Part shown: positions 1 to 64,000 of the stretch, piece after piece
Numbering within the stretch: position 1 is the stretch's first letter
How the letters are laid out: every line of letters begins with the position of its first letter
Source: Escherichia phage A4
Sequence record: ON286972
DNA: 64,000 bases
Strand: one strand, 5' to 3'
Made by a program: the position numbers and the translations under genes
Notes under the pieces: generated by a model
The model's input: the letters and a program-made list of their open reading frames with translations, nothing else
Told to the model about the DNA's origin: nothing
Database searches by the model: none

Positions 1-226
1 CTACTATAGTTACATATGGAATCATTGTTCTTTTATCAGTGATTATGGCAAATGATTTTAAGAGTGGTTTTCTTGAAGAAAATGGTGAGTTTTCTTCTAA
101 AACTGAAAAGTACTTTTATTATTTCTTTAAAATTTCGTATACAATTTTACTCATAATTTTGGGTTTACTATTGTATTTCATGTACACAATCTTAGATGTA
201 ATGCATCTTTTATAACGGAGATAACA

Positions 227-829
227 ATGACTTGTATTATTGCTTACACTGATGGTAACACATCTTTTATCGCGGGTGACAAACTGGGTAGTAATGGTTT
301 CACTAAAGCAATTCAAACTGAACCAAAAGTGTTTGAAAAAGAATTCATCAAAATCGATGAAAGTGGATTGAATCGCACCAAAGAAGTTATGGCAATGGGA
401 TACACGTCGAGCTTCCGCATGGGACAATTGCTGACGTATAAACTTGATTTACCTGAACAGCAATCAAACCAAACATTCTCACAGTACTTAGTACTTGAGG
501 TAATCCCACGTATTCGCACACTATTCAAAGAAGAATGGGGTGCTCGTGATACAACTCAAGATGTGGGTGGTGGTCAATTTATCATTCTTCATAATCATAC
601 AATTTATGAAGTGCAAGAGGACTTTTCAGTACTCCAGCCTAAGACTCAAATTACGTCAGTAGGTAGTGGGACATATCATGCAATTGCAGCTATGCAAGCA
701 TATATTGAAGTTCAAAAAGAAACAGGTGTTAAGATGGTTGATCGCACCGATTCTATCTTCAAAATTGTAAGTGATAATGTTACCAGCGTTAGTGCTGAGT
801 ATGATTTACTAAGCTATCCTAAGCTGTAA
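227..829 (+). CDS. HslV/proteasome-beta-like Ntn-hydrolase peptidase
   Basis: N-terminus MTCIIAYTDGNTSFIAGD resembles HslV MTTIVSV..VIAGD (Thr2 nucleophile present); later ITSVGSGTYHAIAAMQAY resembles HslV GSGGPYAQAAARAL. Confidence 0.5.
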   Translation: MTCIIAYTDGNTSFIAGDKLGSNGFTKAIQTEPKVFEKEFIKIDESGLNRTKEVMAMGYTSSFRMGQLLTYKLDLPEQQSNQTFSQYLVLEVIPRIRTLFKEEWGARDTTQDVGGGQFIILHNHTIYEVQEDFSVLQPKTQITSVGSGTYHAIAAMQAYIEVQKETGVKMVDRTDSIFKIVSDNVTSVSAEYDLLSYPKL

Positions 830-889
830 TACAAAAAAGGGGATTCTTATAATCCCCTATATTAATTTAATAAGGAGAGTATTATAACT

Positions 890-1102
890 ATGATAACTAT
901 CAATTACTTTTCACTATGCTTTGTTTATTTTGTTGTTGTATTTCTAGCAGTTGTAGCGTACAATAATATTAAATGTATATATAAAATTATCAAAAACAAA
1001 GAGAAATTCAATGGATGGATGATATATCACATTGTCATCTCGGTTGTGTGTATCTTATTTGTATACGATTTGAGTTCATTAGGTACAGTAGGTAAGCTAT
1101 GA
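890..1102 (+). CDS. small hydrophobic membrane protein
   Basis: 70-aa ORF, two hydrophobic segments; stop overlaps next start. Confidence 0.35.
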   Translation: MITINYFSLCFVYFVVVFLAVVAYNNIKCIYKIIKNKEKFNGWMIYHIVISVVCILFVYDLSSLGTVGKL

Positions 1103-1851
1103 TTTCTGACTCTTTTATAAAAAATAAAGGTAATAAACGTGTATTGGTTATTTCCGGTGCAGGTCTATCCGTTGAAAGTGGGATGGAACCGTTTCGCATG
1201 GACGATGGCCTATGGGATCAATTTCAAATAAATGATGTATGTAACATTGCACGTCTTAGTACTAAGTATCATTTAGTACACACTTTCTATAATACATTAC
1301 GTGTTAAAATGAAAGATTGTGTTCCTAATGATATGCATTATTATATCAAATCTCTAGAAGATACATACGGTGATAACTTTTTACATATGACTTCGAATAT
1401 GGATGATCTCTATACTCGTATTGGTGGTAATGAATTAAAGTTACATGGTAATTTAAAAGAAGTTATTGAGAATTTTACAATTGGTGGTGACGATTATAGT
1501 ATTGTGGATTGTGGTTATGAACCGTACATTCCGAAAGAAGGTGTCTTTGCGAAACCAAACGTAGTGTTCATTGGTGAATATTATCGTTATGTTGATGGTG
1601 AAAAACTCCCAATATACGATGAGCGTAATTTAATATTGCAATCCTTAACAGAAGATGATACAGTTGTAGTCATTGGTAGCAGTGACACAGTACTGAAATG
1701 GTCACATCTGGTTGCTTGTTTACCATGCTTTAGTGTTAATATCAACATCAGAAAAAATGATAACGATTTCATGTTCAATGAAAAAATTATAAAACCAGCT
1801 ACAAAAGCGATTCCAGTACTGGAAACTATCATTAAGGATAGAATGAAATGA
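1099..1851 (+). CDS. Sir2-family (sirtuin-like) NAD-dependent protein
   Basis: VLVISGAGLSVESGMEPFR..DGLW matches sirtuin NAD-binding motif GAGxSxxSGIPxFR..GLW; KLHGN candidate catalytic His; ATGA overlap with downstream Nudix. Confidence 0.6.
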   Translation: MISDSFIKNKGNKRVLVISGAGLSVESGMEPFRMDDGLWDQFQINDVCNIARLSTKYHLVHTFYNTLRVKMKDCVPNDMHYYIKSLEDTYGDNFLHMTSNMDDLYTRIGGNELKLHGNLKEVIENFTIGGDDYSIVDCGYEPYIPKEGVFAKPNVVFIGEYYRYVDGEKLPIYDERNLILQSLTEDDTVVVIGSSDTVLKWSHLVACLPCFSVNINIRKNDNDFMFNEKIIKPATKAIPVLETIIKDRMK

Positions 1852-2396
1852 TTCGAGAAGTACCTCTAGGTGAGTATGGTAAACGAGCAAACTTTGTATT
1901 CTGTTACTTCTTTGCTCGAAATTGTAACCCATATAAAGGTTATGAATTAAATGATATCCCTGTTGTGAATCTGGTATTACTCCAGCTTCGTTGGGATGGT
2001 TTACTGGGTGGTTGTGGTGGAACAGTCGAAGATACCGATGCCACCTTAGAAGATGCACTATTCCGTGAAATTCAGGAAGAGATGGATTATAATATTTTCA
2101 TCGAACAACTGAAACCATTGAAAACTTACGAACTATATCCTGGAGCACATACCCATAGCTATAGTTATGAAGTTACTTACGAAGAATTGAATGCGATTCG
2201 CGACGGATACAGTACTGCTAAACATGCAAGTGCAGAAGTGGCTGGTGTTAATTTATGTCACATTTCTCGTTATTCAAAGGGACAAAACCGAGAAGCAGGA
2301 TATAATAATCTTATGACACAAAACTTCATAGGAACTGCTAAAATGGAATTAGAACATCTTGTTCAATCCGAGAATTTACTGATTAGTTACTTATAA
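1848..2396 (+). CDS. Nudix-like hydrolase (degenerate Nudix box)
   Basis: GGTVEDTDATLEDALFREIQEE contains REIQEE signature of the Nudix box; start overlaps Sir2 stop. Confidence 0.45.
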   Translation: MIREVPLGEYGKRANFVFCYFFARNCNPYKGYELNDIPVVNLVLLQLRWDGLLGGCGGTVEDTDATLEDALFREIQEEMDYNIFIEQLKPLKTYELYPGAHTHSYSYEVTYEELNAIRDGYSTAKHASAEVAGVNLCHISRYSKGQNREAGYNNLMTQNFIGTAKMELEHLVQSENLLISYL

Positions 2397-2407
2397 GGTG
2401 AATTATA

Positions 2408-2740
2408 ATGTCTTACTCAATGTTTCTGGATGATATTCGTGATCCTGAAAAGTATTATCCAAATCAAAACATGGTTTTATGTCGTGATTATGAAAGTGCA
2501 TGTGCTTATGTAAATGAACATGGTTTACCACAATTTATTAGCTTCGATCATGACTTAGGTGATGTTGGGGAGGATGAAAAAACAGGGTATTCATTTGCAA
2601 AATTTCTAATTGATTATATGGTCGAAAACAATATCAGTACTGAATTCGATTATATCATCCATAGCAGTAATCCTGTAGGGAAGGTCAACATTGACACATA
2701 CTTACAGAATGGTTTTAGATTTTTGAGAGGGGACAATTGA
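2408..2740 (+). CDS. hypothetical protein
   Basis: 110-aa ORF with upstream AGGTGA; acidic motifs FLDDIRDP / SFDHDLGD; fold not assigned. Confidence 0.4.
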   Translation: MSYSMFLDDIRDPEKYYPNQNMVLCRDYESACAYVNEHGLPQFISFDHDLGDVGEDEKTGYSFAKFLIDYMVENNISTEFDYIIHSSNPVGKVNIDTYLQNGFRFLRGDN

Positions 2741-3036
2741 CAAAACATCATATACAAAGCTTTATAATCACAAGTGTTATATTTCTTGTTGTGTTTTGGT
2801 TCTTCTATCATCAAGATCAAACCAAGCACAGAAATATATACTACCGTACTGCTGTTGTTACTGACATAGGGCAGTGTGAAGAAAATACATGTTCATTTAC
2901 TTATAAGACTGAAGATGGGTCTATTAAGTATGGAGCATCAAGTAAACCAGTTTCAGTTGGGCAAATTGTTTACAATGAATGCTGGACAGAAAAGGCTCGC
3001 GGTCACCGCTGCTACGTTGACTATGAGCCACAATAA
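2737..3036 (+). CDS. hypothetical membrane-anchored protein
   Basis: N-terminal hydrophobic segment; TTG start in track, start uncertain. Confidence 0.3.
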   Translation: MTKHHIQSFIITSVIFLVVFWFFYHQDQTKHRNIYYRTAVVTDIGQCEENTCSFTYKTEDGSIKYGASSKPVSVGQIVYNECWTEKARGHRCYVDYEPQ

Positions 3037-3100
3037 GAAGTGTCTGAGTCTATAATCTACCGTAGAGCACAAGGATGTGCTCATAACTCAAGGATGTTTT

Positions 3101-4540
3101 ATGAAAAAATACACAATTGACACAAACGTACTACTATCCGATCCAAATGCAACTGTAGCATTTGATGGGGCAGCAGTGATTCTACCATTCACTGTTCTTG
3201 AAGAACTTGATTCAATCAAGAGCCGTAATGTTGACGTATCACGTGATGCACGTTTCGCAATCCGTAACATCGATGCAATTCTGAAAGATGCTACTCATGA
3301 AGAAATCAGCAGTACTGGTGTTAATATTGCCAATATCCACAAAAATATGGATGCATCCAGTAAGCTATTCGTTATGACGAATGAAGAAGCTGAAGCACTT
3401 ATTCGTATGGGCGGCAGTGAAGATAAAGTAGAAACTCTACTTAAAAGTACTGTACCAGATGACAAAATCATTCTAGTGGCTTTGGCATCACAATCAGTAC
3501 TGGTAACTCGCGACATTAACATGCGTATCAAAGCAATGAGCTACGGTGTTGAGGTACAAGATTACCGTCATGACGTTGCAATCGAAGATAGTGAGTTGAT
3601 TCATATTGGTCAGCACCACCTTGATATTGATTTCTGGAAAACATTCAGTGAAGTTAATAATGCTGAAATTAAATCCCAACAAGAAGGTCGCCGTCTATAT
3701 CACTATATTCCAACCGCATTGATTCAAGATGTTCTACCAGATAATCTATGTATTGGTGATTATCTATATGATAATGCTGATGTACTATTCGTATACGAAG
3801 GTCAATCTGCTATCGAAGAAGAAGACGGTTCACTAACACCTGAAGATATTTTGGTATTCCAGGATATTGGTCAAAGTATCGCTCTTCGTGCTAAAGTTTG
3901 GGATATTAAAGCAAAGAATATTCAACAGGCACTAGCAATTAACAGTATTCTTGACCCTGATGTACATTTGACAGTACTACTCGGTTCAGCAGGTACTGGT
4001 AAAACATTGATTACTGTTGCTACTTCACTCGAATTAGTGCTGGAAAAACGTAAATACGATCGTATAATCTTCTCCAAAACACAAGATTCTCAATTTGAAG
4101 AAATTGGTTTCTTGCCTGGTTCTGAAGCTGAGAAGGTCATCCCATTCTGTGGGGCTGCAATTGATGCACTAGAGTATCTACACAAAGACGATGCTAACCC
4201 ACAAGGTAGTATTGAAGAGATTCTCAAACGTAACGTAATGCAGTTTAAAGCATTGAACTTTATTCGTGGTCGTTCTTTTACTAATACAATTCTAATTGTT
4301 GATGAATTCCAGAACATCACCCCTGCACAGGCAAAAACTATTCTTACCCGTGCAGGTCAAAACTGTAAGGTTATCATTATGGGTAACTTAGCACAGATTG
4401 ATAGTAAGTTTATTAGTCCAGTTAATAGTGGTTTGACATATGTAACTGAAAAATTCAAAGATTGGGAAGGGTGTCGTATCATTGAATTGGAAGGTGTTGT
4501 ACGTTCTGCACTTGCAGAGTTTGCAGAAGAAAATATGTAA
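3101..4540 (+). CDS. phoH: PhoH-like ATPase with N-terminal PIN-like domain
   Basis: Walker A GSAGTGKT, Walker B IVDEFQN; N-terminal ~130 aa PIN-like; start moved to ATG 3101 (MKKYTIDTN) with AAGGA upstream. Confidence 0.7.
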   Translation: MKKYTIDTNVLLSDPNATVAFDGAAVILPFTVLEELDSIKSRNVDVSRDARFAIRNIDAILKDATHEEISSTGVNIANIHKNMDASSKLFVMTNEEAEALIRMGGSEDKVETLLKSTVPDDKIILVALASQSVLVTRDINMRIKAMSYGVEVQDYRHDVAIEDSELIHIGQHHLDIDFWKTFSEVNNAEIKSQQEGRRLYHYIPTALIQDVLPDNLCIGDYLYDNADVLFVYEGQSAIEEEDGSLTPEDILVFQDIGQSIALRAKVWDIKAKNIQQALAINSILDPDVHLTVLLGSAGTGKTLITVATSLELVLEKRKYDRIIFSKTQDSQFEEIGFLPGSEAEKVIPFCGAAIDALEYLHKDDANPQGSIEEILKRNVMQFKALNFIRGRSFTNTILIVDEFQNITPAQAKTILTRAGQNCKVIIMGNLAQIDSKFISPVNSGLTYVTEKFKDWEGCRIIELEGVVRSALAEFAEENM

Positions 4541-4547
4541 TCTATTA

Positions 4548-4576
4548 TTGACATTAAATGTGTTCATTGCTATAAT
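4548..4576 (+). promoter_or_regulatory. sigma70-type promoter (TTGACA-17-TATAAT)
   Basis: TTGACA 4548-4553, 17-bp spacer, TATAAT 4571-4576, ~30 bp upstream of ORF 4609. Confidence 0.55.
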
Positions 4577-4608
4577 GAACACACCATTATCGAAGAAGGA
4601 AGTAAATC

Positions 4609-4797
4609 ATGGCTAAACAACCTAAGAAAAAAGAACCAGAAGTTAAAGTTAAAAAAGTGAAAGTTATTCAATCCAAAGAACAACGCACTTATGAGCTACG
4701 TAAAGCTGAAACTTTAAGTGGGCTTCAGTCTCTACGTAAGCAAGGTGTACTAACACGTGCACAATATCGTGAACTGGTTGCACAAAAAGGTTTTTGA
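4609..4797 (+). CDS. small basic protein
   Basis: 62-aa Lys/Arg-rich ORF, GAAGGAAG ribosome-binding site, consensus promoter upstream. Confidence 0.5.
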   Translation: MAKQPKKKEPEVKVKKVKVIQSKEQRTYELRKAETLSGLQSLRKQGVLTRAQYRELVAQKGF

Positions 4798-4900
4798 TTT
4801 AACGCGTTTTTTTGGAGTTCTTAATAAATACTTTCATAAGAATAATAATACTTTTTATGAATTTAAAAAGAACTCCATGTGTTATTTCAGTAAGTTTTTC

Positions 4901-4927
4901 ATCCCTGTCAATTGGCAGGGATTTTTT
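4901..4927 (+). terminator. rho-independent terminator
   Basis: hairpin ATCCCTG-loop-CAGGGAT followed by TTTTT. Confidence 0.5.
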
Positions 4928-4941
4928 ATTGGTGGTAAACT

Positions 4942-5688
4942 ATGGATCTTGAAAAACAAACCGAAGCAATCATCACCGAACTAATCAAAATTGGTTATAA
5001 ATGCCCATTTATCTATGGTTCGTGGAATACTTTTTGTTTGTATAAGTATGATGACAAATTACCAAATGATATTGATGTTATTAATATAGTACCAGAAGAG
5101 TTTGAAGAAGGTGAGTTCTCTGTAAAATTAGATTGTATTGATATACCTGTCAATATTGAATGTATGACTCTCAATCATCTTCGTGTCGAATTAATGCGTG
5201 GTGATGTTAAATACTATACCATCGGTTTTGGTACTATTGTACCGAAATGTGCAAATCATCTTTTGATGTACCTTGGTCATATCGGTTCGGTTATGATGAC
5301 ACGCCGTAACAGTGAGATTCGTAAAATTTGCAGTACTGCATCAGATAAAGCCTTTAATAAAGGAAAAAAGAAGTTGACAGTACTGGAAGATTACGATAAG
5401 ATGTTAGGACTAAAGAACATCTGGCATAGCATTCACTTCATCTATATCATTACGCATTATTACAATCTGTACAGATCTAACACTGAACATGAAATGAATA
5501 TTGCGTCGATGAAACAAGAGTTTGATGTGCTTGAAATGCTGAACATTCGCGACAACATCTATAAGATATATGATGAAACATATGGTGATTATCATGTAAA
5601 AGCACAAGCTGTTATTGATTACGCGAAACCGATTCGTAACAAACTGATGACTGAATTTAGAAAATTATACCCCAAGGAGGATGTATGA
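4942..5688 (+). CDS. hypothetical protein (possible minimal nucleotidyltransferase fold)
   Basis: 248-aa ORF; YGSW..(17)..DIDV resembles GS..DxD nucleotidyltransferase signature, weak. Confidence 0.4.
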   Translation: MDLEKQTEAIITELIKIGYKCPFIYGSWNTFCLYKYDDKLPNDIDVINIVPEEFEEGEFSVKLDCIDIPVNIECMTLNHLRVELMRGDVKYYTIGFGTIVPKCANHLLMYLGHIGSVMMTRRNSEIRKICSTASDKAFNKGKKKLTVLEDYDKMLGLKNIWHSIHFIYIITHYYNLYRSNTEHEMNIASMKQEFDVLEMLNIRDNIYKIYDETYGDYHVKAQAVIDYAKPIRNKLMTEFRKLYPKEDV

Positions 5689-5751
5689 AAGATACTTTCA
5701 GAGGTCGCATGACTTTCCATTAAGGAACTTTAACTTAATGGAGAAAATAAT

Positions 5752-6309
5752 ATGTTCTTTGACCAAACATTTACGTTGTACCATGATTCTGGAAAAGTAG
5801 AGATTGTTGATAATCTTCTACAATATATTGCTGACCACGAAGGGGTTGAACGATTTCACAGCAAAATGAAATTTGATTTATCCGAGTTCAACAAGAAGAA
5901 TCGTGAATCATTCTGGAAAAATCGTTTCTATTATGAAATGTATCCTGAAAAGTTTGTCAGTTATTATCTCTGTACTGAAAAAGGTTTACTTGTATCGCCT
6001 GATTTACTTATGGGTGAATACATGGTTCTCTATAATGAGTACTGGGAACATAAACGTAAGGCCCGTGACACCGAATGGCGACACAAACGCTCTTACATGT
6101 ACAAGCATAACCATTTTCGCTACAAACGTCCTAAGACCCAACAAGAGCGTCGTATGGCGTGTGCAGTACTGAAGGATGATGGTGAACCTGATATTCGTGG
6201 AAAACGCAAGATGCGTTCACTACCGACATATTGGGACGATTTTAGAACAAGACACAGTACTGGCTGGAAATACAGTACTAAACGTAAACATCAATACAAA
6301 GGGAGCTAA
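5752..6309 (+). CDS. hypothetical protein, basic Arg/Lys/Tyr-rich C-terminus
   Basis: 185-aa ORF, AATGGAG ribosome-binding site. Confidence 0.45.
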   Translation: MFFDQTFTLYHDSGKVEIVDNLLQYIADHEGVERFHSKMKFDLSEFNKKNRESFWKNRFYYEMYPEKFVSYYLCTEKGLLVSPDLLMGEYMVLYNEYWEHKRKARDTEWRHKRSYMYKHNHFRYKRPKTQQERRMACAVLKDDGEPDIRGKRKMRSLPTYWDDFRTRHSTGWKYSTKRKHQYKGS

Positions 6310-6336
6310 TGCTCCCTATTTTTATATAGGTATATT

Positions 6337-6666
6337 ATGAACAAAATTGACGTTGAAGTTGTTATTGGCTATATTGAAATTGAACAGTGTGGTATTGATA
6401 CATTTATTGACACTCTTAATAAGTACCGTGCAGAGTACAAGGGGCACATTAGTCTTTCACCAGACGGTGGTTACGGCGGGTTCGATGGATACAATGTAAT
6501 TTGGACACGAGAAGAAACGGATGAAGAATACAATATCCGTTTGCAGTTAGAATCACAACGTCGCGAAGAAATTGAACGTCAAGAAATGAAACATTTAATG
6601 AACAAGAAATCATTAAGTGCTGAAGAGAAATCTAAACTTCTAAAATATATCAAGGATTACATGTAA
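6337..6666 (+). CDS. hypothetical protein
   Basis: 109-aa ORF; ATGTAATG junction with next gene. Confidence 0.45.
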   Translation: MNKIDVEVVIGYIEIEQCGIDTFIDTLNKYRAEYKGHISLSPDGGYGGFDGYNVIWTREETDEEYNIRLQLESQRREEIERQEMKHLMNKKSLSAEEKSKLLKYIKDYM

Positions 6667-7316
6667 TGAAAAATGTAACTCAAGAAAAGATTCTGTATCA
6701 CGCTAAACATAACGGTTCTTTCAATATTATTAGTCGAGAATACGTTGGTCATATGGCTAAGTTGATTGATAATTTATTGGAATTTGATTTCCTGAAATGG
6801 GAAACTAATAATCTTTGGTATGAATACGCTGGACAGCAATGGGAAAGTGATTATGATAATGCAACACATTCATATACTATCACCAAAGCAGGTGAAGTTC
6901 GTTTAGCCATTATGCGTTGTGCATATGCTTACAAAAATCACAAAGGTGAAGAAAAACATACTCGCAGAAATGAAGAGCTATTGCTTCTCATGGAATCAGC
7001 GAAAGTTACAATGTATGATTTGTTCAACCATCCGCGTTGGTATGAAAATCTAACCAAAGCAGAGTACAAAGCGTTGCGTTACATTGATGAACAGACCAAA
7101 ACGCCAATTTTAGTAGATGATGTAAGTGACGGTGAACTAAGCCTCAAATGTGTATTTGACAATTCCAGTACTGAGAGCATTGCTGACATTTCAGTACAAA
7201 TGGCACTTAAAGCTATGGAACTATTCAAGACGCAATACCAAGGTACAAATGCCGATGAAATTGAACGTGAGTTCATTACACGCGTACAGATTGCATTAGC
7301 TAAGACCAAAACTTAA
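6666..7316 (+). CDS. hypothetical protein
   Basis: 216-aa ORF. Confidence 0.45.
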   Translation: MKNVTQEKILYHAKHNGSFNIISREYVGHMAKLIDNLLEFDFLKWETNNLWYEYAGQQWESDYDNATHSYTITKAGEVRLAIMRCAYAYKNHKGEEKHTRRNEELLLLMESAKVTMYDLFNHPRWYENLTKAEYKALRYIDEQTKTPILVDDVSDGELSLKCVFDNSSTESIADISVQMALKAMELFKTQYQGTNADEIEREFITRVQIALAKTKT

Positions 7317-7334
7317 AAACATTGGAAAATAATC

Positions 7335-7520
7335 ATGAAAAGACTTGCATATGTATTAGTATTAATGTTAATATCATCTTGTTCACTAATGGACTTTAAA
7401 TACAGTACACAATACTATTCAGTGTTTGAAGAAGCACCAGATAACTGTTTACTAGAAAGTAATCAGATGTATGTCATTAATGGTGAAACAAAATTACAAT
7501 ACATTTGCAAAGAGGATTAA
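7335..7520 (+). CDS. putative small lipoprotein
   Basis: signal peptide with lipobox-like LISSC. Confidence 0.4.
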   Translation: MKRLAYVLVLMLISSCSLMDFKYSTQYYSVFEEAPDNCLLESNQMYVINGETKLQYICKED

Positions 7521-7523
7521 TTC

Positions 7524-7757
7524 ATGAAAAAGATTATCATTTCTTGTTTAGTTGCTGGGGCAACCTTACTCGTAGGCTGTGCACCTAAAGTTAACGAGAT
7601 GGATGCAGAAATGATCCGTAAGGACTTAACTAAACTGAATCATAATGGCACACTCTATGCCTGTCATGAGATGCGTCACGGACAGGATCTAAATCTTATG
7701 TGTCGCAAAATTGTTAACCGCAAACGCTTAACAACAGTTCCAAAGGATGCTCAATGA
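7524..7757 (+). CDS. putative small lipoprotein
   Basis: MKKIIISCLVAGATLLVGC: canonical lipobox LVGC. Confidence 0.5.
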   Translation: MKKIIISCLVAGATLLVGCAPKVNEMDAEMIRKDLTKLNHNGTLYACHEMRHGQDLNLMCRKIVNRKRLTTVPKDAQ

Positions 7758-7779
7758 AAGACGTAATGGGATATAAACT

Positions 7780-8139
7780 ATGAGTGATTATGTTGCATTC
7801 CTACATCGTTTTGGTAAAGCTGAAGAAAAGCACATCATTCGTCTACCAGCTTATGGTGAGAAAGACTGGTACAAAAGTACTATCAGCGTAGGTGCATTCC
7901 GTGACCGTGAAGCTGAATTCTTTCTCGGTAAGCAACATGAACGAGCAGTACTTTGCTCCCTTTGGCGTTTAGACGAATGGGATGAAGAGAATGCAAGAAC
8001 TGCGGTATCAATGCTTAAAATTGTTGGCATTGCAAACTATCAGCACCCATATGATCTATTACCTACGTTTACCCATGCTTCATTGTTTGACTTTTATAAA
8101 GCAATCGGGTATGATTATAAAAAGAAACGTTATATCTGA
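7780..8139 (+). CDS. hypothetical protein
   Basis: 119-aa ORF. Confidence 0.45.
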   Translation: MSDYVAFLHRFGKAEEKHIIRLPAYGEKDWYKSTISVGAFRDREAEFFLGKQHERAVLCSLWRLDEWDEENARTAVSMLKIVGIANYQHPYDLLPTFTHASLFDFYKAIGYDYKKKRYI

Positions 8140-8149
8140 GGATCAATCC

Positions 8150-8953
8150 ATGTCGAATCCAATCTGTAAGCATTGTTCAAAAACTAAATTCTACCATGAA
8201 CCACATACATTGAAATGTCCTAAACCTTCTCGTTCTCTTCTCGTCACTTATGAAGATGTTAATGTATATGATGAAGTAGTTTCTGAACCAAACGTTTTAG
8301 TTATTCCAGAAATCAATCAAACCGTAAGTACATTACTAGATTGGAAAGAACAGATTACCAATGTAGATGATTTTGTTATTCCGTTACATGACAAACAATG
8401 GGTTTTTGATACGATTTATAAAAATGCCGATGTTGATTGTGAAGAAGAAGCAGATGACCTAAAATGTGCATTAAACAATTGTGATGGAACTGTCGTTTTA
8501 GGTAAACCGGATACTGCAAATGATGGAACTTATCTAATGTTTGGTATGAAAACCAATATCGGTGAACTTGAAGATGATTATTGCCTTCTTGATAATATTA
8601 CATTAATAGAATGGAGTAAGCTTTCTAATTTAGAATTGATTGAAATTGGCACTTTTGAAAGTCATATGGATATTGATGAAAGTAAGAATAAAGGTATTAA
8701 TGCCTTTATGTCTGAAGTTATTGGGCGTTCATTGTATAGTCCCGATTCCGTTGATATCAAAACGACTGCTGATTGTAAAGCATTCCTAAAGCAAGAATAT
8801 GATGTTGAAAAAGCAAAACGCATTAAAAAAGAAAAATGGGGTCAAATCGAATACCGCTTATTTGAATCAGATGAAGGTAGACATTACACCTTAGTATCGT
8901 ATAACGATAAACTAATTTCTCATTACGCTTTTGCATATAACGAAGACTACTAA
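8150..8953 (+). CDS. hypothetical protein with N-terminal Cys-rich segment
   Basis: start moved to ATG 8150 (MSNPICKHCSK) with GAGGA 7 nt upstream; track ORF from 7982 overlaps previous gene. Confidence 0.5.
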   Translation: MSNPICKHCSKTKFYHEPHTLKCPKPSRSLLVTYEDVNVYDEVVSEPNVLVIPEINQTVSTLLDWKEQITNVDDFVIPLHDKQWVFDTIYKNADVDCEEEADDLKCALNNCDGTVVLGKPDTANDGTYLMFGMKTNIGELEDDYCLLDNITLIEWSKLSNLELIEIGTFESHMDIDESKNKGINAFMSEVIGRSLYSPDSVDIKTTADCKAFLKQEYDVEKAKRIKKEKWGQIEYRLFESDEGRHYTLVSYNDKLISHYAFAYNEDY

Positions 8954-8997
8954 TAGTTCAGTACTGTCCATGTGGCAGTACTTTTTATGGAGACTAT

Positions 8998-9615
8998 ATG
9001 ACTACATCACAAAAGTACTGGTGGATTTTGGGACACCCTGAATTTATCAATAAAGACTACGTTGATGCTCGCATTGATGTTGAGCCACACGATGTATGTC
9101 CCATCACAAATCGAATTGAAGATTATCCGGCCCTGAATACAAAAACACAGTACTGGATCGAAATGCTAACTCCGTTTTTCGATGAAGACGAAGGGAAGTT
9201 CGTTCGTGGACATGAGTACGAGTTGGATTGTGGTGGTGATACATATGAAGAAGCAATTGATAATTTATACACCAAGATCCTAGAAAAGTACGGTGATTAC
9301 ACACAAGAAGAAGCGGAAGCTAAGTATGATGCTGTACATCAGCGTGTAGTGACGAAAAGTGCTTTTCCTTCATCAATGTTCCAACCAGAAGAACTTCGTA
9401 ACACATGGGAGAACTCAAAATTATCTGAAATTGAACGTGATTATATTCCAGGTGATATTGAAAACATTAAAGGTACAATAAAAGCCTTGAAAGAATTCCT
9501 CAAAACTTGTACAATAGAAGAACAAGAAGAGGCAAACAAACATTTACAATCCGAGGAATGTAAACTATGGGTGCTTGAGGAATCACTTAGAAAAGGCATA
9601 GACTACAACATATGA
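8998..9615 (+). CDS. hypothetical acidic protein
   Basis: 205-aa ORF; followed by hairpin using AGTACTG arms at ~8958-8990 upstream. Confidence 0.45.
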   Translation: MTTSQKYWWILGHPEFINKDYVDARIDVEPHDVCPITNRIEDYPALNTKTQYWIEMLTPFFDEDEGKFVRGHEYELDCGGDTYEEAIDNLYTKILEKYGDYTQEEAEAKYDAVHQRVVTKSAFPSSMFQPEELRNTWENSKLSEIERDYIPGDIENIKGTIKALKEFLKTCTIEEQEEANKHLQSEECKLWVLEESLRKGIDYNI

Positions 9616-9980
9616 ACCCGAAATTGCTTAAACTGGTAGAAGAACTCCGTGAGATGCCGCCGATTGAACAAGTTGGCAATTACAAACGGTATAGAGTAAT
9701 TGCTCGTGCACTGGATAAGAAAGGTCGAGTACTGGCTACTCGTACCAACTCTTACACACAGACTCACCCTAAGCAGAAAGGCTTTGCAATTCGTGCGGGT
9801 CGCCCTCAAGGGGAATTTTTACACGCTGAAATTTCGTGTCTTCTTGCTGCTCGTGCTGAAGTACATACTCTTCTTATCGCTCGTGTAAGTAAAGATGGAA
9901 TTCCAGTTCCAGCAAAACCTTGTGAGATTTGTACATTAGCAATTCAGGAGTACGGGGTAAAAGAGATTATCCATACATGA
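9612..9980 (+). CDS. cytidine/deoxycytidylate deaminase-fold zinc enzyme
   Basis: HAE ... PCEIC zinc-binding signature (H[AC]E and PCxxC). Confidence 0.5.
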   Translation: MNPKLLKLVEELREMPPIEQVGNYKRYRVIARALDKKGRVLATRTNSYTQTHPKQKGFAIRAGRPQGEFLHAEISCLLAARAEVHTLLIARVSKDGIPVPAKPCEICTLAIQEYGVKEIIHT

Positions 9981-10198
9981 AAATTGAACGATATCAGCAC
10001 CATACTGTACTGTTTGGTGAATCAATAATGTACTATTATATTTTTGAGCCAAAACATTCGTTACAAATAACTATATACGAAAATGGTAAATTTAAAGATA
10101 CCAATTTCCCATTACATGAATTGGCATTATATTCCAGTACTGATCACTTTAAGCATTTAGTATTTGTATATTGTATTCCAAATGAAAACGAGGAATAA
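9977..10198 (+). CDS. hypothetical protein
   Basis: start set at ATG 9977 overlapping previous stop; track ORF from 9929 overlaps. Confidence 0.3.
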   Translation: MKIERYQHHTVLFGESIMYYYIFEPKHSLQITIYENGKFKDTNFPLHELALYSSTDHFKHLVFVYCIPNENEE

Positions 10199-10200
10199 CT

Positions 10201-10611
10201 ATGTTAGAAGATGAGTTTCTAAAATTAAGTAGAAAGATATTTGATATACTAGGTGATGAAACAGATTTCAATCTAAGCGATAAAGATATCCCATTGGAAG
10301 ATGGTGGTTTCTTTTTCGCATTTGGATCTACGTATAATCTGGATATTTCAAAGCCTATCAGTGATGATAGTGATTATACTGCAACAACATATTTTGATTT
10401 CCAGCTTAATGGACACAAAGAGCGTTTACTAACGTACAGACGTAAAGGTAGTTTCAATAGAACCGAGATTACATTAATGGATTTTGAGAAACGCATCGAA
10501 CTCGCGAAGAAACATCCATTCATCAGTACTCATGCGTTTAATAGGCTAATCGATCTATTAGACAGTTATCCAGAGACAATACGAGGGTCATTACGTTTAA
10601 ATGCAGATTGA
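10201..10611 (+). CDS. hypothetical protein
   Basis: 136-aa ORF. Confidence 0.45.
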   Translation: MLEDEFLKLSRKIFDILGDETDFNLSDKDIPLEDGGFFFAFGSTYNLDISKPISDDSDYTATTYFDFQLNGHKERLLTYRRKGSFNRTEITLMDFEKRIELAKKHPFISTHAFNRLIDLLDSYPETIRGSLRLNAD

Positions 10612-10786
10612 AATTTTTAAAAAAGAATATGATGGTGAAAGTATCTGTGATATCCAACGTGATGTACATGAAGCGTTTAATTCCAGATTCAATCCATTAG
10701 TTGCTCAAATTCCACAAGATGAGTATGGATTCCAGGAAGGTACATTTACTGTAACTATTACATGGAGTCCAGATGAGACTAATTAA
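10601..10786 (+). CDS. hypothetical small protein
   Basis: 61-aa ORF overlapping previous gene end. Confidence 0.3.
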   Translation: MQIEIFKKEYDGESICDIQRDVHEAFNSRFNPLVAQIPQDEYGFQEGTFTVTITWSPDETN

Positions 10787-10863
10787 ACTATTCATTGGTT
10801 GCAGTGCAATTGCAATTTATATGTTATGCTAATCTGGTCAGTTGTTATTTTGTCTATTCTATA

Positions 10864-10888
10864 AAGCACCCAAGTGGTGCTTTTTGTG
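10864..10888 (+). terminator. rho-independent terminator
   Basis: AAGCACC-CAAGT-GGTGCTT hairpin then TTTTT. Confidence 0.55.
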
Positions 10889-11019
10889 TTTGTACAGTAC
10901 TTAATCAATTGCACTTTTCCTTGATTTAGGTCAAGAGAAAAAGGCCAATATGAGGCTATAATGCTCTTTGTTGAAGTTAAATAAATTCACCCAAACGAAT
11001 AACATACAAGGAATGTGAA

Positions 11020-12825
11020 ATGCAAATAGATAAATTATATACGGACGTAACTAACTTCCTCAACCAGAGTAACGCTGATTTAACAAACGAAAATGCAAAT
11101 AAAGACGCTAAATGTGTTAATACACATCGTGATTTATTGGCAGGTATTCTTTCTAAACATTATTCCCAAGATGTGATTCCTGATGAATTGATGAAGTGGC
11201 ATAATGAAGGTTACGGTCATATTCATGATTTAGACTATTACATTAGCCCATTAACAAACTGTTGTTTAGTTAATTATCCTGATATGCTTGCTAATGGCTT
11301 CATGATTGGTTGTGCCAAGATTGAAGAACCAAAAAGCTTTGGGGTAGCTTGTACAGTACTAACACAGATTGTTCAGGCTGTTGCAAGCTCACAGTACGGT
11401 GGTCAGTCGTTGGCTCACATTGACACTGGCCTTGCACCATATGTACAAAAGTCATGGAATAAACTTCTAGAAAAACAAAAGAAATACAATCTTAGTACTG
11501 AATTCATTGAAGATGAGTTGCGTAAGGAAGTTTATGACGGTTGTCAAACAATTCTATATCAAACAAACTCAATGATCAGTACTAATGGTCAGGCTGCGTT
11601 CATTTCTTTAAGTTTAGGATTAGGTACATCTAAATTTGAAAAACTAATCACTGAACAATATTTGAAAGTACATGAAAATGGACTAGGTAAAGATAAGATT
11701 ACTCCAGTATTCCCTAAAGTAATATTCTTTCTTCAGGATGGAATTAATATGAACAGTACTGATTGTAATTATGACTTAAAACAATTAGCTATGCGTTGTG
11801 CAGCTAAACGCATCTATCCTGATTTTGTATCAGTACCTTTGAATCAAAAAGTTACTGGAAGCACAACTATTCCTGTTACTCCGATGGGATGCAGAAGTTT
11901 CTTAGGGAAATGGGAAAATACACAAGGAGAAGAAAAATACAATGGTAGATTCAACCTTGGCGTTGTGTCTATCAACTTACCACTAATTGCTCTTGAGAGT
12001 GAGTCTGATGGTGATTTCTTTGATAAGATTGACGAGCACATGAATATTGCTTACAGAGCACAGATGAACCGTGTAGAACGTTTAAAAGGTACAAAGGCAA
12101 AACAAAACCCTATACTTTTCGCTGAAGGTGCGATTGCACGTCTTGATCCTGAAGACACTATTGACCATTTATTTTATAATGGTTATGCTAGTATCAGTAT
12201 TGGTTATGTTGGGTTATCTGAGTGTTCAGAGATCCTCACTGGTTCAATTAGTAAAGAGTTCTGTATGAGTATTTTGAACTACATGAAAGCAAAATGTGAT
12301 GAATTCAAAAAAGAGAGTAACATTGCATTTAGTCTTTACGGTACACCAGCAGAATCACTATGTTATAAATTTGCACGTTGTATTGAGGCAAAACATCCTT
12401 CAGTACTGAAACGTGACTTTATCACTAACTCATTCCATCAACCAGTATGGGTTGAAAGTACACCTTTTGCTAAATGGGATTATGAGGAAAACTTTGCTTA
12501 TCTAAGCAATGGTGGTAATATTAGCTATGTCGAAACACCAAATCTAGCTAATAATATACAAGCACTAGAAACATTAATAAATTTTGCTTATACTAAAATT
12601 CCATATTTTGGTATTAATCAGAAGGTCGATAAGTGTTTTGAATGTGATTTTGAGGGTGAATTTAGTGTAGATAAAAATGGTTTCCATTGTCCGGTATGTG
12701 ACAACCGCAATGAACGCACAATGTCGGTTATTCGCAGAGTATCAGGATATCTTAGTGCACCAAATAGTCGCCCGTTCAATAAAGGTAAACAAGCTGAAGT
12801 TATTCAACGTATACAACACATGTAA
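11020..12825 (+). CDS. nrdD: anaerobic ribonucleoside-triphosphate reductase (class III)
   Basis: 601-aa; C-terminal Cys cluster CFECDFEG..CPVCDN and glycyl-radical-like RRVSGYL; adjacent nrdG. Confidence 0.8.
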   Translation: MQIDKLYTDVTNFLNQSNADLTNENANKDAKCVNTHRDLLAGILSKHYSQDVIPDELMKWHNEGYGHIHDLDYYISPLTNCCLVNYPDMLANGFMIGCAKIEEPKSFGVACTVLTQIVQAVASSQYGGQSLAHIDTGLAPYVQKSWNKLLEKQKKYNLSTEFIEDELRKEVYDGCQTILYQTNSMISTNGQAAFISLSLGLGTSKFEKLITEQYLKVHENGLGKDKITPVFPKVIFFLQDGINMNSTDCNYDLKQLAMRCAAKRIYPDFVSVPLNQKVTGSTTIPVTPMGCRSFLGKWENTQGEEKYNGRFNLGVVSINLPLIALESESDGDFFDKIDEHMNIAYRAQMNRVERLKGTKAKQNPILFAEGAIARLDPEDTIDHLFYNGYASISIGYVGLSECSEILTGSISKEFCMSILNYMKAKCDEFKKESNIAFSLYGTPAESLCYKFARCIEAKHPSVLKRDFITNSFHQPVWVESTPFAKWDYEENFAYLSNGGNISYVETPNLANNIQALETLINFAYTKIPYFGINQKVDKCFECDFEGEFSVDKNGFHCPVCDNRNERTMSVIRRVSGYLSAPNSRPFNKGKQAEVIQRIQHM

Positions 12826-12834
12826 GGAGATATT

Positions 12835-13197
12835 ATGTCAATTCAAGGTAAACAAGTCATGTCTGGTGAGCACCGTGGAACTATCATGCTAATAGAAAAT
12901 GATATTGCACGTATTATTGTATCAAAGACCTTTTCTGAAGATGATGAAGTACTTTTGAGTACTTTTGATGGTGAGGTACTGCGTGATGTGGAAATTCAAC
13001 ACGCACCGAATATTGAAGGTGGGCAGCACTTGAATGTAAATGTTCTATCTAAAGAACAACTCATTGATGCACAAAATAATCCAGAAAAGTATCCGCAACT
13101 TACAATTCGTGTTAGTGGTTATGCAGTTCGTTTCAATTCACTAACAAAAGAACAACAAGATGATGTAATCAATCGTACTTTTACTAAAGGTCTATGA
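12835..13197 (+). CDS. grcA: GrcA/YfiD-like autonomous glycyl-radical cofactor protein
   Basis: [37 protein letters not shown] closely matches E. coli YfiD glycyl-radical domain (from memory). Confidence 0.75.
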
Positions 13198-13529
13198 TGG
13201 ACTTAAAACCAATTGTAGTTAACAAATATAAAGAACCATATGATGTGTATATTGGTCGTGGGTCTAAATGGGGAAATCCATTTACCCACATTAATGACAA
13301 ACAAACAAAGGCAGAGTTTATAGTTCCGACACGAGAAGAGTCGATTGAGAAGTTCAGAGAGTATCTTATCCAAAGAATTGAAAATGGTGAGGTTACTATC
13401 GAAGAACTACTTGAATTGGCTGGGAAGCGTCTTGGGTGCTTTTGTAAGCCAAAATCATGTCATGGTGATGTTCTTGTAGAAATAGTGAGTGCAATATTAG
13501 ATGAATTACCAGACGATAATCAAGGATGA
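13194..13529 (+). CDS. DUF4326-like protein
   Basis: [12 protein letters not shown] ... [11 protein letters not shown] pattern. Confidence 0.45.
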
Positions 13530-13980
13530 TTTAGTTAATGGGGAGGGAGTTAGATGCTCCCTTTTTGTTTCAGGGTGTAGCCACGGATGTGAAGAATGCT
13601 TCAACGAAAAAGCATGGGATTATCGCAGTGGTTCAGAATTCAGTACTGAAACAGTTGAAATCATCCTGAATGAACTTAACAAGCCATATGTACAAGGATT
13701 ATCCCTTTTAGGTGGTGATCCATTGATGCCAAAGAATATCAGTACTGTTATTGAGTTATGTAAAGTAGTAAAAGAAAAATATCCAAATAAAGATATTTGG
13801 TGCTGGAGTGGTTATACTTTAGAGGAAATAATAAATAATCATGCCTCCGCAATACTAGAGTACATTGATGTATTAGTTGATGGTAAATTTATTCTTGAAG
13901 AAAAGAATTTAGAATTACCATTTAGAGGCTCTAATAATCAACGTATTCTTCGTAAAGGAGTAGATTATGCGTTATCTTGA
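13501..13980 (+). CDS. nrdG: anaerobic ribonucleotide reductase activating protein (radical SAM)
   Basis: GEGVRCSLFVSGCSHGCEEC radical-SAM CxxxCxxC-like cluster; next to nrdD. Confidence 0.75.
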   Translation: MNYQTIIKDDLVNGEGVRCSLFVSGCSHGCEECFNEKAWDYRSGSEFSTETVEIILNELNKPYVQGLSLLGGDPLMPKNISTVIELCKVVKEKYPNKDIWCWSGYTLEEIINNHASAILEYIDVLVDGKFILEEKNLELPFRGSNNQRILRKGVDYALS

Positions 13981-14125
13981 TATTATTTCTGAAAAGATAC
14001 AGAAACGTGGAAATGAGTGGGTTGTTACTGACCACACAGGGAAGAAAGTTCTCGGTCGTCACCCAACCAGAAAAGAAGCACTTAAACAATTAAGAGCAGT
14101 TGAATTTTCTAAACACGGCGGTTAA
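13967..14125 (+). CDS. small hypothetical protein (52 aa)
   Basis: ORF below track cutoff; AAAGGAG 8 nt upstream; followed by terminator. Confidence 0.3.
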   Translation: MRYLDIISEKIQKRGNEWVVTDHTGKKVLGRHPTRKEALKQLRAVEFSKHGG

Positions 14126-14131
14126 TATGAA

Positions 14132-14156
14132 GAAGCACCCTTTGGGTGCTTTTTTT
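14132..14156 (+). terminator. rho-independent terminator
   Basis: AAGCACCC-TTTG-GGTGCTT then TTTTTT. Confidence 0.6.
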
Positions 14157-14163
14157 ATACTAT

Positions 14164-14171
14164 TATAAATA
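14164..14171 (+). promoter_or_regulatory. T4-type late promoter-like TATAAATA
   Basis: exact TATAAATA ~30 bp upstream of tail-fibre gene start. Confidence 0.35.
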
Positions 14172-14202
14172 CACTATGGATATCTAGATAAAAGGGATAT
14201 AT

Positions 14203-16887
14203 ATGGCAAAGAAAATATATGGTGGCATTGATGTTACACATAATGTAACAGTCAAAGGTAAGAGAAGTGTTCAGAGCATCAATGATAACGTATTTGATGA
14301 AAATGGCAATCTCACAATAGATGCATATACACAAGATGATATGCTGGAAATGGTTGGTATGTTACCCATTTCTCGTTATGGTACACAAAACTATCTACCT
14401 GCTGGTGTCAATGGTACAACAGTTGGTTCTTCAGAAAATACTAAATCCAGAAATACAAAATTATTTTTGGAAGATGATAACACTTTAGTAATGCTACGTC
14501 CTGGTACAAATGGGAGTACACAAGGGGTTTATTATAGTTATATGACCCAGGCGGTTGGTACAACAAATACAAGTCGTATGGTTAATACTACTCGTGCATA
14601 TAAACCAAATTATTTTGGTGATTATTATGCATACCATTTATATTCATGTAGTGATGATATTACATGTGGTATGGCAAGTAATGGTTCAATTAATAAACTT
14701 TTTGTATCCGTTAATAATGGCACAATGAACGATGCAATGCATACCGGAATTTTAATTGATGACTATGCTTCAGTTAGGCCAATTGGTGAAGTACAATTTG
14801 TTATTCGTGCAGAAGATGGTGCATTATACTTTTTCAGTTTAGATACACCAAGCAATACTCTTAAAATATCAGTGGTTAAAGTTACTTTTAGTCCAAGTAA
14901 TAACCCAGGTGGTGGTACTTATAGTGTTACTAGAATTACTGGTTGGGCCACAAGAACTTTTTATAATGCAATGGTATATGATGACAATATTGTTCCAACT
15001 ATGAAAATAAATTCAACAAATACCAATGATAATCCATACGTTTTAATTCCAAGTGGTATTATTGGGTTTGGTATTTATATGACAGACCCAGATTTATATG
15101 TTGCACAGAAATCAGGTACAACTACATTTAAATTTAGATTATGTGGCGATATGTGGATGACTAACGGCAGATATGATATACGACCACAACACAGTTTTAG
15201 TATGACTTTTGATATTGCTACTAAGCAATGTGCATTGGATAATATGACAACTACTACACCAGTTGCTGTTTATGATAATGGTACAAGCATGAATGAATCT
15301 GGTCCATGTTTAACAACTGACCCGTTTTATCTTCACGCAGGTGGACGTAACATTTTCAGTAATTATTGCTATGTTCCATCAACTGGGGATGCGTTTTGCT
15401 CATTTTCACCAAACCTTGCAGAAGCATTGAATATATCATATGCAAAATACCCACCCAAATCATTATTTGATTTAATGGATGTTAGAAGTGTATCGGCAAC
15501 TGATTTTATTAATGGTGTCGTATCACCAAGATTTGGTTCAGCAGTTGGTTCATTCCAAGTGGGTGTGGAGTTATTACCAAATAACAGTACTAAGCAATAT
15601 TCAAGACGTTCAGGTGATGGTCGTTTTTATCCATCCTATGCTGTACATAAAGCTACCCCGAACTTTACATTTAAGTCTCTAGACTATGGTAATGTTCTTG
15701 GCTATGAACCAACACCAGACCGAGCGTTTATAACTACACCAGAATCTAGAATTTTTATAAGTTCAATTTCTGGTTCAACGGTAACGACTAATGGTGGTGT
15801 TTTGGTGGCTGATAATAGAACATCAACGCCAATTAGTTTTGATTATAAAGGTAATGTACTGAATAATGGTACAATCAGTATGTCACAAGATATAATGAAT
15901 TCCATTAGAAATTCCGAATTTGCTAAAGTTGCTAGTTCATGGAATATATCACCAGCATCAATAAAAACATTATCTGTATTTGTTCCACAACAAACTGATA
16001 TTCCTGTTTTTGGTGTTCTTGCAGCATCTACTACAGCCCGTGGTCTATATATTCGAGTTGTTGAATTGAATGTCAATACAAGAACTGGTGATATTACAAC
16101 ATGGTCGTTCAAACGTTTAGTACATGAAAGTGTTCAAGCTGGGGATTACAAAACAGATACCGCATATCATCTTGATAGTGGAAGTATTGGTATTACTATA
16201 TATGATGCGGGTTCTTTCTACTTCATTGGTGGTGGTATTCCTGGTTTCTTTAATACAGTTGGTAATACAAACTCTCCATTTTTCCGTGCTACAGTGGATA
16301 AAGCGACAGCCCAATTTAATAATTTCCATATAGCTGGTGCACGTCCGATCTATGCATTAGATGGTCAACCATTCGCTTTACCTAACATTGGGTTTGGTAT
16401 TCTTCAAAGTATAGATAATAATAACAAAACAATTTTTAGAACATATGGTACAACATTAGCGGATTATAATGCATGGACTGATAAAGGAAATCCATTTATA
16501 TGTCTTGTTTCCCAAGATGTTGCTCAAGGTTTTATTATATACTTCACCGAAGAGACACCAGTACTGATATCCGGTAAACACTATACATTACCAATATCAA
16601 ATATAGATTTAACAACTGTGAAAGCAAATCCTGCCAATACTACATTTTATGTGTATATTAAATTAGTACAGGGTATTGCAAACTATCATATATCAACAAC
16701 TGAATTAGCTGAAACTCATTCAATATTCTGGATTGGTACAGTGAAAACTGATAATTTACAAATAACCGAAATTAATATAGAAAAACGTTCTCGTTTAGAC
16801 CTGTTTGGTTCATCATTCAACGCTGCCGGAAGTTCCTTCCCAGTAAGTTCTGGGTTCCCTTCAAGTTCTGGTAATGTGAATTGGTAA
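14203..16887 (+). CDS. tail fibre protein
   Basis: 894-aa Ser/Thr/Asn/Gly-rich; C-terminal module shared with 16898-17488 and 17499-20240. Confidence 0.55.
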   Translation: MAKKIYGGIDVTHNVTVKGKRSVQSINDNVFDENGNLTIDAYTQDDMLEMVGMLPISRYGTQNYLPAGVNGTTVGSSENTKSRNTKLFLEDDNTLVMLRPGTNGSTQGVYYSYMTQAVGTTNTSRMVNTTRAYKPNYFGDYYAYHLYSCSDDITCGMASNGSINKLFVSVNNGTMNDAMHTGILIDDYASVRPIGEVQFVIRAEDGALYFFSLDTPSNTLKISVVKVTFSPSNNPGGGTYSVTRITGWATRTFYNAMVYDDNIVPTMKINSTNTNDNPYVLIPSGIIGFGIYMTDPDLYVAQKSGTTTFKFRLCGDMWMTNGRYDIRPQHSFSMTFDIATKQCALDNMTTTTPVAVYDNGTSMNESGPCLTTDPFYLHAGGRNIFSNYCYVPSTGDAFCSFSPNLAEALNISYAKYPPKSLFDLMDVRSVSATDFINGVVSPRFGSAVGSFQVGVELLPNNSTKQYSRRSGDGRFYPSYAVHKATPNFTFKSLDYGNVLGYEPTPDRAFITTPESRIFISSISGSTVTTNGGVLVADNRTSTPISFDYKGNVLNNGTISMSQDIMNSIRNSEFAKVASSWNISPASIKTLSVFVPQQTDIPVFGVLAASTTARGLYIRVVELNVNTRTGDITTWSFKRLVHESVQAGDYKTDTAYHLDSGSIGITIYDAGSFYFIGGGIPGFFNTVGNTNSPFFRATVDKATAQFNNFHIAGARPIYALDGQPFALPNIGFGILQSIDNNNKTIFRTYGTTLADYNAWTDKGNPFICLVSQDVAQGFIIYFTEETPVLISGKHYTLPISNIDLTTVKANPANTTFYVYIKLVQGIANYHISTTELAETHSIFWIGTVKTDNLQITEINIEKRSRLDLFGSSFNAAGSSFPVSSGFPSSSGNVNW

Positions 16888-16897
16888 TGGAGATAAT

Positions 16898-17488
16898 ATG
16901 GCTTATAAATTTAGATCTGATGTGGAAGCGTATGCTTCCGTTAAATCACAAGGAAAAAATACTGGGACCACGATAACTGATCGTTCTGGTAATGTGTATC
17001 AAGCTGATGCTAATGGGAATGTTGATGTACCACTCATGAGTACAGATGATGTGAATTACATTACCAGTTCCTTTCCGTTATCACAATTTGGTTCACTTTA
17101 CAGTACTGAACCATTGGGTATTTCTGCTGCTGGTTTCAATTTAACTTTCAGTAAAGAATTACCATTGTTCATGGCGGGAGCGGTTTATACCCTCCCTGCT
17201 AAAACAATAACGGACCCAGGAGTTACTGGAACTAATATTGAAACACATTATGTATATGTTATATTAGATGTTGGGGTAGCTGACTACCTCATTTCTAAAA
17301 CTCAACGCCCTGAAAGTAGTGTTAATATGTACATAGGACAACTGACAGTTTTCCCAGATGGCATTACAGGGGTCAGTATAAATAAAGTGTCAAGATTTGA
17401 CGACTTCAGAGTAAGTGCTACAAAAATTGGTTCAGCTATCCCTATCAGTTCTGGTACACCAGATGTGAATAGTGGGACAGAATGGTAA
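16898..17488 (+). CDS. tail fibre-related protein (shares fibre C-terminal module)
   Basis: 196 aa; C-terminus ..SRFDDFR..AIPISSGTPDVNSGTEW parallels the two large fibre proteins. Confidence 0.5.
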   Translation: MAYKFRSDVEAYASVKSQGKNTGTTITDRSGNVYQADANGNVDVPLMSTDDVNYITSSFPLSQFGSLYSTEPLGISAAGFNLTFSKELPLFMAGAVYTLPAKTITDPGVTGTNIETHYVYVILDVGVADYLISKTQRPESSVNMYIGQLTVFPDGITGVSINKVSRFDDFRVSATKIGSAIPISSGTPDVNSGTEW

Positions 17489-17498
17489 AGGAATATAT

Positions 17499-20240
17499 AT
17501 GGCTTCGAGACGAATTATAGGAAACGCAGAAATACTAGGGAATTTGAAAATTAATGGAAAGTATGCATTACGTTCCTTTAATGGATTCCCTGCTGATTCT
17601 GCTGGTAATATCACTTACCAATATTATGACAAAGCGGAAGTGGATCAAATGTTTGATATGCTTCCTGTTTCAAGGGTAGGTGATCAAGATTACCTACCGA
17701 TGAGTATTAACGGTACATTTGAAGGTGCTTCTTCCTTTTCATTTGCAAAAATAATGCAACCTTGTATCATTGAAAATGATGGTACTGGTGTAATTTTACG
17801 TGCAGGTACAAATGGAAGTTCTTATGGTTTCTATTATGCTTATATAAAAAATATAAGAGATATAGAAACATTAACTCAAGATAATATAATTACAACCAAC
17901 ACGATGTATAGACCTTCTGTGCTACCAAGTACTGATTACATTTATGAATTTTATGGGTCAAATGCATATGAATTACTATTTTGGGAATCAACTGATAGAG
18001 CATCATACTACCTTACATTAACAAATGAAACATTAAATGAATCAGCACACAAACATTGCAGAATTCCAAAAACAGCAATAACAAATAAACCAATCTATGC
18101 ACACATCGTAAATGATTCAGTTTATATATGGTGTATGGATTCAAGTGTATTGAGTAGTGTTCGCGGGTGTGCATTTATCATATACACAGTACCTTTAACT
18201 GCATTTAATACTGGTTCAGTTTCGACAGTAACACAGATTAGTGGTTATTCAGGAAGAACTATAAGAAATGTAACATACACTGCATCTAATAATATTCGTG
18301 TTTATGATAGTTATTCAGCGTTGGGTTCAGGTGGTGATGCACTAATAGCATATGATAATGGTGTTTCCAGAATAGATTATTGGGAAAATAACGCATTTAA
18401 TACCCAAGCAGTTCTTAGTCCAGATGGTACAAAAATAAGAGTAGCGATATATCCAGGGTTTCGTGTCTTAACCGCAACAAAAACATCTGGTGTATATGCA
18501 CTTGGTATCAGCTTTACATATGATATCAGTACTAAAACAATGACACTTGACGGTTCTGAACGTGGTCCAATCAGAGTATCAGCTAATGCATCAACTGGTA
18601 GTATAACAGTGAGTAACCCGTTTTCAATCAATATGGAAAACTTTACAGGGTTTTATGATGGTGCACTTGGTAACTATGGTTCAATCTGTCAAACTTCTGA
18701 TGGTTTTGTTTTCACTACCAAAGCAAGATGGTCATCCATGCCGACCTATGCAGTACAAACATACAAAGTTTCTGGTACACCTTATGATAGTTGGGTTGCT
18801 AAAACACGTACTGGTAGTAATTTAAAACGCGTAGAAGTAATGCCCGTTTATGGTTCACCTGTAGGTGAAAACTTAATAGGTGTTCGTTTCGTTGATAAAC
18901 GTAAGATACTTGTTGCATGTTCTGGTACTGCTGATGGAATTTCTTATGGTTATGATAGTACAGTTTTTACTGAAATAGGTGAGAATCCAACTTATAGTTA
19001 TAAAAACTTGGAACAAAATACCACAATGAATGGTTTTGCACCATCAGGTAATAGACACTATTTAAGTACTGATTACAAATATGCAGGTATGGTAACATTG
19101 GTTGATGCCAATGGAAATGTCAGCACTTATGGATCTTCTTTAATAGAAGGTATCGATAAACCAGCTTATGGAAAATTCGACCCTGTTACAATGGACTTTA
19201 ACAGTGATAGATATGAAATTTCAGGAACTACATTATCAGGTATAGGTTATAATGCCGTTGCTAAAGCTGGATTGACTGGAATAACTGAACATAAAACTGT
19301 TTTTTATTATGTACCTGATACTACATATTCTAAATCTATTGCAGTCACTTCTGCACTAAACGGTACTACCAACGTGTGTTATATTATTTTTTCCGAAATA
19401 TCATGTAGTGCACTGGGTACAAGTGGTACTATAATTTTACGTGGTATTAGTGTTGATACAGCAAGATATACATCAATCACGAATACATTCCAAATTTCAC
19501 CAAATGAAATGATCAAACGTTGGGCTGGTATGACTGTTGCTAAGTTTAGTGGTTTTAACTACTTAGGTGTGAACATTTTATATGGCATTGATACCCCAGG
19601 TTGGACTCGTTATCCTAACATGATTGCTAAAGTGAAAAATGGTATTATTTCAAGTCAACGATATATGGAAACAACTTATATTTCAAACGCACAATTTGAT
19701 ATAGGTACAATTCCAGGGATTGGGTTTGGATATTACCAAATGAACAAAAACGATTATCAAACTAAATCAGTTTTTGCTGTATGTGGTACTACTGAAGCAG
19801 ATATGGATAAACTAATATCTGGTAATGAAACGATATCACAGTACTTAGTTGTTGCTTCACAGGATGTGGCACAAGGGTTCAACGTGTACTTTTCACAAGA
19901 AGTACCAGTTTTCTTGGGTGGAAAGTTTGCAAAGATACCACCGACTATGATAGACTTATCTACCATAAGTACTACACCAGATAATTCAACATTCTACATA
20001 TATGCGGTTATGGATAGAGGTACATCTACAGCTTCGTATCAGATATCACTATATCAATTATCAGAAACTATGACATCAACCTACATTGGTAAGATAGTAA
20101 CTGATGCTAATGGTATTGCATCAATCGAGTCTGAAAAAGTGTCCAGATTCTTGCTATACCGCCCAAGTACCTACAATCGTGGTTCTGCTATCCCAGCTAG
20201 TTCTGGGTTACCATCACAATCTGGTACTCGTTGGAGTTAA
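17499..20240 (+). CDS. tail fibre protein
   Basis: start moved to ATG 17499 with AAAGGAATATATATGG, same context as 14203; C-terminal VAQGF..SRF..AIPASSGLPSQSGTRWS. Confidence 0.55.
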   Translation: MASRRIIGNAEILGNLKINGKYALRSFNGFPADSAGNITYQYYDKAEVDQMFDMLPVSRVGDQDYLPMSINGTFEGASSFSFAKIMQPCIIENDGTGVILRAGTNGSSYGFYYAYIKNIRDIETLTQDNIITTNTMYRPSVLPSTDYIYEFYGSNAYELLFWESTDRASYYLTLTNETLNESAHKHCRIPKTAITNKPIYAHIVNDSVYIWCMDSSVLSSVRGCAFIIYTVPLTAFNTGSVSTVTQISGYSGRTIRNVTYTASNNIRVYDSYSALGSGGDALIAYDNGVSRIDYWENNAFNTQAVLSPDGTKIRVAIYPGFRVLTATKTSGVYALGISFTYDISTKTMTLDGSERGPIRVSANASTGSITVSNPFSINMENFTGFYDGALGNYGSICQTSDGFVFTTKARWSSMPTYAVQTYKVSGTPYDSWVAKTRTGSNLKRVEVMPVYGSPVGENLIGVRFVDKRKILVACSGTADGISYGYDSTVFTEIGENPTYSYKNLEQNTTMNGFAPSGNRHYLSTDYKYAGMVTLVDANGNVSTYGSSLIEGIDKPAYGKFDPVTMDFNSDRYEISGTTLSGIGYNAVAKAGLTGITEHKTVFYYVPDTTYSKSIAVTSALNGTTNVCYIIFSEISCSALGTSGTIILRGISVDTARYTSITNTFQISPNEMIKRWAGMTVAKFSGFNYLGVNILYGIDTPGWTRYPNMIAKVKNGIISSQRYMETTYISNAQFDIGTIPGIGFGYYQMNKNDYQTKSVFAVCGTTEADMDKLISGNETISQYLVVASQDVAQGFNVYFSQEVPVFLGGKFAKIPPTMIDLSTISTTPDNSTFYIYAVMDRGTSTASYQISLYQLSETMTSTYIGKIVTDANGIASIESEKVSRFLLYRPSTYNRGSAIPASSGLPSQSGTRWS

Positions 20241-20246
20241 AAAATT

Positions 20247-20276
20247 AAGCCTGTCTATTGACAGGCTTTTCTTTTA
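20247..20276 (+). terminator. rho-independent terminator
   Basis: 9-bp stem AAGCCTGTC/GACAGGCTT, 4-nt loop, T-rich tail. Confidence 0.55.
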
Positions 20277-20286
20277 TCCGTATAAT
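20258..20286 (+). promoter_or_regulatory. sigma70-type promoter (TTGACA-17-TATAAT) overlapping terminator hairpin
   Basis: TTGACA 20258-20263, 17-bp spacer, TATAAT 20281-20286. Confidence 0.5.
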
Positions 20287-20308
20287 GCTAAAAAACTAGG
20301 AGGAAACT

Positions 20309-20869
20309 ATGGTACAATCACGTTTTAGACCACCGCTGTCACCAGCACAGTTACAACGTTTAAAAGAAAAAGAGCAGCACTTTCAGAATACCCTAGTAGT
20401 TCGTTTGCTATGCAAAAGTGTAACTCTTAAAGATTTTGTGAAAACCGATAATGATCGTAAATCACTTATCGAACTTAAGTACAAGTTAAGTAAGCATAAA
20501 CTATATGGATTACTGGCAGAATACACCCAAAATCCATTCAGTGATCGTTGGTCTATGGTTCAAAAAAAACTGTGGGGTGGTGATGAAGAATTCATACTAC
20601 GCGATTTAAAAAATGCAATCATGTTTAAGGTTGAGTATACACCAGCAGGGATTGAACACAGAACCGAAGAAACTATCATTCAATCAAGAGATTTGTCATG
20701 TGTTGTTTCTTCAAACTTCGGTGTTCATTATGATATGCTTGATGATGATGAGTTAATGATTCTGTTCCATGTCATTATTGGTGCTGAAGATATTAAAGAA
20801 AAGTTATCACAAATTGAAGAAGAACAGCGTAAATTCAAAATCCAAAAGAGAATAACTGATTTATATTAA
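20309..20869 (+). CDS. hypothetical protein, paralog family member 1
   Basis: shares K[ST]D[NE]DR[KR]..L..K..LS[KS]H motif and C-terminal L.LFH with next two genes. Confidence 0.5.
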   Translation: MVQSRFRPPLSPAQLQRLKEKEQHFQNTLVVRLLCKSVTLKDFVKTDNDRKSLIELKYKLSKHKLYGLLAEYTQNPFSDRWSMVQKKLWGGDEEFILRDLKNAIMFKVEYTPAGIEHRTEETIIQSRDLSCVVSSNFGVHYDMLDDDELMILFHVIIGAEDIKEKLSQIEEEQRKFKIQKRITDLY

Positions 20870-20878
20870 GAGGTTACT

Positions 20879-21379
20879 ATGTTTTTCAAAAAGAAAAATA
20901 ATGATCACAAAAGAGAAAATGTAGAGTGGTGTACATTAATTCTTCCAGTACTGATGAAAAGCTATTCTTTAAAAGAAATTATCCGTACTGATGAAGATCG
21001 TAGAACTATACTTAAAATTAAAGAAATGTTAAGTTCTCATTCTCTAATGAAACTAATCACAGACCTAGTTAAAGAACCATACGGTGAACGTTGGTTATAT
21101 GAACCAGTATTCATATATGGTAATCATATCAACCGTGTAAAATTGTTTGATACCGAAACTAAGGTTGATTTTAATGCAGTAACATATTCATCTAAAGATT
21201 ATGATGAAAAACATACATTTGTTTATATTAACGGAGATGCGAATATTCTACCTAAACATGAACAAATGTTTTTGTTTCATTTACTCGTTGCACTTCGTGA
21301 GCTTGAAACAAAGTACAAGAAGTTAGAATACGAGCAGCATAAACTTAATGAATTTAATAAATTAAAAGGATTATACTAA
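20879..21379 (+). CDS. hypothetical protein, paralog family member 2
   Basis: RTDEDRRTILKIKEMLSSH motif; tandem to paralogs. Confidence 0.5.
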   Translation: MFFKKKNNDHKRENVEWCTLILPVLMKSYSLKEIIRTDEDRRTILKIKEMLSSHSLMKLITDLVKEPYGERWLYEPVFIYGNHINRVKLFDTETKVDFNAVTYSSKDYDEKHTFVYINGDANILPKHEQMFLFHLLVALRELETKYKKLEYEQHKLNEFNKLKGLY

Positions 21380-21882
21380 TGTTCTTCGGTAAACATAAAG
21401 TAAAAGATGATGGTATTCTTCAGTACTTAGTTGCGTTGATTTTAAACAAAAGTACTTTATTAGTACCTAATATTAAATCAGACAAAGATCGCAGAGAAAT
21501 TATTCAAAACAAATATCTTCTTTCAAAATGTGATCCTGTTATCTATGCATTTTGTAAGTACTGTTCAAAAAACTTGTTCAGTATTCATGTAGATTTTGAA
21601 AGACACGAGAGTAGAACAGATTCTAGGATCAACGTGTATATAATTAATGATTTAAATCGAGGGAATCGAGGGTTCATGTTCTGGATGGACGGACGTGATA
21701 TACGTGTGCGTATTAAAATGTCGGTTGGGTGGAAGGATTTTTCAACTTCTGTATCTGATTATCTTGTACTTCACGCACTATATAACAGTATTACTAACGT
21801 GAAAGATATCGACAAGAAAATTCAGGAACAAAAAGAACTGGATGATGCAAAGAACGAATACTTACAATATTACAGGAGTTAA
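21379..21882 (+). CDS. hypothetical protein, paralog family member 3
   Basis: KSDKDRREIIQNKYLLSKC motif; tandem to paralogs. Confidence 0.5.
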   Translation: MFFGKHKVKDDGILQYLVALILNKSTLLVPNIKSDKDRREIIQNKYLLSKCDPVIYAFCKYCSKNLFSIHVDFERHESRTDSRINVYIINDLNRGNRGFMFWMDGRDIRVRIKMSVGWKDFSTSVSDYLVLHALYNSITNVKDIDKKIQEQKELDDAKNEYLQYYRS

Positions 21883-21885
21883 TAT

Positions 21886-22287
21886 ATGGATCTTGATGAT
21901 GTGTATAGCACCATAAGACAGATGGATTCGTATAAAAAAGTATATAGTGGTTACAAGAGTGATAAACAATTTTATGGAATCGGGGAGTATGATGTAATAT
22001 CATTCGAATACGATGATACTGGTGAAAGTTCCATTAATATTGTTTGCCCTCGTGACCGTGAAAATAACTTCATGTACGTTGAAATCAATAATGATGGTTT
22101 ACACTTTACTAAAATATTAAATGGTGGCAAACAATCTATTTCTCTGGATTTATCCGAAGAAGAAAAGTTCTTTCAAGAAGATACTATAATCAATCTTGGT
22201 TTTAGTTTATCAGAATACAAAGTTCTTCATAAAGATTTCATGAAGTACTATAATGGGTTTCTTAAGGAGCTAACATTACATCTATGA
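21886..22287 (+). CDS. hypothetical protein
   Basis: 133-aa ORF. Confidence 0.45.
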   Translation: MDLDDVYSTIRQMDSYKKVYSGYKSDKQFYGIGEYDVISFEYDDTGESSINIVCPRDRENNFMYVEINNDGLHFTKILNGGKQSISLDLSEEEKFFQEDTIINLGFSLSEYKVLHKDFMKYYNGFLKELTLHL

Positions 22288-23525
22288 ATAATAACAAATT
22301 TCTTGAACAAACAATTGTGAAGCACTTAGCAGGTTCACAAGCGTATGGAACCAGTACACCTGAAAGTGATACGGATTATCGTGGTATTTTTCTTGCTAAC
22401 AAAGAATTCATCCTTACGCCTTTTTATAATGTAAAGGAAGTTTCTGATTCAAGAGAAGAAGATACTAAATTCTATGAACTAAACCAGTACTTAAGACTAT
22501 ACACAGAGGCTAACCCAAATATCCTTGAATCACTATGGGTCGATCCTGAACACATCGTAGAAAGTACTGAGATCTATGATTATCTACGCACTTTCAATCA
22601 ACAATTGCTTAGCTCAAAGATTGCACACTCTTATACTGGTTATGCCTATAATCAGGTTAAGCGTATGTCTAATCACCACGGGTGGATGGATAAAGAGCGT
22701 ATTGCTGAAAAACGTCTAAATGAAATCTTAGAAGATTTTCCAGTAGATGAAACTTTAGCATGGATGTATGAAAACTTCCCACACTATTTGGTAGAACGTT
22801 TAGATACTTCTAAACTACATCCATTTAATGCTAAGAAAATAGATTTTGAAAAATACATGCGTGATACTTCATTGCAGTTAGTTTCAACTAATCCGTTGAA
22901 ACAGTATCATTTTGTACGTTTAGTACATAATTACAGTACTGATAAAGTACTAGACCGTGATTTCAACTTATTGGATTATAACAATGGGTACGAATTAATT
23001 CATTACGGTGAAAATATCTTTGGTGTTATTATCAATCCTAATGAAAGTACAGTTAACGCGGATGGTTCTTTACGTTATTTCAACAAAGAACGCAGTACTG
23101 AAGAATTGAAAGTACGACCTGAACTCATTGTTAAATTCAATGAAAAAGAATACAGTGAGAACAGTGAGAACCGTAAAAGTTATCACAAATGGAAAGAGAA
23201 TCGTAATGCTAAACGTGCAATTCTTGAATCCAAACACGGCTACGATTGCAAACATGCTATGCATACGATCAGACTTTTGAATACAGCCGAAGAAGCATTA
23301 CAAAGCGGTATTATTCTGGTGAAACGTCCTGATGCTGATATGCTAATGGATATTCGCAACGGTAAGTGGAAATATGAAGAAGTCATGGAGTACTTTAACG
23401 ATAAGGTAAAATATATTCGTGAAGTACTTTATCCTAAGTCAGTACTCCCGAAGAAACCAGATATTGCATTAGCTGCGAAAGTACTGTTAGATATTCGCGA
23501 AATGCAGTGGTACGGTAAGAAATAG
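22284..23525 (+). CDS. Pol-beta-superfamily nucleotidyltransferase-domain protein
   Basis: N-terminal GSQAYGTSTPESDTDYRG fits GS-x(9-13)-DxD nucleotidyltransferase signature; 413 aa. Confidence 0.45.
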   Translation: MNNNKFLEQTIVKHLAGSQAYGTSTPESDTDYRGIFLANKEFILTPFYNVKEVSDSREEDTKFYELNQYLRLYTEANPNILESLWVDPEHIVESTEIYDYLRTFNQQLLSSKIAHSYTGYAYNQVKRMSNHHGWMDKERIAEKRLNEILEDFPVDETLAWMYENFPHYLVERLDTSKLHPFNAKKIDFEKYMRDTSLQLVSTNPLKQYHFVRLVHNYSTDKVLDRDFNLLDYNNGYELIHYGENIFGVIINPNESTVNADGSLRYFNKERSTEELKVRPELIVKFNEKEYSENSENRKSYHKWKENRNAKRAILESKHGYDCKHAMHTIRLLNTAEEALQSGIILVKRPDADMLMDIRNGKWKYEEVMEYFNDKVKYIREVLYPKSVLPKKPDIALAAKVLLDIREMQWYGKK

Positions 23526-23609
23526 TATTATTGAATATTGGTCTAAATGGGTCTAAAAAATCCACTTAGACCAATAAATACCCAATAATAACTAATTTAA
23601 GGATGGATT

Positions 23610-24239
23610 ATGGCTATTTCCTTTTACACCACAATGGAAGTTACTGGTGTTGTTAAATTCTCGAAAGCTGAATTTAAAAAACCAATATTAACATTTGATA
23701 CATCGTCTTTTAATATTATCAGAACACACGAAATTTCTGGTGCAGATAATCATTTAAGTAATTCAGTGATTACAACACTAGGAACAGATAGCAACCAATC
23801 GTTACAGATTGCTGCGTGGGCTGGGATGACAGAGACTAATAACGGTGTTAAAATACAAGCACGCACAACAAATGACACAAACAGTACTGAATGGGTTACA
23901 TTATATGATAGCTCCAACAGTACTGTGACAGTATTACCACAAGCTGATAGTTACGATATAGATACCAGTACTGGTAATAAAGTTTTTAATTTAACTCTAA
24001 ACAAACCAAACACTACAATTAATATCCTTCCTAATGCTAAAACTCAAGTATATGATTGCACTGTTATCATAGAACAAGGCACAGGTTCAAATCTTGTAAG
24101 CTGGAGTTCTAATGTGAAATGGTCATTCAATCGTCAAGTTCTTCTTTCATATGAACAATCCCAAAAAGATATAATTTCCCTAGAAACCTATGATGGTGGT
24201 ATTACATGGTACGGTGCTCTTATTCGAGCAGGGGTATAA
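23610..24239 (+). CDS. hypothetical protein (Ser/Thr/Asn-rich, possibly virion-associated)
   Basis: 209-aa ORF, composition like fibre proteins. Confidence 0.4.
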   Translation: MAISFYTTMEVTGVVKFSKAEFKKPILTFDTSSFNIIRTHEISGADNHLSNSVITTLGTDSNQSLQIAAWAGMTETNNGVKIQARTTNDTNSTEWVTLYDSSNSTVTVLPQADSYDIDTSTGNKVFNLTLNKPNTTINILPNAKTQVYDCTVIIEQGTGSNLVSWSSNVKWSFNRQVLLSYEQSQKDIISLETYDGGITWYGALIRAGV

Positions 24240-24240
24240 A

Positions 24241-27024
24241 ATGACAAAATATAACATAGATAACGTTATACAATTACTTTATGGTCATCATAGATTTTTA
24301 GAAAGAAATACAGGTGATACAGTAGATCCAACAAAACAGCATTACGTAATAAACGATCAAGGTGTATTAGCAAATAACCGTCATTTTATTAATTTCAGTG
24401 CAATGGAAGGTCAACCAAATGGTGACGGGACAACTGAGGGTCAAAGTCTTTTGATCATTGGTTATATCTATGCTTATCTTGCAACTAATGATGAAATGTT
24501 TTTGGATAAAGCTAAGTATTATTGGGACGCATATCACAAATATTTTTATGCTAATAGACAGTTTCCAGATCCACCACGTCCATTACAATGTAACTGGATT
24601 GTGAATGCTAAAGAACCAATACTCGCCAACTGGCCTTTGTCAGATGATGATTGGCCTACTCACGGTGGATTCAAAGGCGTAGAATTTAATTTCATAGATG
24701 GTCAATGTCGTATTCCACATGATGAGCCGTATTATGGACAATTCCTTGATAAAGTTACTTTTGCATTCAAAGGTGCACTTGCATGGAATCAGATTAACGC
24801 GTCAGTACAGGCAATATTACCAGATGGTAGTACTGACTGGGATAACCCTGGTGAACAATATGATGTTGATTGGGTAATTGATTACTTAGGACGTAAAGTA
24901 GATTATAATGGGGATATTATCAGTACTGGACACTATGAGTCAGAAAAAGGAACAGTACAGGTAAAAGACAGAACATTAAATGGTGTTTATAAATTAAACT
25001 TCGCTAATAGACAACCTGTTGAATTTGGTGGTACGTACATCGCACGTAATCAGATGCAACACAACCGTCCATTACATGTTCCTATTACTCTTGACTTTGC
25101 TGATAACGCATCTGATGCTGAATTATGGTTCAGTGATGCTTCTTACTTGTTATATAAAATAACAAAGGAAAGAAAACATTATCTTGGATGGAAATGTTCT
25201 TTACTTACTTGTTATGCATATGGTGACATTGATGCATTTGATAAATTCTTCAGACAAAGTACTAAAGTATCTTCGCCATTTACTGATGGTATTTCATATG
25301 ATTATTTTTATCCAAGTGATGCGATTGCTACATATTCCCGCAACGTTGATGGTTATATCAGAATACGTCAGGAACAAAGTGCACAAAGTACTCTTGAACA
25401 GCAAGCAATATGGTTCAGACTAAATTCTGATTCGAAATTGGTTGTTGATTATGGTGGAATATGTGATGATGGTTCTCCATTAACATTTAAGCCAGTACTT
25501 GACTTATCAAAAACAAAAAGTGATAATGATGCTATAAGATACCGTTGTGGTTTACCACTGAGTACCAGTACTGAAATTAAACACTCTGAAACTCCATTAA
25601 GTGTTTTTGTCCGTGAGAAGAAAGATGATGGTAGCTCTTATATTATGGCTGACAGCCGTTCAGTTGTTGATTATGGGGGAGCCGTATATAAAATGGAATA
25701 TAGTACTGATATTCTTGGTTCCAGAGTTGATACTATATGCGATATCAGTACTGGTGAAGACGGTGGTATAGTTGTAGGATTTTGGTTATTAGATTCAGAA
25801 AAAGCACCTATTAATTCTTTTACATATCGTTCATATGAAGATGATTTTAATATCAGAATCGAAGATGATAATGGATGGCGTTGGTGGTGGATGATTCCTG
25901 CAACACATGGTGAATGGACCACAATAGAATTGAAACCAGAGGATTTACATCTTTCTGGATATCAGCCAAATCACAGCGATGATCCTGACCCAGAAGCCCC
26001 AGTATATAGTGAATTGGAAGATTTCACTCTATTACCCGATACAACACCAATCAATGGAACTGCTAAAATCCAATGGTATTGTATAAATGATATTCCACCA
26101 CTATATACATCCGAAAATGGCGATGACTATACAATGACATTCTCTATTACTGTTTCTGGAACAGCAGCATATTCGGCGTATTTGGGGGATTGTGTAATTA
26201 AAGATTATGAATTAAATTCGTTACGTTACACTCCTGGTACTATTCCATTTTCAAATATTACTGATCCATATGCAAATCAGTACGGTGGGTGGCGTGGACT
26301 ACCATATCCTGGATACCAATACCCAGTAATTTACTGCTTTAAAGACGAACCAGTAGACCATACAAGAATGGGTAATATGTTGGATTTTATGAAAGATTCA
26401 CAAGAATGGTTTACAAACCAATTCGGTACAGTTGGTCCTTGTGCACAGGCATATGTATGGAACCGCTGGGACAACCTCAAATATGGTGAACCTGATACGT
26501 TTACAATGTTACACTGGGGTGATGAAGCATGGAGTGGATATGAACCACGTGCATTCTTTGGTGCGGCTCGTTGCTGGCAAGAATTAGCAGAGCGTGGTGA
26601 AGAACCACCAGTTGAATTGGTTGAGTTCTGTGAGAACTGGATTAACTTTTTAATTCAATTCCAGGATGAAAATGAAGGTCGTTCACCAACAATCTTTAAT
26701 AAAGATGGAACAGTTGAAGGCCCAGCATGGGATTTCACAGGACATATGTGTGGATTGTGGTTGGCAGGTGGTAGTGCATGTGGCTTAGCTGGGTGCAAGA
26801 TTGAACGCTTACCAGAAATGGTTGACAGATTGGTTGATGAATTGCAAAATAACTATGTAATAACAAAACCAGGTTCACCGATGAACGGCTCATGGAGTCC
26901 AGCAGTTCGAGAAGATTCAGACAATGGGATGTTCTTTGGATTTTGGGCTGGTGAAATCATGCGTGGTCTTGGTTTGTACTCAATGTACAGACTGAACTCA
27001 CACAATCGTTATAGTGAATTATAA
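24241..27024 (+). CDS. large hypothetical protein (927 aa), Trp/Tyr/Asp-rich
   Basis: start set at ATG 24241 (MTKYNIDN) rather than overlapping track start 24190. Confidence 0.45.
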   Translation: MTKYNIDNVIQLLYGHHRFLERNTGDTVDPTKQHYVINDQGVLANNRHFINFSAMEGQPNGDGTTEGQSLLIIGYIYAYLATNDEMFLDKAKYYWDAYHKYFYANRQFPDPPRPLQCNWIVNAKEPILANWPLSDDDWPTHGGFKGVEFNFIDGQCRIPHDEPYYGQFLDKVTFAFKGALAWNQINASVQAILPDGSTDWDNPGEQYDVDWVIDYLGRKVDYNGDIISTGHYESEKGTVQVKDRTLNGVYKLNFANRQPVEFGGTYIARNQMQHNRPLHVPITLDFADNASDAELWFSDASYLLYKITKERKHYLGWKCSLLTCYAYGDIDAFDKFFRQSTKVSSPFTDGISYDYFYPSDAIATYSRNVDGYIRIRQEQSAQSTLEQQAIWFRLNSDSKLVVDYGGICDDGSPLTFKPVLDLSKTKSDNDAIRYRCGLPLSTSTEIKHSETPLSVFVREKKDDGSSYIMADSRSVVDYGGAVYKMEYSTDILGSRVDTICDISTGEDGGIVVGFWLLDSEKAPINSFTYRSYEDDFNIRIEDDNGWRWWWMIPATHGEWTTIELKPEDLHLSGYQPNHSDDPDPEAPVYSELEDFTLLPDTTPINGTAKIQWYCINDIPPLYTSENGDDYTMTFSITVSGTAAYSAYLGDCVIKDYELNSLRYTPGTIPFSNITDPYANQYGGWRGLPYPGYQYPVIYCFKDEPVDHTRMGNMLDFMKDSQEWFTNQFGTVGPCAQAYVWNRWDNLKYGEPDTFTMLHWGDEAWSGYEPRAFFGAARCWQELAERGEEPPVELVEFCENWINFLIQFQDENEGRSPTIFNKDGTVEGPAWDFTGHMCGLWLAGGSACGLAGCKIERLPEMVDRLVDELQNNYVITKPGSPMNGSWSPAVREDSDNGMFFGFWAGEIMRGLGLYSMYRLNSHNRYSEL

Positions 27025-27055
27025 GTTGACAACCAACAAACAGTGATATAAACTA

Positions 27056-27087
27056 AGAGAACTTCATGAGAGGTTCTCTTTTTTTTA
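27056..27087 (+). terminator. hairpin + T8 run (terminator or 5' leader structure)
   Basis: AGAGAAC..GTTCTCT stem then TTTTTTTT; a TTGACA-15-TGaTATAAA promoter-like site lies just upstream (27026-27052). Confidence 0.4.
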
Positions 27088-27099
27088 TAAGGTGAAAAA

Positions 27100-27525
27100 A
27101 TGCTAAACGAACAAATCAAAGACGCACTACGTGTACTGAATCGCGAAGTTAGCCGTATCCATAAAAGTACTGATCGTTATAAAGTAATGCATGAAATTAA
27201 ACTAGAATTAGAAGCTATCAATAAGGGTGAATGGTTCCTTGAACCAGAATACCGTACACGTGAACCATCTGACGTTGAAAAAGCAATTGCAAAATTCATT
27301 TCTGGTCGTTATAGTGATGTATCAGAGAAAGATGTACTGATGAATTTACATTTAACCTCCTTAGAAATTGAAGAAAAATTCAAATTTGATTCACTGGACT
27401 GGGTAGAAATGATCATGGAACTTGAAGATGAATTTAAGGTTGAGATCGAAGATAAGTATGAATCAGGTGATACCAGAATCGTACATCTCGTAGCACATGT
27501 ACAAACAATGATCGATAAACGATAA
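27100..27525 (+). CDS. acyl carrier protein-like protein with N-terminal extension
   Basis: FDSLDWVEMIMELEDEFKVEIED closely parallels ACP [23 protein letters not shown] incl. phosphopantetheine Ser. Confidence 0.5.
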   Translation: MLNEQIKDALRVLNREVSRIHKSTDRYKVMHEIKLELEAINKGEWFLEPEYRTREPSDVEKAIAKFISGRYSDVSEKDVLMNLHLTSLEIEEKFKFDSLDWVEMIMELEDEFKVEIEDKYESGDTRIVHLVAHVQTMIDKR

Positions 27526-27570
27526 TTTTCAGCACTCTAAATAATATCATCATCTATAGGAGATATTATT

Positions 27571-27945
27571 ATGAGTGTACTAGATATTATTGTTTCAAAA
27601 GTACTGATACCGTTCTGGAAACCAATTGCGTTTGTTCTCCTGATGGCATCATGTACTTTTGGAGGCTGGAAGGCTAATACTTTTTATACTGGGTATAAAG
27701 AAAGTATTGAATTAAAAATAGAGAAGAAAGTAGATGCGGCTTTAAGTAAAATTGAAAGCCAAAATACCAAAAACTATGTAGAAACTAAACAGATAATGCA
27801 AAATAATGCAAAGGTAATAGAAACTAAAGTACCAGTTATTATTGAGCGTGAAGTGTATAGAAATGTATGTTTAGATGAAGAAGGGGTAAAACTTTTGAAT
27901 GATCTAAAACAAAATTCACTTGCAGCTAGAGAGAAATTTAAATGA
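27571..27945 (+). CDS. putative i-spanin (Rz-like)
   Basis: N-terminal TM segment, predicted coiled-coil remainder; overlaps downstream lipoprotein gene. Confidence 0.4.
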   Translation: MSVLDIIVSKVLIPFWKPIAFVLLMASCTFGGWKANTFYTGYKESIELKIEKKVDAALSKIESQNTKNYVETKQIMQNNAKVIETKVPVIIEREVYRNVCLDEEGVKLLNDLKQNSLAAREKFK

Positions 27946-28256
27946 AATACATATTAACATTCTTGATTACTTTTATGTTTATCACTGGGTGTTCTAATAA
28001 GGTTCCAGTTCAAGCGTCACCAATAATCACCCAGGAAATATTATTAGAACGATGCGAAGAAGATACACCAATTCCTAAAAAAATTGTTGTTGACTCACAT
28101 GGTAATAGAGGATATGCTGGTGATGAAATTCTTAACGTTCTGACGCGTTGGGATTCCATGTACAATGATTGTGCACTGAGATATGATGCACTAATTGATA
28201 CAATTCGCAAACTCCAAGACCAAAATATTCGTGTTAACATAAAAGTTAAGGAATAG
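27942..28256 (+). CDS. putative o-spanin (Rz1-like outer-membrane lipoprotein)
   Basis: signal peptide with lipobox ITGC; start overlaps upstream TM gene. Confidence 0.45.
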   Translation: MKYILTFLITFMFITGCSNKVPVQASPIITQEILLERCEEDTPIPKKIVVDSHGNRGYAGDEILNVLTRWDSMYNDCALRYDALIDTIRKLQDQNIRVNIKVKE

Positions 28257-28257
28257 T

Positions 28258-28869
28258 ATGTCTAAATATCATGTTTATTATGTAACCAAATTGAGTTTAC
28301 TAGATGAACTCAATCATACTAGTACCAAAATGAAACGTTATACTTATAATGGTATTACTTTCAGATACTTTCCACAAAAAGTACTAACATTCGTTAAGAA
28401 TTGTAAGTGCATTGCTTGTGGCATCGAGGCTACAGAAGTTCGAATCGAACGTTCCAACTGTAGTGATCCGGTATATGGTAAACCGCATTTAAATGTGTAT
28501 GCAGTATGTGGTCTTTATGAAGTTATGATGACTGTAGATCATAATCATCTTGCATCTAAAGGTGGTGCTGATTTGGAGTCAAACTTTAATACAATGTGTG
28601 CGAGATGTAATCAGTTGCGTTCAAATAAAACTGAAACGGTTGATGAATTCCTTGAGAAAGTCAAAAACCGAAATCTACTTGAAGAACATATGAATCGTTA
28701 TTTCAATAAGATTGAGAAGGAAAGTAAACGTCCTACACCAGAAATGCTCGAAGAACGTAGATTGCGTCAAGAGCTATGGGATAACGATCATCTGTGGCAT
28801 GTTCGTGAGTACGGGCGACACATGAAAGCATTAAAAAAGGCACAAAAGCTGTTGGATAAACATGAGTAA
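28258..28869 (+). CDS. HNH endonuclease
   Basis: VDHNHLASKGGADLESNFNTMCARCNQLRSNK (HNH core) plus upstream CxxC. Confidence 0.6.
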   Translation: MSKYHVYYVTKLSLLDELNHTSTKMKRYTYNGITFRYFPQKVLTFVKNCKCIACGIEATEVRIERSNCSDPVYGKPHLNVYAVCGLYEVMMTVDHNHLASKGGADLESNFNTMCARCNQLRSNKTETVDEFLEKVKNRNLLEEHMNRYFNKIEKESKRPTPEMLEERRLRQELWDNDHLWHVREYGRHMKALKKAQKLLDKHE

Positions 28870-28882
28870 TATGTTATAATAG

Positions 28883-28908
28883 GGACTTGAGAAATCAAGT
28901 CCTTTTTT
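28883..28908 (+). terminator. rho-independent terminator
   Basis: GGACTTGA-GAAA-TCAAGTCC then TTTTTT. Confidence 0.55.
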
Positions 28909-28922
28909 AATGGAGAAAATAA

Positions 28923-29279
28923 ATGAAATCAAAAATCTTTTTACCACAGTTAATGTGGCATCTTGCAGAGTTAGATGAAGATGATGTGTATACAGACTAT
29001 GGTGCATGGGATGACAGTACTGAAACCGTTGGTCCAGATGTGCAGTACAAAATCATTTGCAATGAAAGTAAAGGGCATAGACGATTTACTGAAGAATTTG
29101 ATCTTGTTTTTCTTGACATAAACGAGAACAAGTATTATCATTGTACGTATGAACGAGGTTTAACAGAATATCGACCACAACGACCATTCGAGTATGAAAC
29201 GGATGGTGTTAAGTGCAATGAAGTTTCTGTTACCAGAGAAGAAATTATCACTTATAGAACTTTGTGGAAATATGTGTAA
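28923..29279 (+). CDS. hypothetical protein
   Basis: 118-aa ORF. Confidence 0.45.
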   Translation: MKSKIFLPQLMWHLAELDEDDVYTDYGAWDDSTETVGPDVQYKIICNESKGHRRFTEEFDLVFLDINENKYYHCTYERGLTEYRPQRPFEYETDGVKCNEVSVTREEIITYRTLWKYV

Positions 29280-29677
29280 TGCTTAAAGATTTAGATTTTT
29301 CAAACTTAGAAATTGTTAGTGCTGTGAAAAATATCTCTGACATGGGAGACGAAAAGACAGTACTGTTAACTATTACATTTGTCAAAGAAGAAGATAGTTA
29401 TTTACATCTTACAGGTATTGAAGAACTAATTCATAAAACTAATCTACAAGATAATAGGAAGTATATTAAGCTTCAGGCTTCCTATACGAAAAAAACGTCA
29501 AATTTTGTAGACCTAAATAGTGTAGTCAAGGTGGTATTCAATCACCCTGAACAAAAGTACAGAAATGTGTCACGCAATGAGACAGATGCCAGTACTCTAC
29601 AGCTTCTTCAGGATATTGAGTTCATTGAAACAGTATTTGAACGAAGCAGCAAAGAATTGAAAAAAGTTTATATGTAA
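29279..29677 (+). CDS. hypothetical protein
   Basis: start ambiguous (track 29264; ATG 29279 overlaps previous stop). Confidence 0.4.
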   Translation: MLKDLDFSNLEIVSAVKNISDMGDEKTVLLTITFVKEEDSYLHLTGIEELIHKTNLQDNRKYIKLQASYTKKTSNFVDLNSVVKVVFNHPEQKYRNVSRNETDASTLQLLQDIEFIETVFERSSKELKKVYM

Positions 29678-29679
29678 TT

Positions 29680-29707
29680 GGGACAATACTTTATATTGTG
29701 CTATAAT
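29680..29707 (+). promoter_or_regulatory. promoter (GGGACA-16-TGcTATAAT, extended -10)
   Basis: same AATTGGGACAA..TGnTATAAT architecture as promoter at 60668-60695. Confidence 0.45.
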
Positions 29708-29713
29708 TATATT

Positions 29714-30253
29714 GTAATGGAAAATGTCAGTGGACGTTTTAACAACGGACAAGAAGAACCTACTTCTCTTGAAAATGTAAAGGATAGATGAGCCTTCCCA
29801 CTGAGGCGATGAGCAAAAGAAACCCGTTAGTACCATCCAAGTGCATTCATACAAACGCGAAATAAGACACGGATCACACGGCGACACGGCTCAATAAAGA
29901 ACTCCGATAAGCATACAGAGAGTTCCTCGATAGATGTATAAGGATCGCACCTTACCAGATTTGCTAAGGGAGTTTTACTTAAAACAAGCGGTCAATTTTT
30001 CTACGGGAAAGTTGCACCCAAAATTTGAGTAAAACGAGTACTGAATTGATCGAATAGTTCCAGTACTTTAGTGCAGGGGATGAAAATACCTGCGACCGTT
30101 GCATATGACTGCGATAGAGAGAAACAGAGCAACCCGCTTTCGTTCTCCAAAAATTGGACACCCTTGATCCGTCCAAAATATGGAGAAATTCGCAATTCGA
30201 TAAATTCCGATGCCATCAGCGTCAAAATCAAGAACCTTAATTGGTTCTTTTTT
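29714..30253 (+). ncRNA. candidate ~540-nt non-coding transcript (unclassified)
   Basis: no ORF >60 aa with a ribosome-binding site; only short overlapping ORFs in several frames; bounded by promoter 29680-29707 and terminator 30230-30253; locally GC-richer. Confidence 0.3.
30230..30253 (+). terminator. rho-independent terminator
   Basis: AAGAACC-TTAATT-GGTTCTT then TTTTTT. Confidence 0.55.
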
Positions 30254-30397
30254 AATATCATTCCCCTGCGGGGGGATGAAAATGTCCTCAACAAATCCCG
30301 TCAATCTTTAAAAGTACAATACAATATTAATTAATATGAATGAGTGAGTTATCGTAGATAACGAAACGAATTCTTGAGTTACGAGAGAACGAAGTGA

Positions 30398-30814
30398 ATG
30401 AGTAACGCAACGAATATTAAAAATTCATCTGATTTAACCAAAGAATTGTTTAAAAAGTTTTTTGAGTATCAAATCAATGAAGAGCATGGAATTAAACAGA
30501 ATTACATAAGTACAATAAAAACCAATAATATCCGAACTGAAATCTATGATAGTGTAATCGAATTTATTAATGCATTGAGTACTGAAAGACCTATAGTAGT
30601 TTTGTTTTTTAAACGAGATTATCCAGTACAAGTCAACAGGAATGTTCATTTCATTACAGAAAATGATTTAAGTACTTACACAACGAGTTCTCTTAGGAAT
30701 TGTATACTGATAGTATGTGATGACTCCGAGTATTATAGTAAAGTTGTATGGGATAGAAGACGTAATTCAGTAATAAGAGATATGAATCCCGAATTTACAT
30801 TTCTGATCAAATAA
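30398..30814 (+). CDS. hypothetical protein
   Basis: 138-aa ORF. Confidence 0.4.
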   Translation: MSNATNIKNSSDLTKELFKKFFEYQINEEHGIKQNYISTIKTNNIRTEIYDSVIEFINALSTERPIVVLFFKRDYPVQVNRNVHFITENDLSTYTTSSLRNCILIVCDDSEYYSKVVWDRRRNSVIRDMNPEFTFLIK

Positions 30815-30825
30815 ATAGACATAGA

Positions 30826-31287
30826 ATGACTCCCTGGAGAGATTTTATGGAAAATATTAACGACTTGCGACATGTTATGGACTTCATTGGCTGTACTGAA
30901 GAAGACAGTGCTTATGATGAAGTACTATTGACATTTATTGAAAACAGCATTATACTACCAGCAATTGCACATAGCTGGCATTTACAAAGTAAACACTACA
31001 CAAAACATCTACAATTAGATGAGTTGTATAAAGAGTTACCAGAATATGTCGATGCGTTCATTGAAGGCATTATGAACACTCGTGGTGCTTTACAAATTGG
31101 TACTGGACACAGTTATAAGTTCACACCAATTGAACAGTGTATTCCGATTCTTGAAGAATACTGTGAACAATGTAAGTACGTTCATGCTATGCTTGAAGAA
31201 GCTGAAGACTATGGCAGTACTAATACCCTTGAAGATATAATGAGTTTCATTGAGGGTACTTTATATAAACTTAAGTATCTTGAATAA
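30826..31287 (+). CDS. hypothetical protein
   Basis: 153-aa ORF. Confidence 0.45.
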   Translation: MTPWRDFMENINDLRHVMDFIGCTEEDSAYDEVLLTFIENSIILPAIAHSWHLQSKHYTKHLQLDELYKELPEYVDAFIEGIMNTRGALQIGTGHSYKFTPIEQCIPILEEYCEQCKYVHAMLEEAEDYGSTNTLEDIMSFIEGTLYKLKYLE

Positions 31288-31296
31288 TATAAACAT

Positions 31297-31326
31297 GGAG
31301 AGTCATTTTGACTCTCCTTTTCTTTT
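31297..31326 (+). terminator. rho-independent terminator
   Basis: GGAGAGTC-loop-GACTCTCC then T-rich run. Confidence 0.55.
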
Positions 31327-31347
31327 ACTATAAAAAAGAGGTTGACT

Positions 31348-31701
31348 ATGAGTGATTATCGCATAACAGCAGGTCTTATTGCACGTTTAGTAGATCCAGT
31401 ACCACGAGAAGATTGGGAATCTATCACTGACCGTCTGTTTCAAGCAGATGTAAACCTTCATATTTCTTATGATGGTATGCTAGTATATAGTACTGATAAA
31501 GATGTTACAATGTACGAGTTTGATATTCTCATTGGAGAACCAAGTGACAGTACAGAATTCAGTACTAAATGTGAACGAGAAGGTCTTTGCATTGATACTT
31601 CTTCTATTAAGCCTTATGTATCTTTATGGTATGATGGTGCTGATAGTCCAATGTCAACTACTGAAATCGGTGATTTCCTGAATGCAAATCAAAAAAATTA
31701 A
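31348..31701 (+). CDS. hypothetical protein
   Basis: start set at ATG 31348 with AAGAGG 7 nt upstream (track uses TTG 31342). Confidence 0.45.
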   Translation: MSDYRITAGLIARLVDPVPREDWESITDRLFQADVNLHISYDGMLVYSTDKDVTMYEFDILIGEPSDSTEFSTKCEREGLCIDTSSIKPYVSLWYDGADSPMSTTEIGDFLNANQKN

Positions 31702-32074
31702 ATTCCATCAGCATTGCTCAATTCATGAATGTGATGACTGTGGTATGTGTATGAGTGATATTTTTACAGTTTCCTGTAAAGGATTCAAATTCACACATGG
31801 TGAACCTGCGTATTGTTATGGTACAGAAGAAGGTGATATTGAAGTAGTACTGAAAGAGTTGTTCCAGTACTTGCAAAGTGCAGGGCATGATGTTACAATG
31901 CCCACATATTATGAAGATGAATATGACACTCATGTGGAAGAAAACATTTACTATAATCAATTCGTTTATGGTAATGGTTTTATCACATACCTTCACGAGA
32001 ATGGTATTGAGGTAAAAACTAAGTACACAAGTGACGATTATGATGATGATAATTCTATGGAGATTGAAGATTGA
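31682..32074 (+). CDS. hypothetical Cys/His-rich acidic protein
   Basis: HQHCSIHECDDCGMCMSD cluster. Confidence 0.4.
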   Translation: MQIKKIKFHQHCSIHECDDCGMCMSDIFTVSCKGFKFTHGEPAYCYGTEEGDIEVVLKELFQYLQSAGHDVTMPTYYEDEYDTHVEENIYYNQFVYGNGFITYLHENGIEVKTKYTSDDYDDDNSMEIED

Positions 32075-32640
32075 AAGCAAAAGACTTAGCAGCACTGTTG
32101 ATGCAGAATCCTGAAATGGAAGTGTATCATGAGCACATGCACATTGATGATATGTGTGAGGTTTACTATTCTGCTGAAAATGTCACTGGTATTGAAATTA
32201 CTCCAAGTGGTGTATTCATCAGTACTGAACGTGTTGATTTCAATTCCCAGCAAGAAATCAAAACTCCACATAATAAACCTCGCATTGGTGCTATTGACCT
32301 AGTATTTCATCAGGACCGTTTGGTAGAATATGATGAAGACGATGGTACTACCAGAACTGATGTTGAGAATGTTGTTTTTCGTTTTTATAATGCATACGAA
32401 GACCCAACTACTGGGGAAGACTTCTTCCGTGAGCTATTCGAGGATGGTCAAGTTTATGGTCAGGATGGAACAGTTTTTGTTCTGGACCCTAACTATGAGC
32501 CAGATCACAATACATGGCAATTCTATACACCACAAGATGTAATGGAAGTTAAAGTACTGACTTCTGTTGACGATGCGTGGAATCCAGTATATACTTCAAT
32601 GACCTTTGAAGAAGCACGTAATTTCTTTGTAAACAAATAA
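32071..32640 (+). CDS. hypothetical protein
   Basis: 189-aa ORF. Confidence 0.45.
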   Translation: MKAKDLAALLMQNPEMEVYHEHMHIDDMCEVYYSAENVTGIEITPSGVFISTERVDFNSQQEIKTPHNKPRIGAIDLVFHQDRLVEYDEDDGTTRTDVENVVFRFYNAYEDPTTGEDFFRELFEDGQVYGQDGTVFVLDPNYEPDHNTWQFYTPQDVMEVKVLTSVDDAWNPVYTSMTFEEARNFFVNK

Positions 32641-32655
32641 TAAGGATTCAAATAT

Positions 32656-32937
32656 ATGAAAATTGTTGGCGTAGCATGGATGTTGATGAATGATGGTACT
32701 AAAGGCTTTGAAGAATATGCAATCCTTGAAAATGTAAATGATTTAAAGCATTTCAAGAAAACCACTGACGATGATACATTCGATATCGTCTATACGTACC
32801 AGCTTATCCCTAATGACACAGACTACGAAGCATTTGAGTATGATTCTGATTTGTTTAACTCTGTAATTATGGATTCAGCAGAGTCCCTTGATGAAAATGC
32901 AGTACTTCTAATGTTGAGTACAGTACCAGCAATGTAG
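32656..32937 (+). CDS. hypothetical protein
   Basis: 93-aa ORF. Confidence 0.4.
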   Translation: MKIVGVAWMLMNDGTKGFEEYAILENVNDLKHFKKTTDDDTFDIVYTYQLIPNDTDYEAFEYDSDLFNSVIMDSAESLDENAVLLMLSTVPAM

Positions 32938-32944
32938 AGGTTTT

Positions 32945-33442
32945 ATGTATACAATTATATTATTGCGTAGTTCATATGGTGAATCTGATGGTGCAACTGA
33001 TGGTATAATGAGTTTTGATTACGCACATAGTACATCAGATGCGATTGATACCATTAAAGAGATTGTACGAACTGAACATTACCGTGTACGTTCTGAACCA
33101 TCGAATGCATTTGCCGATATTGCAATCACTGCATTGTATAATGGTAAAGTTTTTAGTACGTACCCACAATATTCTGAAGATATCTATATAGTTGCTGAAG
33201 CACCAGAATTCAGTACTGAAGAAGAAAAGTACATTTTCAATGTTGGTGATATAATGTTTTCAGAAAGTAAGAAAATCACAAAAAATCATGCTTTCTGTGA
33301 ACGAATTAAAAACGAAGAAAATGCATTAGGTAAAAAGTTAAAACCACTATACGCTAGTATGTTACGTGAAGAACAAGAACGCAAACATCTGGAGGAACTA
33401 ATGAAAAAGTATCCTGATATGGTGAAAAATTATGGCACTTAG
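32945..33442 (+). CDS. hypothetical protein
   Basis: 165-aa ORF. Confidence 0.45.
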   Translation: MYTIILLRSSYGESDGATDGIMSFDYAHSTSDAIDTIKEIVRTEHYRVRSEPSNAFADIAITALYNGKVFSTYPQYSEDIYIVAEAPEFSTEEEKYIFNVGDIMFSESKKITKNHAFCERIKNEENALGKKLKPLYASMLREEQERKHLEELMKKYPDMVKNYGT

Positions 33443-33767
33443 AGGTAGTAAGAAATATAATGCTTTTGAAACATACGTTTCGAAAGATGGAAAACTACAC
33501 CGAGATTTAAAGCCTGAGTGTAAGGTATTACTTGATACAGTGCGTGATGCACCTTATGGTGGTAAACGCCGCAAATTGATTTATGAAATTCTGAAAAGCG
33601 GTGCAGAATTACAGGTTAATGGAAAACATTGTGTCCAAACGAAGAATGATCCTGATATCTTACGTCTTCTTAAAGAAGGTAAGATTGAAATGTTCAATGA
33701 AGGTGTTTCTTATTACGGACAAAGAGTAAAATGTAAACATACTTTTTTGAGAATTAAAAATGGATGA
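33432..33767 (+). CDS. hypothetical protein
   Basis: 111-aa ORF. Confidence 0.45.
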   Translation: MALRGSKKYNAFETYVSKDGKLHRDLKPECKVLLDTVRDAPYGGKRRKLIYEILKSGAELQVNGKHCVQTKNDPDILRLLKEGKIEMFNEGVSYYGQRVKCKHTFLRIKNG

Positions 33768-33930
33768 AACAGATATAGAATTACTAATTCAAAATAATCT
33801 TAGTGTAGAAATAGAATCAGAAGATGTAGAACTGTGGAATAGTGATGGTAGTACTTCACCACATAAACGCATTACTGTAAAATTACTATACGGAGGTAGT
33901 GTAATTAGTACAACAGAAACAAGTTTATAA
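33760..33930 (+). CDS. small hypothetical acidic protein (56 aa)
   Basis: below track cutoff; ATG overlaps previous stop. Confidence 0.25.
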   Translation: MDETDIELLIQNNLSVEIESEDVELWNSDGSTSPHKRITVKLLYGGSVISTTETSL

Positions 33931-33938
33931 ACTAAGGA

Positions 33939-34529
33939 TTGGTTATGGGTAAACTTATTTTCTTTAGTGGGAGTATGTCATCAGGAAAGAGTACACATCT
34001 TTTACAGAACGCATATAACCACAAGAAGAACGGGATGAAAGTCATCTACTTAACGAGTGCATTAGATGATCGTTATGGTACTGGTAAAATAACATCGAGA
34101 ATCGGTATAGAATCTGAAGCTCAAGTTATTCCAAAAGATGACCTAAGCGTTATTCATGACGTAATAAAACTATTACAGGTTGACAATGATTATAATAGTA
34201 TCTACGTTGATGAATGTCAGTTTTTAAATCGAAAACAAATTGATTTATTAGCCGATATTGCTGATGAGCATATGGTTGATGTATATTGTTATGGTATTAA
34301 AACCGATTTTGAATCAAATACATTTGAAGGTTCTCAAAGGTTATTTGAAATAGCAGATGAGATCCATGAATTAAAGAACGTATGTGAAAATCAAAAGTGC
34401 GGAAGAAATGCCATAATGAATGCTCGCATCGTAGATAGTACTGATAAAGTGTTTATTGGTGGTGATGAATCATATAAGAGCCTGTGTAGAAAATGTTATA
34501 AAAACTATATGAGGAATAAAAATGGTTGA
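33939..34529 (+). CDS. tdk: thymidine kinase
   Basis: P-loop FFSGSMSSGKST, ~195 aa, C-terminal CRKC pair typical of type II TK. Confidence 0.75.
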   Translation: MVMGKLIFFSGSMSSGKSTHLLQNAYNHKKNGMKVIYLTSALDDRYGTGKITSRIGIESEAQVIPKDDLSVIHDVIKLLQVDNDYNSIYVDECQFLNRKQIDLLADIADEHMVDVYCYGIKTDFESNTFEGSQRLFEIADEIHELKNVCENQKCGRNAIMNARIVDSTDKVFIGGDESYKSLCRKCYKNYMRNKNG

Positions 34530-34755
34530 TAAACTACTTAAAAATATTGCAGTACGCTTGTTGGATGGTTTTGTTGATACAGTGAAACTACTATTCAGTA
34601 CTGCAATGAGCATTTTAGTAATATTGATGTTCGCATTAGTATTACATTTTGTACCAGTATGGATTGTAATTACTGCAATTGTCGTTCTACTTATCATCAT
34701 CTCGTACTTCACATATCGTGAAGATTTGCAAGAGTTGCTTGATAAAGATGACTAA
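34522..34755 (+). CDS. small membrane protein
   Basis: two hydrophobic helices. Confidence 0.4.
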   Translation: MVDKLLKNIAVRLLDGFVDTVKLLFSTAMSILVILMFALVLHFVPVWIVITAIVVLLIIISYFTYREDLQELLDKDD

Positions 34756-34801
34756 AACTTTATATTCCTCACTATGTGGGGAATATTTTTAAGGTAATAT
34801 T

Positions 34802-35263
34802 ATGATTAATCGTGAAATATTGCAATGCTTGTATCGTTTGGTTGATGTTTGTAAAGATACTAATCTATTGAAAATGGATTTTTATGAACACAAAGCTAAT
34901 ATATTAGCTGAAATTCTTGGATATACAAATCCTCAATTCCGATACTATGACGGTGCGATGTTTAGTGCATTTGATGGTAATTATTCAGTCCAATGCGTAG
35001 CACAAGAGTTATTTTATGTGTGGGATGACACAACGAATTGTCAGGTTATGATCGAAGTTAGATATCCAGATGGGAGTAATACACCAATGGGTGAATATAA
35101 TAGATTAGATACATTTTATGCATTACAACCATCCACACCTACACCTGTTCCATATCCTAATATTGAATCTGAAATTATCCATTATGAGATGATTCAGAAA
35201 TGTAAATCACTCTCAACTTATGATGAGATATATTTTCCATTAGTTTTTATAGGATCTAAATGA
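34802..35263 (+). CDS. hypothetical protein
   Basis: 153-aa ORF. Confidence 0.45.
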   Translation: MINREILQCLYRLVDVCKDTNLLKMDFYEHKANILAEILGYTNPQFRYYDGAMFSAFDGNYSVQCVAQELFYVWDDTTNCQVMIEVRYPDGSNTPMGEYNRLDTFYALQPSTPTPVPYPNIESEIIHYEMIQKCKSLSTYDEIYFPLVFIGSK

Positions 35264-35646
35264 TGAGATGGAAAAAGAGACATACTAAACGATTTACTGA
35301 GATCGTCAAAAAGTATTATAATTCTAAAGATAGTTTTGCATCTATGTTGTATGAAAGTATTACACCTAGACGTTATCCACAATGCTATGTTAATGTAAGA
35401 AACAAAAGTAAGAACCGATATACAGTAGAGTTATATGGGGAAGGTACTACATTTCTTGGGACTCGTATTTCAGTACCTTCTTACCTGTACTCACGAGTTA
35501 AACGCAGTCGTGTTCAGGGTGTACTAGTCGGATATCAAATGTTGTCCATTGATGAAGTTAATGATAAGCTCACACGAAACTTTTCTTACACAGATTTCGA
35601 AATTCATGATATAATCTTAGATATCTTATCAGATTTGGGGAATTGA
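35260..35646 (+). CDS. hypothetical protein
   Basis: 128-aa ORF, ATGA overlap. Confidence 0.45.
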   Translation: MMRWKKRHTKRFTEIVKKYYNSKDSFASMLYESITPRRYPQCYVNVRNKSKNRYTVELYGEGTTFLGTRISVPSYLYSRVKRSRVQGVLVGYQMLSIDEVNDKLTRNFSYTDFEIHDIILDILSDLGN

Positions 35647-35695
35647 CCGTGGTATACGTAGAAGTCTTTATGTTTGATGTTAAAAAAGGAAAAAA

Positions 35696-35830
35696 ATGAT
35701 GAAAGGATTAAAGAAATTTGGATCGGATTTTGTTAAGTGTATTCGCTACACTTATGATGCAAATCCAGAAATGACCGCCATTGTCGGTGTGTTTATTACA
35801 TTAGTTGTGTTAAGCTTTGTAGTGGTGTAA
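35696..35830 (+). CDS. small membrane protein (44 aa)
   Basis: below track cutoff; C-terminal hydrophobic helix; AAAGGAAAAAAATG. Confidence 0.25.
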   Translation: MMKGLKKFGSDFVKCIRYTYDANPEMTAIVGVFITLVVLSFVVV

Positions 35831-35833
35831 AAT

Positions 35834-36037
35834 ATGATTGAAATTAATGCTGATATATATTGTAGTGCATCACCCAATTACTTCATTTATGCACTAAGTA
35901 CATTTGGTGAAACTGAAGGTGAAACTTTTGTTTTAGTAGATAATACTACATGGTACAAAACAAGTAATAAAATTCCAAAAGATGTTTTGGAAACATATGT
36001 TCGTATTGAAAATAAAAACATATATGTACATTTATAG
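35834..36037 (+). CDS. hypothetical protein
   Basis: 67-aa ORF. Confidence 0.35.
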   Translation: MIEINADIYCSASPNYFIYALSTFGETEGETFVLVDNTTWYKTSNKIPKDVLETYVRIENKNIYVHL

Positions 36038-36044
36038 GTAAAAT

Positions 36045-36455
36045 ATGATTGAAATGGAAGGAACTCTGGTGTATGATCCAGACCGTGGCACTATGAAAAA
36101 GAAGAAGGACTTCTGGTTAGTACTGCAACTTCCATTACAGTTGGTTAGATACTACCAGTACTTCATCAGAACTGATCTACACATTGATGTTAAAGACCCA
36201 CAATGGGGAGCACACGTCAGTATTGTTCGTGGTGAAGTGCCACCAAATCCAGAGTACTGGAAAAAGTACGATGGTCAAAAAATTAAAATAAAATTCAATC
36301 CTGATATTGTTCAAGTGAAAGATAAAAAGAAACCAGGCTCGTTCTTTATCATAGAGTTCGATGATGAATTCATTGGACACATTCGCAATGAACTAGGATT
36401 ACAATCAAAGTACTTACGTTATCACCTCACAGTAGGGAGAACGTACTACGACTAA
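36045..36455 (+). CDS. 2H-phosphoesterase-fold protein (LigT/cyclic phosphodiesterase-like)
   Basis: two H-x-[ST]-x motifs: AHVSIV and YHLTVG, spaced as in 2H phosphoesterases; 136 aa. Confidence 0.45.
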   Translation: MIEMEGTLVYDPDRGTMKKKKDFWLVLQLPLQLVRYYQYFIRTDLHIDVKDPQWGAHVSIVRGEVPPNPEYWKKYDGQKIKIKFNPDIVQVKDKKKPGSFFIIEFDDEFIGHIRNELGLQSKYLRYHLTVGRTYYD

Positions 36456-36540
36456 CCTATAGGTTTGTCATACAATTGGCTAAATAAAATGGGTATTAAT
36501 ATACCCATAATTATAACCAAAAGAAATATCAAGATTTTAC

Positions 36541-36568
36541 TTGATATGAAATTGAAAGATGCTATACT
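36541..36568 (+). promoter_or_regulatory. putative sigma70-like promoter (TTGATA-16-TATACT)
   Basis: upstream of endolysin; followed by 14-bp perfect palindrome TTTCAGTACTGAAA at 36597-36610. Confidence 0.3.
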
Positions 36569-36702
36569 ACTTACATGTACAGAATGAAAGTTACCTTTTC
36601 AGTACTGAAAGTATTGTAGAAAGTCCGATGAGGCTTTTGCAAATGGCCTCATAAGCCCTCTTTGTAATTGCTCATCATAACACGCAAACAAAGGAGGCGT
36701 TT

Positions 36703-37629
36703 TTGACAATAGCGATACAAACACCTAAAACTAAGACAGCTATAGGCTTATTAGTTTCACTTGTTATCATCGCTGCGTTTGGATTTTATGGTTTTTCTCA
36801 ACATGATCGTGCATCATCATCGGGCGAAAGTCAGGTGCACAATTTAAAACCGCAAGTTACACAAATTCAAAAGCAGGAATTACCTAAAGGGTATACACCT
36901 AAAGTAGTTCCAGGCAGCGAGAAACATTATACTGTTGAATACGGTGATAGTTATCATTCGATAGCTAAGAAGTTTAAACCGCATAATGTGTTGTTTGAAG
37001 ATTACGTTACAGTATTGAAGAATATCAATCTTAATGCTAAACTTCATACATCGCAGGGTATCTTTATCCCAACAAAAGAGGATTTGAAAGACGTACTGTT
37101 ACCTGATGTGGTAGTACTTTTCGATTATAATGATCCTGAAATAGTTGCACACATCAAAGAAGCTGAAGGTTCAATTGAATTTCAGTCCAAGAACAAAAGA
37201 CGTTTACTTGGGGGAAAAGTTGGAGTTCCTTTCTACAATTCAAAATTTCATCCTTATAAGGATATGAAAGGTAATTATACAATAGGTTATGGACATTACT
37301 TAGGTAAGAACGAATCTGATGCAATTAAGTACAGAAACGGTATTACCAAAGCACAAGCACATAAACTATTACTTCAAGATTTGAAAAGGACATATAATGA
37401 CTTTACAACTCTAATGAAGAAAAAAAATGCAGTAAATCTTACAAAAGACCAACAACGTATTCTCTTTGACATGGCTTACACGATGGGTGTTGATAAGTTG
37501 GCCTCATTTAATAAACTATGGAGAAGTGCTGAAGCTGAAAATCATAAGAAGTTTAAAAGAGAAATCAAAAATTCCTTATGGTATAGGCAAGTAACAAACA
37601 GAGCGGATACTTTGTTAAGCTCAATCTAA
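36703..37629 (+). CDS. endolysin: signal-anchor + LysM-like + lysozyme domain
   Basis: TTG start after AAAGGAGG; N-terminal TM; YTVEYGDSYHSIAKKF LysM-like; NYTIGYGHYLG resembles T4-lysozyme TIGIGH core. Confidence 0.65.
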   Translation: MTIAIQTPKTKTAIGLLVSLVIIAAFGFYGFSQHDRASSSGESQVHNLKPQVTQIQKQELPKGYTPKVVPGSEKHYTVEYGDSYHSIAKKFKPHNVLFEDYVTVLKNINLNAKLHTSQGIFIPTKEDLKDVLLPDVVVLFDYNDPEIVAHIKEAEGSIEFQSKNKRRLLGGKVGVPFYNSKFHPYKDMKGNYTIGYGHYLGKNESDAIKYRNGITKAQAHKLLLQDLKRTYNDFTTLMKKKNAVNLTKDQQRILFDMAYTMGVDKLASFNKLWRSAEAENHKKFKREIKNSLWYRQVTNRADTLLSSI

Positions 37630-37643
37630 AAGGAAGGTGAAGT

Positions 37644-37976
37644 ATGCTAAATCTAGTTATTCAAGGTAATGTTGATATTACTCCAGCAATCCATGACGCA
37701 ATTCATCAAGAAGCAAACACTCTAAATAAATTTAGTGATTCTTCAGTACTGAATATTGGTGTTCATGTGAAAAAAGAGCATAAGACACAGTACGCAGTAA
37801 CTTTAACATCAGGTGGTAAGTCTGTTACTGCCGATGATGCAGATTTATACAAGGCGATTGTCGATTCATTCGAAAAAATGGAAACTGTATTCAGTAAAGA
37901 CAAAAGCATTAAATTGCACCGCCGAAACCATCCAGACCGTCCAGTTGTAGTTGATGTAACTGACGAAGAAGAGTAA
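37644..37976 (+). CDS. hypothetical protein
   Basis: 110-aa ORF, AAGGAAGGTGA ribosome-binding site. Confidence 0.45.
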   Translation: MLNLVIQGNVDITPAIHDAIHQEANTLNKFSDSSVLNIGVHVKKEHKTQYAVTLTSGGKSVTADDADLYKAIVDSFEKMETVFSKDKSIKLHRRNHPDRPVVVDVTDEEE

Positions 37977-37982
37977 TATAAT

Positions 37983-38012
37983 AAAGGGACAGATTAATTC
38001 TGTCCCTTTTCT
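37983..38012 (+). terminator. rho-independent terminator
   Basis: GGGACAG-loop-CTGTCCC then TTTT. Confidence 0.55.
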
Positions 38013-38027
38013 TATGGAGTTTTAATT

Positions 38028-38441
38028 ATGAATTATGCTTGGATGGAAATTGTAAAATCTCTCGTATCAACACATGATGTTGATTTACCAGATAGTCTAG
38101 TGTTTAATAGATGGTACTATCCAAATCCAGAGGACTGTAGGGTTGGAATTGGATTTTTTATTAATGATAAATCTAATTTGATTGGATTAATTGAAGATAT
38201 GAAATCCAACGCAGTATCAATCTCTATTGAGTTTAATGAAGACCACATAAAATACTACGACAATAAAATGGCAGAAGATGATGATGTTATAATCCCTGTA
38301 GATATAGACGAAGCTTCATTTTTTCAGTTATCATTGATTTATGATCTATCTAACATTACTTATGATAATGTGAAAGACCTTTTTATATTGTACAATAAAA
38401 TGTATAATTACTTTTTAAGACCTTTTTATATTGTACAATAA
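38028..38441 (+). CDS. hypothetical protein (C-terminus encoded by tandem repeat)
   Basis: 137-aa ORF; last ~20 codons lie inside the 43-bp tandem duplication. Confidence 0.4.
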   Translation: MNYAWMEIVKSLVSTHDVDLPDSLVFNRWYYPNPEDCRVGIGFFINDKSNLIGLIEDMKSNAVSISIEFNEDHIKYYDNKMAEDDDVIIPVDIDEASFFQLSLIYDLSNITYDNVKDLFILYNKMYNYFLRPFYIVQ

Positions 38442-38460
38442 AATGTATAATTACTTTTTA
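38375..38460 (+). repeat. perfect 43-bp tandem direct repeat (2 copies)
   Basis: AGACCTTTTTATATTGTACAATAAAATGTATAATTACTTTTTA at 38375-38417 and again at 38418-38460. Confidence 0.85.
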
Positions 38461-38476
38461 TAATGGAGGTATTGTA

Positions 38477-38662
38477 ATGGAATATACAATAGGTGCAATA
38501 GTATGTATCGCAGCATTATTAGGTGGCATTGGTGTGATGATTTACTTTGATGCAGAACCCAGTACTGAAATGGGTACAACCCTGGAACTCAAACCTGGCA
38601 TTAAGGTGAACGACTCTTACTGTTACGATCCACATAGTAATAAGTATGTGATTTGTTTATGA
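38477..38662 (+). CDS. small membrane protein
   Basis: N-terminal hydrophobic helix. Confidence 0.35.
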   Translation: MEYTIGAIVCIAALLGGIGVMIYFDAEPSTEMGTTLELKPGIKVNDSYCYDPHSNKYVICL

Positions 38663-39069
38663 AAAAGTTTAATATTAAACCGATATTTGATGCTATCGAA
38701 ATTAAATTGAAAGACCAACGAAAACCCGATGGTACTGGTTTATTCTTTAGTTTAGATAGAACCTACGTTGAAACACATGTATCAAGTTTTGATAGAACTG
38801 GTAATCTTTTCATCCGTTCATATAACATGTTTTATAGTGAAGATGTTTTTATGATAGATATCACTTTAGATGAAAGTATAGGTTTGATGTACATTGAAGA
38901 TGTTCAATCAAACGATCAACGAAACGGCACACTTCCTATTGGTGCTACCGAGGAAGAGTTTATGCAATATCAGTTCATTGATGATACCTTTGGTATTGAC
39001 TTTGTGACATATCAGAGTATAATGCGTGTATACGAACAGTATGAGGATTACGTAATTGGACGTTACTAA
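38653..39069 (+). CDS. hypothetical protein, paralog A
   Basis: C-terminal ..EEEFMQYQFIDDTFGIDFVTYQSIMRVYEQYE parallels next gene. Confidence 0.45.
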   Translation: MFMKKFNIKPIFDAIEIKLKDQRKPDGTGLFFSLDRTYVETHVSSFDRTGNLFIRSYNMFYSEDVFMIDITLDESIGLMYIEDVQSNDQRNGTLPIGATEEEFMQYQFIDDTFGIDFVTYQSIMRVYEQYEDYVIGRY

Positions 39070-39478
39070 AATACCCAAATTCAACGAAACGTTAAAGTAC
39101 TTTTCTGAACAAGAGTTCAGTACTGAAAGACGTGGTTTAGTCACATACAACCAATATCGCGTAATGTATACTAACCAGTTACAAGGAACAGTACGTATTA
39201 AAATCCGTAATGCATATGATGATGGTGATGAATTATTAATTATACTAAGAAAAAGTAAGATAGAACTACAATACCATAGATTTGATACTTCCGATGAGTT
39301 TGCATGGAATGTGTTAGAAAAGAAAGTAGGTTCATTGCCTGTAGTTGATGATGGACCTGAAACACTTGATCAGTACATGTTCATTGATGATACATTTAGT
39401 ATTGACTATTCTTCATTTCAGTATATACTATCTATACATAAACAATATGAATCCCGCTTGCGTGACAGATTAATTTAA
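39056..39478 (+). CDS. hypothetical protein, paralog B
   Basis: C-terminal ..LDQYMFIDDTFSIDYSSFQYILSIHKQYE parallels previous gene. Confidence 0.45.
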   Translation: MDVTKIPKFNETLKYFSEQEFSTERRGLVTYNQYRVMYTNQLQGTVRIKIRNAYDDGDELLIILRKSKIELQYHRFDTSDEFAWNVLEKKVGSLPVVDDGPETLDQYMFIDDTFSIDYSSFQYILSIHKQYESRLRDRLI

Positions 39479-39489
39479 TTGGAGGCTTT

Positions 39490-39612
39490 ATGATTGCAAT
39501 GTTAGAAGAAGATTGGGGTGTTTCTGAACAAGGAACCGACGAATATCAAGTTCCAGAATACAAGCCAAAAGGCTTCTGGGAAAGTCTGCGTGATTGGTTG
39601 ATGGGAGAATAA
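39490..39612 (+). CDS. small hypothetical protein (40 aa)
   Basis: GGAGG 5 nt upstream; below track cutoff. Confidence 0.2.
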   Translation: MIAMLEEDWGVSEQGTDEYQVPEYKPKGFWESLRDWLMGE

Positions 39613-39621
39613 GATTAGAAA

Positions 39622-40689
39622 ATGTATAAATTTTATTTTAATGAAAATAACGAGAAGGTATATTTCCATGAAGAATTAGGTATGCGTTTCGAATGGATGC
39701 GTCCCGAAGATTTATCACCAAAATTAATTAAAACATCAAAAACACCTAAAGAACATTTTGATGAAATAATAGAAAAAGGATATAATATTTTAGGATTTGC
39801 TATAACATCAAGTGATGAATGGAAATCTAGTTTTACAAGAACTGTTGTTGAAAAAGATGGTATTATATATACAAAAAGAAATATAAATGATATAAAAACG
39901 AAAGGTATGAAATATATCATTGGGAAATATGACAATGAAAATTATAGATATTATCTTTATAAGACTTCAAAAAGTCTAATGACTGGTGAATGTGAATTAC
40001 TTTTAGAACAACCAATAATTAAAGATAAAAGAACCAAATTAACTTATAAATGCTTAAAATGTGGTCACGTTGATGAAATGGAAATTAGTAATATACAAAG
40101 TGGTCAGGGTTGCTCTATTTGTCGATTTGAAAAAACCAGATTAGCACACGCATTCACCACCGCTGAATTTGTTGAACGAGCAAAAGAAATTCATGGTAAT
40201 GTATATAACTATTCAAAAGTCATCTACATTAATAGTAGCACTCATGTTGAAATAATTTGTAAAAAACATAATAATTCTTTTTATATCATTCCAAATTTTC
40301 ATATAGCAAAAAATAAAAATCAAGGTTGCCCAATATGCTCATCTGAACATACTGAATCCAGAGCTAGTAGAGAAATAACACGTTTTTTAATTGAAAATGG
40401 TATAAAATTTAATAAAGAACAAACATTTAGTGACTGTAAAAATAAAATGTTATTAAGATTTGATTTTTATTTGGTTGATTATGATATTTGTATTGAGTAT
40501 GATGGTAAACAACATTTTGAGAAATCACCTCATTGGGGTGGAGAAGATAAATTGAAAAACATCAAGGATAACGATACTATAAAGACACAATATTGTGAAA
40601 AGAATTTTATTAAATTAATACGTGTAACATATTATGAAGACCACTTAACTGTATTAAAAAAACATCTTTCAGAGGAAGGTATATTATGA
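39622..40689 (+). CDS. Zn-ribbon protein with C-terminal endonuclease-like domain (possible free-standing homing endonuclease)
   Basis: multiple CxxC pairs; C-terminal RFDFYLVDYDICIEYDGKQHF resembles PD-(D/E)xK/DUF559-type motif; gene markedly more AT-rich than neighbours. Confidence 0.35.
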   Translation: MYKFYFNENNEKVYFHEELGMRFEWMRPEDLSPKLIKTSKTPKEHFDEIIEKGYNILGFAITSSDEWKSSFTRTVVEKDGIIYTKRNINDIKTKGMKYIIGKYDNENYRYYLYKTSKSLMTGECELLLEQPIIKDKRTKLTYKCLKCGHVDEMEISNIQSGQGCSICRFEKTRLAHAFTTAEFVERAKEIHGNVYNYSKVIYINSSTHVEIICKKHNNSFYIIPNFHIAKNKNQGCPICSSEHTESRASREITRFLIENGIKFNKEQTFSDCKNKMLLRFDFYLVDYDICIEYDGKQHFEKSPHWGGEDKLKNIKDNDTIKTQYCEKNFIKLIRVTYYEDHLTVLKKHLSEEGIL

Positions 40690-41798
40690 AAAAGTATTTG
40701 GTGGGCGGCTATGTGAGGGACCGTTTAATGGGTATTCGTACAAAAGACAAAGATTATGTCATTGTCGGTGCTACCGAATCCGATATTAAGTACTTACAAA
40801 GTATTGGCTATAAGCAAGTAGGTAAGGATTTTCCCGTGTATCTAAGTCCAGAGGGTAATGAGCACGCATTGGCCCGTACCGAACGTAAAACTGGTACTGG
40901 TTACGGTGGCTTCGAAGTGAATACTAAAGGCGTGACACTAGAGCAAGATCTATACAGAAGGGATATTACGGTAAATAGCATAGCGTATGATCCAGTACTG
41001 CAAATTCACATCGACCCATACGGTGGTAAAGCTGATATCAAGAATAAAGTACTACGCCATGTATCCGAGCACTTCAAAGAAGATCCATTACGTGTATTAC
41101 GTCTAGCTCGCTTTGCTACGCGTTATTCTGATTTCTCTATACACGAGACTACTGAAGCACTTGCAATCGATATGGTAGCGTCTGGTGAGCTAAATCACCT
41201 TGTTCCAGACCGTGTTTATGTTGAATTTGAAAAAGCACTGTCAGAAGAAAAGCCAGCTAAGTTCCTTAAAACACTAAGTAAGTTGGGTTACTATGAAAAA
41301 GCATTTAATGCAACATTAACCAAAAAGTCATTGGAACTCATTGATCATATCTCTGATAATTGTACTGAAGCATATAAGCCATATTTCTTATGGTCTGTGC
41401 TTCTTGAGAAAGAAGAAGTTGGTGAGGATTCAGTACTGAATGGTGCTATTAAAATGCCCGTTAAGTACGTTAAATTCAGTAATTACATCAAACGTTTCCG
41501 TGATGATATCAAGGCATTCCGTAAAAAGACCCCAAATGAAATGGGACAATTATTACTGGATATGAATATCAAGAATAACGGCGGTGAAGAATTCCTTTAC
41601 AAAGTACTGGAATATTTTATTCTACGTAAAGAGATTGATTTAGACCTTGAAGATTTAATCATTAAGGTATATGATCGTTACACTGATGTAGTACTTCCAG
41701 ATATTCAACAACTGGTAAAAGACGGTGAGTTAGAAGCATCTGAAATCCGTGATTTTGTTTCAGATTTACGTTGTGAAGCAATTCAACAAATGTTTTAA
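40686..41798 (+). CDS. tRNA nucleotidyltransferase (CCA-adding enzyme) family protein
   Basis: N-terminal GGYVRDRLMG..DKDYV head-domain motif. Confidence 0.65.
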   Translation: MKKYLVGGYVRDRLMGIRTKDKDYVIVGATESDIKYLQSIGYKQVGKDFPVYLSPEGNEHALARTERKTGTGYGGFEVNTKGVTLEQDLYRRDITVNSIAYDPVLQIHIDPYGGKADIKNKVLRHVSEHFKEDPLRVLRLARFATRYSDFSIHETTEALAIDMVASGELNHLVPDRVYVEFEKALSEEKPAKFLKTLSKLGYYEKAFNATLTKKSLELIDHISDNCTEAYKPYFLWSVLLEKEEVGEDSVLNGAIKMPVKYVKFSNYIKRFRDDIKAFRKKTPNEMGQLLLDMNIKNNGGEEFLYKVLEYFILRKEIDLDLEDLIIKVYDRYTDVVLPDIQQLVKDGELEASEIRDFVSDLRCEAIQQMF

Positions 41799-41884
41799 AA
41801 CTCTGGGACAAGAGAACGACTTCTGATATAATAATTGTATCTGGGCATCATTGCTATTAAGAGATAAGATTATGCGTTATAGTT

Positions 41885-42301
41885 GTGGCATTATATTTTA
41901 TCGTGATGGTCAGATACTTGTTGGACACACAACACGGACAGAAGCATTGGGATTTACCAAAAGGTAAAACCGAGGGCAATGAAACATTTGCTGAAGCTGC
42001 TGTTCGTGAGTGCTATGAAGAAACAGGATTTGAGATTGATGAAAAGGATCTTCTCTTATTAGGTGATGTATCATACAGGAAAGGGAAAAGATTAGTTTTA
42101 TTTTTCTATACAGCTAAATACAAACCCGAACCGGATGAACTGAAGTGTAACAGTACTTATACCAATCGATATGGTAAAAGCCATCCAGAATTGGATAAAT
42201 TCATGTACATTGATGTTCAAGATTGTCAAAAGTATTTGACCGAACGAATGTGTAACAGTATAATTAAAGCTGTTAAATTGTTTCAAAAAAATAAAGGATA
42301 G
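41885..42301 (+). CDS. Nudix hydrolase (apparent frameshift at 5' end)
   Basis: perfect Nudix box GKTEGNETFAEAAVRECYEETGF; expected N-terminal strand MRYSCGIIFYRDGQILVGH is in the -1 frame starting ATG 41872. Confidence 0.5.
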   Translation: MALYFIVMVRYLLDTQHGQKHWDLPKGKTEGNETFAEAAVRECYEETGFEIDEKDLLLLGDVSYRKGKRLVLFFYTAKYKPEPDELKCNSTYTNRYGKSHPELDKFMYIDVQDCQKYLTERMCNSIIKAVKLFQKNKG

Positions 42302-42305
42302 TTAT

Positions 42306-42554
42306 ATGAAAGTGAAAATTTATGGTCGCACGACTGGTTGTAATTTCTGTGATACAGCAAAAGCAATTTGTGAGAACAATTCATTTGAAATGGATTTTAT
42401 CGATGTGGTTTCTGAAGGTATTGATGGTGCTAAACTATCAGAAATTTGCGGTGAGCCAGTTCGTCAAGTTCCACAAATTTTCGTAAATGATGAGTATGTT
42501 CCTGGTGGATGTACTGGTTTTGTTAACGGGCTAAAAGAAGGTCGCTGGAACTAA
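42306..42554 (+). CDS. glutaredoxin/thioredoxin-fold protein (NrdC-like)
   Basis: CNFC active-site motif near N-terminus, ~82 aa. Confidence 0.55.
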   Translation: MKVKIYGRTTGCNFCDTAKAICENNSFEMDFIDVVSEGIDGAKLSEICGEPVRQVPQIFVNDEYVPGGCTGFVNGLKEGRWN

Positions 42555-42793
42555 TGAATATCGATAAGGTATCATCACGAGCACGTGCATTGGCTGACAG
42601 TTTGGGAGTTAAATTTGAAACTCCAGATATCAACCAATCAAAACAAAAAGCTCAAAAGAAAATTCATGAAATGAAAGAATACACATCAAGACGTGAAGAA
42701 TACGATGCTGCTATTTCTCACATTATTGAAGTGTTTAGTAAAGATGATATTTTAGCATTTATTGCTTCACATGAGGTTGTAAAAAACCCCTAA
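42554..42793 (+). CDS. hypothetical protein
   Basis: 79-aa ORF, ATGA overlap. Confidence 0.4.
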   Translation: MNIDKVSSRARALADSLGVKFETPDINQSKQKAQKKIHEMKEYTSRREEYDAAISHIIEVFSKDDILAFIASHEVVKNP

Positions 42794-42828
42794 ATAATAT
42801 TGAAGAACAACAAGTTCTTCTTAACAAT

Positions 42829-43086
42829 TTGGGAGATACTATTATGCTCAGTTTTCGTGAACAATTAGCAAAAGGTCAATTTCAGACTAAAGCTCAAACA
42901 AATATTCCTAAAAAATCTGCATTCTTAGGAACAATTACGGAAGATGGTTATTGTGACTTCAATCCACCAGAAGATAGCTGGTATATTGAAAAAGACACAA
43001 AACGTAGTAATAGACTTCACAAAAGTACAATAGCAAGAAAGCATCGAAAAGAATTGAAGAAAATTCGTTTCGGTGAAGAAGAATAA
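42829..43086 (+). CDS. hypothetical basic protein
   Basis: 85-aa ORF. Confidence 0.4.
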   Translation: MGDTIMLSFREQLAKGQFQTKAQTNIPKKSAFLGTITEDGYCDFNPPEDSWYIEKDTKRSNRLHKSTIARKHRKELKKIRFGEEE

Positions 43087-43100
43087 CCTAATAATATAAA

Positions 43101-43130
43101 GGACTTGAGATTATCGAGTCCTTTTCTTTT
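43101..43130 (+). terminator. rho-independent terminator
   Basis: GGACTTGA-GATTA-TCGAGTCC (one wobble) then T-rich run. Confidence 0.5.
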
Positions 43131-43140
43131 CGGAGAACAC

Positions 43141-43617
43141 ATGATACATGAACATCACGGAAATCTGTTTGAATTATTCAGTACTGTAACTGATGATCAT
43201 ACTGCATTACATATTATAGCTCATGGTTGTAATGCTCAAGGTAAAATGGGTTCTGGTTTTGCAAAAGAACTCAGAATGCAGTACCCAAAGGCATATGATG
43301 ATTATAAAGAATATGAAAAGAGAATGGGTTTTCTAAGAACCGGACAAATTGCATATTCAGCAATTAATGATGATTTGATTATCGCAAACTGCATTACTCA
43401 AAAATGGTACGGAACTGATGGTGCAAAATACGTAAGCTATGATGCCATTGATGACGTTTTCATGCATTTGAATTTTTTCTGTAAAATTGAACGAAATGTT
43501 CATGTACACTTTCCGAAAATTGGAGCCGATTTGGGCGGTGGTAACTGGAACGTTATCAAAGAAATCATTGACCACAGGCTGGTTAATGCTGAAAAACATT
43601 TATATATTCTCAAATAA
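43141..43617 (+). CDS. macro-domain-like protein (ADP-ribose binding/processing)
   Basis: IIAHGCNAQGKMGSGFAKEL resembles macro motif NAAN..GGGV..AI; start set at ATG 43141. Confidence 0.4.
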   Translation: MIHEHHGNLFELFSTVTDDHTALHIIAHGCNAQGKMGSGFAKELRMQYPKAYDDYKEYEKRMGFLRTGQIAYSAINDDLIIANCITQKWYGTDGAKYVSYDAIDDVFMHLNFFCKIERNVHVHFPKIGADLGGGNWNVIKEIIDHRLVNAEKHLYILK

Positions 43618-43636
43618 ACAAAAGGACTTGACAAAA

Positions 43637-43945
43637 ATGACTATTACCGTTAAACTACTAAACATCAACAACGTTGGCCCAGTACTAGCAGTTCTACAAA
43701 CCGATGCTCCAGAAGCAGTAGTAGTTAACTACCCAGCACAGCTAGGTACTGACGAAAAAGGTGAAATCATTCTACGTGATTATCTAGAATTTATTAGTTC
43801 AGAAAAAGGTGTTATTTTCTTCAAATCTAACATCATCAGTATCAGTGATGCAAACCCTGCACTGGTTGATGCTTATGTTGAAGCAATTAAGACTCTAGAA
43901 GATAAGCCAGCGTTGATTGTCCCTGACAACAAAATCATCCTATAA
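43637..43945 (+). CDS. hypothetical protein
   Basis: start set at ATG 43637 (MTITVKLL); track ORF from 43487 overlaps previous gene. Confidence 0.45.
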   Translation: MTITVKLLNINNVGPVLAVLQTDAPEAVVVNYPAQLGTDEKGEIILRDYLEFISSEKGVIFFKSNIISISDANPALVDAYVEAIKTLEDKPALIVPDNKIIL

Positions 43946-43957
43946 TAGAGGTATAAA

Positions 43958-44335
43958 ATGGCTGCTAATGAAGTGAAAGCAAAAACTATTCAAGCTATCG
44001 TAGTACTGAAAGGTAAAACCCCATCACCAAAAGAATTGGTTATGGCTGGCATGACTATGCTACATCAGTACAACCCAGCATCCCCTAACTATGTTCAAGA
44101 ATATGAAGCCAAACAGTTTAAAGCTCATTGGGATTCATGGATTAAAGACAATGAACTGGAACAAGTTGTCTATGAAGCAGATGACATGGATGAAATGATG
44201 CAGATTGAATATCTTGCGAATCAGCAGTCAGTACCACTAAGTATGTTTGGTAATGGGGAAGAGGTTCTAGTACTCGGCCCCTTCACTAAAAAAGATATTG
44301 AACACATTGTCACTAACTGTACAAAGATAAGTTAG
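43958..44335 (+). CDS. hypothetical protein
   Basis: 125-aa ORF. Confidence 0.45.
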   Translation: MAANEVKAKTIQAIVVLKGKTPSPKELVMAGMTMLHQYNPASPNYVQEYEAKQFKAHWDSWIKDNELEQVVYEADDMDEMMQIEYLANQQSVPLSMFGNGEEVLVLGPFTKKDIEHIVTNCTKIS

Positions 44336-44547
44336 TGAGCGATCATCTTTTAACAGGTGTTTATAATCATAAATTAATAGTCGGGAATACTCATTACTGG
44401 ATTGAGCCAAATCAAGACTATATAATATACTATCATGATGGGAAACATATATATTCAGTTAGTATATTTGGTTTCCTTGATATGATAGATACTGAACACT
44501 TTGTTAACTTAGTTTATTTGCGTTGTTGGTACGATAGACTAAGCTAA
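44335..44547 (+). CDS. hypothetical protein
   Basis: 70-aa ORF. Confidence 0.35.
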   Translation: MSDHLLTGVYNHKLIVGNTHYWIEPNQDYIIYYHDGKHIYSVSIFGFLDMIDTEHFVNLVYLRCWYDRLS

Positions 44548-44598
44548 ATCAATAGCACCTCTAAATAATGTATATAAACATTAAAGAGGTGCTTTTTT

Positions 44599-45390
44599 AT
44601 GTCATATGACTATATGGGTGGAAATCCAGATGCCCCAAATTACGATCACCGTGAAAAATTAAAAGATGTGATTACACAAATGTTGGGTGCTGGTGCTGTT
44701 GAAGTTGAAATTACTGATGGACAATTAGAAATCGCAATCGATAATGCGGTATCAAACTACAGAGCATGGAGTTCTGCATCAAAAGAAGAAGCTTTTTTAA
44801 GCATGAAATTCTATGATTCTCAATCAGTTTACATGCTACCAACTGAAGTAGAAATTGTTAAGAAAATTTATCGTTATGGTAATGGTTATTTGAGTTCTGG
44901 TAGTGGTAACTCGGTTGACCCATTTTCAATTGCATTTACAAACACATATCTACTAACGTCTGCTCGCAACGCTGGTGGTTATGATTTAACAACCTATGAC
45001 TTCAGTTTCCAGTTTCAGGAATTAGTAGGTCGTATGTTTGGACGTGAGATTATTTTCCAGTTTAATCCCATGACTAAGAAACTGGTTATTGACCGTGATA
45101 TTCGCGGCACAGAAGAAGTACTGGTTCATGTGTATCATAACATCCCAGAACCACTACTATTCCAACGTCAAATGAGTTATCCGTGGCTTCGTGATTGGGC
45201 TTTATCGGAAGCGATGATTATGTTAGGTCGCAACCGTGCTAAGTTTGCTTCTTTGCCTGGACCACAAGGAACATTTTCAATGGATGGTGATACACTTCGT
45301 AATGAAGGTATGCAACTCCAGGAACAACTTAAAGAACAGTTGAAGAGATACAAAGATGGTGGTGAACCACTTGGTATGATTATTGGTTAA
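44599..45390 (+). CDS. hypothetical protein (possibly tail/neck-associated)
   Basis: 263-aa ORF upstream of sheath gene. Confidence 0.4.
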   Translation: MSYDYMGGNPDAPNYDHREKLKDVITQMLGAGAVEVEITDGQLEIAIDNAVSNYRAWSSASKEEAFLSMKFYDSQSVYMLPTEVEIVKKIYRYGNGYLSSGSGNSVDPFSIAFTNTYLLTSARNAGGYDLTTYDFSFQFQELVGRMFGREIIFQFNPMTKKLVIDRDIRGTEEVLVHVYHNIPEPLLFQRQMSYPWLRDWALSEAMIMLGRNRAKFASLPGPQGTFSMDGDTLRNEGMQLQEQLKEQLKRYKDGGEPLGMIIG

Positions 45391-45400
45391 AATAAAAAAA

Positions 45401-45424
45401 AGACTCCATGTTGGGGTCTTTTTT
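45401..45424 (+). terminator. rho-independent terminator
   Basis: AGACTCC-loop-GGGGTCT then TTTTTT, A-run upstream. Confidence 0.5.
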
Positions 45425-45440
45425 CATATACGGTGATATA

Positions 45441-45698
45441 ATGACAATTGAATATGCAAAATTCAGATGTGGAAAATTAAGCGACAATTATTTCGAATCA
45501 GAACAGTACTGGCGATTTATCAAAAATGCATTAGTAGATGTATTCACCAGGGATGTAATTAACGCATGGGCAAGTATATGCAGGGATGATAATGGAAAAA
45601 CATTTTATGTTGTATATGTGTCAGTATACAACGGTAATGAAACTATTATTGATATAGTTAGAAGCTTAGTTGGTGATGAATATATGAAGGAAGTGTAA
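45441..45698 (+). CDS. hypothetical protein
   Basis: start uncertain (ATG 45441 vs track 45408 inside terminator hairpin). Confidence 0.3.
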   Translation: MTIEYAKFRCGKLSDNYFESEQYWRFIKNALVDVFTRDVINAWASICRDDNGKTFYVVYVSVYNGNETIIDIVRSLVGDEYMKEV

Positions 45699-45700
45699 CT

Positions 45701-46327
45701 ATGGAAAGAAAAATCGTAGCCATCAATGGCTCAATAGGAAGTGGTAAAGATACATACGCTAAAACATTCATCGATAATGGATATACCCGTATGTCGTTTG
45801 CAAAGAACCTGAAAGATTCAGTTGCAGCTATTTTTGGCTGGGACAGGGAAATGCTAGAAGGAACTACTAAAGAAGGTCGTGCTATTCGTGAACAACCGGA
45901 TCAGTACTGGTGTAATAAATTAGGACGTGATGATGTTTCACCACGTTGGGTACTGCAAAATTACGGTACTAATGTAGTTCGTCGTTATTTGCATAATGAC
46001 ATTTGGGTATTCAGTTTAGAACGTTCTATGATGGAAATAGAAGGTAACATTATCATTACTGATTGTCGTTTTCCAAATGAATTGAAAATGATTCGTGAAA
46101 ATAACGGTATCATCATTGAAGTTCAACGCAATTTACCATTCTGGTATGGTCTAGCAGCATCATACAATAAAGGTGATATCCAAATGAAACCAGTTGAACT
46201 GGAATCAGTACATGAATCTGAATGGGCATGGATTGGTATTAACAACCCACATTATATTATCAAGAATAATGGAACTATAAAAGACCTAGAAAACAAAGCA
46301 CTGGATATTATTTATACGAAAAACTGA
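45701..46327 (+). CDS. P-loop kinase, deoxynucleoside-monophosphate-kinase-like
   Basis: INGSIGSGKDT resembles T4 gp1 SGVKRSGKDT P-loop; ~208 aa. Confidence 0.45.
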   Translation: MERKIVAINGSIGSGKDTYAKTFIDNGYTRMSFAKNLKDSVAAIFGWDREMLEGTTKEGRAIREQPDQYWCNKLGRDDVSPRWVLQNYGTNVVRRYLHNDIWVFSLERSMMEIEGNIIITDCRFPNELKMIRENNGIIIEVQRNLPFWYGLAASYNKGDIQMKPVELESVHESEWAWIGINNPHYIIKNNGTIKDLENKALDIIYTKN

Positions 46328-46421
46328 TAAAAAATCAATTAGCTCAAGTCAATTAAATCCACCAATAAATAAGACTATACGAAATATATTCGAATAACCA
46401 ATTATTTTTGGAGGATTTAAT

Positions 46422-49085
46422 ATGGCAGGAGAACTCCTATCGCCTGGCGTTTCCATTTCAGTTACTGATGAAAGTATGAGCACTGCTTCCGCACCTGGAA
46501 CAGTACCACTATTCATCATTGCTACCGCAGAAGATAAATTAGTACCAGGTAGCAACACAATCGCTGCTGGAACCACAAAAGCAAATGCTGGTAAGTTGCA
46601 ACTTCTAACTTCTCAGAAAAGTTCACTAGACACTTACGGCACACCGATTTTTCAATCAAGTAATGGTTCAGTTGTTCAAGGTGACGAACTAAACGAATAC
46701 GGCCTACATGCTGCTTATTCTTACCTTGGTATTACTAACCGTGCTTATGTTGTACGTGCAGATATCGACTTGGCACAACTATCACCTTCTGCTACTGCTC
46801 CAACTGGTCCAGTACCAAACGGTACATTGTGGCTAGATGTTGCTCAATCACAAGTTGAAGCATATGTTTCTAAAGTGGATTCACCAACCAGTTTCTATGA
46901 CTGGCAACTAAAACCAGTAACTATTGTTAGTGCTGAAGAAGTTAGTGATGTTAGCCTAGTTGGTATCAACGTTGACGATCTAGTACTACGTTATAAGCCA
47001 AGCAATGGTCAAATGCTAATGTACAAACGTGCAGCATCTGGTCTAGTTCAAGTTGAAACTTACCTTTCACCAATCAACAAAGTACCAGTAGGTAATACAG
47101 TTGAGAAAGGTAATATCTGGATTCGTGATGGATACACTCAAAATGGTGCTAATTACTTCGGTACTCGTTTTGTTATTAAACGTTATGCATCCCTAACTCA
47201 AGTTTGGAATCAAGTACAAGCATTCACTGGTAACAGTTTCCAAGAAATTGAATCCAAAAGTGGTGTTCTAAATAACAGCTTCATCGCTACTCGTTTTGAC
47301 TGGGATAGTAAGAGTTTCTCTTTCTATATTCAAAGTGCAAAACTACCAGCACTAAGTGCTCCAGCGATTCCAGTTGGTGAAACTGTAGTTGTTCAAGCAG
47401 ACCAAGATTCTTACTTGACTTTCTCTTATTTGACCAAAACTGTTAAAGTACTAGCAGTTGCACTAGGTGGTGTTATTAACACTCAAACTATTCTTGACAA
47501 TCTAAATGCTTCATCTGAACTAATCAATGATGGCTTTAAATTTAAAAGAGAAAGTAATGGTGGCCTAGTAATTAATAGTTCTAAAGGTTATAGTTTCAAA
47601 ACTGCACAAAGTGGTAGTGTACTATTTGATGAAGATGAATTTGCAAAACTAACTGTTGATAGTAATAACTATGCTTTGATTAACGTTAACAATTTCCGTG
47701 TTGATAGTAACGTTCCACGTAGTATCGCTAAAGAAGGTACTCTATGGTATGATTTCAGTAATTCTGATAATCTAAATGTTACCATGTATCTAGCTGATGT
47801 TGCTAATGACAAATGGGTTGAAGTTGACGAAGCTAACAAATATGTGCAAGTTGACGAACCTGCTGCTGACCGTACAATCTGGGTTTCTCCTAAATCACAA
47901 GGTATTGATGGCTACGATTTCTATCGTAATGTTAATGGTGAGTGGGTTAAACTTGACAGTACTGATCAAAGTACACTAAACGGTATGATCTTCAAGGACT
48001 TTAACTTCCCTGAACAAGTTCCAGCGGCTGCTCTATACCAAAACGGTATGCTCGCAATCGACCTTGGAAATACTGAAGGTGTGGTTAAGAAAATGATCGA
48101 TGGATTTTGGCATGTTGTCAGTGGTGTTGGTCTTGATGGGAATGGCTTGTTTGGTCGTGCTGCTCAACGCCAATTGGTTGTAGAAGCACTAAATGCAGTT
48201 ATCGTTGGAAACGATGATATCCGTTCTGAATTCATTGACTTTAACCTAATTTCTGTTCCTGGTTATGTTGAATGTTTAGATGAGTGTGTGACCCTAAACA
48301 CCGACCGTAAAGAAACTGCTTTCATCGTAACTGATGTTCCAGCACGTTTGAACCCAACTGGTAACGGTAATGCTGTTCAACAATGGGCAACTAACGCAAA
48401 TAACGCACCAAGTAATGGTGATGTTGGTCGTACTACTGCATATGATTATGCTGCTCAATATATGGGCTGGTGCTTAAGTACTAACGTTGATGGTGAAGAA
48501 GTTGCAGTTCCTGGCAGTACTATTGCAATGCGTACCTATGCATACAGCGACAGCGTAAGTTATGTATGGTATCCACCTGCTGGTACTACTCGTGGTGTTG
48601 TAACAAACGCTGCATCTGTAGGCTTCATCAATGATGAAGGTGAATATCAGCCAGTGGTTTATAACCAAGGTCAACGTGATGTAATGTACACCAACAACAT
48701 TAACCCAATTGCAATGCGTCCAAATCGTGGTTTGCTAGTATATGGTGATAAAACACTATCTCCTAACCAAACTTCCGCATTAAGCCGTGTTAACGTTGCA
48801 CGTTTAGTTGTTTATATTCGTCGTCAACTAGAAATTATTTCTGAACCATTCCTATTCCGTTTGAATACTCCAAGTACTCGTCAGGAATTCAGTGGTGTAG
48901 TTAATAGCTTCCTAGCTGAAATCGTTCAACAACAAGGTCTATATAACTTCGCAGTTGTTTGTGATGAAAGTAACAACACCTCCGAGCGAATTGACCGTAA
49001 CGAACTTTGGATGGATATCGCAATCCAACCTACTAAGTCTATCAACTTCATTTACGTACCGATTCGTATTGAAAAGACTCAATAA
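46422..49085 (+). CDS. tail sheath protein
   Basis: 887 aa; N-terminus MAGELLSPGVSISVTDES resembles T4 gp18 MTLLSPGIEL; followed by tube-like genes. Confidence 0.6.
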   Translation: MAGELLSPGVSISVTDESMSTASAPGTVPLFIIATAEDKLVPGSNTIAAGTTKANAGKLQLLTSQKSSLDTYGTPIFQSSNGSVVQGDELNEYGLHAAYSYLGITNRAYVVRADIDLAQLSPSATAPTGPVPNGTLWLDVAQSQVEAYVSKVDSPTSFYDWQLKPVTIVSAEEVSDVSLVGINVDDLVLRYKPSNGQMLMYKRAASGLVQVETYLSPINKVPVGNTVEKGNIWIRDGYTQNGANYFGTRFVIKRYASLTQVWNQVQAFTGNSFQEIESKSGVLNNSFIATRFDWDSKSFSFYIQSAKLPALSAPAIPVGETVVVQADQDSYLTFSYLTKTVKVLAVALGGVINTQTILDNLNASSELINDGFKFKRESNGGLVINSSKGYSFKTAQSGSVLFDEDEFAKLTVDSNNYALINVNNFRVDSNVPRSIAKEGTLWYDFSNSDNLNVTMYLADVANDKWVEVDEANKYVQVDEPAADRTIWVSPKSQGIDGYDFYRNVNGEWVKLDSTDQSTLNGMIFKDFNFPEQVPAAALYQNGMLAIDLGNTEGVVKKMIDGFWHVVSGVGLDGNGLFGRAAQRQLVVEALNAVIVGNDDIRSEFIDFNLISVPGYVECLDECVTLNTDRKETAFIVTDVPARLNPTGNGNAVQQWATNANNAPSNGDVGRTTAYDYAAQYMGWCLSTNVDGEEVAVPGSTIAMRTYAYSDSVSYVWYPPAGTTRGVVTNAASVGFINDEGEYQPVVYNQGQRDVMYTNNINPIAMRPNRGLLVYGDKTLSPNQTSALSRVNVARLVVYIRRQLEIISEPFLFRLNTPSTRQEFSGVVNSFLAEIVQQQGLYNFAVVCDESNNTSERIDRNELWMDIAIQPTKSINFIYVPIRIEKTQ

Positions 49086-49092
49086 CACACTA

Positions 49093-49118
49093 AGGGAACC
49101 ATATGGTTCCCTTTTTTA
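49093..49118 (+). terminator. rho-independent terminator
   Basis: AGGGAACC-ATAT-GGTTCCCT then TTTTT. Confidence 0.6.
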
Positions 49119-49163
49119 TTGTTTAAATTAAATACCATATATTCAGTAAGGTGAGAGGGATAT

Positions 49164-49334
49164 ATGGACGAAATAATTAAAAGTATCCTACAAGAATTGG
49201 CCTTTAATTCAGAATCACAAGAAGAAGCCCAAAATCTTATAGAAGCCTTAATGGAAGTATTAAAAGATGTGGGTATTGTGAGTGATTTTTCTGCTTATAC
49301 AAATGGTAGATGGTCAGTTCGGTGTAAGGTTTAA
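49164..49334 (+). CDS. small hypothetical protein (56 aa)
   Basis: below track cutoff; GAGAGGGA upstream. Confidence 0.25.
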   Translation: MDEIIKSILQELAFNSESQEEAQNLIEALMEVLKDVGIVSDFSAYTNGRWSVRCKV

Positions 49335-49435
49335 GCTATATACTGGTGAATTCCAGTACACATATTGTATTAATATGGATTGGTTCCCTATAGATAAAAC
49401 ATATCATTAAGTACTACATAAAGTATGTTAATTTT

Positions 49436-49443
49436 TATAAATA
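49436..49443 (+). promoter_or_regulatory. T4-type late promoter-like TATAAATA
   Basis: exact TATAAATA ~38 bp upstream of tail-tube-like gene. Confidence 0.35.
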
Positions 49444-49480
49444 ATATAAAGATCTCATTTCCTAATAGGAGAATTAATTA

Positions 49481-50164
49481 ATGGCTACTATGCTAGATCG
49501 ATATGGCGTTCCGCTTGCTGGTGGTGGTCGTATTTCAATGAAACAACCAAAAGCAAAATATAAATTCCGTGTAATTTTCTTTGGTTTTGGTGCCAATGAT
49601 GATGGCAACATGATTACACTAGATACAAACACTGTTGGTGCAGTATCTGTATCGCATGAAAACGTAACTGTTCATAGTTATAACAGTTCCGCACACTATA
49701 AAGGCAAATATACTTGGGATGCGATTGAAGTTGCTTTCCGTGATTCAGTTGGTAATGCTTCAGCAAAAGCACTTTACAACCAAATGCGTAAAGAATTCAA
49801 CTACTATAGTCAAGAATCTCGTATGACTGATTCCCAGTTTAAATTTGAAATGTGGATTCAAGAACTAGATGGTTCTAACAGCGAAAATGCAACAAACCTT
49901 TTTGAAGGTACTCTAAGTACTTGGGTTTGTCAGGGTTGCTTTATTGAATCCAGCAACTTTGGTGATTGGGATTACTCTTCAAGCGAAGCACAAGTTATTA
50001 CAATGAGTGTTCAACCAGATGGTTGTGCTAAGTTGGGTCCAAACGGTGAAGCATTCGGTGATGAAGTTACTGGTTTCGGTAACCCAAGTACTGCATCTTC
50101 TATTAGTGGTGCACAAACCAACATTAGTAGTACTACACTACCTGATACAAACTTCTTTGATTAA
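49481..50164 (+). CDS. tail tube-like protein, paralog 1
   Basis: YGVPLAGGGRISMKQPKAKYKFRVIFFGFG parallels next gene; position after sheath. Confidence 0.45.
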   Translation: MATMLDRYGVPLAGGGRISMKQPKAKYKFRVIFFGFGANDDGNMITLDTNTVGAVSVSHENVTVHSYNSSAHYKGKYTWDAIEVAFRDSVGNASAKALYNQMRKEFNYYSQESRMTDSQFKFEMWIQELDGSNSENATNLFEGTLSTWVCQGCFIESSNFGDWDYSSSEAQVITMSVQPDGCAKLGPNGEAFGDEVTGFGNPSTASSISGAQTNISSTTLPDTNFFD

Positions 50165-50181
50165 TTAAAGATACTTCTAAA

Positions 50182-50209
50182 GCCTCGAAACTATTTCGGG
50201 GCTTTTTTT
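50182..50209 (+). terminator. rho-independent terminator
   Basis: GCCTCGAAA-CTA-TTTCGGGGC then TTTTTTT. Confidence 0.55.
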
Positions 50210-50251
50210 ATGCTAAATAAAGTATAATACCTTAAATTAAAAGAGGTTGCT

Positions 50252-51028
50252 ATGGCAAAAAACATGATTAGTAAATATGGCGTTCCATTACCATCGGGAA
50301 GAAATAAAACAATGCTACAACCTAAAGCTAAGTATAAATTTAGAGTTATTGTTTATAATTTCGGTACTGATATTGATGAGCGTGATCACATCGCATTAGA
50401 TGTTGATAAAGTTGATAGACCAACAGTAACATTCAGTACTCATAAGTTGAACCATTTTACTACCAATACTACATATATTGGTAATCATAACTGGGAACCC
50501 ATCACACTAACAATTCGTGATTCAATCGGTAATGAAAGTGCTAAAGCATTGTCTAGACAGTTACAAAAACAATTAGATTTTCAAAGACGTATTACCTCCA
50601 GAAGTGAACAAGACTATGGTTCGTATAAATTTGGTATGGTTATTCAAATGCTAAATGGACGTAACACAGATGATAGTATTGAAGATTTGGCAAGAAATAC
50701 GGCTGTTTCTGCTGCAACCGCAGTGACAAATAATGGTGGGTTAGTTAACGCAGTAGATCAATTCATCGGCGGCTCCAACTATAATAGTGCTGGTGTAATG
50801 GAATACTTTGTTCTTACAGGGTGTATCATCACCAATATTAGTTACGATTCATTGGAATATAGCTCCAGTGCACCAGTAACTATGGATATTACAATTAAGC
50901 CTGATAATTGTATTCAATTTGATAATATTGAAGAAATGTATAGTACTCGCATTAATTCATTACTACCAGAAAAAGTTAATCAGGGACTAGATATCATTGA
51001 CCGTGTATTCGGTAATATAGGTTTTTAA
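50252..51028 (+). CDS. tail tube-like protein, paralog 2
   Basis: YGVPLPSGRNKTMLQPKAKYKFRVIVYNFG. Confidence 0.45.
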   Translation: MAKNMISKYGVPLPSGRNKTMLQPKAKYKFRVIVYNFGTDIDERDHIALDVDKVDRPTVTFSTHKLNHFTTNTTYIGNHNWEPITLTIRDSIGNESAKALSRQLQKQLDFQRRITSRSEQDYGSYKFGMVIQMLNGRNTDDSIEDLARNTAVSAATAVTNNGGLVNAVDQFIGGSNYNSAGVMEYFVLTGCIITNISYDSLEYSSSAPVTMDITIKPDNCIQFDNIEEMYSTRINSLLPEKVNQGLDIIDRVFGNIGF

Positions 51029-51038
51029 GGAGAGTACT

Positions 51039-53152
<2,114 letters not shown>

Positions 53153-53180
53153 CTTAAACGACCATTAATGGAGTTATTAA

Positions 53181-53711
53181 ATGAACAAACTACAACAAAT
53201 TCTAACAGAAAATAAACCTGTATATGAATATCGTGTCAAATTTGCATTTGAACCTAGTACTGAACAATTGAGTAAAGTTACCCAACGTCTAGTAGATCGC
53301 TATGATGCTTTCGAAGTTGGTGCTCTGAAGAAAACTATTTTCATGGAAAAACCACTAGACTTTTATGAACTAGATTGTGGTGAAATCTGGATGTTTGATT
53401 TCAAATGCAATCGTGGCGTACAGTCTAATGTACTAATGTATGAAATTGGAAACCTTCTATCTGTTACTGAAGCACTTATTCGTGTTCGCGGTAAAGATGA
53501 ACCACGTCAAATTGAAATGTCCATCAGTGAAGATGACGTTGATTTTGACGAAATTCGTGTTATCGGAAAAGATTTCGGTGATGCAGTAGATAGTACTGGT
53601 ATTTCTGGTCAAGAACGTGCTGATAAAGCAGTTGAAGACGCAAAAGAAGAGATTAAACGTGATAATAAATACTCTCAATATATGAGTGCTGGTTTTGGTA
53701 AAAAGGAATAA
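53181..53711 (+). CDS. hypothetical protein
   Basis: 176-aa ORF. Confidence 0.45.
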   Translation: MNKLQQILTENKPVYEYRVKFAFEPSTEQLSKVTQRLVDRYDAFEVGALKKTIFMEKPLDFYELDCGEIWMFDFKCNRGVQSNVLMYEIGNLLSVTEALIRVRGKDEPRQIEMSISEDDVDFDEIRVIGKDFGDAVDSTGISGQERADKAVEDAKEEIKRDNKYSQYMSAGFGKKE

Positions 53712-53714
53712 ACG

Positions 53715-54266
53715 ATGAGTATACTTAATGAAATGTTTGAGTATGAGGACAATGAACTGAATGAAGCTCGTCCTTATAGTCGTTCTCAAAGTGCTATTGA
53801 TAGTGCTAAAGGGAAAGTAAAAGGTATGTTCGGTAGTGGGCAGATTGAGCAAGGTGCACAGGAAGTTGGTGCAGAAGCTAACCGCCTATGGGCTGAATTT
53901 AAACGATATATTGGTAAAAAATATGGTAAAGCACAAAGCTCTGTTCCATATGCTGATGTTGCACAATTCTTCAAAGGTAATCAATTGGATGTGAAATTCC
54001 TCGGTAATAATCAACGCCGTTCTTTTACACCAAAAGATGTTGGTAACGCTCTATTACAGGCTGCTCGTGAATACATGAACACATATCGTGATCAAGAAGA
54101 GCCAGCACCAGCTAAACCACAAAGTGAACCAGCAGCAGCACCACAAGCTTCAAATGAACCACCACAACCAGCGGCGAATCCATCTACCCAATCACAAGGT
54201 ATTGCTGGTATTCTACAAGGTCTAAGTCCTGCTGAACGTGAGCAACTACTTCGAATGATTTCGTAA
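53715..54266 (+). CDS. hypothetical protein with Pro/Ala/Gln-rich C-terminus
   Basis: 183-aa ORF. Confidence 0.45.
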   Translation: MSILNEMFEYEDNELNEARPYSRSQSAIDSAKGKVKGMFGSGQIEQGAQEVGAEANRLWAEFKRYIGKKYGKAQSSVPYADVAQFFKGNQLDVKFLGNNQRRSFTPKDVGNALLQAAREYMNTYRDQEEPAPAKPQSEPAAAPQASNEPPQPAANPSTQSQGIAGILQGLSPAEREQLLRMIS

Positions 54267-54278
54267 GGGGATAATACA

Positions 54279-55751
54279 ATGCTTAAATTATTCAGTACTG
54301 AAAGTACGGTAGTTCCTAATGGGTATATCTATACTTCCCATACTGGAGCAAAATATGTCTTCTTAGAAGGTATGTGGTTCAATGATAGTAATATGATGAT
54401 GGTTGATCCACAAAAATATCCAAATATGTATGCTTGTGCTCGACAACAAATTGTTGAGCACAACAATAAATCAAACACTGCATTTAAAATTGGCGAAAAC
54501 TATCTTCACAATGGAAAAGAGTGTACGTTCATCGGTGAAAGCCGCTTCCATAGTGATGACGGTACTATTCTTTCTGAAAGTGAAGTGATTACAGAACTAA
54601 TGGGTGATGAACAACGTGTATATCAAGTTTCCAAAGAAACTCTACAAAAAGAGTGGAGTACTTTGAAATTTTATATTCTACCCCCACATGCACAAGATAT
54701 TTCTATCCCAGCAGGTATGGTAGTTCAAGGATATAAGTTTATTCCTAACAGTCATCGCTTTGTTGAACTAAAAAGCGGTCGCCCTGTAAGCCCAGAAATG
54801 ACACGTAAACTAAGTGAAGAAGGTCTTCGCATTGCTCGCCAATTATCTACAAACAATAAACTAATCCCATTGAAATCTGTATTGATTCAAGGTAATGTTC
54901 GTTCTGAATGGAACGGTAAAGAATTTTGCGATAATGACGGTAATGTGGTAGTATCTGAACAAGGCTCGAAAGCTATTTTCCAAGCATATTCACAGTTCGT
55001 TAAGGCAAATCCTGAAGATTTTCCTTCTTTAACTGGTGCTAGTACTGGTGAAGAACAACGTTTTGGTTCTGTACCGAAGCCAGAAAAAGTTACCGAAGCT
55101 GAAGATGAACCAGCAGTTGGTGTACCAGATGGATACCGTTTTACTTCTGGTAAAAACAAAACTTATGCTAAACAACGTGGTGCTTGGTTTGATGTTGAAA
55201 CTAAAAAACAACTAAATTCAGGTGCTGCACAAAGTATTGAGCGTGCTGCACAACAAGCTATTCTTAAACATAACGAATCCGGTGCAATGAAAATCGGAAC
55301 AAAAGTTACTTCTAAGAAAGGCAAAGAATATGTATACGTTGGTGGTGATCGATTCATTGGTCCAGATGGTAAAATGATTCCAAAAAGTGCTGCACAAGCT
55401 ATTCTGGATCGTTTTGAATCTTCTAAATCAGAGAATGAACCTAAACCAAATGACGCACCACAAGAAGAACCAAAAGCACAAGAAGAACCTAAACCTGAAG
55501 CACAGGCTGAACCGAAAGAAGAACCAAAGGAAGAGCCTAAACCAGAACCGACCCCTGAACCAGAAGTTGAGCAAGGGAATGGTATGGAAGCACTTGCATC
55601 ACAAATTAAATCTTCTCCTTATGCGAAAAAGATTACAGTACTGCTAACCCGTGGTGATAAGGTTTCTTTACTAGCCGCTGACATTCTATTAGCTGGTAAT
55701 AAAGATGAAGTAGTGCAGATTTTAAAATCATTAAATAATAATGATGAATAA
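54279..55751 (+). CDS. hypothetical protein with internal duplicated segments and EPK-rich linker
   Basis: 490 aa; recurring G.KY.F.EG / KIGTKVTSKKGKEYVYVGGDRF-like blocks. Confidence 0.45.
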   Translation: MLKLFSTESTVVPNGYIYTSHTGAKYVFLEGMWFNDSNMMMVDPQKYPNMYACARQQIVEHNNKSNTAFKIGENYLHNGKECTFIGESRFHSDDGTILSESEVITELMGDEQRVYQVSKETLQKEWSTLKFYILPPHAQDISIPAGMVVQGYKFIPNSHRFVELKSGRPVSPEMTRKLSEEGLRIARQLSTNNKLIPLKSVLIQGNVRSEWNGKEFCDNDGNVVVSEQGSKAIFQAYSQFVKANPEDFPSLTGASTGEEQRFGSVPKPEKVTEAEDEPAVGVPDGYRFTSGKNKTYAKQRGAWFDVETKKQLNSGAAQSIERAAQQAILKHNESGAMKIGTKVTSKKGKEYVYVGGDRFIGPDGKMIPKSAAQAILDRFESSKSENEPKPNDAPQEEPKAQEEPKPEAQAEPKEEPKEEPKPEPTPEPEVEQGNGMEALASQIKSSPYAKKITVLLTRGDKVSLLAADILLAGNKDEVVQILKSLNNNDE

Positions 55752-55764
55752 CTAAAAGGATTTA

Positions 55765-56715
55765 TTGAAAATGGCAAAAAAAATTAATGAAGCACAGGTT
55801 AAAATTGATATTGCTGGTCTAGAATCTGATGATCTAGAAGCACTATCCCGTATGCTTGCACTAGCTGGTCAAGCTGAAAAGCAATCATCCGTAGCACCTA
55901 CTGTTTCTCCAATCGCTCCACTTGACTTCGGTTCTTTTGGTGGTTCAGCGGAAGAACCAGAAGTTGTTGCTCCAGAAATGGGTGCTGATGTAGCACCTGT
56001 TCCAGAAATTGGTGAAGAAGACCCACTAGCACAAGCTGTTGATGATCTATCTGGTTCAGTAACTGATTTCGGTGCTGATGCAGAAGGTGAAGCTGACATT
56101 CCAGTTATCGATGTTGAAGCTCCTGGTGAAGAAGATGAACTTTCTCTTGACATGAGTGGTCAACCTAAGCTAGAATCTACTCTATCAGATGAAGACGAAG
56201 AAGTTATTGAAGAAGAATTCGATTTCGGTCGTATGATGTCTCTAGCTGGTCTTCCTGTTACTGAAGCAGTAGATGAAGATGAAGAAGAAATTGAAGAAGA
56301 AGTTACTGAATCTCAAATCCTTCCTGACCTAAGTCTAGAAGAAGAGAGTCCAGCACTTGACACAACTGATTTTGGTCCTTTCCGTTCTGAATACGATGCT
56401 GTTCAAGATGGTCAAGCTAAAACCAATGGTGTTGAAGGTGATAACTTCATCGTAGTTCCTAAAGGAAACCAATTCTACTGGAGACGTGTTGTTCAAGAAG
56501 AACTTGACAATGTTCCAAATCCAGAAGAATATGATAATGAAGGCAATGTACATCGTGTACATGAATTCAAGCCAAAAGCACCTGGTACTGCTCTAGGTGA
56601 TAACCCACTTAATGTTTACGAAGCTGAAGAAGAAGAGTCTGAAGAAGACGAATCTGTAGAAGACATTTTTGAAAGTCTCCAAAGTAAGTACAATAAGTTT
56701 CTAGGAGATAAGTAA
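55765..56715 (+). CDS. highly acidic protein
   Basis: 316 aa, Asp/Glu-rich. Confidence 0.45.
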   Translation: MKMAKKINEAQVKIDIAGLESDDLEALSRMLALAGQAEKQSSVAPTVSPIAPLDFGSFGGSAEEPEVVAPEMGADVAPVPEIGEEDPLAQAVDDLSGSVTDFGADAEGEADIPVIDVEAPGEEDELSLDMSGQPKLESTLSDEDEEVIEEEFDFGRMMSLAGLPVTEAVDEDEEEIEEEVTESQILPDLSLEEESPALDTTDFGPFRSEYDAVQDGQAKTNGVEGDNFIVVPKGNQFYWRRVVQEELDNVPNPEEYDNEGNVHRVHEFKPKAPGTALGDNPLNVYEAEEEESEEDESVEDIFESLQSKYNKFLGDK

Positions 56716-56716
56716 T

Positions 56717-57118
56717 ATGTCATACAGCTATCGTGAACTAGTGGAATCACTAGATGCGATTATGGCAGAAGAAGAAGTTCCTCAAGAAGAAAATGGTATC
56801 GTTGTCCAAGAAGATTCGGACAACGTTATCGTTGATTTACTAAAGGAAATCACTACATCTTTAGTTGCTTTAGTTGATAAAGCAAAAGAAGAAGGTTCTG
56901 ACCATAAAGAAATCGCAGAAAAACTTAAAAAAGCATGTGACATTTTGGCAGATGTGGAATATAATGATGACTTAGAAGCGAAAGACAGTACTAAAGAAAT
57001 TGAAGAAGATTTCGGTACTGAAGATATGGCTCCTAAAGTTGACAGTGAAGGTCATCGTAGCTATAAAGTTAAAGATGCTCCTTCTTATGCTGCCAGACAA
57101 GGTTTTGTGGGGATGTAA
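56717..57118 (+). CDS. acidic hypothetical protein
   Basis: 133-aa ORF, ATGTAATATG junction. Confidence 0.45.
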   Translation: MSYSYRELVESLDAIMAEEEVPQEENGIVVQEDSDNVIVDLLKEITTSLVALVDKAKEEGSDHKEIAEKLKKACDILADVEYNDDLEAKDSTKEIEEDFGTEDMAPKVDSEGHRSYKVKDAPSYAARQGFVGM

Positions 57119-57120
57119 TT

Positions 57121-57465
57121 ATGATACCACAACCCACTAACAGCACTGAATTTCAAAATGAAGTACTTATAAAAGTTAAAGAAGTACATGAATCGGACGC
57201 TGAAATCACTGACAGAATGCTTCTGATGTCTATTTTTGAAAACTTCAGAACTGGTGGTGGTTTGAGGCTTAGTAAGTATGGATTTATGATTTGTGAAGAA
57301 AATAATCTTTATGAATTTACAAAAATCCCCTTGCTAAGAGAGTTCAAAAGCTCTATAATATTTACATCGCTTGATAGAATATGTAGAAGTCCTTATTATG
57401 TTGATGGCTACTACATATATCTCTCCGACGCAATGATAGTTACTGAATTAACATTGTGTCGGTGA
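57121..57465 (+). CDS. hypothetical protein
   Basis: 114-aa ORF. Confidence 0.4.
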   Translation: MIPQPTNSTEFQNEVLIKVKEVHESDAEITDRMLLMSIFENFRTGGGLRLSKYGFMICEENNLYEFTKIPLLREFKSSIIFTSLDRICRSPYYVDGYYIYLSDAMIVTELTLCR

Positions 57466-57529
57466 TGATTTCAAGCAGTTATTTTCGATGCATATGTAGA
57501 ACGCTTCGAAAATAAAAATGAAAAAGATG

Positions 57530-57557
57530 TTGACAGTACAGATTAACGTGATATAAT
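57530..57557 (+). promoter_or_regulatory. sigma70-type promoter P1 (TTGACA-16-TGaTATAAT)
   Basis: TTGACA 57530-57535, extended -10 GTGATATAAT ending 57557, A-tract upstream. Confidence 0.55.
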
Positions 57558-57622
57558 GAACGTCACGAAGCAAGATTTCAAAATCACAAGATGTGAGATT
57601 GAAAAAGAAAGAAAAAAAGTTG

Positions 57623-57650
57623 TTGACAAGCCTGAACGATGTGATATAAT
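57623..57650 (+). promoter_or_regulatory. sigma70-type promoter P2 (TTGACA-16-TGaTATAAT)
   Basis: near-identical to P1, 93 bp downstream; A-tract upstream. Confidence 0.55.
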
Positions 57651-57817
57651 GACCACATCAAGACGGCAAACAAGATTGACCTTTTTAAACACACGGATGA
57701 TTCACTGAAGATAAGGAACTGATAAGTTAAAATACTTTTAACACAGTTCCTTTACTTTTGCCAACGGATTGGTTATAATATAAACCTAGTTTTTTATCCA
57801 ACAAAAGGAAAATACAC

Positions 57818-59143
57818 ATGAGCGAACAACAAGATATCCTGAACGTAAAACTGACTCCTAAGAAAGCAAAAATGGCTATGGCTCTGGCAGATAAAATTCA
57901 GGATAGTCTGATGATTTGGGGTAGCCCTGGTATCGGTAAGTCTGCGATTGCACGTCAATACGCTGACGAGAACTATCCTCTTCGTAAGGATAACTTGGCT
58001 AAAATCGAGTTCATGAAACAACAAATTGAAGTTGATACTGAAAATGCTGATGCACTTCGCCGCGAACTGGCAGCGTTTGAAGCAAAACTGATTGACCAAG
58101 ACACTAACTTCATCGACTTCCGTCTGTCACAGATTGAACCAAGTGACCTACGTGGTATCCCAGTCCCTGAAAAAGTGTTCCTGGATATGGATGGCAAACA
58201 ACTGATTGAATCTGAACTGGAAACAGCTAAAGATTACATTGCTGAAACAGCAGTTGTATGGGCAGCACCTAAAGTACTGAAACTGTCTCCAGATTGGAAA
58301 GGTGTTATCCTGTTTGACGAAATTAACTCTGCTATGCCGATTGTACAGGCAGCGTCTTATCAGCTAATCCTCGACCGTTGTGTTGGTGAGATGAAGCTAC
58401 CTAAGACTGCACTGATTCTCGCAGCAGGTAACCGTGAAACTGATGGCGGCGTAACGTTCTCTCTGGCAACGCCACTACGTGACCGTATGACCCACATCGA
58501 AATGGTTCCTTACCATCAAGATTGGATTGACGATTACGCGATTGCTAAGCGTTTGAACCCAGGTACTGTTGCGTTCATCAACAACACTGGTGCTAAGTAC
58601 TTCAACACCCTTAGCCCACAAGATCCTTCTCACAGTGGTGGTACTTCTCCACGTTCATGGGAAGCAGTAGCACGCTACGAAGACCTGAAGAAAGGCAACA
58701 ACATTGATAAAGAAGTGTTCCGTGCTCTAATCGCTGGTCGTGTTGGTGAAGGTGTAGCAACTGAATATATCGAATACGTAGAAAACGTATCTAAACTACC
58801 AGATACTATGTCCATCCTACAGGGTGAGATTAAAGAGATTGATGCAACGCTGGATATTTCTGCGAACTACTTCATCTCTCTGAATCTGGTTTATAAAATT
58901 ATCGACCTGTACAATGAGAAGCAAGAACAACGTCTTCCAGTTGAAGAGTGGGGCAAGCTGTGCAACAACTTCATCACCTTCCTGGACCGTAACTTCTCCG
59001 AAACTCAGGCAGAACTGGCAGTACTAGCAATTCGTACCATCACTCAACATAAGGTAGCGATTGCGTACAAAGATGTTCCAGCGTTCAAAGACTTCGTTAT
59101 GAAGTACTCTGACCTAGTACGCAAAGCACGTTCTCTTGGTTAA
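57818..59143 (+). CDS. AAA+ ATPase (MoxR/CobS-like)
   Basis: Walker A WGSPGIGKS, Walker B ILFDEINSA; CTG/CGT-rich codon usage unlike neighbours. Confidence 0.65.
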   Translation: MSEQQDILNVKLTPKKAKMAMALADKIQDSLMIWGSPGIGKSAIARQYADENYPLRKDNLAKIEFMKQQIEVDTENADALRRELAAFEAKLIDQDTNFIDFRLSQIEPSDLRGIPVPEKVFLDMDGKQLIESELETAKDYIAETAVVWAAPKVLKLSPDWKGVILFDEINSAMPIVQAASYQLILDRCVGEMKLPKTALILAAGNRETDGGVTFSLATPLRDRMTHIEMVPYHQDWIDDYAIAKRLNPGTVAFINNTGAKYFNTLSPQDPSHSGGTSPRSWEAVARYEDLKKGNNIDKEVFRALIAGRVGEGVATEYIEYVENVSKLPDTMSILQGEIKEIDATLDISANYFISLNLVYKIIDLYNEKQEQRLPVEEWGKLCNNFITFLDRNFSETQAELAVLAIRTITQHKVAIAYKDVPAFKDFVMKYSDLVRKARSLG

Positions 59144-59217
59144 TAACTAAAAGAATGTTTGACAAGAAGGATGCCACATGGTATCCTTCTTTTATCTTAA
59201 CTAAACGAGGAAATATC

Positions 59218-60621
59218 ATGTCCGATAAGAAATTTAGCGACGTAACACCACAACTCCAGAAAGAATGCCAAGACCGTTTGATTCTTGCTCGTACTTCTCT
59301 GATGTTAACTGCTCCATTCTTTGGTGTACTGGCTTCACGTCTGCGTCCAGTTGCAAACAATACATGGTGTCGTACCTTAGCAGTAGATGGTAAACATTTA
59401 TTCTATAACGTAGAATTTATCATGGGTATTCAAGACCCAAGCAAGAAAGAAGCATACGAAGAAGCAATTCGTGAGAAGCATCCTGAAGTAACTGAAGAAC
59501 AATTGAAAGAAATGACCGAAGGTTTGACTGATGAAAACCTGATTGCAGTTATCTGTCATGAAATTCTTCACTGTGCATACGATCACTTCCTTCGTCGTGG
59601 TATGCGTGACCCACAACGCTACAACCGTGCAGCAGACTACGCAATCAACCAAATTATTGTTCGTGAAAAAATTGGTAAGATTCAAAGTCAATGGTTGTAT
59701 GATAAGAAGTATGATGGTATGACCGCCGAAGAGATTTATATTCTTCTAGAAGAAGAAGATAAACAAGATCAAGATGAAGGTGAAGGACAACCACAATCTG
59801 GTAGTGGTGAAGGTGAAGGTAAATCACGCGGTACTTTTGGTGATATCCAAAATGGTAAAGGCAAAGGCACTACCATTGACCAACACGATGTACCACAAGA
59901 TGGTGAAGGTGGTGCATCTGAAGCACAAAAACGTGAATACATGGACGATTTCAAAACAGCAATGATGAATGCTGCTCGTGCAGGTGGTACTCCTGCTGAA
60001 ATCGCTCGTATGATCAATAACTTTAAAGAACCAAAAATTGACTGGCGTTCTAAACTTCAACGTACTCTTCGTAGCTGGTTGAAGTCCGATGCGACCTATC
60101 AAAGCCCAAGCCGCCGTTCGTGGGGTGCTGGTTTTGGTTCTAACGGTTCATTCTACGGGAATCCAATCTTCCCAGGTATGAAACCAGATGACGATATTGA
60201 TATTGCAATTGCACTCGATGCATCAGGCTCTATCAGTGAAGATATGCTTCGTGATTTCATCAGTGAAGTACTAGGCATCACTAAACAATTCAAGCAGTTT
60301 AAAATTCGTATCATGACATTTGATACTGAAGTTTATACTGTGATGGATTATAAAACTGGTGAAGAACGTAAGATTCTTGAATATCCAGTTAAAGGTGGTG
60401 GCGGTACTGACTTTGAAGCAGTTTGGGTTCACATGAAGCATGACAATTATAAGCCTAAACAGCTTATCATGTTTACCGATGGTGAACCGTGGCAGTCATG
60501 GGGTGATCCTAACTACTGTAAAACACTGTTTGTGATTCACAGTAACCCGAACAAAGTAGCACCATTTGGTGAAACTGTTCACTACGAATATGAAGCGGAC
60601 AAAAAACGCCAACGTTCGTAA
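59218..60621 (+). CDS. vWA-domain protein with N-terminal HExxH metallopeptidase-like motif (CobT/DUF2201-like)
   Basis: HEILH motif; MIDAS-like DASGS; start set at ATG 59218 with GAGGAAATATC upstream. Confidence 0.6.
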   Translation: MSDKKFSDVTPQLQKECQDRLILARTSLMLTAPFFGVLASRLRPVANNTWCRTLAVDGKHLFYNVEFIMGIQDPSKKEAYEEAIREKHPEVTEEQLKEMTEGLTDENLIAVICHEILHCAYDHFLRRGMRDPQRYNRAADYAINQIIVREKIGKIQSQWLYDKKYDGMTAEEIYILLEEEDKQDQDEGEGQPQSGSGEGEGKSRGTFGDIQNGKGKGTTIDQHDVPQDGEGGASEAQKREYMDDFKTAMMNAARAGGTPAEIARMINNFKEPKIDWRSKLQRTLRSWLKSDATYQSPSRRSWGAGFGSNGSFYGNPIFPGMKPDDDIDIAIALDASGSISEDMLRDFISEVLGITKQFKQFKIRIMTFDTEVYTVMDYKTGEERKILEYPVKGGGGTDFEAVWVHMKHDNYKPKQLIMFTDGEPWQSWGDPNYCKTLFVIHSNPNKVAPFGETVHYEYEADKKRQRS

Positions 60622-60641
60622 AAATAAATATAGAGAACGAT

Positions 60642-60670
60642 TCGTCGTTCTCTTTTATTTTATAATTGGG
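60642..60670 (+). terminator. rho-independent terminator
   Basis: AGAGAACG-loop-CGTTCTCT then TTTTATTTT. Confidence 0.55.
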
Positions 60671-60695
60671 ACAACCCAATTAACTATGATATAAT
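60668..60695 (+). promoter_or_regulatory. promoter (GGGACA-16-TGaTATAAT)
   Basis: AATTGGGACAA..ATGATATAAT, same architecture as 29680-29707. Confidence 0.45.
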
Positions 60696-60728
60696 GGAAA
60701 TCGTAATAACATACATGGAGAGTAATAT

Positions 60729-60971
60729 ATGAGTACTGAAAACAATGCACAAGACGAAGTAATCCTAGACCTAGTTGACCTAATCAACGCTGCTCGTATT
60801 ATGGAATCTGCGGTTGCACGTAATGCGTTTCAAGTTGATGAACTAGTGAACGTAGCACCAATTGTTTCCAAGTTCGTTAAATTTGCTGATAAAGCACTTG
60901 CTGATATCAAAGAACGTGAAGAAGCTGCTGCTCAAGCACAAGATACCGCTGGTACAGAAGGGGAAGAATAA
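60729..60971 (+). CDS. hypothetical acidic protein
   Basis: 80-aa ORF, GGAGAG upstream. Confidence 0.4.
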   Translation: MSTENNAQDEVILDLVDLINAARIMESAVARNAFQVDELVNVAPIVSKFVKFADKALADIKEREEAAAQAQDTAGTEGEE

Positions 60972-61627
60972 TGGCTGCTATTCGTCACACAGGTGTAATT
61001 CGTAATACTGGTTCTCGTGTTTTCGTTGTTTGGCGTTCACTTCCAGATGATCATGATCATTGTCTAGTTGTGTATCGTGACTCACTTCCAGAAGCATATG
61101 TATCTGCTGTAACCGATTTAGTTATGGGTCGTGGACAAGCTTCTGTTGAACTTTGGGAAGTTATGCATCAAGTAGGTTATCTCGATGGTCGTAAAATGCT
61201 AGATGTTCTTCACAATCTACAATATCTACGTAAAGTCCGTACTTGTGATATTGACATGCACACTGGCGGTAACAACAAGATTTCACTTGATGTACTGAAT
61301 GATGCAATCGACGGTAATGAAAGTAAAAAACATGAAGATGGTAAAGTAAAAGATTACAACCCATTCAATCCACAAGTTCAAGATACAAAAGTCGAAGATG
61401 AAACTATTGTTGATGAACTACTAAAAACTGCTGCAAAATATGATCAACTAGCTAAAGAGCATTATGAGCGTGCTTATAACCTAGAACCTTCTCTTCGTCC
61501 CAACGAAACGAATGTGAAAACTGATTCTGATAAGAAAGTTTTTTACATTGAACTTCCAGAAGGTATTTCTCAAACCAAAGCAATTGAGAAACTAAAACTT
61601 GTTTTTGCAGAGCGTAAGAATGGCTAA
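60971..61627 (+). CDS. hypothetical protein
   Basis: 218-aa ORF. Confidence 0.45.
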   Translation: MAAIRHTGVIRNTGSRVFVVWRSLPDDHDHCLVVYRDSLPEAYVSAVTDLVMGRGQASVELWEVMHQVGYLDGRKMLDVLHNLQYLRKVRTCDIDMHTGGNNKISLDVLNDAIDGNESKKHEDGKVKDYNPFNPQVQDTKVEDETIVDELLKTAAKYDQLAKEHYERAYNLEPSLRPNETNVKTDSDKKVFYIELPEGISQTKAIEKLKLVFAERKNG

Positions 61628-61925
61628 AGTTACTAGAGAAGATATCATTCTCAAAATAACTGAAGAAAGACAGAAACAAATAGATAATCCAAATACATTA
61701 TCTGATACACTTAAAACAAAGAATGATTGGGCTTCCTTATGTGCCTATTATCTCTTCGAAGGGGCAACTCGCCCCGATAAGCATGTATCATTCGATGAAT
61801 TTAGAGAGTCCTTAATCAAAGCTGGTGCTGTCATTTTGGCAGCCCTTGAAACCAGTTTCGCATTAGAGGATGAGAAATTACAAGAATTAATGTCTGCTTT
61901 GGAACATAAGAATGACGATAAATGA
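61620..61925 (+). CDS. hypothetical protein
   Basis: start set at ATG 61620 overlapping previous stop. Confidence 0.4.
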   Translation: MAKVTREDIILKITEERQKQIDNPNTLSDTLKTKNDWASLCAYYLFEGATRPDKHVSFDEFRESLIKAGAVILAALETSFALEDEKLQELMSALEHKNDDK

Positions 61926-62502
61926 ACTTGATGAAGCAATCAAGGGATTAACTAATACATTTTATAGCGGTGGTGCACAAGGTGCAGACCGCTTTTTCAC
62001 TTTATATGCTATGGAAAATGGTTTTAATGTAATTAACTTTTCATTCAAAAATCATAATCATAGTGTTGATGAAAGTACTATATTAGAAATCCCATCTTAT
62101 ATTTTGAATGATAGTTCTATTCTACATCAACTAAACATGGCATGTTATTCATTACAACGCCGTGTACCTAAACCTGGCTCGTATGTTTATAATCTATTAG
62201 CTCGTAATAGATATCAAATTTTAAACACAGAGAGAGTTTATTGTATGGCTTCACTTGTTTCACCTACTCAAGTTAGTGGTGGTACTGCATGGGCTGTACA
62301 AATGTATATTGACAGTACTGATAATCCTGAAATATACTGCTATGACATTAATGACAGAAAAGTATATTCATATAATCCAGTACTAAAAGAATTCGAAGAA
62401 ACCGCATCAGTACCTAAGCCGCATGGAAATTGGACGGGAATAGGCTCAAGAAATGCACAAGAAAAGCATATGATGCACTTTACAACATTTTTTCAAGGAT
62501 GA
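61912..62502 (+). CDS. Rossmann-like nucleotide-binding protein with GGAxGxD motif (SLOG/DprA-like?)
   Basis: FYSGGAQGADRF near N-terminus; assignment tentative. Confidence 0.3.
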   Translation: MTINELDEAIKGLTNTFYSGGAQGADRFFTLYAMENGFNVINFSFKNHNHSVDESTILEIPSYILNDSSILHQLNMACYSLQRRVPKPGSYVYNLLARNRYQILNTERVYCMASLVSPTQVSGGTAWAVQMYIDSTDNPEIYCYDINDRKVYSYNPVLKEFEETASVPKPHGNWTGIGSRNAQEKHMMHFTTFFQG

Positions 62503-62505
62503 ACA

Positions 62506-63435
62506 ATGAAACAACTACAAGAACTATATCAAAAAATTCTGGATGAAGGCGTAGAAAGTACTGATCGTACAGGTGTAGGTACTATCAAACTAATCGGTCA
62601 ACAAATGCGTTTTGACCTTCAACAAGGCTTTCCAGCAGTGACAACCAAACGTTTAGCTTGGAAAGCAATGACTTCAGAATTATTATGGTTCATTGAAGGT
62701 TCTCATGATGAGCGTCGCTTGTGTGAAATTCTACACGGCACTCGTGATTGGGAAAAGAAAACAATTTGGACAGACAACTACCTTAATCAAGGTGTAGCTC
62801 TTGGATATTCTAATGGTGAGCTTGGACCAGTTTATGGTAAGCAATGGCGTGAATGGGAAGATTATAAATTCAGTGCCAGTACTGTAGAAATTCAGGAATT
62901 GAAAGATAAAGGTTATAAAGTAATTGATTATACTGGTTCACATGGTGTTGTTATGCGTCGTGTTACTGACCAACTAAAACAAGTCATTGAAGGTATCAAA
63001 GCAGATCCATACGGTCGTCGTCACATTCTAAGTGCCTGGAACGTTGGTGAGCTTGATGATATGACTTTACCACCCTGTCATAGCTTCGTACAGTTTTGTG
63101 TCGTACAGGGTAAGCTAAGCTGTATTCTGCATCAACGTTCAGCAGATCTATTTTTGGGCGTACCATTTAACATTAGTAGCTATTCACTACTAACACATAT
63201 GATTGCTCAAATTACAGGTTTAGATGTTGGTGAGTTTATTTGGAATGGTGGTGATTGTCACATTTACAAAAACCACGTTGAACAAGTAAAAGAACAACTT
63301 CAACGTGAACCACGTGAATTACCAGAACTATGGCTAGATCCTTCAATTACCGATATTGAAGATTTTACAATGGATTCTTTCAAACTTTTGAATTACAATC
63401 CAATGCCAACAATTAAAGCACCAATGGCTGTATAA
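62506..63435 (+). CDS. thyA: thymidylate synthase
   Basis: ThyA-like N-terminus, active-site LPPCH, 309 aa uninterrupted. Confidence 0.8.
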   Translation: MKQLQELYQKILDEGVESTDRTGVGTIKLIGQQMRFDLQQGFPAVTTKRLAWKAMTSELLWFIEGSHDERRLCEILHGTRDWEKKTIWTDNYLNQGVALGYSNGELGPVYGKQWREWEDYKFSASTVEIQELKDKGYKVIDYTGSHGVVMRRVTDQLKQVIEGIKADPYGRRHILSAWNVGELDDMTLPPCHSFVQFCVVQGKLSCILHQRSADLFLGVPFNISSYSLLTHMIAQITGLDVGEFIWNGGDCHIYKNHVEQVKEQLQREPRELPELWLDPSITDIEDFTMDSFKLLNYNPMPTIKAPMAV

Positions 63436-63442
63436 TAGAAAA

Positions 63443-63467
63443 GGGAGACAAATGTCTCCCTTTTTTT
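63443..63467. terminator. bidirectional rho-independent terminator
   Basis: GGGAGAC-AAAT-GTCTCCC flanked by A-run upstream and T7 downstream, between convergent genes. Confidence 0.6.
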
Positions 63468-63930
63468 ATTTCACGGTTACTAATGTTCTTCCTGCAAAAC
63501 GAACATCAGGAGAAGAAGGAATACTATAAACTACACCAGTTAATGTAAACTTAACACTATCAACATCAACTTTAACAAATTCATCAGTTGTTACTTGTTC
63601 TTGAATTTCAGCATTAACTATATCAGTTTCTGGAACTGTCAGTCTGTAATATGCACCATCAAGTACCCAATTATCAACAGTGAATAATGTAGTTCTTACT
63701 GTACCAGAACCAATCGGAACCCATTTACCATCAACTTTCTGCATTGATGTTCTATTCTGTTCAGAGTACGCAATCATACCATCAACACCTTCACTGTCAT
63801 TAACAGTTGTTAGTACTGGCAATTGGATACCATAACGGTTAATACGTGTACGCAACACATTACTGTCATATACAGATAAATCCGCATAACCACGAACATC
63901 CATACGCAATTCACCGTTTAGTAGTTTCAT
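63466..63930 (-). CDS. hypothetical protein (only clear minus-strand gene; N-terminus may extend)
   Basis: 154-aa ORF convergent with thyA, ends at the shared terminator. Confidence 0.45.
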   Translation of the reverse strand: MKLLNGELRMDVRGYADLSVYDSNVLRTRINRYGIQLPVLTTVNDSEGVDGMIAYSEQNRTSMQKVDGKWVPIGSGTVRTTLFTVDNWVLDGAYYRLTVPETDIVNAEIQEQVTTDEFVKVDVDSVKFTLTGVVYSIPSSPDVRFAGRTLVTVK

Positions 63931-64000
63931 ATTAATATCGTTGGTAACGTGTGCAAATCTAAATGAATTACCACTGGTTAGCAGGATTCCATTAAAATTA

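Follow-up and report, generated by a model that had tools for sequence, protein, structure and literature searches.

A GrcA-type glycyl radical "spare part" encoded within the anaerobic ribonucleotide reductase operon of Escherichia phage A4

In Escherichia phage A4 (sequence record ON286972), an open reading frame (ORF) for a small protein with a glycyl radical domain lies between nrdD and nrdG, the genes for class III ribonucleotide reductase (RNR) and its activase. Given that NrdD is itself a glycyl radical enzyme, this arrangement raises the questions of what the small protein is, where its gene came from, and which enzyme it serves. We analyzed the locus within a 64,000-nt stretch of the phage genome (hereafter the window), together with related loci in phages and bacteria. 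The gene is an ordinary member of a known family, GrcA-type spare parts of phages having been known since 2001 and being widespread. The useful part is the context, in which a clade of giant enterobacterial phages has the spare-part gene inside an nrdD-nrdG operon whose FNR-type promoter is conserved. Such a context suggests a phage "anaerobic kit" that would read the host oxygen sensor and protect both dNTP synthesis and the pyruvate formate-lyase (PFL) reaction supplying its reductant. New here are the conserved putative FNR box at -41.5, the indel that distinguishes PBECO4-type relatives, and the recurrent linkage of grcA to nrdD/nrdG in large phages.

Organization of the nrd operon and its upstream region

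Four plus-strand genes (nrdD, the GrcA-like ORF, a DUF4326 gene, and nrdG) are tightly packed between positions 11020 and 13980 of the window, and all ORFs are present at the coordinates given in Table 1. Including a 52-aa ORF behind nrdG, the operon reads in the order terminator, promoter, five coupled genes, and terminator. Nine nucleotides separate nrdD from the GrcA-like ATG, which has an AAGGAG ribosome-binding site ahead of it, the GrcA-like stop and DUF4326 start codons overlap as ATGA, and DUF4326 and nrdG share a 29-nt overlap; judged by the ATGA overlap, DUF4326 is translationally coupled to the GrcA-like gene. The nrdG product scores 201.4 bits against the TIGR02491 NrdG profile (cut-off 126.1). 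The 52-aa ORF matches phrog_3684 (E 1.4e-17) and has a counterpart with 75% identity behind nrdG in RaK2, and the hairpin upstream of the operon is kept in ph0011, slurp01, Muenster, and Munch. DUF4326, for which a note by the Muenster annotators names T4 NrdA.1, is a predicted rhodanese-phosphatase-like enzyme with ADP-ribose derivatives as substrates (PMC9503650), and is probably an unrelated passenger of the operon. The Munch-type operon differs from that of the window in having no DUF4326 gene.

Table 1. Positions of genes, signals, and radical glycine codons of the nrd operon in the window.
Feature	Position	Strand	Remarks
Intrinsic terminator hairpin AAAGCACCC...GGTGCTTT and T run	10863..10883	+	Terminator scan; ends upstream transcription unit
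FNR-box-like palindrome TTGATTTAGGTCAA	10921..10934	+	One mismatch to TTGAT-N4-ATCAA
Perfect -10 hexamer TATAAT	10957..10962	+	22 nt past FNR box; read from sequence
TAAATA motif	10978..10983	+	42 nt 5' of nrdD ATG
nrdD	11020..12825	+	601 aa; Pfam PF13597, E 8e-163
Codon of NrdD Gly576	12745..12747	+	Motif RRVSGYLS
Shine-Dalgarno AAGGAG of GrcA-like gene	12824..12829	+	Overlaps nrdD stop codon; read from sequence
GrcA/YfiD/Y06I-type autonomous glycyl radical cofactor ("spare part")	12835..13197	+	120 aa; PF01228 Gly_radical
Codon of GrcA-like Gly95 (predicted radical glycine)	13117..13119	+	Motif RVSGYAV
DUF4326 (T4 NrdA.1-like)	13194..13529	+	Pfam PF14216, E 5e-25; phrog_464
nrdG, radical-SAM activase of class III RNR	13501..13980	+	Pfam Fer4_12, E 1e-52
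52-aa ORF	13967..14125	+	Own AAGGAG ribosome-binding site; final gene ahead of terminator
Intrinsic terminator AAGCACCC-TTT-GGGTGCTT then TTTTTAT	14133..14156	+	Hairpin by scan; T run read from sequence

Matches to the structure of T4 NrdD (1H78, E 1.7e-167) and to NCBIfam NF006732 (767.9 bits, cut-off 657) identify the nrdD product as a T4/E. coli-type anaerobic (class III) ribonucleoside-triphosphate reductase. The T4 and E. coli proteins are NrdD1 enzymes, which use formate (PMC4493059). As the original prediction held, NrdD of the window keeps its own C-terminal RRVSGYL, within the glycyl radical motif RRVSGYLS that contains Gly576; this motif is preceded by the zinc-ribbon cysteines CFEC and CPVC (zinc ribbon at residues 539 and 557). 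The RVSGY core is common to NrdD and the GrcA-like protein. That NrdD acquired RVSGY in response to an accompanying grcA was ruled out, since the motif is also found in NrdD of slurp01, a phage without grcA.

Class II FNR promoters carry TTGAT-N4-ATCAA near -41.5 together with a -10 hexamer, and do not need a -35 element. In sequence geometry, the region upstream of nrdD matches a promoter of this class: with a transcription start near 10969, the predicted FNR box would have its centre at -41.5, and no other FNR box (one mismatch or fewer) in the window is followed at 21-23 nt by a TATAAT-like hexamer. The half-sites of the predicted box are invariant in nine of nine related loci (window counted), with variable spacer and flanks, and the spacing from box to TATAAT is identical in ph0011, slurp01, and Muenster/RaK2; in the Yersinia/Serratia-phage lineage, the box is followed by a poor -10 element. 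We infer from this pattern that the nrd operon may in fact depend on FNR. A sigma-70 promoter scan of the region returned fewer matches than shuffled sequence and was therefore uninformative. The TAAATA motif nearer to nrdD is invariant across seven aligned phages, is approximately 7-fold enriched in intergenic regions, and occurs 33-56 nt upstream of nine genes in the window, and is probably a phage-type (T4-late-like) promoter core. With such a conserved promoter sited downstream of the FNR-type one, expression may not strictly depend on anaerobiosis. FNR boxes also precede the host gene, E. coli grcA having two of its own, and the T4-like and T5-like copies of grcA differ from the window gene in this respect, an upstream FNR box being found at one of 74 loci, namely a 19-kb contig. 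No discussion of nrdD-grcA-nrdG linkage, or of an FNR-dependent phage nrd promoter, was found in the literature searched.

Family membership of the GrcA-like protein

Resemblance of the ORF to E. coli YfiD/GrcA, the starting point of the original prediction, was confirmed by BLASTP (61/99 identities, 62%, E 7e-39) and by its Pfam domain (Gly_radical, 64.2 bits vs a cut-off of 22.2). Over the last 60 residues, identity is 80% to GrcA, 80% to PflB, and 75% to TdcE; matches in the PDB include residues 669-758 of PflB (E 4.5e-30) and YfiD (6OWR, E 5.7e-30), and in a fold search the predicted C-terminal structure could be superposed on both 6OWR and 2PFL. An alignment of 19 sequences contains 39 invariant columns, among them EGGQHLN and the motif bearing the radical glycine. 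The layout of an N-terminal region and a C-terminal radical domain resembles that of E. coli GrcA, and differs from PflB/TdcE in that the protein is free-standing and has an N-terminal region that may be of the GrcA type. T4 Y06I, which we take to be the product of gene vs.6 (GenBank annotations and PMC1524935 agree), is similar in several respects: the T4-type Vs.6 of RB32 likewise has 120 aa, T4-type Vs.6 is approximately 60% identical over its full length, N-terminal half included, its radical-glycine motif is identical, and it too is encoded by a phage that has nrdD and nrdG.

The top NCBIfam family for the protein was GrcA (TIGR04365, E 2.9e-37), with a score (127.8 bits) under the equivalog cut-off of 170 bits; since RB32 Vs.6 (153.3 bits) also fails and E. 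coli GrcA scores 233.9, this cut-off delimits bacterial GrcA and not the functional class. Profile and alignment place the product of the 120-aa ORF, a phage protein, in the family of autonomous glycyl radical cofactors to which E. coli YfiD/GrcA and T4 Y06I belong.

Similarity is weakest at the N-terminus. Alignment to phage and bacterial GrcA starts at approximately residue 19-25 (ARIIVSKTF vs ARCIVAKAGF), the first 20 or so residues being only loosely similar, and against E. coli GrcA the N-terminal 25 or so are barely alignable. The N-terminal half is predicted by AlphaFold2 as a small beta domain (pLDDT 83-89), for which a fold search gave only weak KOW/SH3-like matches (E 0.05-0.5), whereas residues 1-60 of E. 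coli YfiD are disordered by NMR. In YfiD, the N-terminal region is required for binding of cleaved PFL and for efficient activation.

Since NrdD and the small protein share the Gly_radical Pfam domain and the ORF directly follows nrdD, one could read it as a copy of the NrdD C-terminus or as a functionless gene in decay, carried along as a passenger. Direct BLASTP rules out the duplicate, finding 14/36 identities to residues 562-597 of NrdD (E 0.016, vs E 7e-39 for GrcA), a negligible similarity, and the protein has no cysteines, hence no NrdD-type CxxC...CxxC zinc ribbon. Furthermore, comparison with ph0011 gives a dN/dS of 0.11 and comparison with Munch one of 0.18, both halves being constrained (pN 0.04-0.10 in the C-terminal half), the ribosome-binding site is strong, and the gene is kept in five phage lineages, so that either form of this reading is next to impossible. 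The dN/dS values indicate a functional gene under purifying selection.

Origin and distribution among phages

Homologues are found in 1584 phage records, several of which are already annotated as GrcA. In five lineages of RaK2-like phages (~350 kb), the gene is at the same position: grcA shares the nrd-operon slot in ph0011, Muenster/RaK2/K64-1, Munch, and fHe-Yen9-03, with 66-90% identity between the window protein and its jumbo-phage relatives, and is annotated "autonomous glycyl radical cofactor" in Klebsiella phage Muenster (CPT_Muenster_215) and "glycyl radical cofactor" in Salmonella phage Munch. A 66.7%-identical GrcA-like copy is present in Serratia BF and Erwinia phages. The window phage is a distinct relative within this group (best DNA match 82%), and the operons differ in detail: in the Munch type the grcA stop codon overlaps the nrdG start, in fHe-Yen9-03 extra genes lie between grcA and nrdG, and in PBECO4-type relatives grcA is missing through a clean indel. 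Linkage to nrdD/nrdG in other gene orders was found in a 330-kb metagenomic phage and in the 235-kb contig L170 (nrdD-nrdG-grcA). In T4-like and T5-like phages grcA is far from nrdDG, T4 vs.6 being located in the vs-e region, and nrdD was near bacterial grcA or pflB at none of 80 loci. E. coli grcA is monocistronic between ung and eamB, in contrast to the embedded gene of the window.

Identities of the GrcA-like protein to its relatives (90/75/73/68%) parallel those of NrdD (90/72/72/72%). We therefore consider vertical inheritance of the gene within the nrdD-...-nrdG operon of the RaK2-like clade likely, which would make it an old property of these phages. The original prediction had read the high similarity to GrcA as a hint of recent host capture, and the 80% protein similarity of the C-terminal 60 residues would agree with capture from an enterobacterial grcA. 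However, DNA identity to grcA in 5426 E. coli genomes is 71% and confined to the 3' 176 nt, with the 5' half unaligned, and in a scan of bacterial species genomes the best of approximately 600 matching proteins reach 48-64% full-length identity, compared to 66-98% for more than 30 phage or metagenomic proteins. The bacterial GrcA clade in a neighbour-joining tree (bootstrap 72) leaves out the window protein, whose divergence tracks that of NrdD, and the GC content of the gene (0.35) fits the phage. Two features of bacterial GrcA that T4-like Vs.6 does have, a 2-residue insertion and an LTPEQQRDVIA signature, are also missing from the window protein; in the T4-like cluster representative P0060, which carries the insertion, all of the last 60 aa are those of E. 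coli GrcA (100% identity). Recent host capture did not stand up to these comparisons, and we regard it as extremely unlikely.

In the same tree (102 sequences, 118 columns), the short phage and bacterial proteins, that of the window included, split from the PflB/TdcE C-termini with a bootstrap of 92; deep branches, on which a count of phage acquisitions would depend, have bootstraps below 10. Independent capture of a PflB/TdcE C-terminus was considered because the window protein has the PflB-like LTKEQQ (LTKEQQ-DVI motif) and, like PflB, lacks the GrcA insertion, and because the T5-like copies resemble TdcE (85% over 60 aa); it is unsupported, all short proteins grouping together and probably having the N-terminal region in common.

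Possible roles in the infected cell

The explanation that we favour, and judge likely, is that the protein is a phage spare part that rescues oxygen-cleaved host PFL and is made together with class III RNR. Host PFL (PflB) would be cut by oxygen at its radical glycine and the cleaved enzyme bound by the small GrcA-like protein; a radical-SAM activase (most probably PflA of the host) would then install a glycyl radical on Gly95, and the C-terminal domain of the small protein would substitute for the lost C-terminus of PflB, restoring PFL activity. Through the FNR-type promoter, spare part and oxygen-sensitive RNR would be produced together in the anaerobic or microaerobic infected cell. The phage could benefit from PFL activity in two ways: (i) acetyl-CoA, and from it ATP, and (ii) formate, the reductant of T4/E. 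coli-type NrdD. T4 Y06I provides the precedent, as PFL-AE activates it and it returns oxygen-cleaved PFL to activity (Wagner et al. 2001, BBRC 285:456, described in PMC8683613), and spare-part biochemistry comes from E. coli YfiD and T4 Y06I only (PMC8683613). By analogy, activation by PflA and PFL rescue may be expected of the window protein, its most likely role being to rescue the host PFL that provides NrdD with formate; the formate link may also be the reason for the position of grcA in the nrd operon. Of the two functions named in the original prediction, host PFL repair during infection thus has a demonstrated counterpart in T4, and supply of a replacement radical domain to NrdD fares poorly for a PFL-type domain that lacks the NrdD zinc ribbon.

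Service to NrdD nevertheless deserves consideration, as the protein could be an NrdG-activated spare part that replaces the C-terminal radical domain of NrdD cleaved at Gly576. The flanking of grcA by nrdD and nrdG in five lineages of jumbo phages, its overlap with nrdG in the Munch type, the linkage in the 330-kb phage and L170 but not near bacterial grcA/pflB, and the shared RVSGY core all point in this direction; with such a protein, spare parts would for the first time extend beyond PFL to another glycyl radical enzyme, a possibility that reviews hold to be an open question. Against this, the radical domain resembles PflB/GrcA far more than the phage's own NrdD and has no zinc ribbon of the kind found before the NrdD Gly loop, RRVSGYL occurs in the grcA-less phage slurp01 as well, T4-like and T5-like homologues are unlinked to nrdDG, and T4 Y06I acts on PFL with PFL-AE. 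On balance we find it very unlikely. Improbable, too, is that the protein belongs to an FNR-switched class III RNR module and is activated by NrdG, either replacing the NrdD C-terminus or repairing PFL for formate, in which case it would be the first spare part with an activase that is not PFL-AE, or an enzyme that is not PFL.

Manipulation of the host rather than repair is another conceivable role, the protein drawing host PflA (or phage NrdG) away as a decoy substrate or radical sink, or capping PflB, and so redirecting pyruvate flux or activase capacity to NrdD. It has the complete activase recognition motif RVSGYAV, is predicted from the operon to be co-expressed with an activase-dependent enzyme, and possesses an N-terminal half, the predicted beta domain, that is unlike bacterial GrcA. 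However, the entire PflB-mimicking surface is strongly constrained, as seen from the invariant columns and low pN, which fits insertion into the PFL barrel, and the T4 homologue restores PFL activity and does not inhibit it. We consider manipulation unlikely, and PFL rescue remains the preferred explanation.

Because the T4-like and T5-like copies are unlinked to nrdDG, linkage is not needed for function, and the position of grcA in jumbo phages could be a historical accident. Relatives with and without grcA, whose operons are otherwise near-identical, form a natural test set that bears on (i) the value of a spare part in the microaerobic gut, (ii) whether an RNR activase charges a PFL-type radical domain, and (iii) the question, raised in recent reviews, of spare parts for non-PFL glycyl radical enzymes. 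That the PBECO4-type relatives do without grcA counts against the favoured explanation.

Identity of the 120-residue protein

All four ORFs of the nrdD-grcA-DUF4326-nrdG cluster lie exactly where the original prediction had placed them, and the similarity it proposed of the 120-residue product to E. coli GrcA (YfiD, the autonomous glycyl radical cofactor) is borne out by alignment to the GrcA of a RefSeq genome, with 61/99 identities (E 7e-39). A duplicated NrdD C-terminus, envisaged there as the alternative to a specific GrcA affinity, is ruled out, the match to the phage's own NrdD comprising only 14/36 identities (E 0.016). The best PDB matches are residues 669-758 of pyruvate formate-lyase (PFL; PflB; E 4.5e-30) and the YfiD NMR structure 6OWR (E 5.7e-30), followed at 1e-10 or weaker by other PFL-like glycyl radical enzymes; no NrdD entry appears among the matches listed (E up to 0.01). 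Restricting the comparison to the C-terminal 60 residues gives 80% identity with both GrcA and PflB and 75% with TdcE. Alignment of 19 phage, GrcA, and PflB sequences reveals 39 invariant columns, including EGGQHLN and the motif of the radical glycine (Gly95), and the C-terminal domain of an AlphaFold2 model (mean pLDDT 76) superposes on 6OWR and 2PFL. The NCBIfam GrcA equivalog (cut-off 170 bits) is passed by E. coli GrcA (233.9) and not by the window protein (127.8) or a T4-type Vs.6 (RB32; 153.3); since the latter, near kin of the characterised T4 protein, also fails, the cut-off delimits bacterial GrcA and leaves out the phage proteins. Judged by sequence, the ORF encodes a spare part of the GrcA type.

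The gene belongs to a family that is already known, characterised, and annotated. Homologues were found by tblastn in 1584 of 50,697 phage records, T4-like (gene vs.6, about 60% full-length identity), T5-like, and jumbo phages among them. Annotations in many records read "autonomous glycyl radical cofactor" or, more loosely, "pyruvate formate-lyase"; the corresponding PHROGs family, phrog_1209, is still listed as of unknown function. We take T4 Y06I to be the vs.6 product, an assumption that agrees with the record annotations and with that of Nolan et al. 2006. According to PMC8683613 and PMC13450708, which relate Wagner et al. 2001, the spare parts with biochemical validation are two, E. coli YfiD and T4 Y06I: PFL-activating enzyme charges each of them, and each restores oxygen-cleaved PFL. 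Gene vs.6 was recorded as a Gly_radical ORF kept in six of six T4-like genomes, with a guessed role in nucleotide metabolism (Nolan et al. 2006, PMC1524935). The operon context, presence/absence polymorphism, and conserved FNR-type promoter described below add modestly to this picture and bring a few open questions within reach of testing.

For the N-terminal half, AlphaFold2 predicts a compact five-stranded beta domain (pLDDT 83-89) with weak KOW/SH3-like fold matches, whereas NMR reportedly shows this half to be disordered in E. coli YfiD; either the model over-predicts structure here or phage spare parts may truly differ.

Operon layout and predicted promoters

With a GC content of about 0.35, the window is AT-rich, and coding lies nearly all on the + strand. 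The arrangement of the nrd genes, bounded by two intrinsic terminator hairpins, is summarised below.

Features of the nrd operon and its surroundings (window positions)
Feature	Position	Strand	Details
Deaminase-like small ORF	9612-9980		cytidine/dCMP type; PF00383, E 5e-7
Terminator hairpin, 5' of operon	10863-10883
FNR-box-like palindrome	10921-10934		TTGATTTAGGTCAA; in 233-nt spacer 5' of nrdD; one mismatch to TTGAT-N4-ATCAA
TATAAT hexamer	10957-10962		perfect; 22 nt after FNR box
TAAATA	10978-10983		just downstream of predicted start; invariant 5' of nrdD in 7 phages
nrdD	11020-12825	+	601 aa; Pfam NRDD plus Gly_radical, E 8e-163
GrcA-like ORF	12835-13197	+	120 aa; Pfam Gly_radical, 64.2 bits (cut-off 22.2)
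Predicted beta domain	12835-13010		residues 1-58 of GrcA-like protein
DUF4326 ORF	13194-13529	+	111 aa; Pfam E 5e-25
nrdG	13501-13980	+	Pfam Fer4_12 plus Radical_SAM, E 1e-52
52-aa ORF	13967-14125	+	own AAGGAG; overlaps nrdG end; last gene before terminator; phrog_3684
Terminator hairpin, 3' of operon	14133-14151		plus T run
Other TAAATA sites	14166-14171		also 5' of genes starting 23610, 27571, 44599, 46422, 49164, 49481, 50252
894-aa ORF	14203-16887		directly downstream of operon; phrog_3573; perfect TATAAATA 5' of it

By its sequence layout the gene packing is operon-like: an AAGGAG ribosome-binding site overlaps the nrdD stop 5 nt ahead of the GrcA-like ATG, an ATGA overlap couples translation of DUF4326 to the GrcA-like ORF, and nrdG begins 29 nt inside DUF4326. 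By its match to structure 1H78 (E 1.7e-167), NrdD belongs to the T4/E. coli type. Among neighbouring genes, the 52-aa ORF has a 75%-identical copy at the same place in Klebsiella phage RaK2 and none in Escherichia phage ph0011. The deaminase-like ORF, a further nucleotide-metabolism gene about 1 kb 5' of the operon, is kept in ph0011 and Muenster. The ph0011 orthologue of the 894-aa ORF carries a "T5orf172 domain" note, and Muenster has tail-fibre genes on the opposite strand at that position.

The spacing of the palindrome and hexamer 5' of nrdD matches that of class II FNR promoters, the box being centred at -41.5 if transcription starts near 10969. This combination occurs only once in the 64-kb window, both strands counted; the expectation from Markov-simulated sequences is 0.45 per window, equivalent to roughly 8e-4 for this spacer and strand. 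The box is found at the orthologous place in nine of nine related loci (the window and loci L002, L003, L006, L007, L009, and L094-L096), with invariant half-sites and variable N4 spacer and flanks. It is perfect in Muenster and RaK2 (TTGATTTAAATCAA) and in Munch, fHe-Yen9-03/04, and L095 (TTGATCTAGATCAA); host grcA has two FNR boxes upstream, 53 nt apart, one of them identical to the Muenster/RaK2 box. In the Yersinia/Serratia-phage lineage the box is followed by a poor -10 element. The conserved half-sites and single occurrence suggest that the phage nrd operon reads the host oxygen sensor FNR; no paper describing this promoter was found in the literature collection searched. TAAATA shows an enrichment of about 7-fold in intergenic DNA and stands 33-56 nt 5' of nine window genes, often just past a terminator hairpin. 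Given this position and enrichment, it is probably the T4-late-like promoter core of this phage group, and the nrd operon is probably under dual control by FNR-type and TAAATA phage-type elements.

Distribution, linkage, and descent

At the DNA level the nrd region resembles ph0011 most (82% identity), with 73% for K64-1, Muenster, and RaK2 of Klebsiella; all four are jumbo myoviruses of ~350 kb, from Asteriusvirus and Alcyoneusvirus, which makes the window a new relative inside a known phage group. These four phages share the order nrdD-grcA-DUF4326-nrdG, while Munch, SE_PL, 7t3, and fENko-Kae01 have nrdD-grcA-nrdG without DUF4326 (grcA and nrdG overlapping by ATGA) and fHe-Yen9-03/04 have grcA in the same slot with extra ORFs interspersed. 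A copy with 66.7% identity is found at corresponding genome coordinates in Serratia phage BF and the Erwinia pEa_SNUABM phages, and in IMG/VR locus L095 nrdD and nrdG lie to either side of the grcA-like gene. Across relatives, identity to the window falls in step for GrcA (90, 75, 73, and 68%) and NrdD (90, 72, 72, and 72%), and pairing the GrcA-like gene with its ph0011 and Munch counterparts gives dN/dS values of 0.11 and 0.18, respectively, with constraint in both halves. PBECO4/slurp01-type Asteriusvirus phages, none of which is among the best 60 tblastn records, have nrdD-DUF4326-nrdG and lack grcA; their junction (L003 3990-4020 versus window 12820-13200) is a clean cassette-sized indel with DUF4326 8 nt after nrdD, and flanking genes in these natural grcA+/grcA- pairs are about 90% identical. 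The common slot, parallel divergence, low dN/dS, and PBECO4-type absence together indicate that grcA is old in the clade, functional, and dispensable. DUF4326, present without grcA in slurp01 and missing from the Munch type, is for that reason independent of the spare part. Its product matches phrog_464 and, more weakly, an "NrdA-like" phrog; kinship to T4 NrdA.1 comes from an annotators' note. Association of DUF4326 with nrd genes recurs in T4 and jumbo phages, and its predicted role as a rhodanese-phosphatase-like enzyme on ADP-ribose derivatives (Iyer, Burroughs and Aravind, PMC9503650, PMC7824862) offers no explanation for it.

Linkage to nrdDG is not universal. Both genes lie within 8-kb flanks of the grcA-like gene in only 4/80 viral-contig loci, namely three jumbo relatives and a 235-kb contig (L170; nrdD-nrdG-grcA), and in a 330-kb metagenomic phage an ATP-cone nrdD and nrdG are followed by grcA at a distance of 3.7 kb. 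No linkage was seen at T4-like (vs-e region) or T5-like loci, where annotators' notes place NrdD elsewhere in the genome, nor was nrdD found within 3 kb of bacterial grcA or pflB at any of 80 loci. Linkage has thus appeared in two or three lineages of large phages at the least, with differing gene orders, which is suggestive of a functional tie.

The high similarity to GrcA had originally been read as a hint of recent host capture, which is not supported. Against E. coli grcA (all 5426 genomes), only the 3' 176 nt of the window gene align, at 71%. A scan of one bacterial or archaeal genome per species (185,579 species) recovered many GrcA and PflB/TdcE loci, none above 48-64% identity over the aligned length, and phage and metagenomic proteins reach 66-98%, the highest being encoded on an 11-kb metagenomic contig. 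A neighbour-joining tree built from 102 sequences over 118 columns (100 bootstraps) sets all short proteins apart from PflB/TdcE C-termini (bootstrap 92); its bacterial GrcA clade (72) leaves out the window protein, and the latter groups with its three closest protein-search homologues, including ph0011 and TH47 (P0002-P0004; 97); deeper branches have bootstraps below 10. Bacterial GrcA and T4-like Vs.6 have in common a 2-residue insertion ahead of EGGQHLN and LT[PTA]EQQRDVIA, while jumbo and T5-like proteins are without the insertion and read LTKEQQ[DN]DVI, like PflB. In P0060, which represents a T4-like cluster, the final 60 residues match E. coli GrcA with 100% identity. The appearance of a recent borrower, if it fits any phage lineage, fits the T4-like one and not that of the window. 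From such C-terminal sequences, phage lineages seem to differ in which host formate-lyase radical domain they track; these differences may reflect separate acquisitions or convergence, the tree being compatible with both. The T5-like proteins P0065 and P0085 end in NALTREQQNDVISRTFTQAM, close to TdcE.

Proposed role

Two recipients of the spare radical domain had been proposed, NrdD and host PFL. Supply to NrdD is unlikely, the domain being of PFL type and without the zinc ribbon of NrdD. NrdD itself retains a complete radical domain (CFEC and CPVC zinc-ribbon cysteines, RRVSGYLS with Gly576). By analogy with the characterised spare parts, repair of host PFL is plausible, and this part of the original interpretation stands together with the GrcA-type assignment. 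On homology to YfiD and Y06I, the protein would bind oxygen-cleaved host PflB; for YfiD, both the binding of cleaved PFL and efficient activation depend on its N-terminal half. A radical-SAM activase would then charge Gly95, and the C-terminal domain would supply the radical loop and helix lost by PflB. The reductant of T4/E. coli-type NrdD is formate, a product of PFL (PMC4493059), and we infer that, under microaerobic conditions in a host whose transcription is shut down, PFL upkeep would sustain both ATP and the reductant for dNTP synthesis. NrdD, NrdG, and PFL are useful at low oxygen only and are all damaged by oxygen, which, along with the use of formate by NrdD, might be the reason for the operon placement. 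The activase is most likely host PflA, the one employed by T4 Y06I; phage NrdG, being distantly homologous to PflA (TIGR02493, E 1e-9; cross-hits), may also be capable of the activation.

What the first reader, a model, noticed from the sequence alone, without database searches (positions are those of the whole stretch)
14164..20286. Three tail-fibre genes share one C-terminal module; late-promoter motif and terminator/promoter overlap
The 894-aa, 196-aa and 914-aa proteins all end with a similar block (...SRF...[AS]IP.SSG.P..SG..W), suggesting a common attachment or chaperone module with swapped receptor-binding regions. An exact TATAAATA (T4 late-promoter consensus) lies ~30 bp upstream of the first fibre gene and again upstream of the tube gene (49436-49443). 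After the last fibre gene a 9-bp-stem terminator overlaps a perfect TTGACA-17-TATAAT promoter (20247-20286), marking a late-to-other-class boundary.
Basis: partly seen in the sequence, partly recalled or inferred. Interest (0 to 1): 0.4.

Follow-up and report, generated by a model that had tools for sequence, protein, structure and literature searches.

The report
Three paralogous jumbo-phage virion appendage genes
A giant E. coli phage carries one late operon of three related virion proteins, two large and one miniature, that share both their ends; the shared ends probably dock or assemble a low-copy host-recognition appendage, and the promoter and terminator signals around the operon are real but of known types.

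Summary
The window is an Asteriusvirus-like (RaK2-like) jumbo coliphage.

The C-terminal similarity is real homology and covers about 130 aa, not about 35: a beta-sandwich plus a conserved tail ending in Trp. All three proteins also share an N-terminal segment of about 70 aa. The two large proteins are paralogues along their whole length, so nothing was "swapped". The 196-aa protein is a mini-paralogue, N-end plus C-module, without the roughly 700-aa beta-propeller centre.

The module has no Pfam family but occurs in 558 or more protein clusters of jumbo phages, usually as three tandem genes. Orthologues are low-copy virion proteins: phAPEC6 gp323c, and Goslar gp26 and gp28 at about 13 copies each. 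"Tail fibre" is plausible but not shown, and "chaperone" is not supported.

The late-promoter core is ATAAATA. It is conserved in 8 of 8 relatives upstream of the cassette and was already predicted for RaK2-like phages. The terminator that overlaps a perfect sigma-70 promoter is conserved, with compensatory stem changes.

Verdict: an ordinary kind of thing, well resolved, with one interesting untested lead, a three-chain hetero-complex.

The parts
14133..14158 (+). Upstream intrinsic terminator (AAGCACCC-TTT-GGGTGCTT plus T-run) that closes the nrdD-nrdG unit
   Evidence: The hairpin was found and read. A hairpin plus T-run sits at the same place in all 8 related phages: the AAGCACC-type stem in 7, a different stem (GGCTCC...GGAGCC) in EJP2.
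14164..14171 (+). Late-promoter-like TATAAATA (conserved core ATAAATA at 14165-14171), 31 nt upstream of the p894 ATG
   Evidence: The ATAAATA core is invariant in 8 of 8 relatives at the same position although the flanks differ. The same motif was predicted as the late promoter in CBB and GAP32 (PMC5259590).
14203..16887 (+). p894, large paralogue 1: shared N-segment (aa 1-70), beta-propeller-rich centre (aa ~86-750), C-module (aa ~766-860), conserved tail (aa 861-894)
   Evidence: (pLDDT 83.7). The orthologue phAPEC6 gp323c was detected in virions by mass spectrometry.
16489..16884 (+). C-terminal module of p894 (beta-sandwich plus tail ...KRSRLDLFGSSFNAAGSSFPVSSGFPSSSGNVNW)
16898..17488 (+). 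p196, mini-paralogue: N-segment (aa 1-70), then C-module (aa ~75-165), then tail (aa 166-196); no propeller centre
   Evidence: core pLDDT 80-92; fold hits to phage RBP and fibre domains.
17499..20240 (+). p913, large paralogue 2, with the same architecture as p894; C-module at 19836-20237
20247..20276 (+). Intrinsic terminator: 9-bp stem AAGCCTGTC/GACAGGCTT, loop TATT, T-run
   Evidence: On 7 phages 93% of cells are paired, 4 of 9 pairs carry compensatory changes, and 0 of 500 shuffles reach the observed covariation score.
20258..20286 (+). Perfect sigma-70-type promoter TTGACA-17-TATAAT, with its -35 hexamer inside the terminator's loop and 3' arm; it drives orf186 (ATG 20309)
   Evidence: A TTGAC(A/G) -35 and a TATAAT -10 are kept in 7 of 8 relatives; spacing is 17 nt in six of them and about 20 nt to the TATAAT in Munch. 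It is one of four 12/12 promoters in the window, all on the + strand.
49436..49443 (+). Second TATAAATA, 37 nt upstream of the tail-tube gene (49481-50164)
   Evidence: ATAAATA followed by AT(A/T)AAAGA is conserved upstream of the tube gene in 7 of 7 phages, RaK2 and CBB included.

Best explanation
The region 14133-20308 is one late transcription unit of a RaK2-like jumbo coliphage. A terminator ends the nrdD-nrdG unit. An ATAAATA-type promoter, of the T4 gp55 class, then drives three tightly packed genes. A second terminator ends the unit, and its hairpin carries the -35 box of a consensus host-type promoter for the next, hypervariable genes.

The three products are ancient paralogues and low-copy virion proteins. 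Each keeps an N-terminal segment of about 70 aa and a C-terminal module of about 130 aa. The module is a beta-sandwich of the kind found in phage receptor-binding-protein "shoulder" and fibre domains, followed by a conserved flexible tail that ends in Trp.

My reading, which is inference, is as follows:
- The two shared ends are the assembly and docking elements.
- They probably bring the three chains together, or onto one common site, at the periphery of the tail or baseplate.
- The beta-propeller centres of the two large chains face the host surface and evolve fast.
- The 196-aa chain is a propeller-less subunit that fills the third position.

Shown here: homology, architecture, conservation of the signals, virion association of orthologues, and the tandem-triplet pattern. 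Inferred: location on the tail, receptor binding, and co-assembly.
For: Transcription unit:
- Terminator, ATAAATA and Shine-Dalgarno sequence are conserved upstream in 8 phages, and the terminator plus -35/-10 boxes downstream.
- The terminator stem co-varies.
- ATAAATA on the + strand occurs 6-8 times in the ~10% of the window that is non-coding and never on the - strand there. A simulation gives a mean of 2.35 (P=0.036). Copies precede the sheath, the tube and this cassette.
- The literature predicts the same motif and a gp55-like sigma factor in CBB.

Paralogy:
- Pairwise and profile comparisons support it.
- The module HMM hits only these three ORFs in the window.

Fold:
- The p894 model has pLDDT 83.7 and is all-beta, with propeller hits in the PDB.
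- Full-length structural homologues in BFVD are annotated as virion structural proteins, with TM 0.62-0.87.
- The 11 best PDB hits of the p196 model are all chains of phage or archaeal-virus fibre, RBP or baseplate structures (SPP1 gp22 is a related fold of unassigned role). They are cyanophage A-1(L) fibre, lactococcal p2, Bordetella Mtd, SPP1 gp22 and HFTV1.

Virion association:
- phAPEC6 gp323c was found by mass spectrometry.
- Goslar gp26, gp27 and gp28 are estimated at 12.8, 13.8 and 14.3 copies per virion. They lie next to the Peptidase_S74 tail-fibre gene gp25.
- CBB_148 and CBB_149 are annotated as structural proteins.

Host-range locus:
- Against 121Q the cassette proteins are 40-53% identical, while the flanking NrdD and NrdG and the nucleotidyltransferase further downstream are 81-88% identical.
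- RaK2 carries its tailspike cluster at the same position, directly after nrdG.

Triplet pattern:
- Three tandem module-bearing genes occur in 11 of 15 IMG/VR loci and in every annotated RaK2-like locus, and also in Erwinia phage RAY.
- The modules group by gene position into three orthologous lineages. Different lineages have truncated different members.
Against: - No orthologue has been placed in a cryo-EM map. The Goslar and phAPEC6 papers leave the peripheral baseplate, the tail fibres and the hairy whiskers unassigned.
- The fold match of the module is weak (E 0.01-0.08, TM 0.33-0.48).
- The models are globular rather than fibrous.
- The near-equal copy numbers in Goslar carry about 50% error, and unrelated proteins share the same values.
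- Goslar gp27 matches the module only marginally (hhalign probability 15.6%).
- Four IMG/VR loci show only two module genes.
- The NJ tree has no support values.
- Promoter and terminator activity were not measured.
Confidence: 0.6

Rival explanations
1. The three genes encode three independent homo-oligomeric appendages. Each uses the same N- and/or C-terminal module to plug into equivalent sites on the virion, which is the reader's "common attachment module". This would give the phage several alternative receptor binders rather than one hetero-complex.
For: Shared attachment domains among paralogous fibres are well known. In phiKZ, gp131 and gp133-135 share their N-termini (PMC13250141). The two large proteins have strongly diverged centres. 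The cassette is more divergent than its flanks.
Against: A 196-aa protein made only of the two shared ends would then be an appendage with no functional head. The number three and the three orthologous lineages persist across genera, whereas independent binders would be expected to vary freely in number. The Goslar large and small members have near-equal low copy numbers.
Confidence: 0.25
2. The proteins are the unidentified "hairy" whiskers or collar decorations seen on phAPEC6- and CBB-type tails, or other decoration proteins, and not baseplate receptor binders.
For: phAPEC6 shows fibres at three annular positions on the sheath and at the collar. Their genes are unknown, and gp323c is a virion protein of unknown role. 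The CBB authors could not assign the whiskers.
Against: The family is also present in phages that have not been reported to carry whiskers. GAP32 has all three genes and Goslar has gp26 and gp28. The whiskers are about 119 nm long filaments, whereas the models are compact propellers.
Confidence: 0.1
3. The C-terminal module, or the whole small protein, is an assembly chaperone that is removed or left out of the mature particle. Models for this are the Peptidase_S74 intramolecular chaperones and the Tfa/gp38-type fibre assembly proteins.
For: The module sits at the C-terminus in 172 of 188 family members. A small gene lies between two large fibre-like genes. Goslar gp25 next door carries an S74 domain.
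Against: There is no Pfam match to S74, Caudo_TAP or any other family. The small protein is a true paralogue with the same N-end. Goslar gp28, the mini-paralogue, is found in purified virions at 61% coverage. That much coverage cannot come from its roughly 66-aa N-part alone, so the module itself is in the particle. Thirteen family members carry 141-591 aa after the module, so there it is an internal domain.
Confidence: 0.05

Closest known systems
phiKZ tail-fibre paralogue set gp131 and gp133-135 (PMC13250141; gp131 C-terminal seven-bladed propeller, Sycheva 2012 as cited there)
   Same: Both are tandem late paralogues of a jumbo phage. Both share a terminal docking segment and carry beta-propeller domains proposed to bind the host. 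In phiKZ the paralogues assemble into a hetero-oligomeric fibre base, with 12 fibres per virion.
   Different: No sequence similarity is detectable between the module, N-segment or full-length profiles and phiKZ gp131-135. Here both ends are shared, not only the N-terminus, and one member is reduced to the two ends.
Goslar gp26 and gp28 (Chimalliviridae), and PHROGs 3573, 7449 and 26864
   Same: These are true homologues. Goslar gp26 (868 aa) and gp28 (170 aa) carry the module (E 1e-18 and 2e-15) and form the same large-plus-mini pair. They are virion proteins at about 13 copies each. The PHROG matches span the full length.
   Different: The Goslar members lack the conserved tail that ends in Trp; the HMM match stops at position 106-107 of 132. 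All of these families are annotated "unknown function".
Shoulder or beta-sandwich domains of phage receptor-binding proteins (lactococcal p2 baseplate chain 2wzp_A, SPP1 gp22 2xc8, Bordetella Mtd 1yu0-4, cyanophage A-1(L) fibre 8kec)
   Same: These are the best fold matches of the p196 core (probability 0.84-0.99). From my own knowledge, they are trimer-forming domains that dock onto the baseplate or sit at mid-fibre.
   Different: The scores are weak (E 0.01-0.08, TM 0.33-0.48) and there is no sequence similarity. The oligomeric state of this module is unknown.
T4-type late promoters (TATAAATA, gp55) as predicted for RaK2-like phages CBB and GAP32
   Same: The core is the same, there is no -35 box, and it sits upstream of structural genes.
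   Different: The conserved core is the 7-mer ATAAATA. The first T of the T4 8-mer varies. In CBB a gp55-like sigma factor was reported but no gp33 or gp45 homologue.

Membership tests
T4-type late promoter | TATAAATA -10-like element without a -35 box, upstream of late (structural) genes | tested here: met
   Exact 8-mers precede p894 and the tube gene. The ATAAATA core is conserved in 8 of 8 and 7 of 7 relatives. It is enriched in intergenic DNA on the coding strand.
T4-type late promoter | Dependence on a phage gp55-like sigma factor, and a late transcription start a few nt downstream | not testable with these tools
   A gp55-like sigma factor is reported for the relative CBB. I did not search this window for one. 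No transcript data are available.
Intrinsic (Rho-independent) terminator | GC-rich hairpin followed by a U-run, with the stem maintained by compensatory change | tested here: met
   One search shows a 9-bp stem with 5 GC pairs and a T-run. One search shows 93% of cells paired, 4 of 9 pairs with changes on both sides, and slid controls at 15-52%.
Sigma-70 (host RpoD) promoter | TTGACA and TATAAT hexamers with a 17±1 nt spacer, conserved among relatives | tested here: met
   The match is 12/12 with a 17-nt spacer. The two hexamers are kept in 7 of 8 relatives, with 17-nt spacing in six and about 20 nt to the TATAAT in Munch. There are four perfect copies in the window, all on the + strand. Activity was not measured.
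Phage tail fibre or receptor-binding protein | Component of the mature virion | tested here: met
   This rests on orthologues only: phAPEC6 gp323c and Goslar gp26 and gp28. Nothing was measured for this phage.
Phage tail fibre or receptor-binding protein | Elongated fibrous shaft (coiled coil, beta-helix, collagen-like or triple beta-spiral) | tested here: not met
   The AlphaFold model is made of globular beta-propeller domains plus a beta-sandwich. No fibre-repeat Pfam family matches.
Phage tail fibre or receptor-binding protein | Located on the tail or baseplate and binds a host receptor | not testable with these tools
   The evidence is indirect: neighbourhood with Goslar tail-fibre genes, the RaK2 tailspike cluster at the same locus, and fast divergence.
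Peptidase_S74 intramolecular chaperone, or Tfa/Caudo_TAP assembly protein | Sequence match to the family, and removal or absence from the virion | tested here: not met
   No Pfam match at E<=1 for any of the three proteins or for 28 module sequences. The Goslar mini-paralogue is virion-associated.
RBP shoulder-type beta-sandwich fold (p2 ORF18, SPP1 gp22, Mtd) | Structural superposition with significant score | tested here: inconclusive
   Every one of the top 11 Foldseek hits is a chain from a phage or archaeal-virus fibre, RBP or baseplate structure, SPP1 gp22 being a related fold of unassigned role. But E is 0.01-0.3 and TM 0.31-0.48, and only the core of the query model is confident.
phiKZ gp131-like fibre proteins; DUF7941 filament proteins | Sequence homology to gp131-135, or a DUF7941 match | tested here: not met
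   The profiles give only noise on phiKZ 118-160 kb and 185-225 kb. No Pfam or DUF hit was found.

The most novel reading that the evidence does not exclude
The three genes may encode one obligate three-chain complex, for example a heterotrimer held together by the shared N-segments and C-modules. The module is a domain family that Pfam has not curated. The complex would be conserved from RaK2-like phages to Chimalliviridae.

In this reading any one chain can lose its 700-aa propeller and still be required as a structural "blank". Position 2 is truncated in Asteriusvirus and position 1 in other lineages. The complex would be a candidate for part of the still unassigned peripheral baseplate or tail-fibre density of Goslar-type and phAPEC6-type virions.
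Probability: 0.3. Interest if true: 0.6.

Novelty: new member of a known kind. Interest (0 to 1): 0.38.

Why it matters
Jumbo-phage tails are the least resolved part of these virions. The 2026 Goslar and phiKZ structures and the phAPEC6 study all leave peripheral baseplate, fibre or whisker density without assigned genes.

This cassette defines a widespread protein family with no curated domain. It has a clear architecture (N-anchor, propellers, C-module, tail) and a conserved three-gene organisation. That gives structural biologists specific candidates to fit into those maps.

It also gives phage engineers a bounded unit, from promoter to terminator, to swap when testing host range in Asteriusvirus phages. 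The regulatory signals add comparative support to promoter classes that were predicted for RaK2-like phages but have not been mapped experimentally.

Tried and rejected
1. Sequence searches of the PDB with single proteins and with four profiles found nothing credible.
2. Pfam gave no family for the proteins, the module or the N-segment. The only hit was a sub-threshold DUF5484 match.
3. I tested homology to phiKZ gp131-135 because those are propeller-bearing fibre paralogues. No signal appeared.
4. The C-terminal extensions that follow the module in 7 of the 13 longer relatives gave no Pfam hit, so they do not show which end is distal.
5. An hhalign comparison of the two halves of the propeller region found no internal duplication.
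6. I looked for Goslar gp26 and gp28 module peptides in the stored supplement. The file is truncated alphabetically, so the result is inconclusive.
7. The TATAAATA inside p196 at 17377 was considered as an internal promoter for p913. I rejected it: it is the codons S-I-N-K and is not conserved in EJP2, 121Q or Munch.
8. The search for related loci with the 54-sequence alignment failed because no stretch was conserved enough. The 3-sequence alignment worked.
9. The word-indexed protein search with the module profile returned only 16 proteins. The exhaustive search was needed to see the breadth of the family.
Full report
**Identity of the window.** The region 14164-20286 is 91.7% identical over its whole length to Escherichia phage ph0011, a 348-kb Asteriusvirus. 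Only one other phage record gives even a short megablast match. The flanking nrdD-nrdG region matches 52 records of RaK2-like jumbo phages. So the window comes from a RaK2-like jumbo coliphage. In ph0011 the three genes are annotated as hypothetical proteins. In EJP2 and fHe-Yen9-04 some orthologues are called "minor tail protein".

**Checking the observation.** Every coordinate holds.
- TATAAATA lies at 14164-14171, 31 nt before the ATG at 14203.
- A second TATAAATA lies at 49436-49443, 37 nt before the gene at 49481-50164. That gene is the tail tube (phrog_4542, E 1.7e-83), and the gene before it is the tail sheath.
- A 9-bp hairpin with a T-run lies at 20247-20268.
- TTGACA (20258-20263), a 17-nt spacer and TATAAT (20281-20286) overlap the hairpin.
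- The proteins are 894, 196 and 913 aa.

**The shared module is real and larger than described.**
- BLASTP with composition correction gives p196 against p894 at 36.4% over 121 aa (E 4.9e-18) and p196 against p913 at 39.8% over 123 aa (E 1.4e-21).
- The two large proteins align end to end, at 25.7% over 959 columns (E 1.1e-55) (alignments).
- A profile of the first ~80 aa of large family members matches a profile of the first ~72 aa of small members, with 99.6% probability and E 1.3e-24.
- The architecture is therefore N-segment (~70 aa), centre (~700 aa, large members only), C-module (~95 aa), then a conserved tail (~35 aa).
- The 196-aa protein is a paralogue without the centre. Nothing has been swapped; the centres of the two large proteins have diverged.

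**Structure.**
- AlphaFold2 with a 36-sequence alignment gives p894 a confident all-beta model (pLDDT 83.7, pTM 0.79). Only residues 1-25, 42-58 and 864-894 are of low confidence.
- Foldseek against the PDB returns generic beta-propellers: DPP4/8/9, WD40 tandem propellers, the phi11 receptor-binding protein, fucose lectins, GH43 enzymes and sialidases.
- Against BFVD the whole architecture recurs in proteins of Serratia phage BF, CBB ("structural protein"), Erwinia PhiEaH1 and Joad, and SEGD1 ("virion structural protein"), with TM 0.46-0.87.
- The p196 model is confident only in its core, residues ~70-165 (pLDDT 80-92). This core is the module.
- The best PDB matches of the p196 model are all chains from phage or archaeal-virus fibre, receptor-binding-protein or baseplate structures, apart from SPP1 gp22, a related fold whose role is not assigned. 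They are the cyanophage A-1(L) tail fibre, a 266-residue chain of the lactococcal p2 baseplate, Bordetella Mtd, SPP1 gp22 and the HFTV1 fibre.
- Those matches have high Foldseek probability but weak scores, with E 0.01-0.3 and TM 0.31-0.48. I take this as suggestive, not as proof, that the module is a docking or oligomerisation beta-sandwich of the RBP-shoulder kind.

**Breadth of the family.**
- An exhaustive HMM search with the three modules finds 558 cluster representatives at E<=1e-3 and 371 at E<=1e-10.
- In 172 of 188 retrieved proteins the module is at the extreme C-terminus. In 13 it is followed by 141-591 further residues.
- The consensus is ...SQDVAQGW.VYFTEETPV..NGK.YTLP...IDLTTIKANPANKTFYVYV...G.A.Y.IS...AE....MYIGT..T....I..I...KV.R...YR.S....GSAIPVS.G.P......W.
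- Neither the module nor the N-segment has a Pfam family. The PHROGs that match are of unknown function. No relative has a solved structure detectable by sequence.
- tblastn finds the module in 106-189 phage records. All listed records are jumbo phages, from RaK2-like genera and from Chimalliviridae and relatives: Goslar, the SPN3US-like SEGD1, RAY, OBP and EL-like phages.

**Are they virion proteins, and tail fibres?**
- phAPEC6 gp323c is the orthologue of p894 and lies directly after nrdG. It was found in purified virions with 4 unique peptides. The other two genes were not annotated in that record, so they could not have been detected.
- In Goslar, gp26 (868 aa) and gp28 (170 aa) carry the module.
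- Table S4 of the Goslar preprint estimates 12.8, 13.8 and 14.3 copies per virion for gp26, gp27 and gp28. The neighbouring tail-fibre proteins gp25 (Peptidase_S74) and gp29 are at about 87 and 75 copies.
- Coverage of gp28 is 61%. By my arithmetic that is about 104 of its 170 residues, more than its roughly 66-aa N-part can supply (sequence). So the module itself is present in particles.
- These data argue for a low-copy structural role with six- or twelve-fold multiplicity. They argue against a removed chaperone and against a capsid decoration.
- Location on the tail is still an inference. It rests on the Goslar gene neighbourhood and on the late promoter shared with sheath and tube.
- It also rests on fast divergence. 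Against 121Q the cassette proteins are 40-53% identical, while NrdD, NrdG and the nucleotidyltransferase are 81-88% identical.
- Finally, RaK2 carries its ten-gene tailspike/depolymerase cluster at exactly this position after nrdG, with no homologue of the module there.
- The models are globular, so "fibre" in the strict sense is not supported.

**The triplet pattern.**
- The module HMM hits exactly three tandem genes in ph0011, EJP2, 121Q, phAPEC6 and Munch (large-small-large).
- It hits three large genes in CBB and fHe-Yen9-04.
- It hits RAY_18, RAY_19 and RAY_20 (420, 1163 and 1151 aa).
- Among 15 IMG/VR loci, 11 have three such genes and 4 have two.
- A neighbour-joining tree of the modules groups them by gene position into three lineages across RaK2-like genera. 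The truncated member is position 2 in Asteriusvirus but position 1 in loci L030-L032. The tree has no support values.
- Persistent retention of three distinct lineages, all keeping both ends while any one may lose its centre, is what a hetero-oligomer of three chains would predict.
- phiKZ offers a precedent, where gp131 and gp133-135 share N-termini and form a hetero-hexameric fibre base.
- I found no sequence link to those phiKZ proteins, and co-assembly is untested here. I give it about 0.3.

**Promoter.**
- The 8-mer is not over-represented in the window, at 5 copies against 9.1 expected.
- The 7-mer core ATAAATA occurs 11 times on the + strand. Six to eight of these lie in the ~10% of the window that is non-coding, and none lies on the - strand there. 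A first-order Markov simulation gives 2.35 expected (P=0.036).
- Copies precede p894, the sheath (46365), the tube (49437), the gene at 53181 and the ORF at 23610.
- The core is invariant upstream of the cassette in 8 of 8 phages and upstream of the tube gene in 7 of 7, within otherwise diverged spacers.
- This is the motif already predicted as the late promoter of CBB and GAP32, where a gp55-like sigma factor was noted. So this part is known.
- The TATAAATA at 17377 inside p196 is a codon accident and is not conserved.

**Terminator and promoter overlap.**
- The hairpin keeps 93% of its pairs across seven phages. Four of nine pairs show compensatory changes. No shuffle out of 500 reaches the observed covariation score, and slid controls fall to 15-52% paired.
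- The -35 hexamer lies in the loop and 3' arm. It is kept together with a TATAAT in seven of eight phages; the spacer is 17 nt in six of them and about 20 nt to the TATAAT in Munch.
- The window holds four perfect consensus promoters, all on the coding strand.
- In CBB, RpoD-like promoters were proposed to mark early genes.
- The site is also a mosaic joint. Against ph0011 the cassette is 88-94% identical at the protein level, but the three small paralogous genes just downstream are only 33-40% identical.

**Verdict.** The regulatory elements are of known kinds. The three genes are members of a widespread, uncharacterised family of jumbo-phage virion proteins whose shared ends most likely serve assembly or docking. 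The most interesting open point is whether the three chains form one complex.

Noticed in passing
window 20309-21882: Three tandem small paralogues of 186, 166 and 167 aa (PHROG 18641 and 7868, unknown function) follow the sigma-70 promoter. They are only 33-40% identical to their ph0011 counterparts, although the cassette upstream is 88-94% identical and the nucleotidyltransferase downstream 87%. A recombination joint therefore sits at the terminator/promoter.
   Followed up: partly
window 4548-4576, 20258-20286, 57530-57557, 57623-57650: There are four perfect TTGACA-N16/17-TATAAT promoters, all on the + strand. I judge this far more than chance would give; no shuffle or expected count was computed. 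The phage appears to use consensus host-type promoters repeatedly.
   Followed up: partly
window 28870-28922, 37977-38027, 43087-43140: Recurrent intergenic elements have the form TATAAT(A)-(G)GGAC...hairpin...GTCC(C)-TTTT, followed directly by a Shine-Dalgarno sequence. The -10-like box lies immediately before a terminator-like hairpin. The meaning is unknown.
   Followed up: no
L019 (RaK2 NC_019526, 322764-345682): In Klebsiella phage RaK2 the ten-gene tailspike/depolymerase cluster ORF525-534 begins right after nrdG, where this phage has the three-gene cassette. No homologue of the module or N-segment is found there.
   Followed up: yes
window 17377-17384: A third + strand TATAAATA lies inside the p196 coding sequence, about 115 nt before the p913 start. 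It spells codons S-I-N-K and is replaced by synonymous or different codons in EJP2, 121Q and Munch. It is probably not a promoter.
   Followed up: yes
window 46365-46371, 53145-53151, 23574-23580: Further intergenic ATAAATA cores lie 50 nt before the tail-sheath gene, 29 nt before the gene at 53181, and 29 nt before the ORF at 23610 that precedes a 944-aa tail protein (phrog_2871).
   Followed up: partly
window 13967-14125: A 52-aa ORF (MRYLDIISEKIQKRGNEWVV...) sits between nrdG and the upstream terminator. It is not annotated in ph0011, whose sequence differs here. CBB and RaK2 have small ORFs at the same place.
   Followed up: no
L030-L032 (IMG/VR loci) compared with window 14203-20240: In some uncultivated relatives the gene order is small-large-large, and the small member's module groups with the position-1 lineage. 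Truncation to a mini-paralogue therefore seems to have happened independently in different positions.
   Followed up: partly

What the first reader, a model, noticed from the sequence alone, without database searches (positions are those of the whole stretch)
20309..21882. Tandem triad of paralogous genes downstream of a consensus promoter
Three consecutive ~165-185-aa ORFs share a K[ST]D[NE]DR[KR]x[IL]..K..LS[KS][HC] block near the N-terminus and an L..LFH/LHAL block near the C-terminus but are otherwise diverged. Tandem diversified paralogs straight after a strong promoter are typical of host-takeover or anti-defence families in large phages. The function is unknown.
Basis: seen in the sequence. 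Interest (0 to 1): 0.45.

Follow-up and report, generated by a model that had tools for sequence, protein, structure and literature searches.

The report
Early-promoter paralog trio in jumbo phage
Three neighbouring genes of a giant E. coli-type phage are real, ancient copies of one small orphan protein family that is switched on early from a strong host-type promoter, but what the proteins do is still unknown and can only be narrowed to an accessory host-interaction role.

Summary
ORFs A (20309-20869), B (20879-21379) and C (21379-21882) are paralogs: BLASTP A-B 1e-15, A-C 3e-6, B-C 5e-3, with PHROG cross-hits. They follow a perfect TTGACA-17-TATAAT promoter.

The genes head a five-cistron operon, A-B-C-gp505-like-RlaP RNA-repair nucleotidyltransferase. 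A terminator hairpin separates this operon from the late structural operon upstream. The 3' arm of that hairpin carries the -35 box, and the module is conserved with compensatory changes in 8 phages.

The proteins are basic. They are absent from the phAPEC6 virion proteome and from phage EJP2. Copy number varies from 0 to 4. They evolve under purifying selection (dN/dS 0.07-0.37) and re-assort as deeply diverged alleles.

The best reading is early, accessory, non-enzymatic binders acting in host takeover or counter-defence. A tail-fibre chaperone role is disfavoured. This is an ordinary-to-moderate finding: new members of a catalogued but uncharacterised family.

The parts
20247..20268 (+). 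Intrinsic terminator hairpin (9-bp stem AAGCCTGTC/GACAGGCTT, loop TATT, followed by a T-run). It ends the upstream late structural operon.
   Evidence: Terminator scan. RNA fold gives -15.8 kcal/mol, z -6.2. In 8 phages 100% of cells are paired, 3 pairs show compensatory changes, and 0/500 shuffles reach this.
20258..20286 (+). Consensus sigma-70 promoter TTGACA-17-TATAAT. The -35 hexamer lies in the loop and 3' arm of the terminator, and the terminator's T-run forms the spacer.
   Evidence: 12/12 match. 4 perfect sites in the window against 0.29 expected. Conserved at the same position in ph0011, 121Q, JNE01, 7t3, Hallingskeid, EJP2, L008 and BF.
20298..20303 (+). Shine-Dalgarno AGGAGG of gene A, 5 nt before the ATG.
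   Evidence: Read directly from the sequence.
20309..20869 (+). Paralog A (186 aa), A-type; positional ortholog of 121Q gp502.
   Evidence: dN/dS 0.07-0.17.
20879..21379 (+). Paralog B (166 aa), B-type; positional ortholog of 121Q gp503. This is the protein modelled by AF2.
   Evidence: AF2 pLDDT 86.7. dN/dS 0.17-0.23.
21379..21882 (+). Paralog C (167 aa), C-type (phrog_7868); ortholog of 121Q gp504 and RaK2 ORF002.
   Evidence: dN/dS 0.26-0.37.
21886..22287 (+). Fourth cistron, gp505-like (133 aa, phrog_22376). Unrelated to the trio and much better conserved (60-68% identity across genera).
22284..23525 (+). Fifth cistron, an RlaP-family (PF10127) Pol-beta nucleotidyltransferase. Its start overlaps the stop of the fourth cistron.
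   Evidence: Pfam E 2e-17. phrog_388. RlaP biochemistry from PMC12776372 and its jumbo-phage context from PMC7824862.

Best explanation
A, B and C are ancient paralogs of a small orphan protein family whose placeable members are all in RaK2-like jumbo phages. The ancestral arrangement is an 'AB-type' gene followed by a 'C-type' gene, and the AB-type gene is duplicated in Asteriusvirus.

They are the first three cistrons of a five-gene operon (A-B-C-gp505-like-RlaP nucleotidyltransferase). The late structural operon upstream ends at an intrinsic terminator. The 3' arm of that terminator is the -35 box of a consensus sigma-70 promoter. The operon should therefore be read by unmodified host RNA polymerase early in infection (inferred, not measured).

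Each protein is a compact basic alpha/beta domain. It has four short N-terminal helices carrying the conserved KS..L / D.DRR.II..KY.LSK surface, a variable four-stranded sheet, and a 40-residue C-terminal helix. There is no catalytic signature.

The most likely role is as non-virion, accessory, stoichiometric binders of host macromolecules, either nucleic acid or nucleoprotein, or a defence component. In this reading they act early in infection as part of an accessory counter-defence or host-takeover island. The variable sheet would provide target specificity and the C-terminal helix possibly oligomerisation.

Shown: paralogy, operon layout, regulatory signals, fold prediction, distribution and evolutionary pattern. 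Inferred: early timing, binding function, and the host as target.
For: - Paralogy and orthology.
- Promoter/terminator module: a perfect sigma-70 promoter fused to a terminator, conserved in 8 phages with covariation. CBB, a related jumbo phage, is predicted to use RpoD-like promoters for early genes and ATAAATA for late genes.
- Late motifs on the neighbours: TATAAATA at 14164 before the 14203 gene, and ATAAATA before the tail fibre gene at 23610.
- Virion proteome: phAPEC6 lists the flanking gp314c, gp315c and gp323c but not the trio orthologs gp319c-321c.
- Accessory nature: 0 copies in EJP2, 1 weak in Hallingskeid, 2 in RaK2, 3 in 121Q/JNE01/7t3/the window, and 4 in Serratia phage BF. The position is always the same and the order is always AB-type then C-type.
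- Real coding genes under constraint: dN/dS 0.07-0.37.
- Allelic re-assortment: against ph0011 the trio is 33-40% identical while the flanks are 85-94%. ph0011 versus 121Q shows the reverse pattern. Gene trees within the trio are incongruent.
- Structure: the confident AF2 model has no enzyme-like neighbour. Median pI is 8.9, and conservation is highest in the N-terminal helices and lowest in the sheet.
- Neighbourhood: an RlaP RNA-repair NTase here. In BF the family members are interleaved with Thg1 and a DNA methyltransferase.
Against: - There is no expression, binding or phenotype data for any family member.
- A consensus promoter is a sequence match, not proof of early timing.
- Stable 1:1 orthology and purifying selection are less typical of arms-race families than lineage-specific expansion is.
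- Absence from one virion proteome does not prove the proteins are non-structural.
- No homology to any known anti-defence or host-takeover protein was found.
- The promoter is retained in EJP2, where the trio is missing. It therefore serves the operon as a whole rather than the trio specifically.
Confidence: 0.5

Rival explanations
1. RNA-repair cofactors. In this reading the family members are RNA/tRNA-binding adaptors that work with the co-operonic RlaP nucleotidyltransferase (and with Thg1 in Eneladusvirus) to restore tRNAs damaged by host anticodon nucleases.
For: The family lies upstream of an RlaP gene, within 0-4 kb, in every genome where it was found: the window, 121Q, ph0011, JNE01, RaK2, BF, 7t3 and Hallingskeid. 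In BF a Thg1 gene sits between family members. The proteins are basic, and the conserved helix is rich in K/R/S/Y. RlaP repairs RNA 3' ends, and RNA repair is a recognised jumbo-phage counter-defence theme.
Against: EJP2 keeps gp505-like plus a 380-aa ORF at the NTase position (not scanned) but has no family member. Bacterial RlaP acts in vitro without such partners (abstract). The trio re-assorts independently of the NTase, being 33-40% identical where the NTase is 87%. No RNA-binding fold was detected.
Confidence: 0.2
2. Assembly chaperones for the neighbouring large virion proteins or tail fibres (including the 'hairy' fibres). They would be non-structural but needed for folding or attachment.
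For: The trio lies between genes for virion proteins: the phAPEC6 gp323c ortholog upstream and tail fibre genes downstream. It was not found in the virion, as expected for a chaperone. It has a long C-terminal helix.
Against: A terminator and a separate sigma-70 promoter set it apart from the late operons. There is no co-variation with either neighbour. ph0011 has window-type upstream proteins (88-94%) but a 121Q-type trio (87-96%), and it lacks the downstream fibre genes altogether. EJP2 keeps both ~900-aa proteins and has no trio. There is no similarity to known fibre chaperones in Pfam or PHROGs.
Confidence: 0.08
3. Phage-directed DNA-binding regulators, for example factors of the early-to-middle switch, that dimerise through the C-terminal helix.
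For: Basic pI. A helical N-terminal domain with one highly conserved helix, followed by a long terminal helix. An early-type promoter.
Confidence: 0.12
4. The ORFs are not functional genes, and the similarity reflects chance or decaying duplicates.
For: There is no functional annotation anywhere. GC is slightly lower in B (0.29 against about 0.35).
Against: Orthologs are conserved across at least five phage lineages. dN/dS is well below 1 in three independent comparisons. Ribosome-binding sites are strong. The AF2 fold is confident.
Confidence: 0.01

Closest known systems
PHROG families phrog_18641 and phrog_7868 (function unknown); 121Q gp502/gp503/gp504, phAPEC6 gp321c-319c, RaK2 ORF001/ORF002, Serratia phage BF gp144/147/149/150
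   Same: Same family, same genomic position, same order (AB-type then C-type), and same upstream terminator-promoter module.
   Different: The window's copies are only 33-40% identical to those of the nearest sequenced isolates, although the flanks are 85-94% identical. Closer alleles exist only in two Logan metagenome contigs.
Small basic early proteins of T4-type phages that bind host DNA or nucleoid proteins (e.g. T4 Ndd, MotB). This is an analogy from general knowledge.
   Same: Size (about 150-190 aa), basic charge, predicted early sigma-70 expression, and accessory status.
   Different: No sequence or fold relationship was detected with anything in Pfam, NCBIfam or the PDB. The analogy is functional speculation only.
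XRCC4/PAXX/SAS-6 'head plus helical stalk' architecture; NTF2-like and LolA-like alpha+beta folds
RlaP-centred RNA repair systems (PF10127 with RNA ligases)
   Same: The trio is co-operonic with an RlaP NTase. In BF it also neighbours Thg1.
   Different: No RNA ligase or kinase/phosphatase is adjacent. The family is not part of the described RlaP systems. EJP2 keeps gp505-like and an ORF at the NTase position but has no family member.
Acidic DNA-mimic anti-restriction proteins (Ocr/ArdA type)
   Different: The family is basic (median pI 8.9, range 6.0-9.6), and the fold is not a DNA mimic.

Membership tests
phrog_18641 / phrog_7868 (orphan RaK2-like jumbo-phage family) | Significant full-length match to the family HMM | tested here: met
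   A 5e-33 and B 9e-24 to phrog_18641; C 2e-27 to phrog_7868. All three also cross-hit the other family.
phrog_18641 / phrog_7868 (orphan RaK2-like jumbo-phage family) | Syntenic position: after the ~900-aa virion protein gene and before gp505-like and the RlaP NTase | tested here: met
   Same order in ph0011, 121Q, JNE01, RaK2, 7t3, Hallingskeid, L008 and L009.
Paralogous gene family (the finding's own claim) | Pairwise similarity beyond chance between all three ORFs | tested here: met
   BLASTP 1e-15, 3e-6, 5e-3. A family HMM scores all three at 1e-38 to 1e-44, with no other ORF in the 64-kb window at E<=1. That HMM was built from an alignment that includes them.
Sigma-70 (early-type) promoter | -35 TTGACA, 17-nt spacer, -10 TATAAT, correctly placed upstream of the first cistron and conserved in relatives | tested here: met
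   12/12 match, enrichment, conservation. Activity and timing are not testable here.
Intrinsic terminator | G+C-rich hairpin followed by a U-run, with covariation supporting the stem | tested here: met
   100% paired, 3 compensatory pairs, 0/500 shuffles; z -6.2.
Tail-fibre / virion assembly chaperone | Co-occurrence and co-variation with the cognate structural gene | tested here: not met
   ph0011 combines a window-type upstream module with a 121Q-type trio and lacks the downstream fibres. EJP2 has the structural genes but no trio.
Acidic DNA-mimic anti-restriction proteins | Strongly acidic protein | tested here: not met
   pI 7.8, 8.8 and 9.1 for A, B and C; family median 8.9.
Known anti-phage defence / counter-defence catalogue | Match to a PADLOC, Pfam or NCBIfam model | tested here: not met
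   No hits. No Pfam family is shared by more than 1 of the 46 members. A dedicated anti-defence HMM library was not available.
RlaP RNA-repair system accessory component | Obligate co-occurrence with RlaP, and physical or functional interaction | tested here: inconclusive
   Linked to RlaP in all 8 genomes that carry the family. EJP2, with gp505-like and an ORF at the NTase position, lacks the family. Interaction is not testable here.
Helix-turn-helix DNA-binding regulators | Recognisable HTH or winged-helix domain | tested here: not met

The most novel reading that the evidence does not exclude
The family is a previously unrecognised, new-fold class of early jumbo-phage counter-defence proteins. 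In this reading an ancestral AB-type/C-type pair binds and neutralises host RNA-targeting defence nucleases, or shields tRNA. It would work together with the downstream gp505-like protein and RlaP NTase as a dedicated anti-'translation sabotage' operon. The deeply diverged, freely re-assorting alleles would match different host defence repertoires.
Probability: 0.15. Interest if true: 0.65.

Novelty: new member of a known kind. Interest (0 to 1): 0.35.

Why it matters

The compact terminator-with-embedded-promoter module, conserved with covariation across genera, is a tidy example of insulation between a late and an early transcription unit. It also appears to serve as a recombination joint.

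In itself the finding is modest, because no function is established and the family is already catalogued in PHROGs as 'unknown function'.

Tried and rejected
- **Pfam, NCBIfam and PADLOC scans** of the three proteins, and Pfam on all 46 family members, gave no consistent hit.
- **PDB sequence search with the family profile** gave nothing below E 0.04.
- **Word-indexed protein search** found only 2 and then 5 relatives. The exhaustive HMM search found 45 clusters. Two of these (P0011, P0038) are spurious long tandem-repeat proteins.
- **The search for related loci** with the family alignments failed because no stretch was conserved enough. With gp505-like as the anchor it returned only RaK2 and 121Q.
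- **Contigs of distant members** were too short to give context.
- **Paralogy of the fourth ORF** (gp505-like) was rejected by hhalign.
- **Positive selection** is not supported by pairwise dN/dS. There are too few close sequences for site models.
- **Other features** in the region: no Rfam family, no tRNA, and no DNA-level repeat linking the copies.
- **Literature**: no paper with expression or functional data on these genes was found.

Full report
**What is in the sequence**

Three + strand ORFs occupy exactly the reported interval: A 20309-20869 (186 aa), B 20879-21379 (166 aa) and C 21379-21882 (167 aa).
- A is preceded by AGGAGG (20298-20303). B and C have their own purine-rich ribosome-binding sites, and the B stop overlaps the C start (TAATG).
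- Two more cistrons follow without a break: a 133-aa ORF (21886-22287) and a 413-aa ORF (22284-23525) whose start overlaps the previous stop.
- Antisense ORFs in the interval are all 69 aa or shorter.
- No Rfam family, tRNA or DNA-level repeat linking the copies was found.

**Is the similarity real?**

Yes.
- BLASTP gives A-B E 1e-15 (25% identity over 161 aa, end to end), A-C 3e-6 and B-C 5e-3.
- At profile level A and B belong to phrog_18641 and C to phrog_7868, and each also hits the other family.
- A family HMM built from 46 sequences, including A, B and C, scores the three ORFs at 1e-38 to 1e-44 and finds nothing else in the 64-kb window.
- The fourth ORF is unrelated (hhalign probability 2%).

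**Where the window comes from, and synteny**

The region matches Asteriusvirus jumbo phages (121Q, PBECO4, phAPEC6). The nearest isolate is Escherichia phage ph0011 (about 85% nucleotide identity in the flanks). A Logan contig, L009, is nearly identical to the window (93-100% amino-acid identity per gene).

The trio corresponds position for position to 121Q gp502/503/504, ph0011 WAE77096-98 and phAPEC6 gp321c-319c.

The conserved order is: two ~900-aa proteins, then the family members, then gp505-like, then an RlaP-family nucleotidyltransferase (PF10127, E 2e-17). This order recurs in RaK2, JNE01, Salmonella phage 7t3, Erwinia phage Hallingskeid and, with insertions, Serratia phage BF.

**Breadth and internal structure of the family**

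An exhaustive HMMER search of 1.84 billion cluster representatives found only 45 clusters. Two of them are spurious repeat proteins. All genuine members are single-domain proteins of 115-209 aa.

By tblastn the family occurs only in Escherichia, Salmonella, Klebsiella, Erwinia and Serratia phages; the Klebsiella, Erwinia and Serratia hits and most Escherichia hits are RaK2-like jumbo phages, other records were not inspected.

Copy number at the syntenic locus:

| Phage | Family copies |
|---|---|
| EJP2 | 0 |
| Hallingskeid | 1 (weak) |
| RaK2 | 2 |
| Window, 121Q, JNE01, 7t3 | 3 |
| BF | 4 |

Subfamily HMMs show stable orthology. A matches gp502, B matches gp503 and C matches gp504. RaK2 ORF001 is AB-type and ORF002 is C-type. 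In 7t3 and BF the first member scores as AB-type and a later one as C-type, each with further weak or ambiguous members. The order is always AB-type first. The ancestral state is therefore probably one AB-type gene plus one C-type gene, followed by lineage-specific duplications.

**Structure**

With the 46-sequence alignment, AF2 gives a confident model of B (pLDDT 86.7, pTM 0.76). It comprises short helices at 17-25, 31-34, 38-52 and 57-65, a four-stranded antiparallel sheet (72-117), and a 40-residue C-terminal helix (126-165).
- Conservation is highest in the N-terminal helices, which carry KS..L and D.DRR.II..KY.LSK. It is lowest in the sheet, where the indels also fall. A nearly invariant Tyr ends the protein.
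- The family is basic (median pI 8.9).
- BFVD returns only uncharacterised phage proteins; the few named top hits are from jumbo phages.
- No Pfam, NCBIfam, PADLOC or PDB-sequence match exists.
- Nothing suggests an enzyme.

**Regulation**

The upstream 913-aa gene stops at 20240. A 9-bp hairpin (20247-20268) with a T-run follows (-15.8 kcal/mol, z -6.2).

The -35 hexamer TTGACA (20258-20263) lies in the loop and 3' arm of this hairpin. The T-run is the 17-nt spacer, and TATAAT lies at 20281-20286. This is a 12/12 promoter, one of four in the window against 0.29 expected.

The composite module is conserved at the same site in eight phages spanning several lineages. All stem cells pair, three stem positions show compensatory double changes, and 0/500 shuffles reach this. 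The four stem pairs that overlap the -35 box are invariant. BF has the same design in a shifted register.

EJP2 keeps the module although it lacks the trio. The promoter therefore serves the operon rather than the trio alone.

The neighbours carry T4-like late motifs. A terminator plus TATAAATA (14164) precedes the 14203 gene, and ATAAATA precedes the tail-fibre gene at 23610. In the related phage CBB, RpoD-like promoters were assigned to early genes and ATAAATA to late genes.

In the phAPEC6 virion proteome the flanking gp314c, gp315c and gp323c were detected, but gp319c-321c were not.

I infer an early, non-structural operon embedded between late structural operons. Timing has not been measured.

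**Evolution**

Against ph0011, the flanking genes are 85-94% identical at the protein level. A, B and C are only 34, 33 and 40% identical, and gp505-like is 60%.

Between ph0011 and 121Q the pattern is reversed. The trio is 87-96% identical, while the upstream 196-aa and ~900-aa proteins are 44-51%.

The junction coincides with the conserved terminator-promoter spacer (85% nucleotide identity).

Within the trio the relationships are also incongruent. A of the window is 98% identical to L009 and 70% to L008. C of L008 and C of L009 are 95% identical to each other, and each is 92-93% identical to the window.

Pairwise dN/dS for A, B and C is 0.07-0.37 in three comparisons. dS is raised where amino-acid identity is low.

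The low identity therefore reflects re-assortment of old, selectively maintained alleles. It does not reflect ongoing positive selection or decay.

In the window-L008 and ph0011-121Q comparisons the order of conservation is A < B < C < gp505-like; against L009, C is the least conserved.

**Functional inference**

The evidence assembled above is:
- predicted early sigma-70 expression;
- absence from a virion proteome;
- dispensability and variable copy number;
- allele shuffling;
- a basic, non-enzymatic fold with a conserved polar helix and a variable sheet;
- a neighbourhood of counter-defence-type genes (RlaP RNA-repair NTase here; Thg1 and a DNA methyltransferase interleaved in BF).

Together this best fits accessory early proteins that bind host macromolecules in host takeover or counter-defence (confidence about 0.5).

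A more specific link to RNA repair is possible (about 0.2). It is weakened by EJP2, which keeps gp505-like and an ORF at the NTase position but has no family member.

A fibre or virion chaperone role is disfavoured (about 0.08). The trio has separate regulation, does not co-vary with either neighbour, and is absent from EJP2 while the structural genes remain there.

A phage-directed DNA-binding regulator is not excluded (about 0.12), but no HTH was detected.

**Comparison with known families, and novelty**

The three proteins are members of PHROG families 18641 and 7868, both annotated 'unknown function'. They are divergent alleles of 121Q gp502-504. No characterised family is related by sequence or fold.

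They are not acidic DNA mimics, not known defence or anti-defence proteins in the libraries available, and not fibre chaperones by the co-variation test.

I class this as a new member of a known but uncharacterised kind.

Noticed in passing
window 20247-20286 (also L002, L005, L014, L015, L016, L008, L004): An intrinsic terminator and a consensus sigma-70 promoter are fused. The -35 box sits in the hairpin loop and 3' arm, and the T-run is the spacer. The module is conserved in 8 RaK2-like phages with 3 compensatory stem pairs. It coincides with the recombination junction between the upstream structural module and the trio.
   Followed up: yes
window 23610-27024: A two-gene tail-fibre cassette (209 aa and 944 aa; phrog tail fibre hits) is present here and in 121Q and JNE01. 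It is absent from the otherwise closest relatives ph0011, L008 and L009, where the ACP-like gene directly follows the NTase. This looks like an insertion/deletion of a host-range module.
   Followed up: partly
L009 11409-13688 (ortholog of window 22284-23525): In the near-identical Logan phage contig the RlaP nucleotidyltransferase ORF is 759 aa instead of 413 aa and contains a LAGLIDADG domain (PF14528, residues about 552-627). This suggests an intein or homing-endonuclease insertion that the window lacks.
   Followed up: partly
window 14203-20240: The 196-aa and 913-aa proteins upstream (and the sampled C-terminal part of the 894-aa one) exist in at least two deeply diverged allelic forms. 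The window is 88-94% identical to ph0011 but 40-58% to 121Q/JNE01. The module re-assorts independently of the trio. The phAPEC6 ortholog of the 894-aa protein is in the virion.
   Followed up: partly
window 14133-14171: A terminator hairpin (AAGCACCCTTTGGGTGCTT plus T-run) is followed by a T4-type late promoter motif TATAAATA about 32 nt before the 14203 ATG. A similar ATAAATA precedes the tail-fibre gene at 23610.
   Followed up: partly
window 4548-4576, 57530-57557, 57623-57650: Three further perfect TTGACA-N16-17-TATAAT promoters (4 in total against 0.29 expected). They are candidates for other early transcription units. The two near 57.5 kb lie in tandem upstream of the gene at 57818.
   Followed up: no
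L004 (Serratia phage BF) 3327-9143: In BF the four family members are interleaved with a Thg1 tRNA-His guanylyltransferase, a 100-aa ORF that looks DUF4326-like by eye (not scanned), and a DNA methyltransferase, all upstream of the RlaP NTase. The locus behaves as an accessory or counter-defence island that accepts insertions.
   Followed up: partly
L001 4810-5376 (ph0011 WAE77096.1, ortholog of A): The GenBank note 'Phage major capsid protein of Caudovirales' on this 188-aa protein is not supported. Family members have no Pfam hit, and the predicted fold is not HK97-like.
   Followed up: partly
window 17472-17499: The mechanical ORF call starts at GTG 17472, overlapping the previous gene. Homologs and gene calls in L008 and L009 indicate that the real start is ATG 17499 (913 aa).
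   Followed up: partly
window 21204-21280 (inside gene B): A 34-nt imperfect inverted repeat (76% complementary, 9-nt gap) lies within the coding sequence. It may be a chance feature of AT-rich DNA. GC dips to about 0.29 across B against about 0.35 in the flanks.
   Followed up: no
N-termini of B and C and their orthologs: B- and C-type proteins share an N-terminal MFF(G/K)K / M(I)SFFKKK peptide followed by a basic, low-confidence tail. A-type proteins instead begin MV(Q/K)S...PP. The significance is unknown.
   Followed up: no
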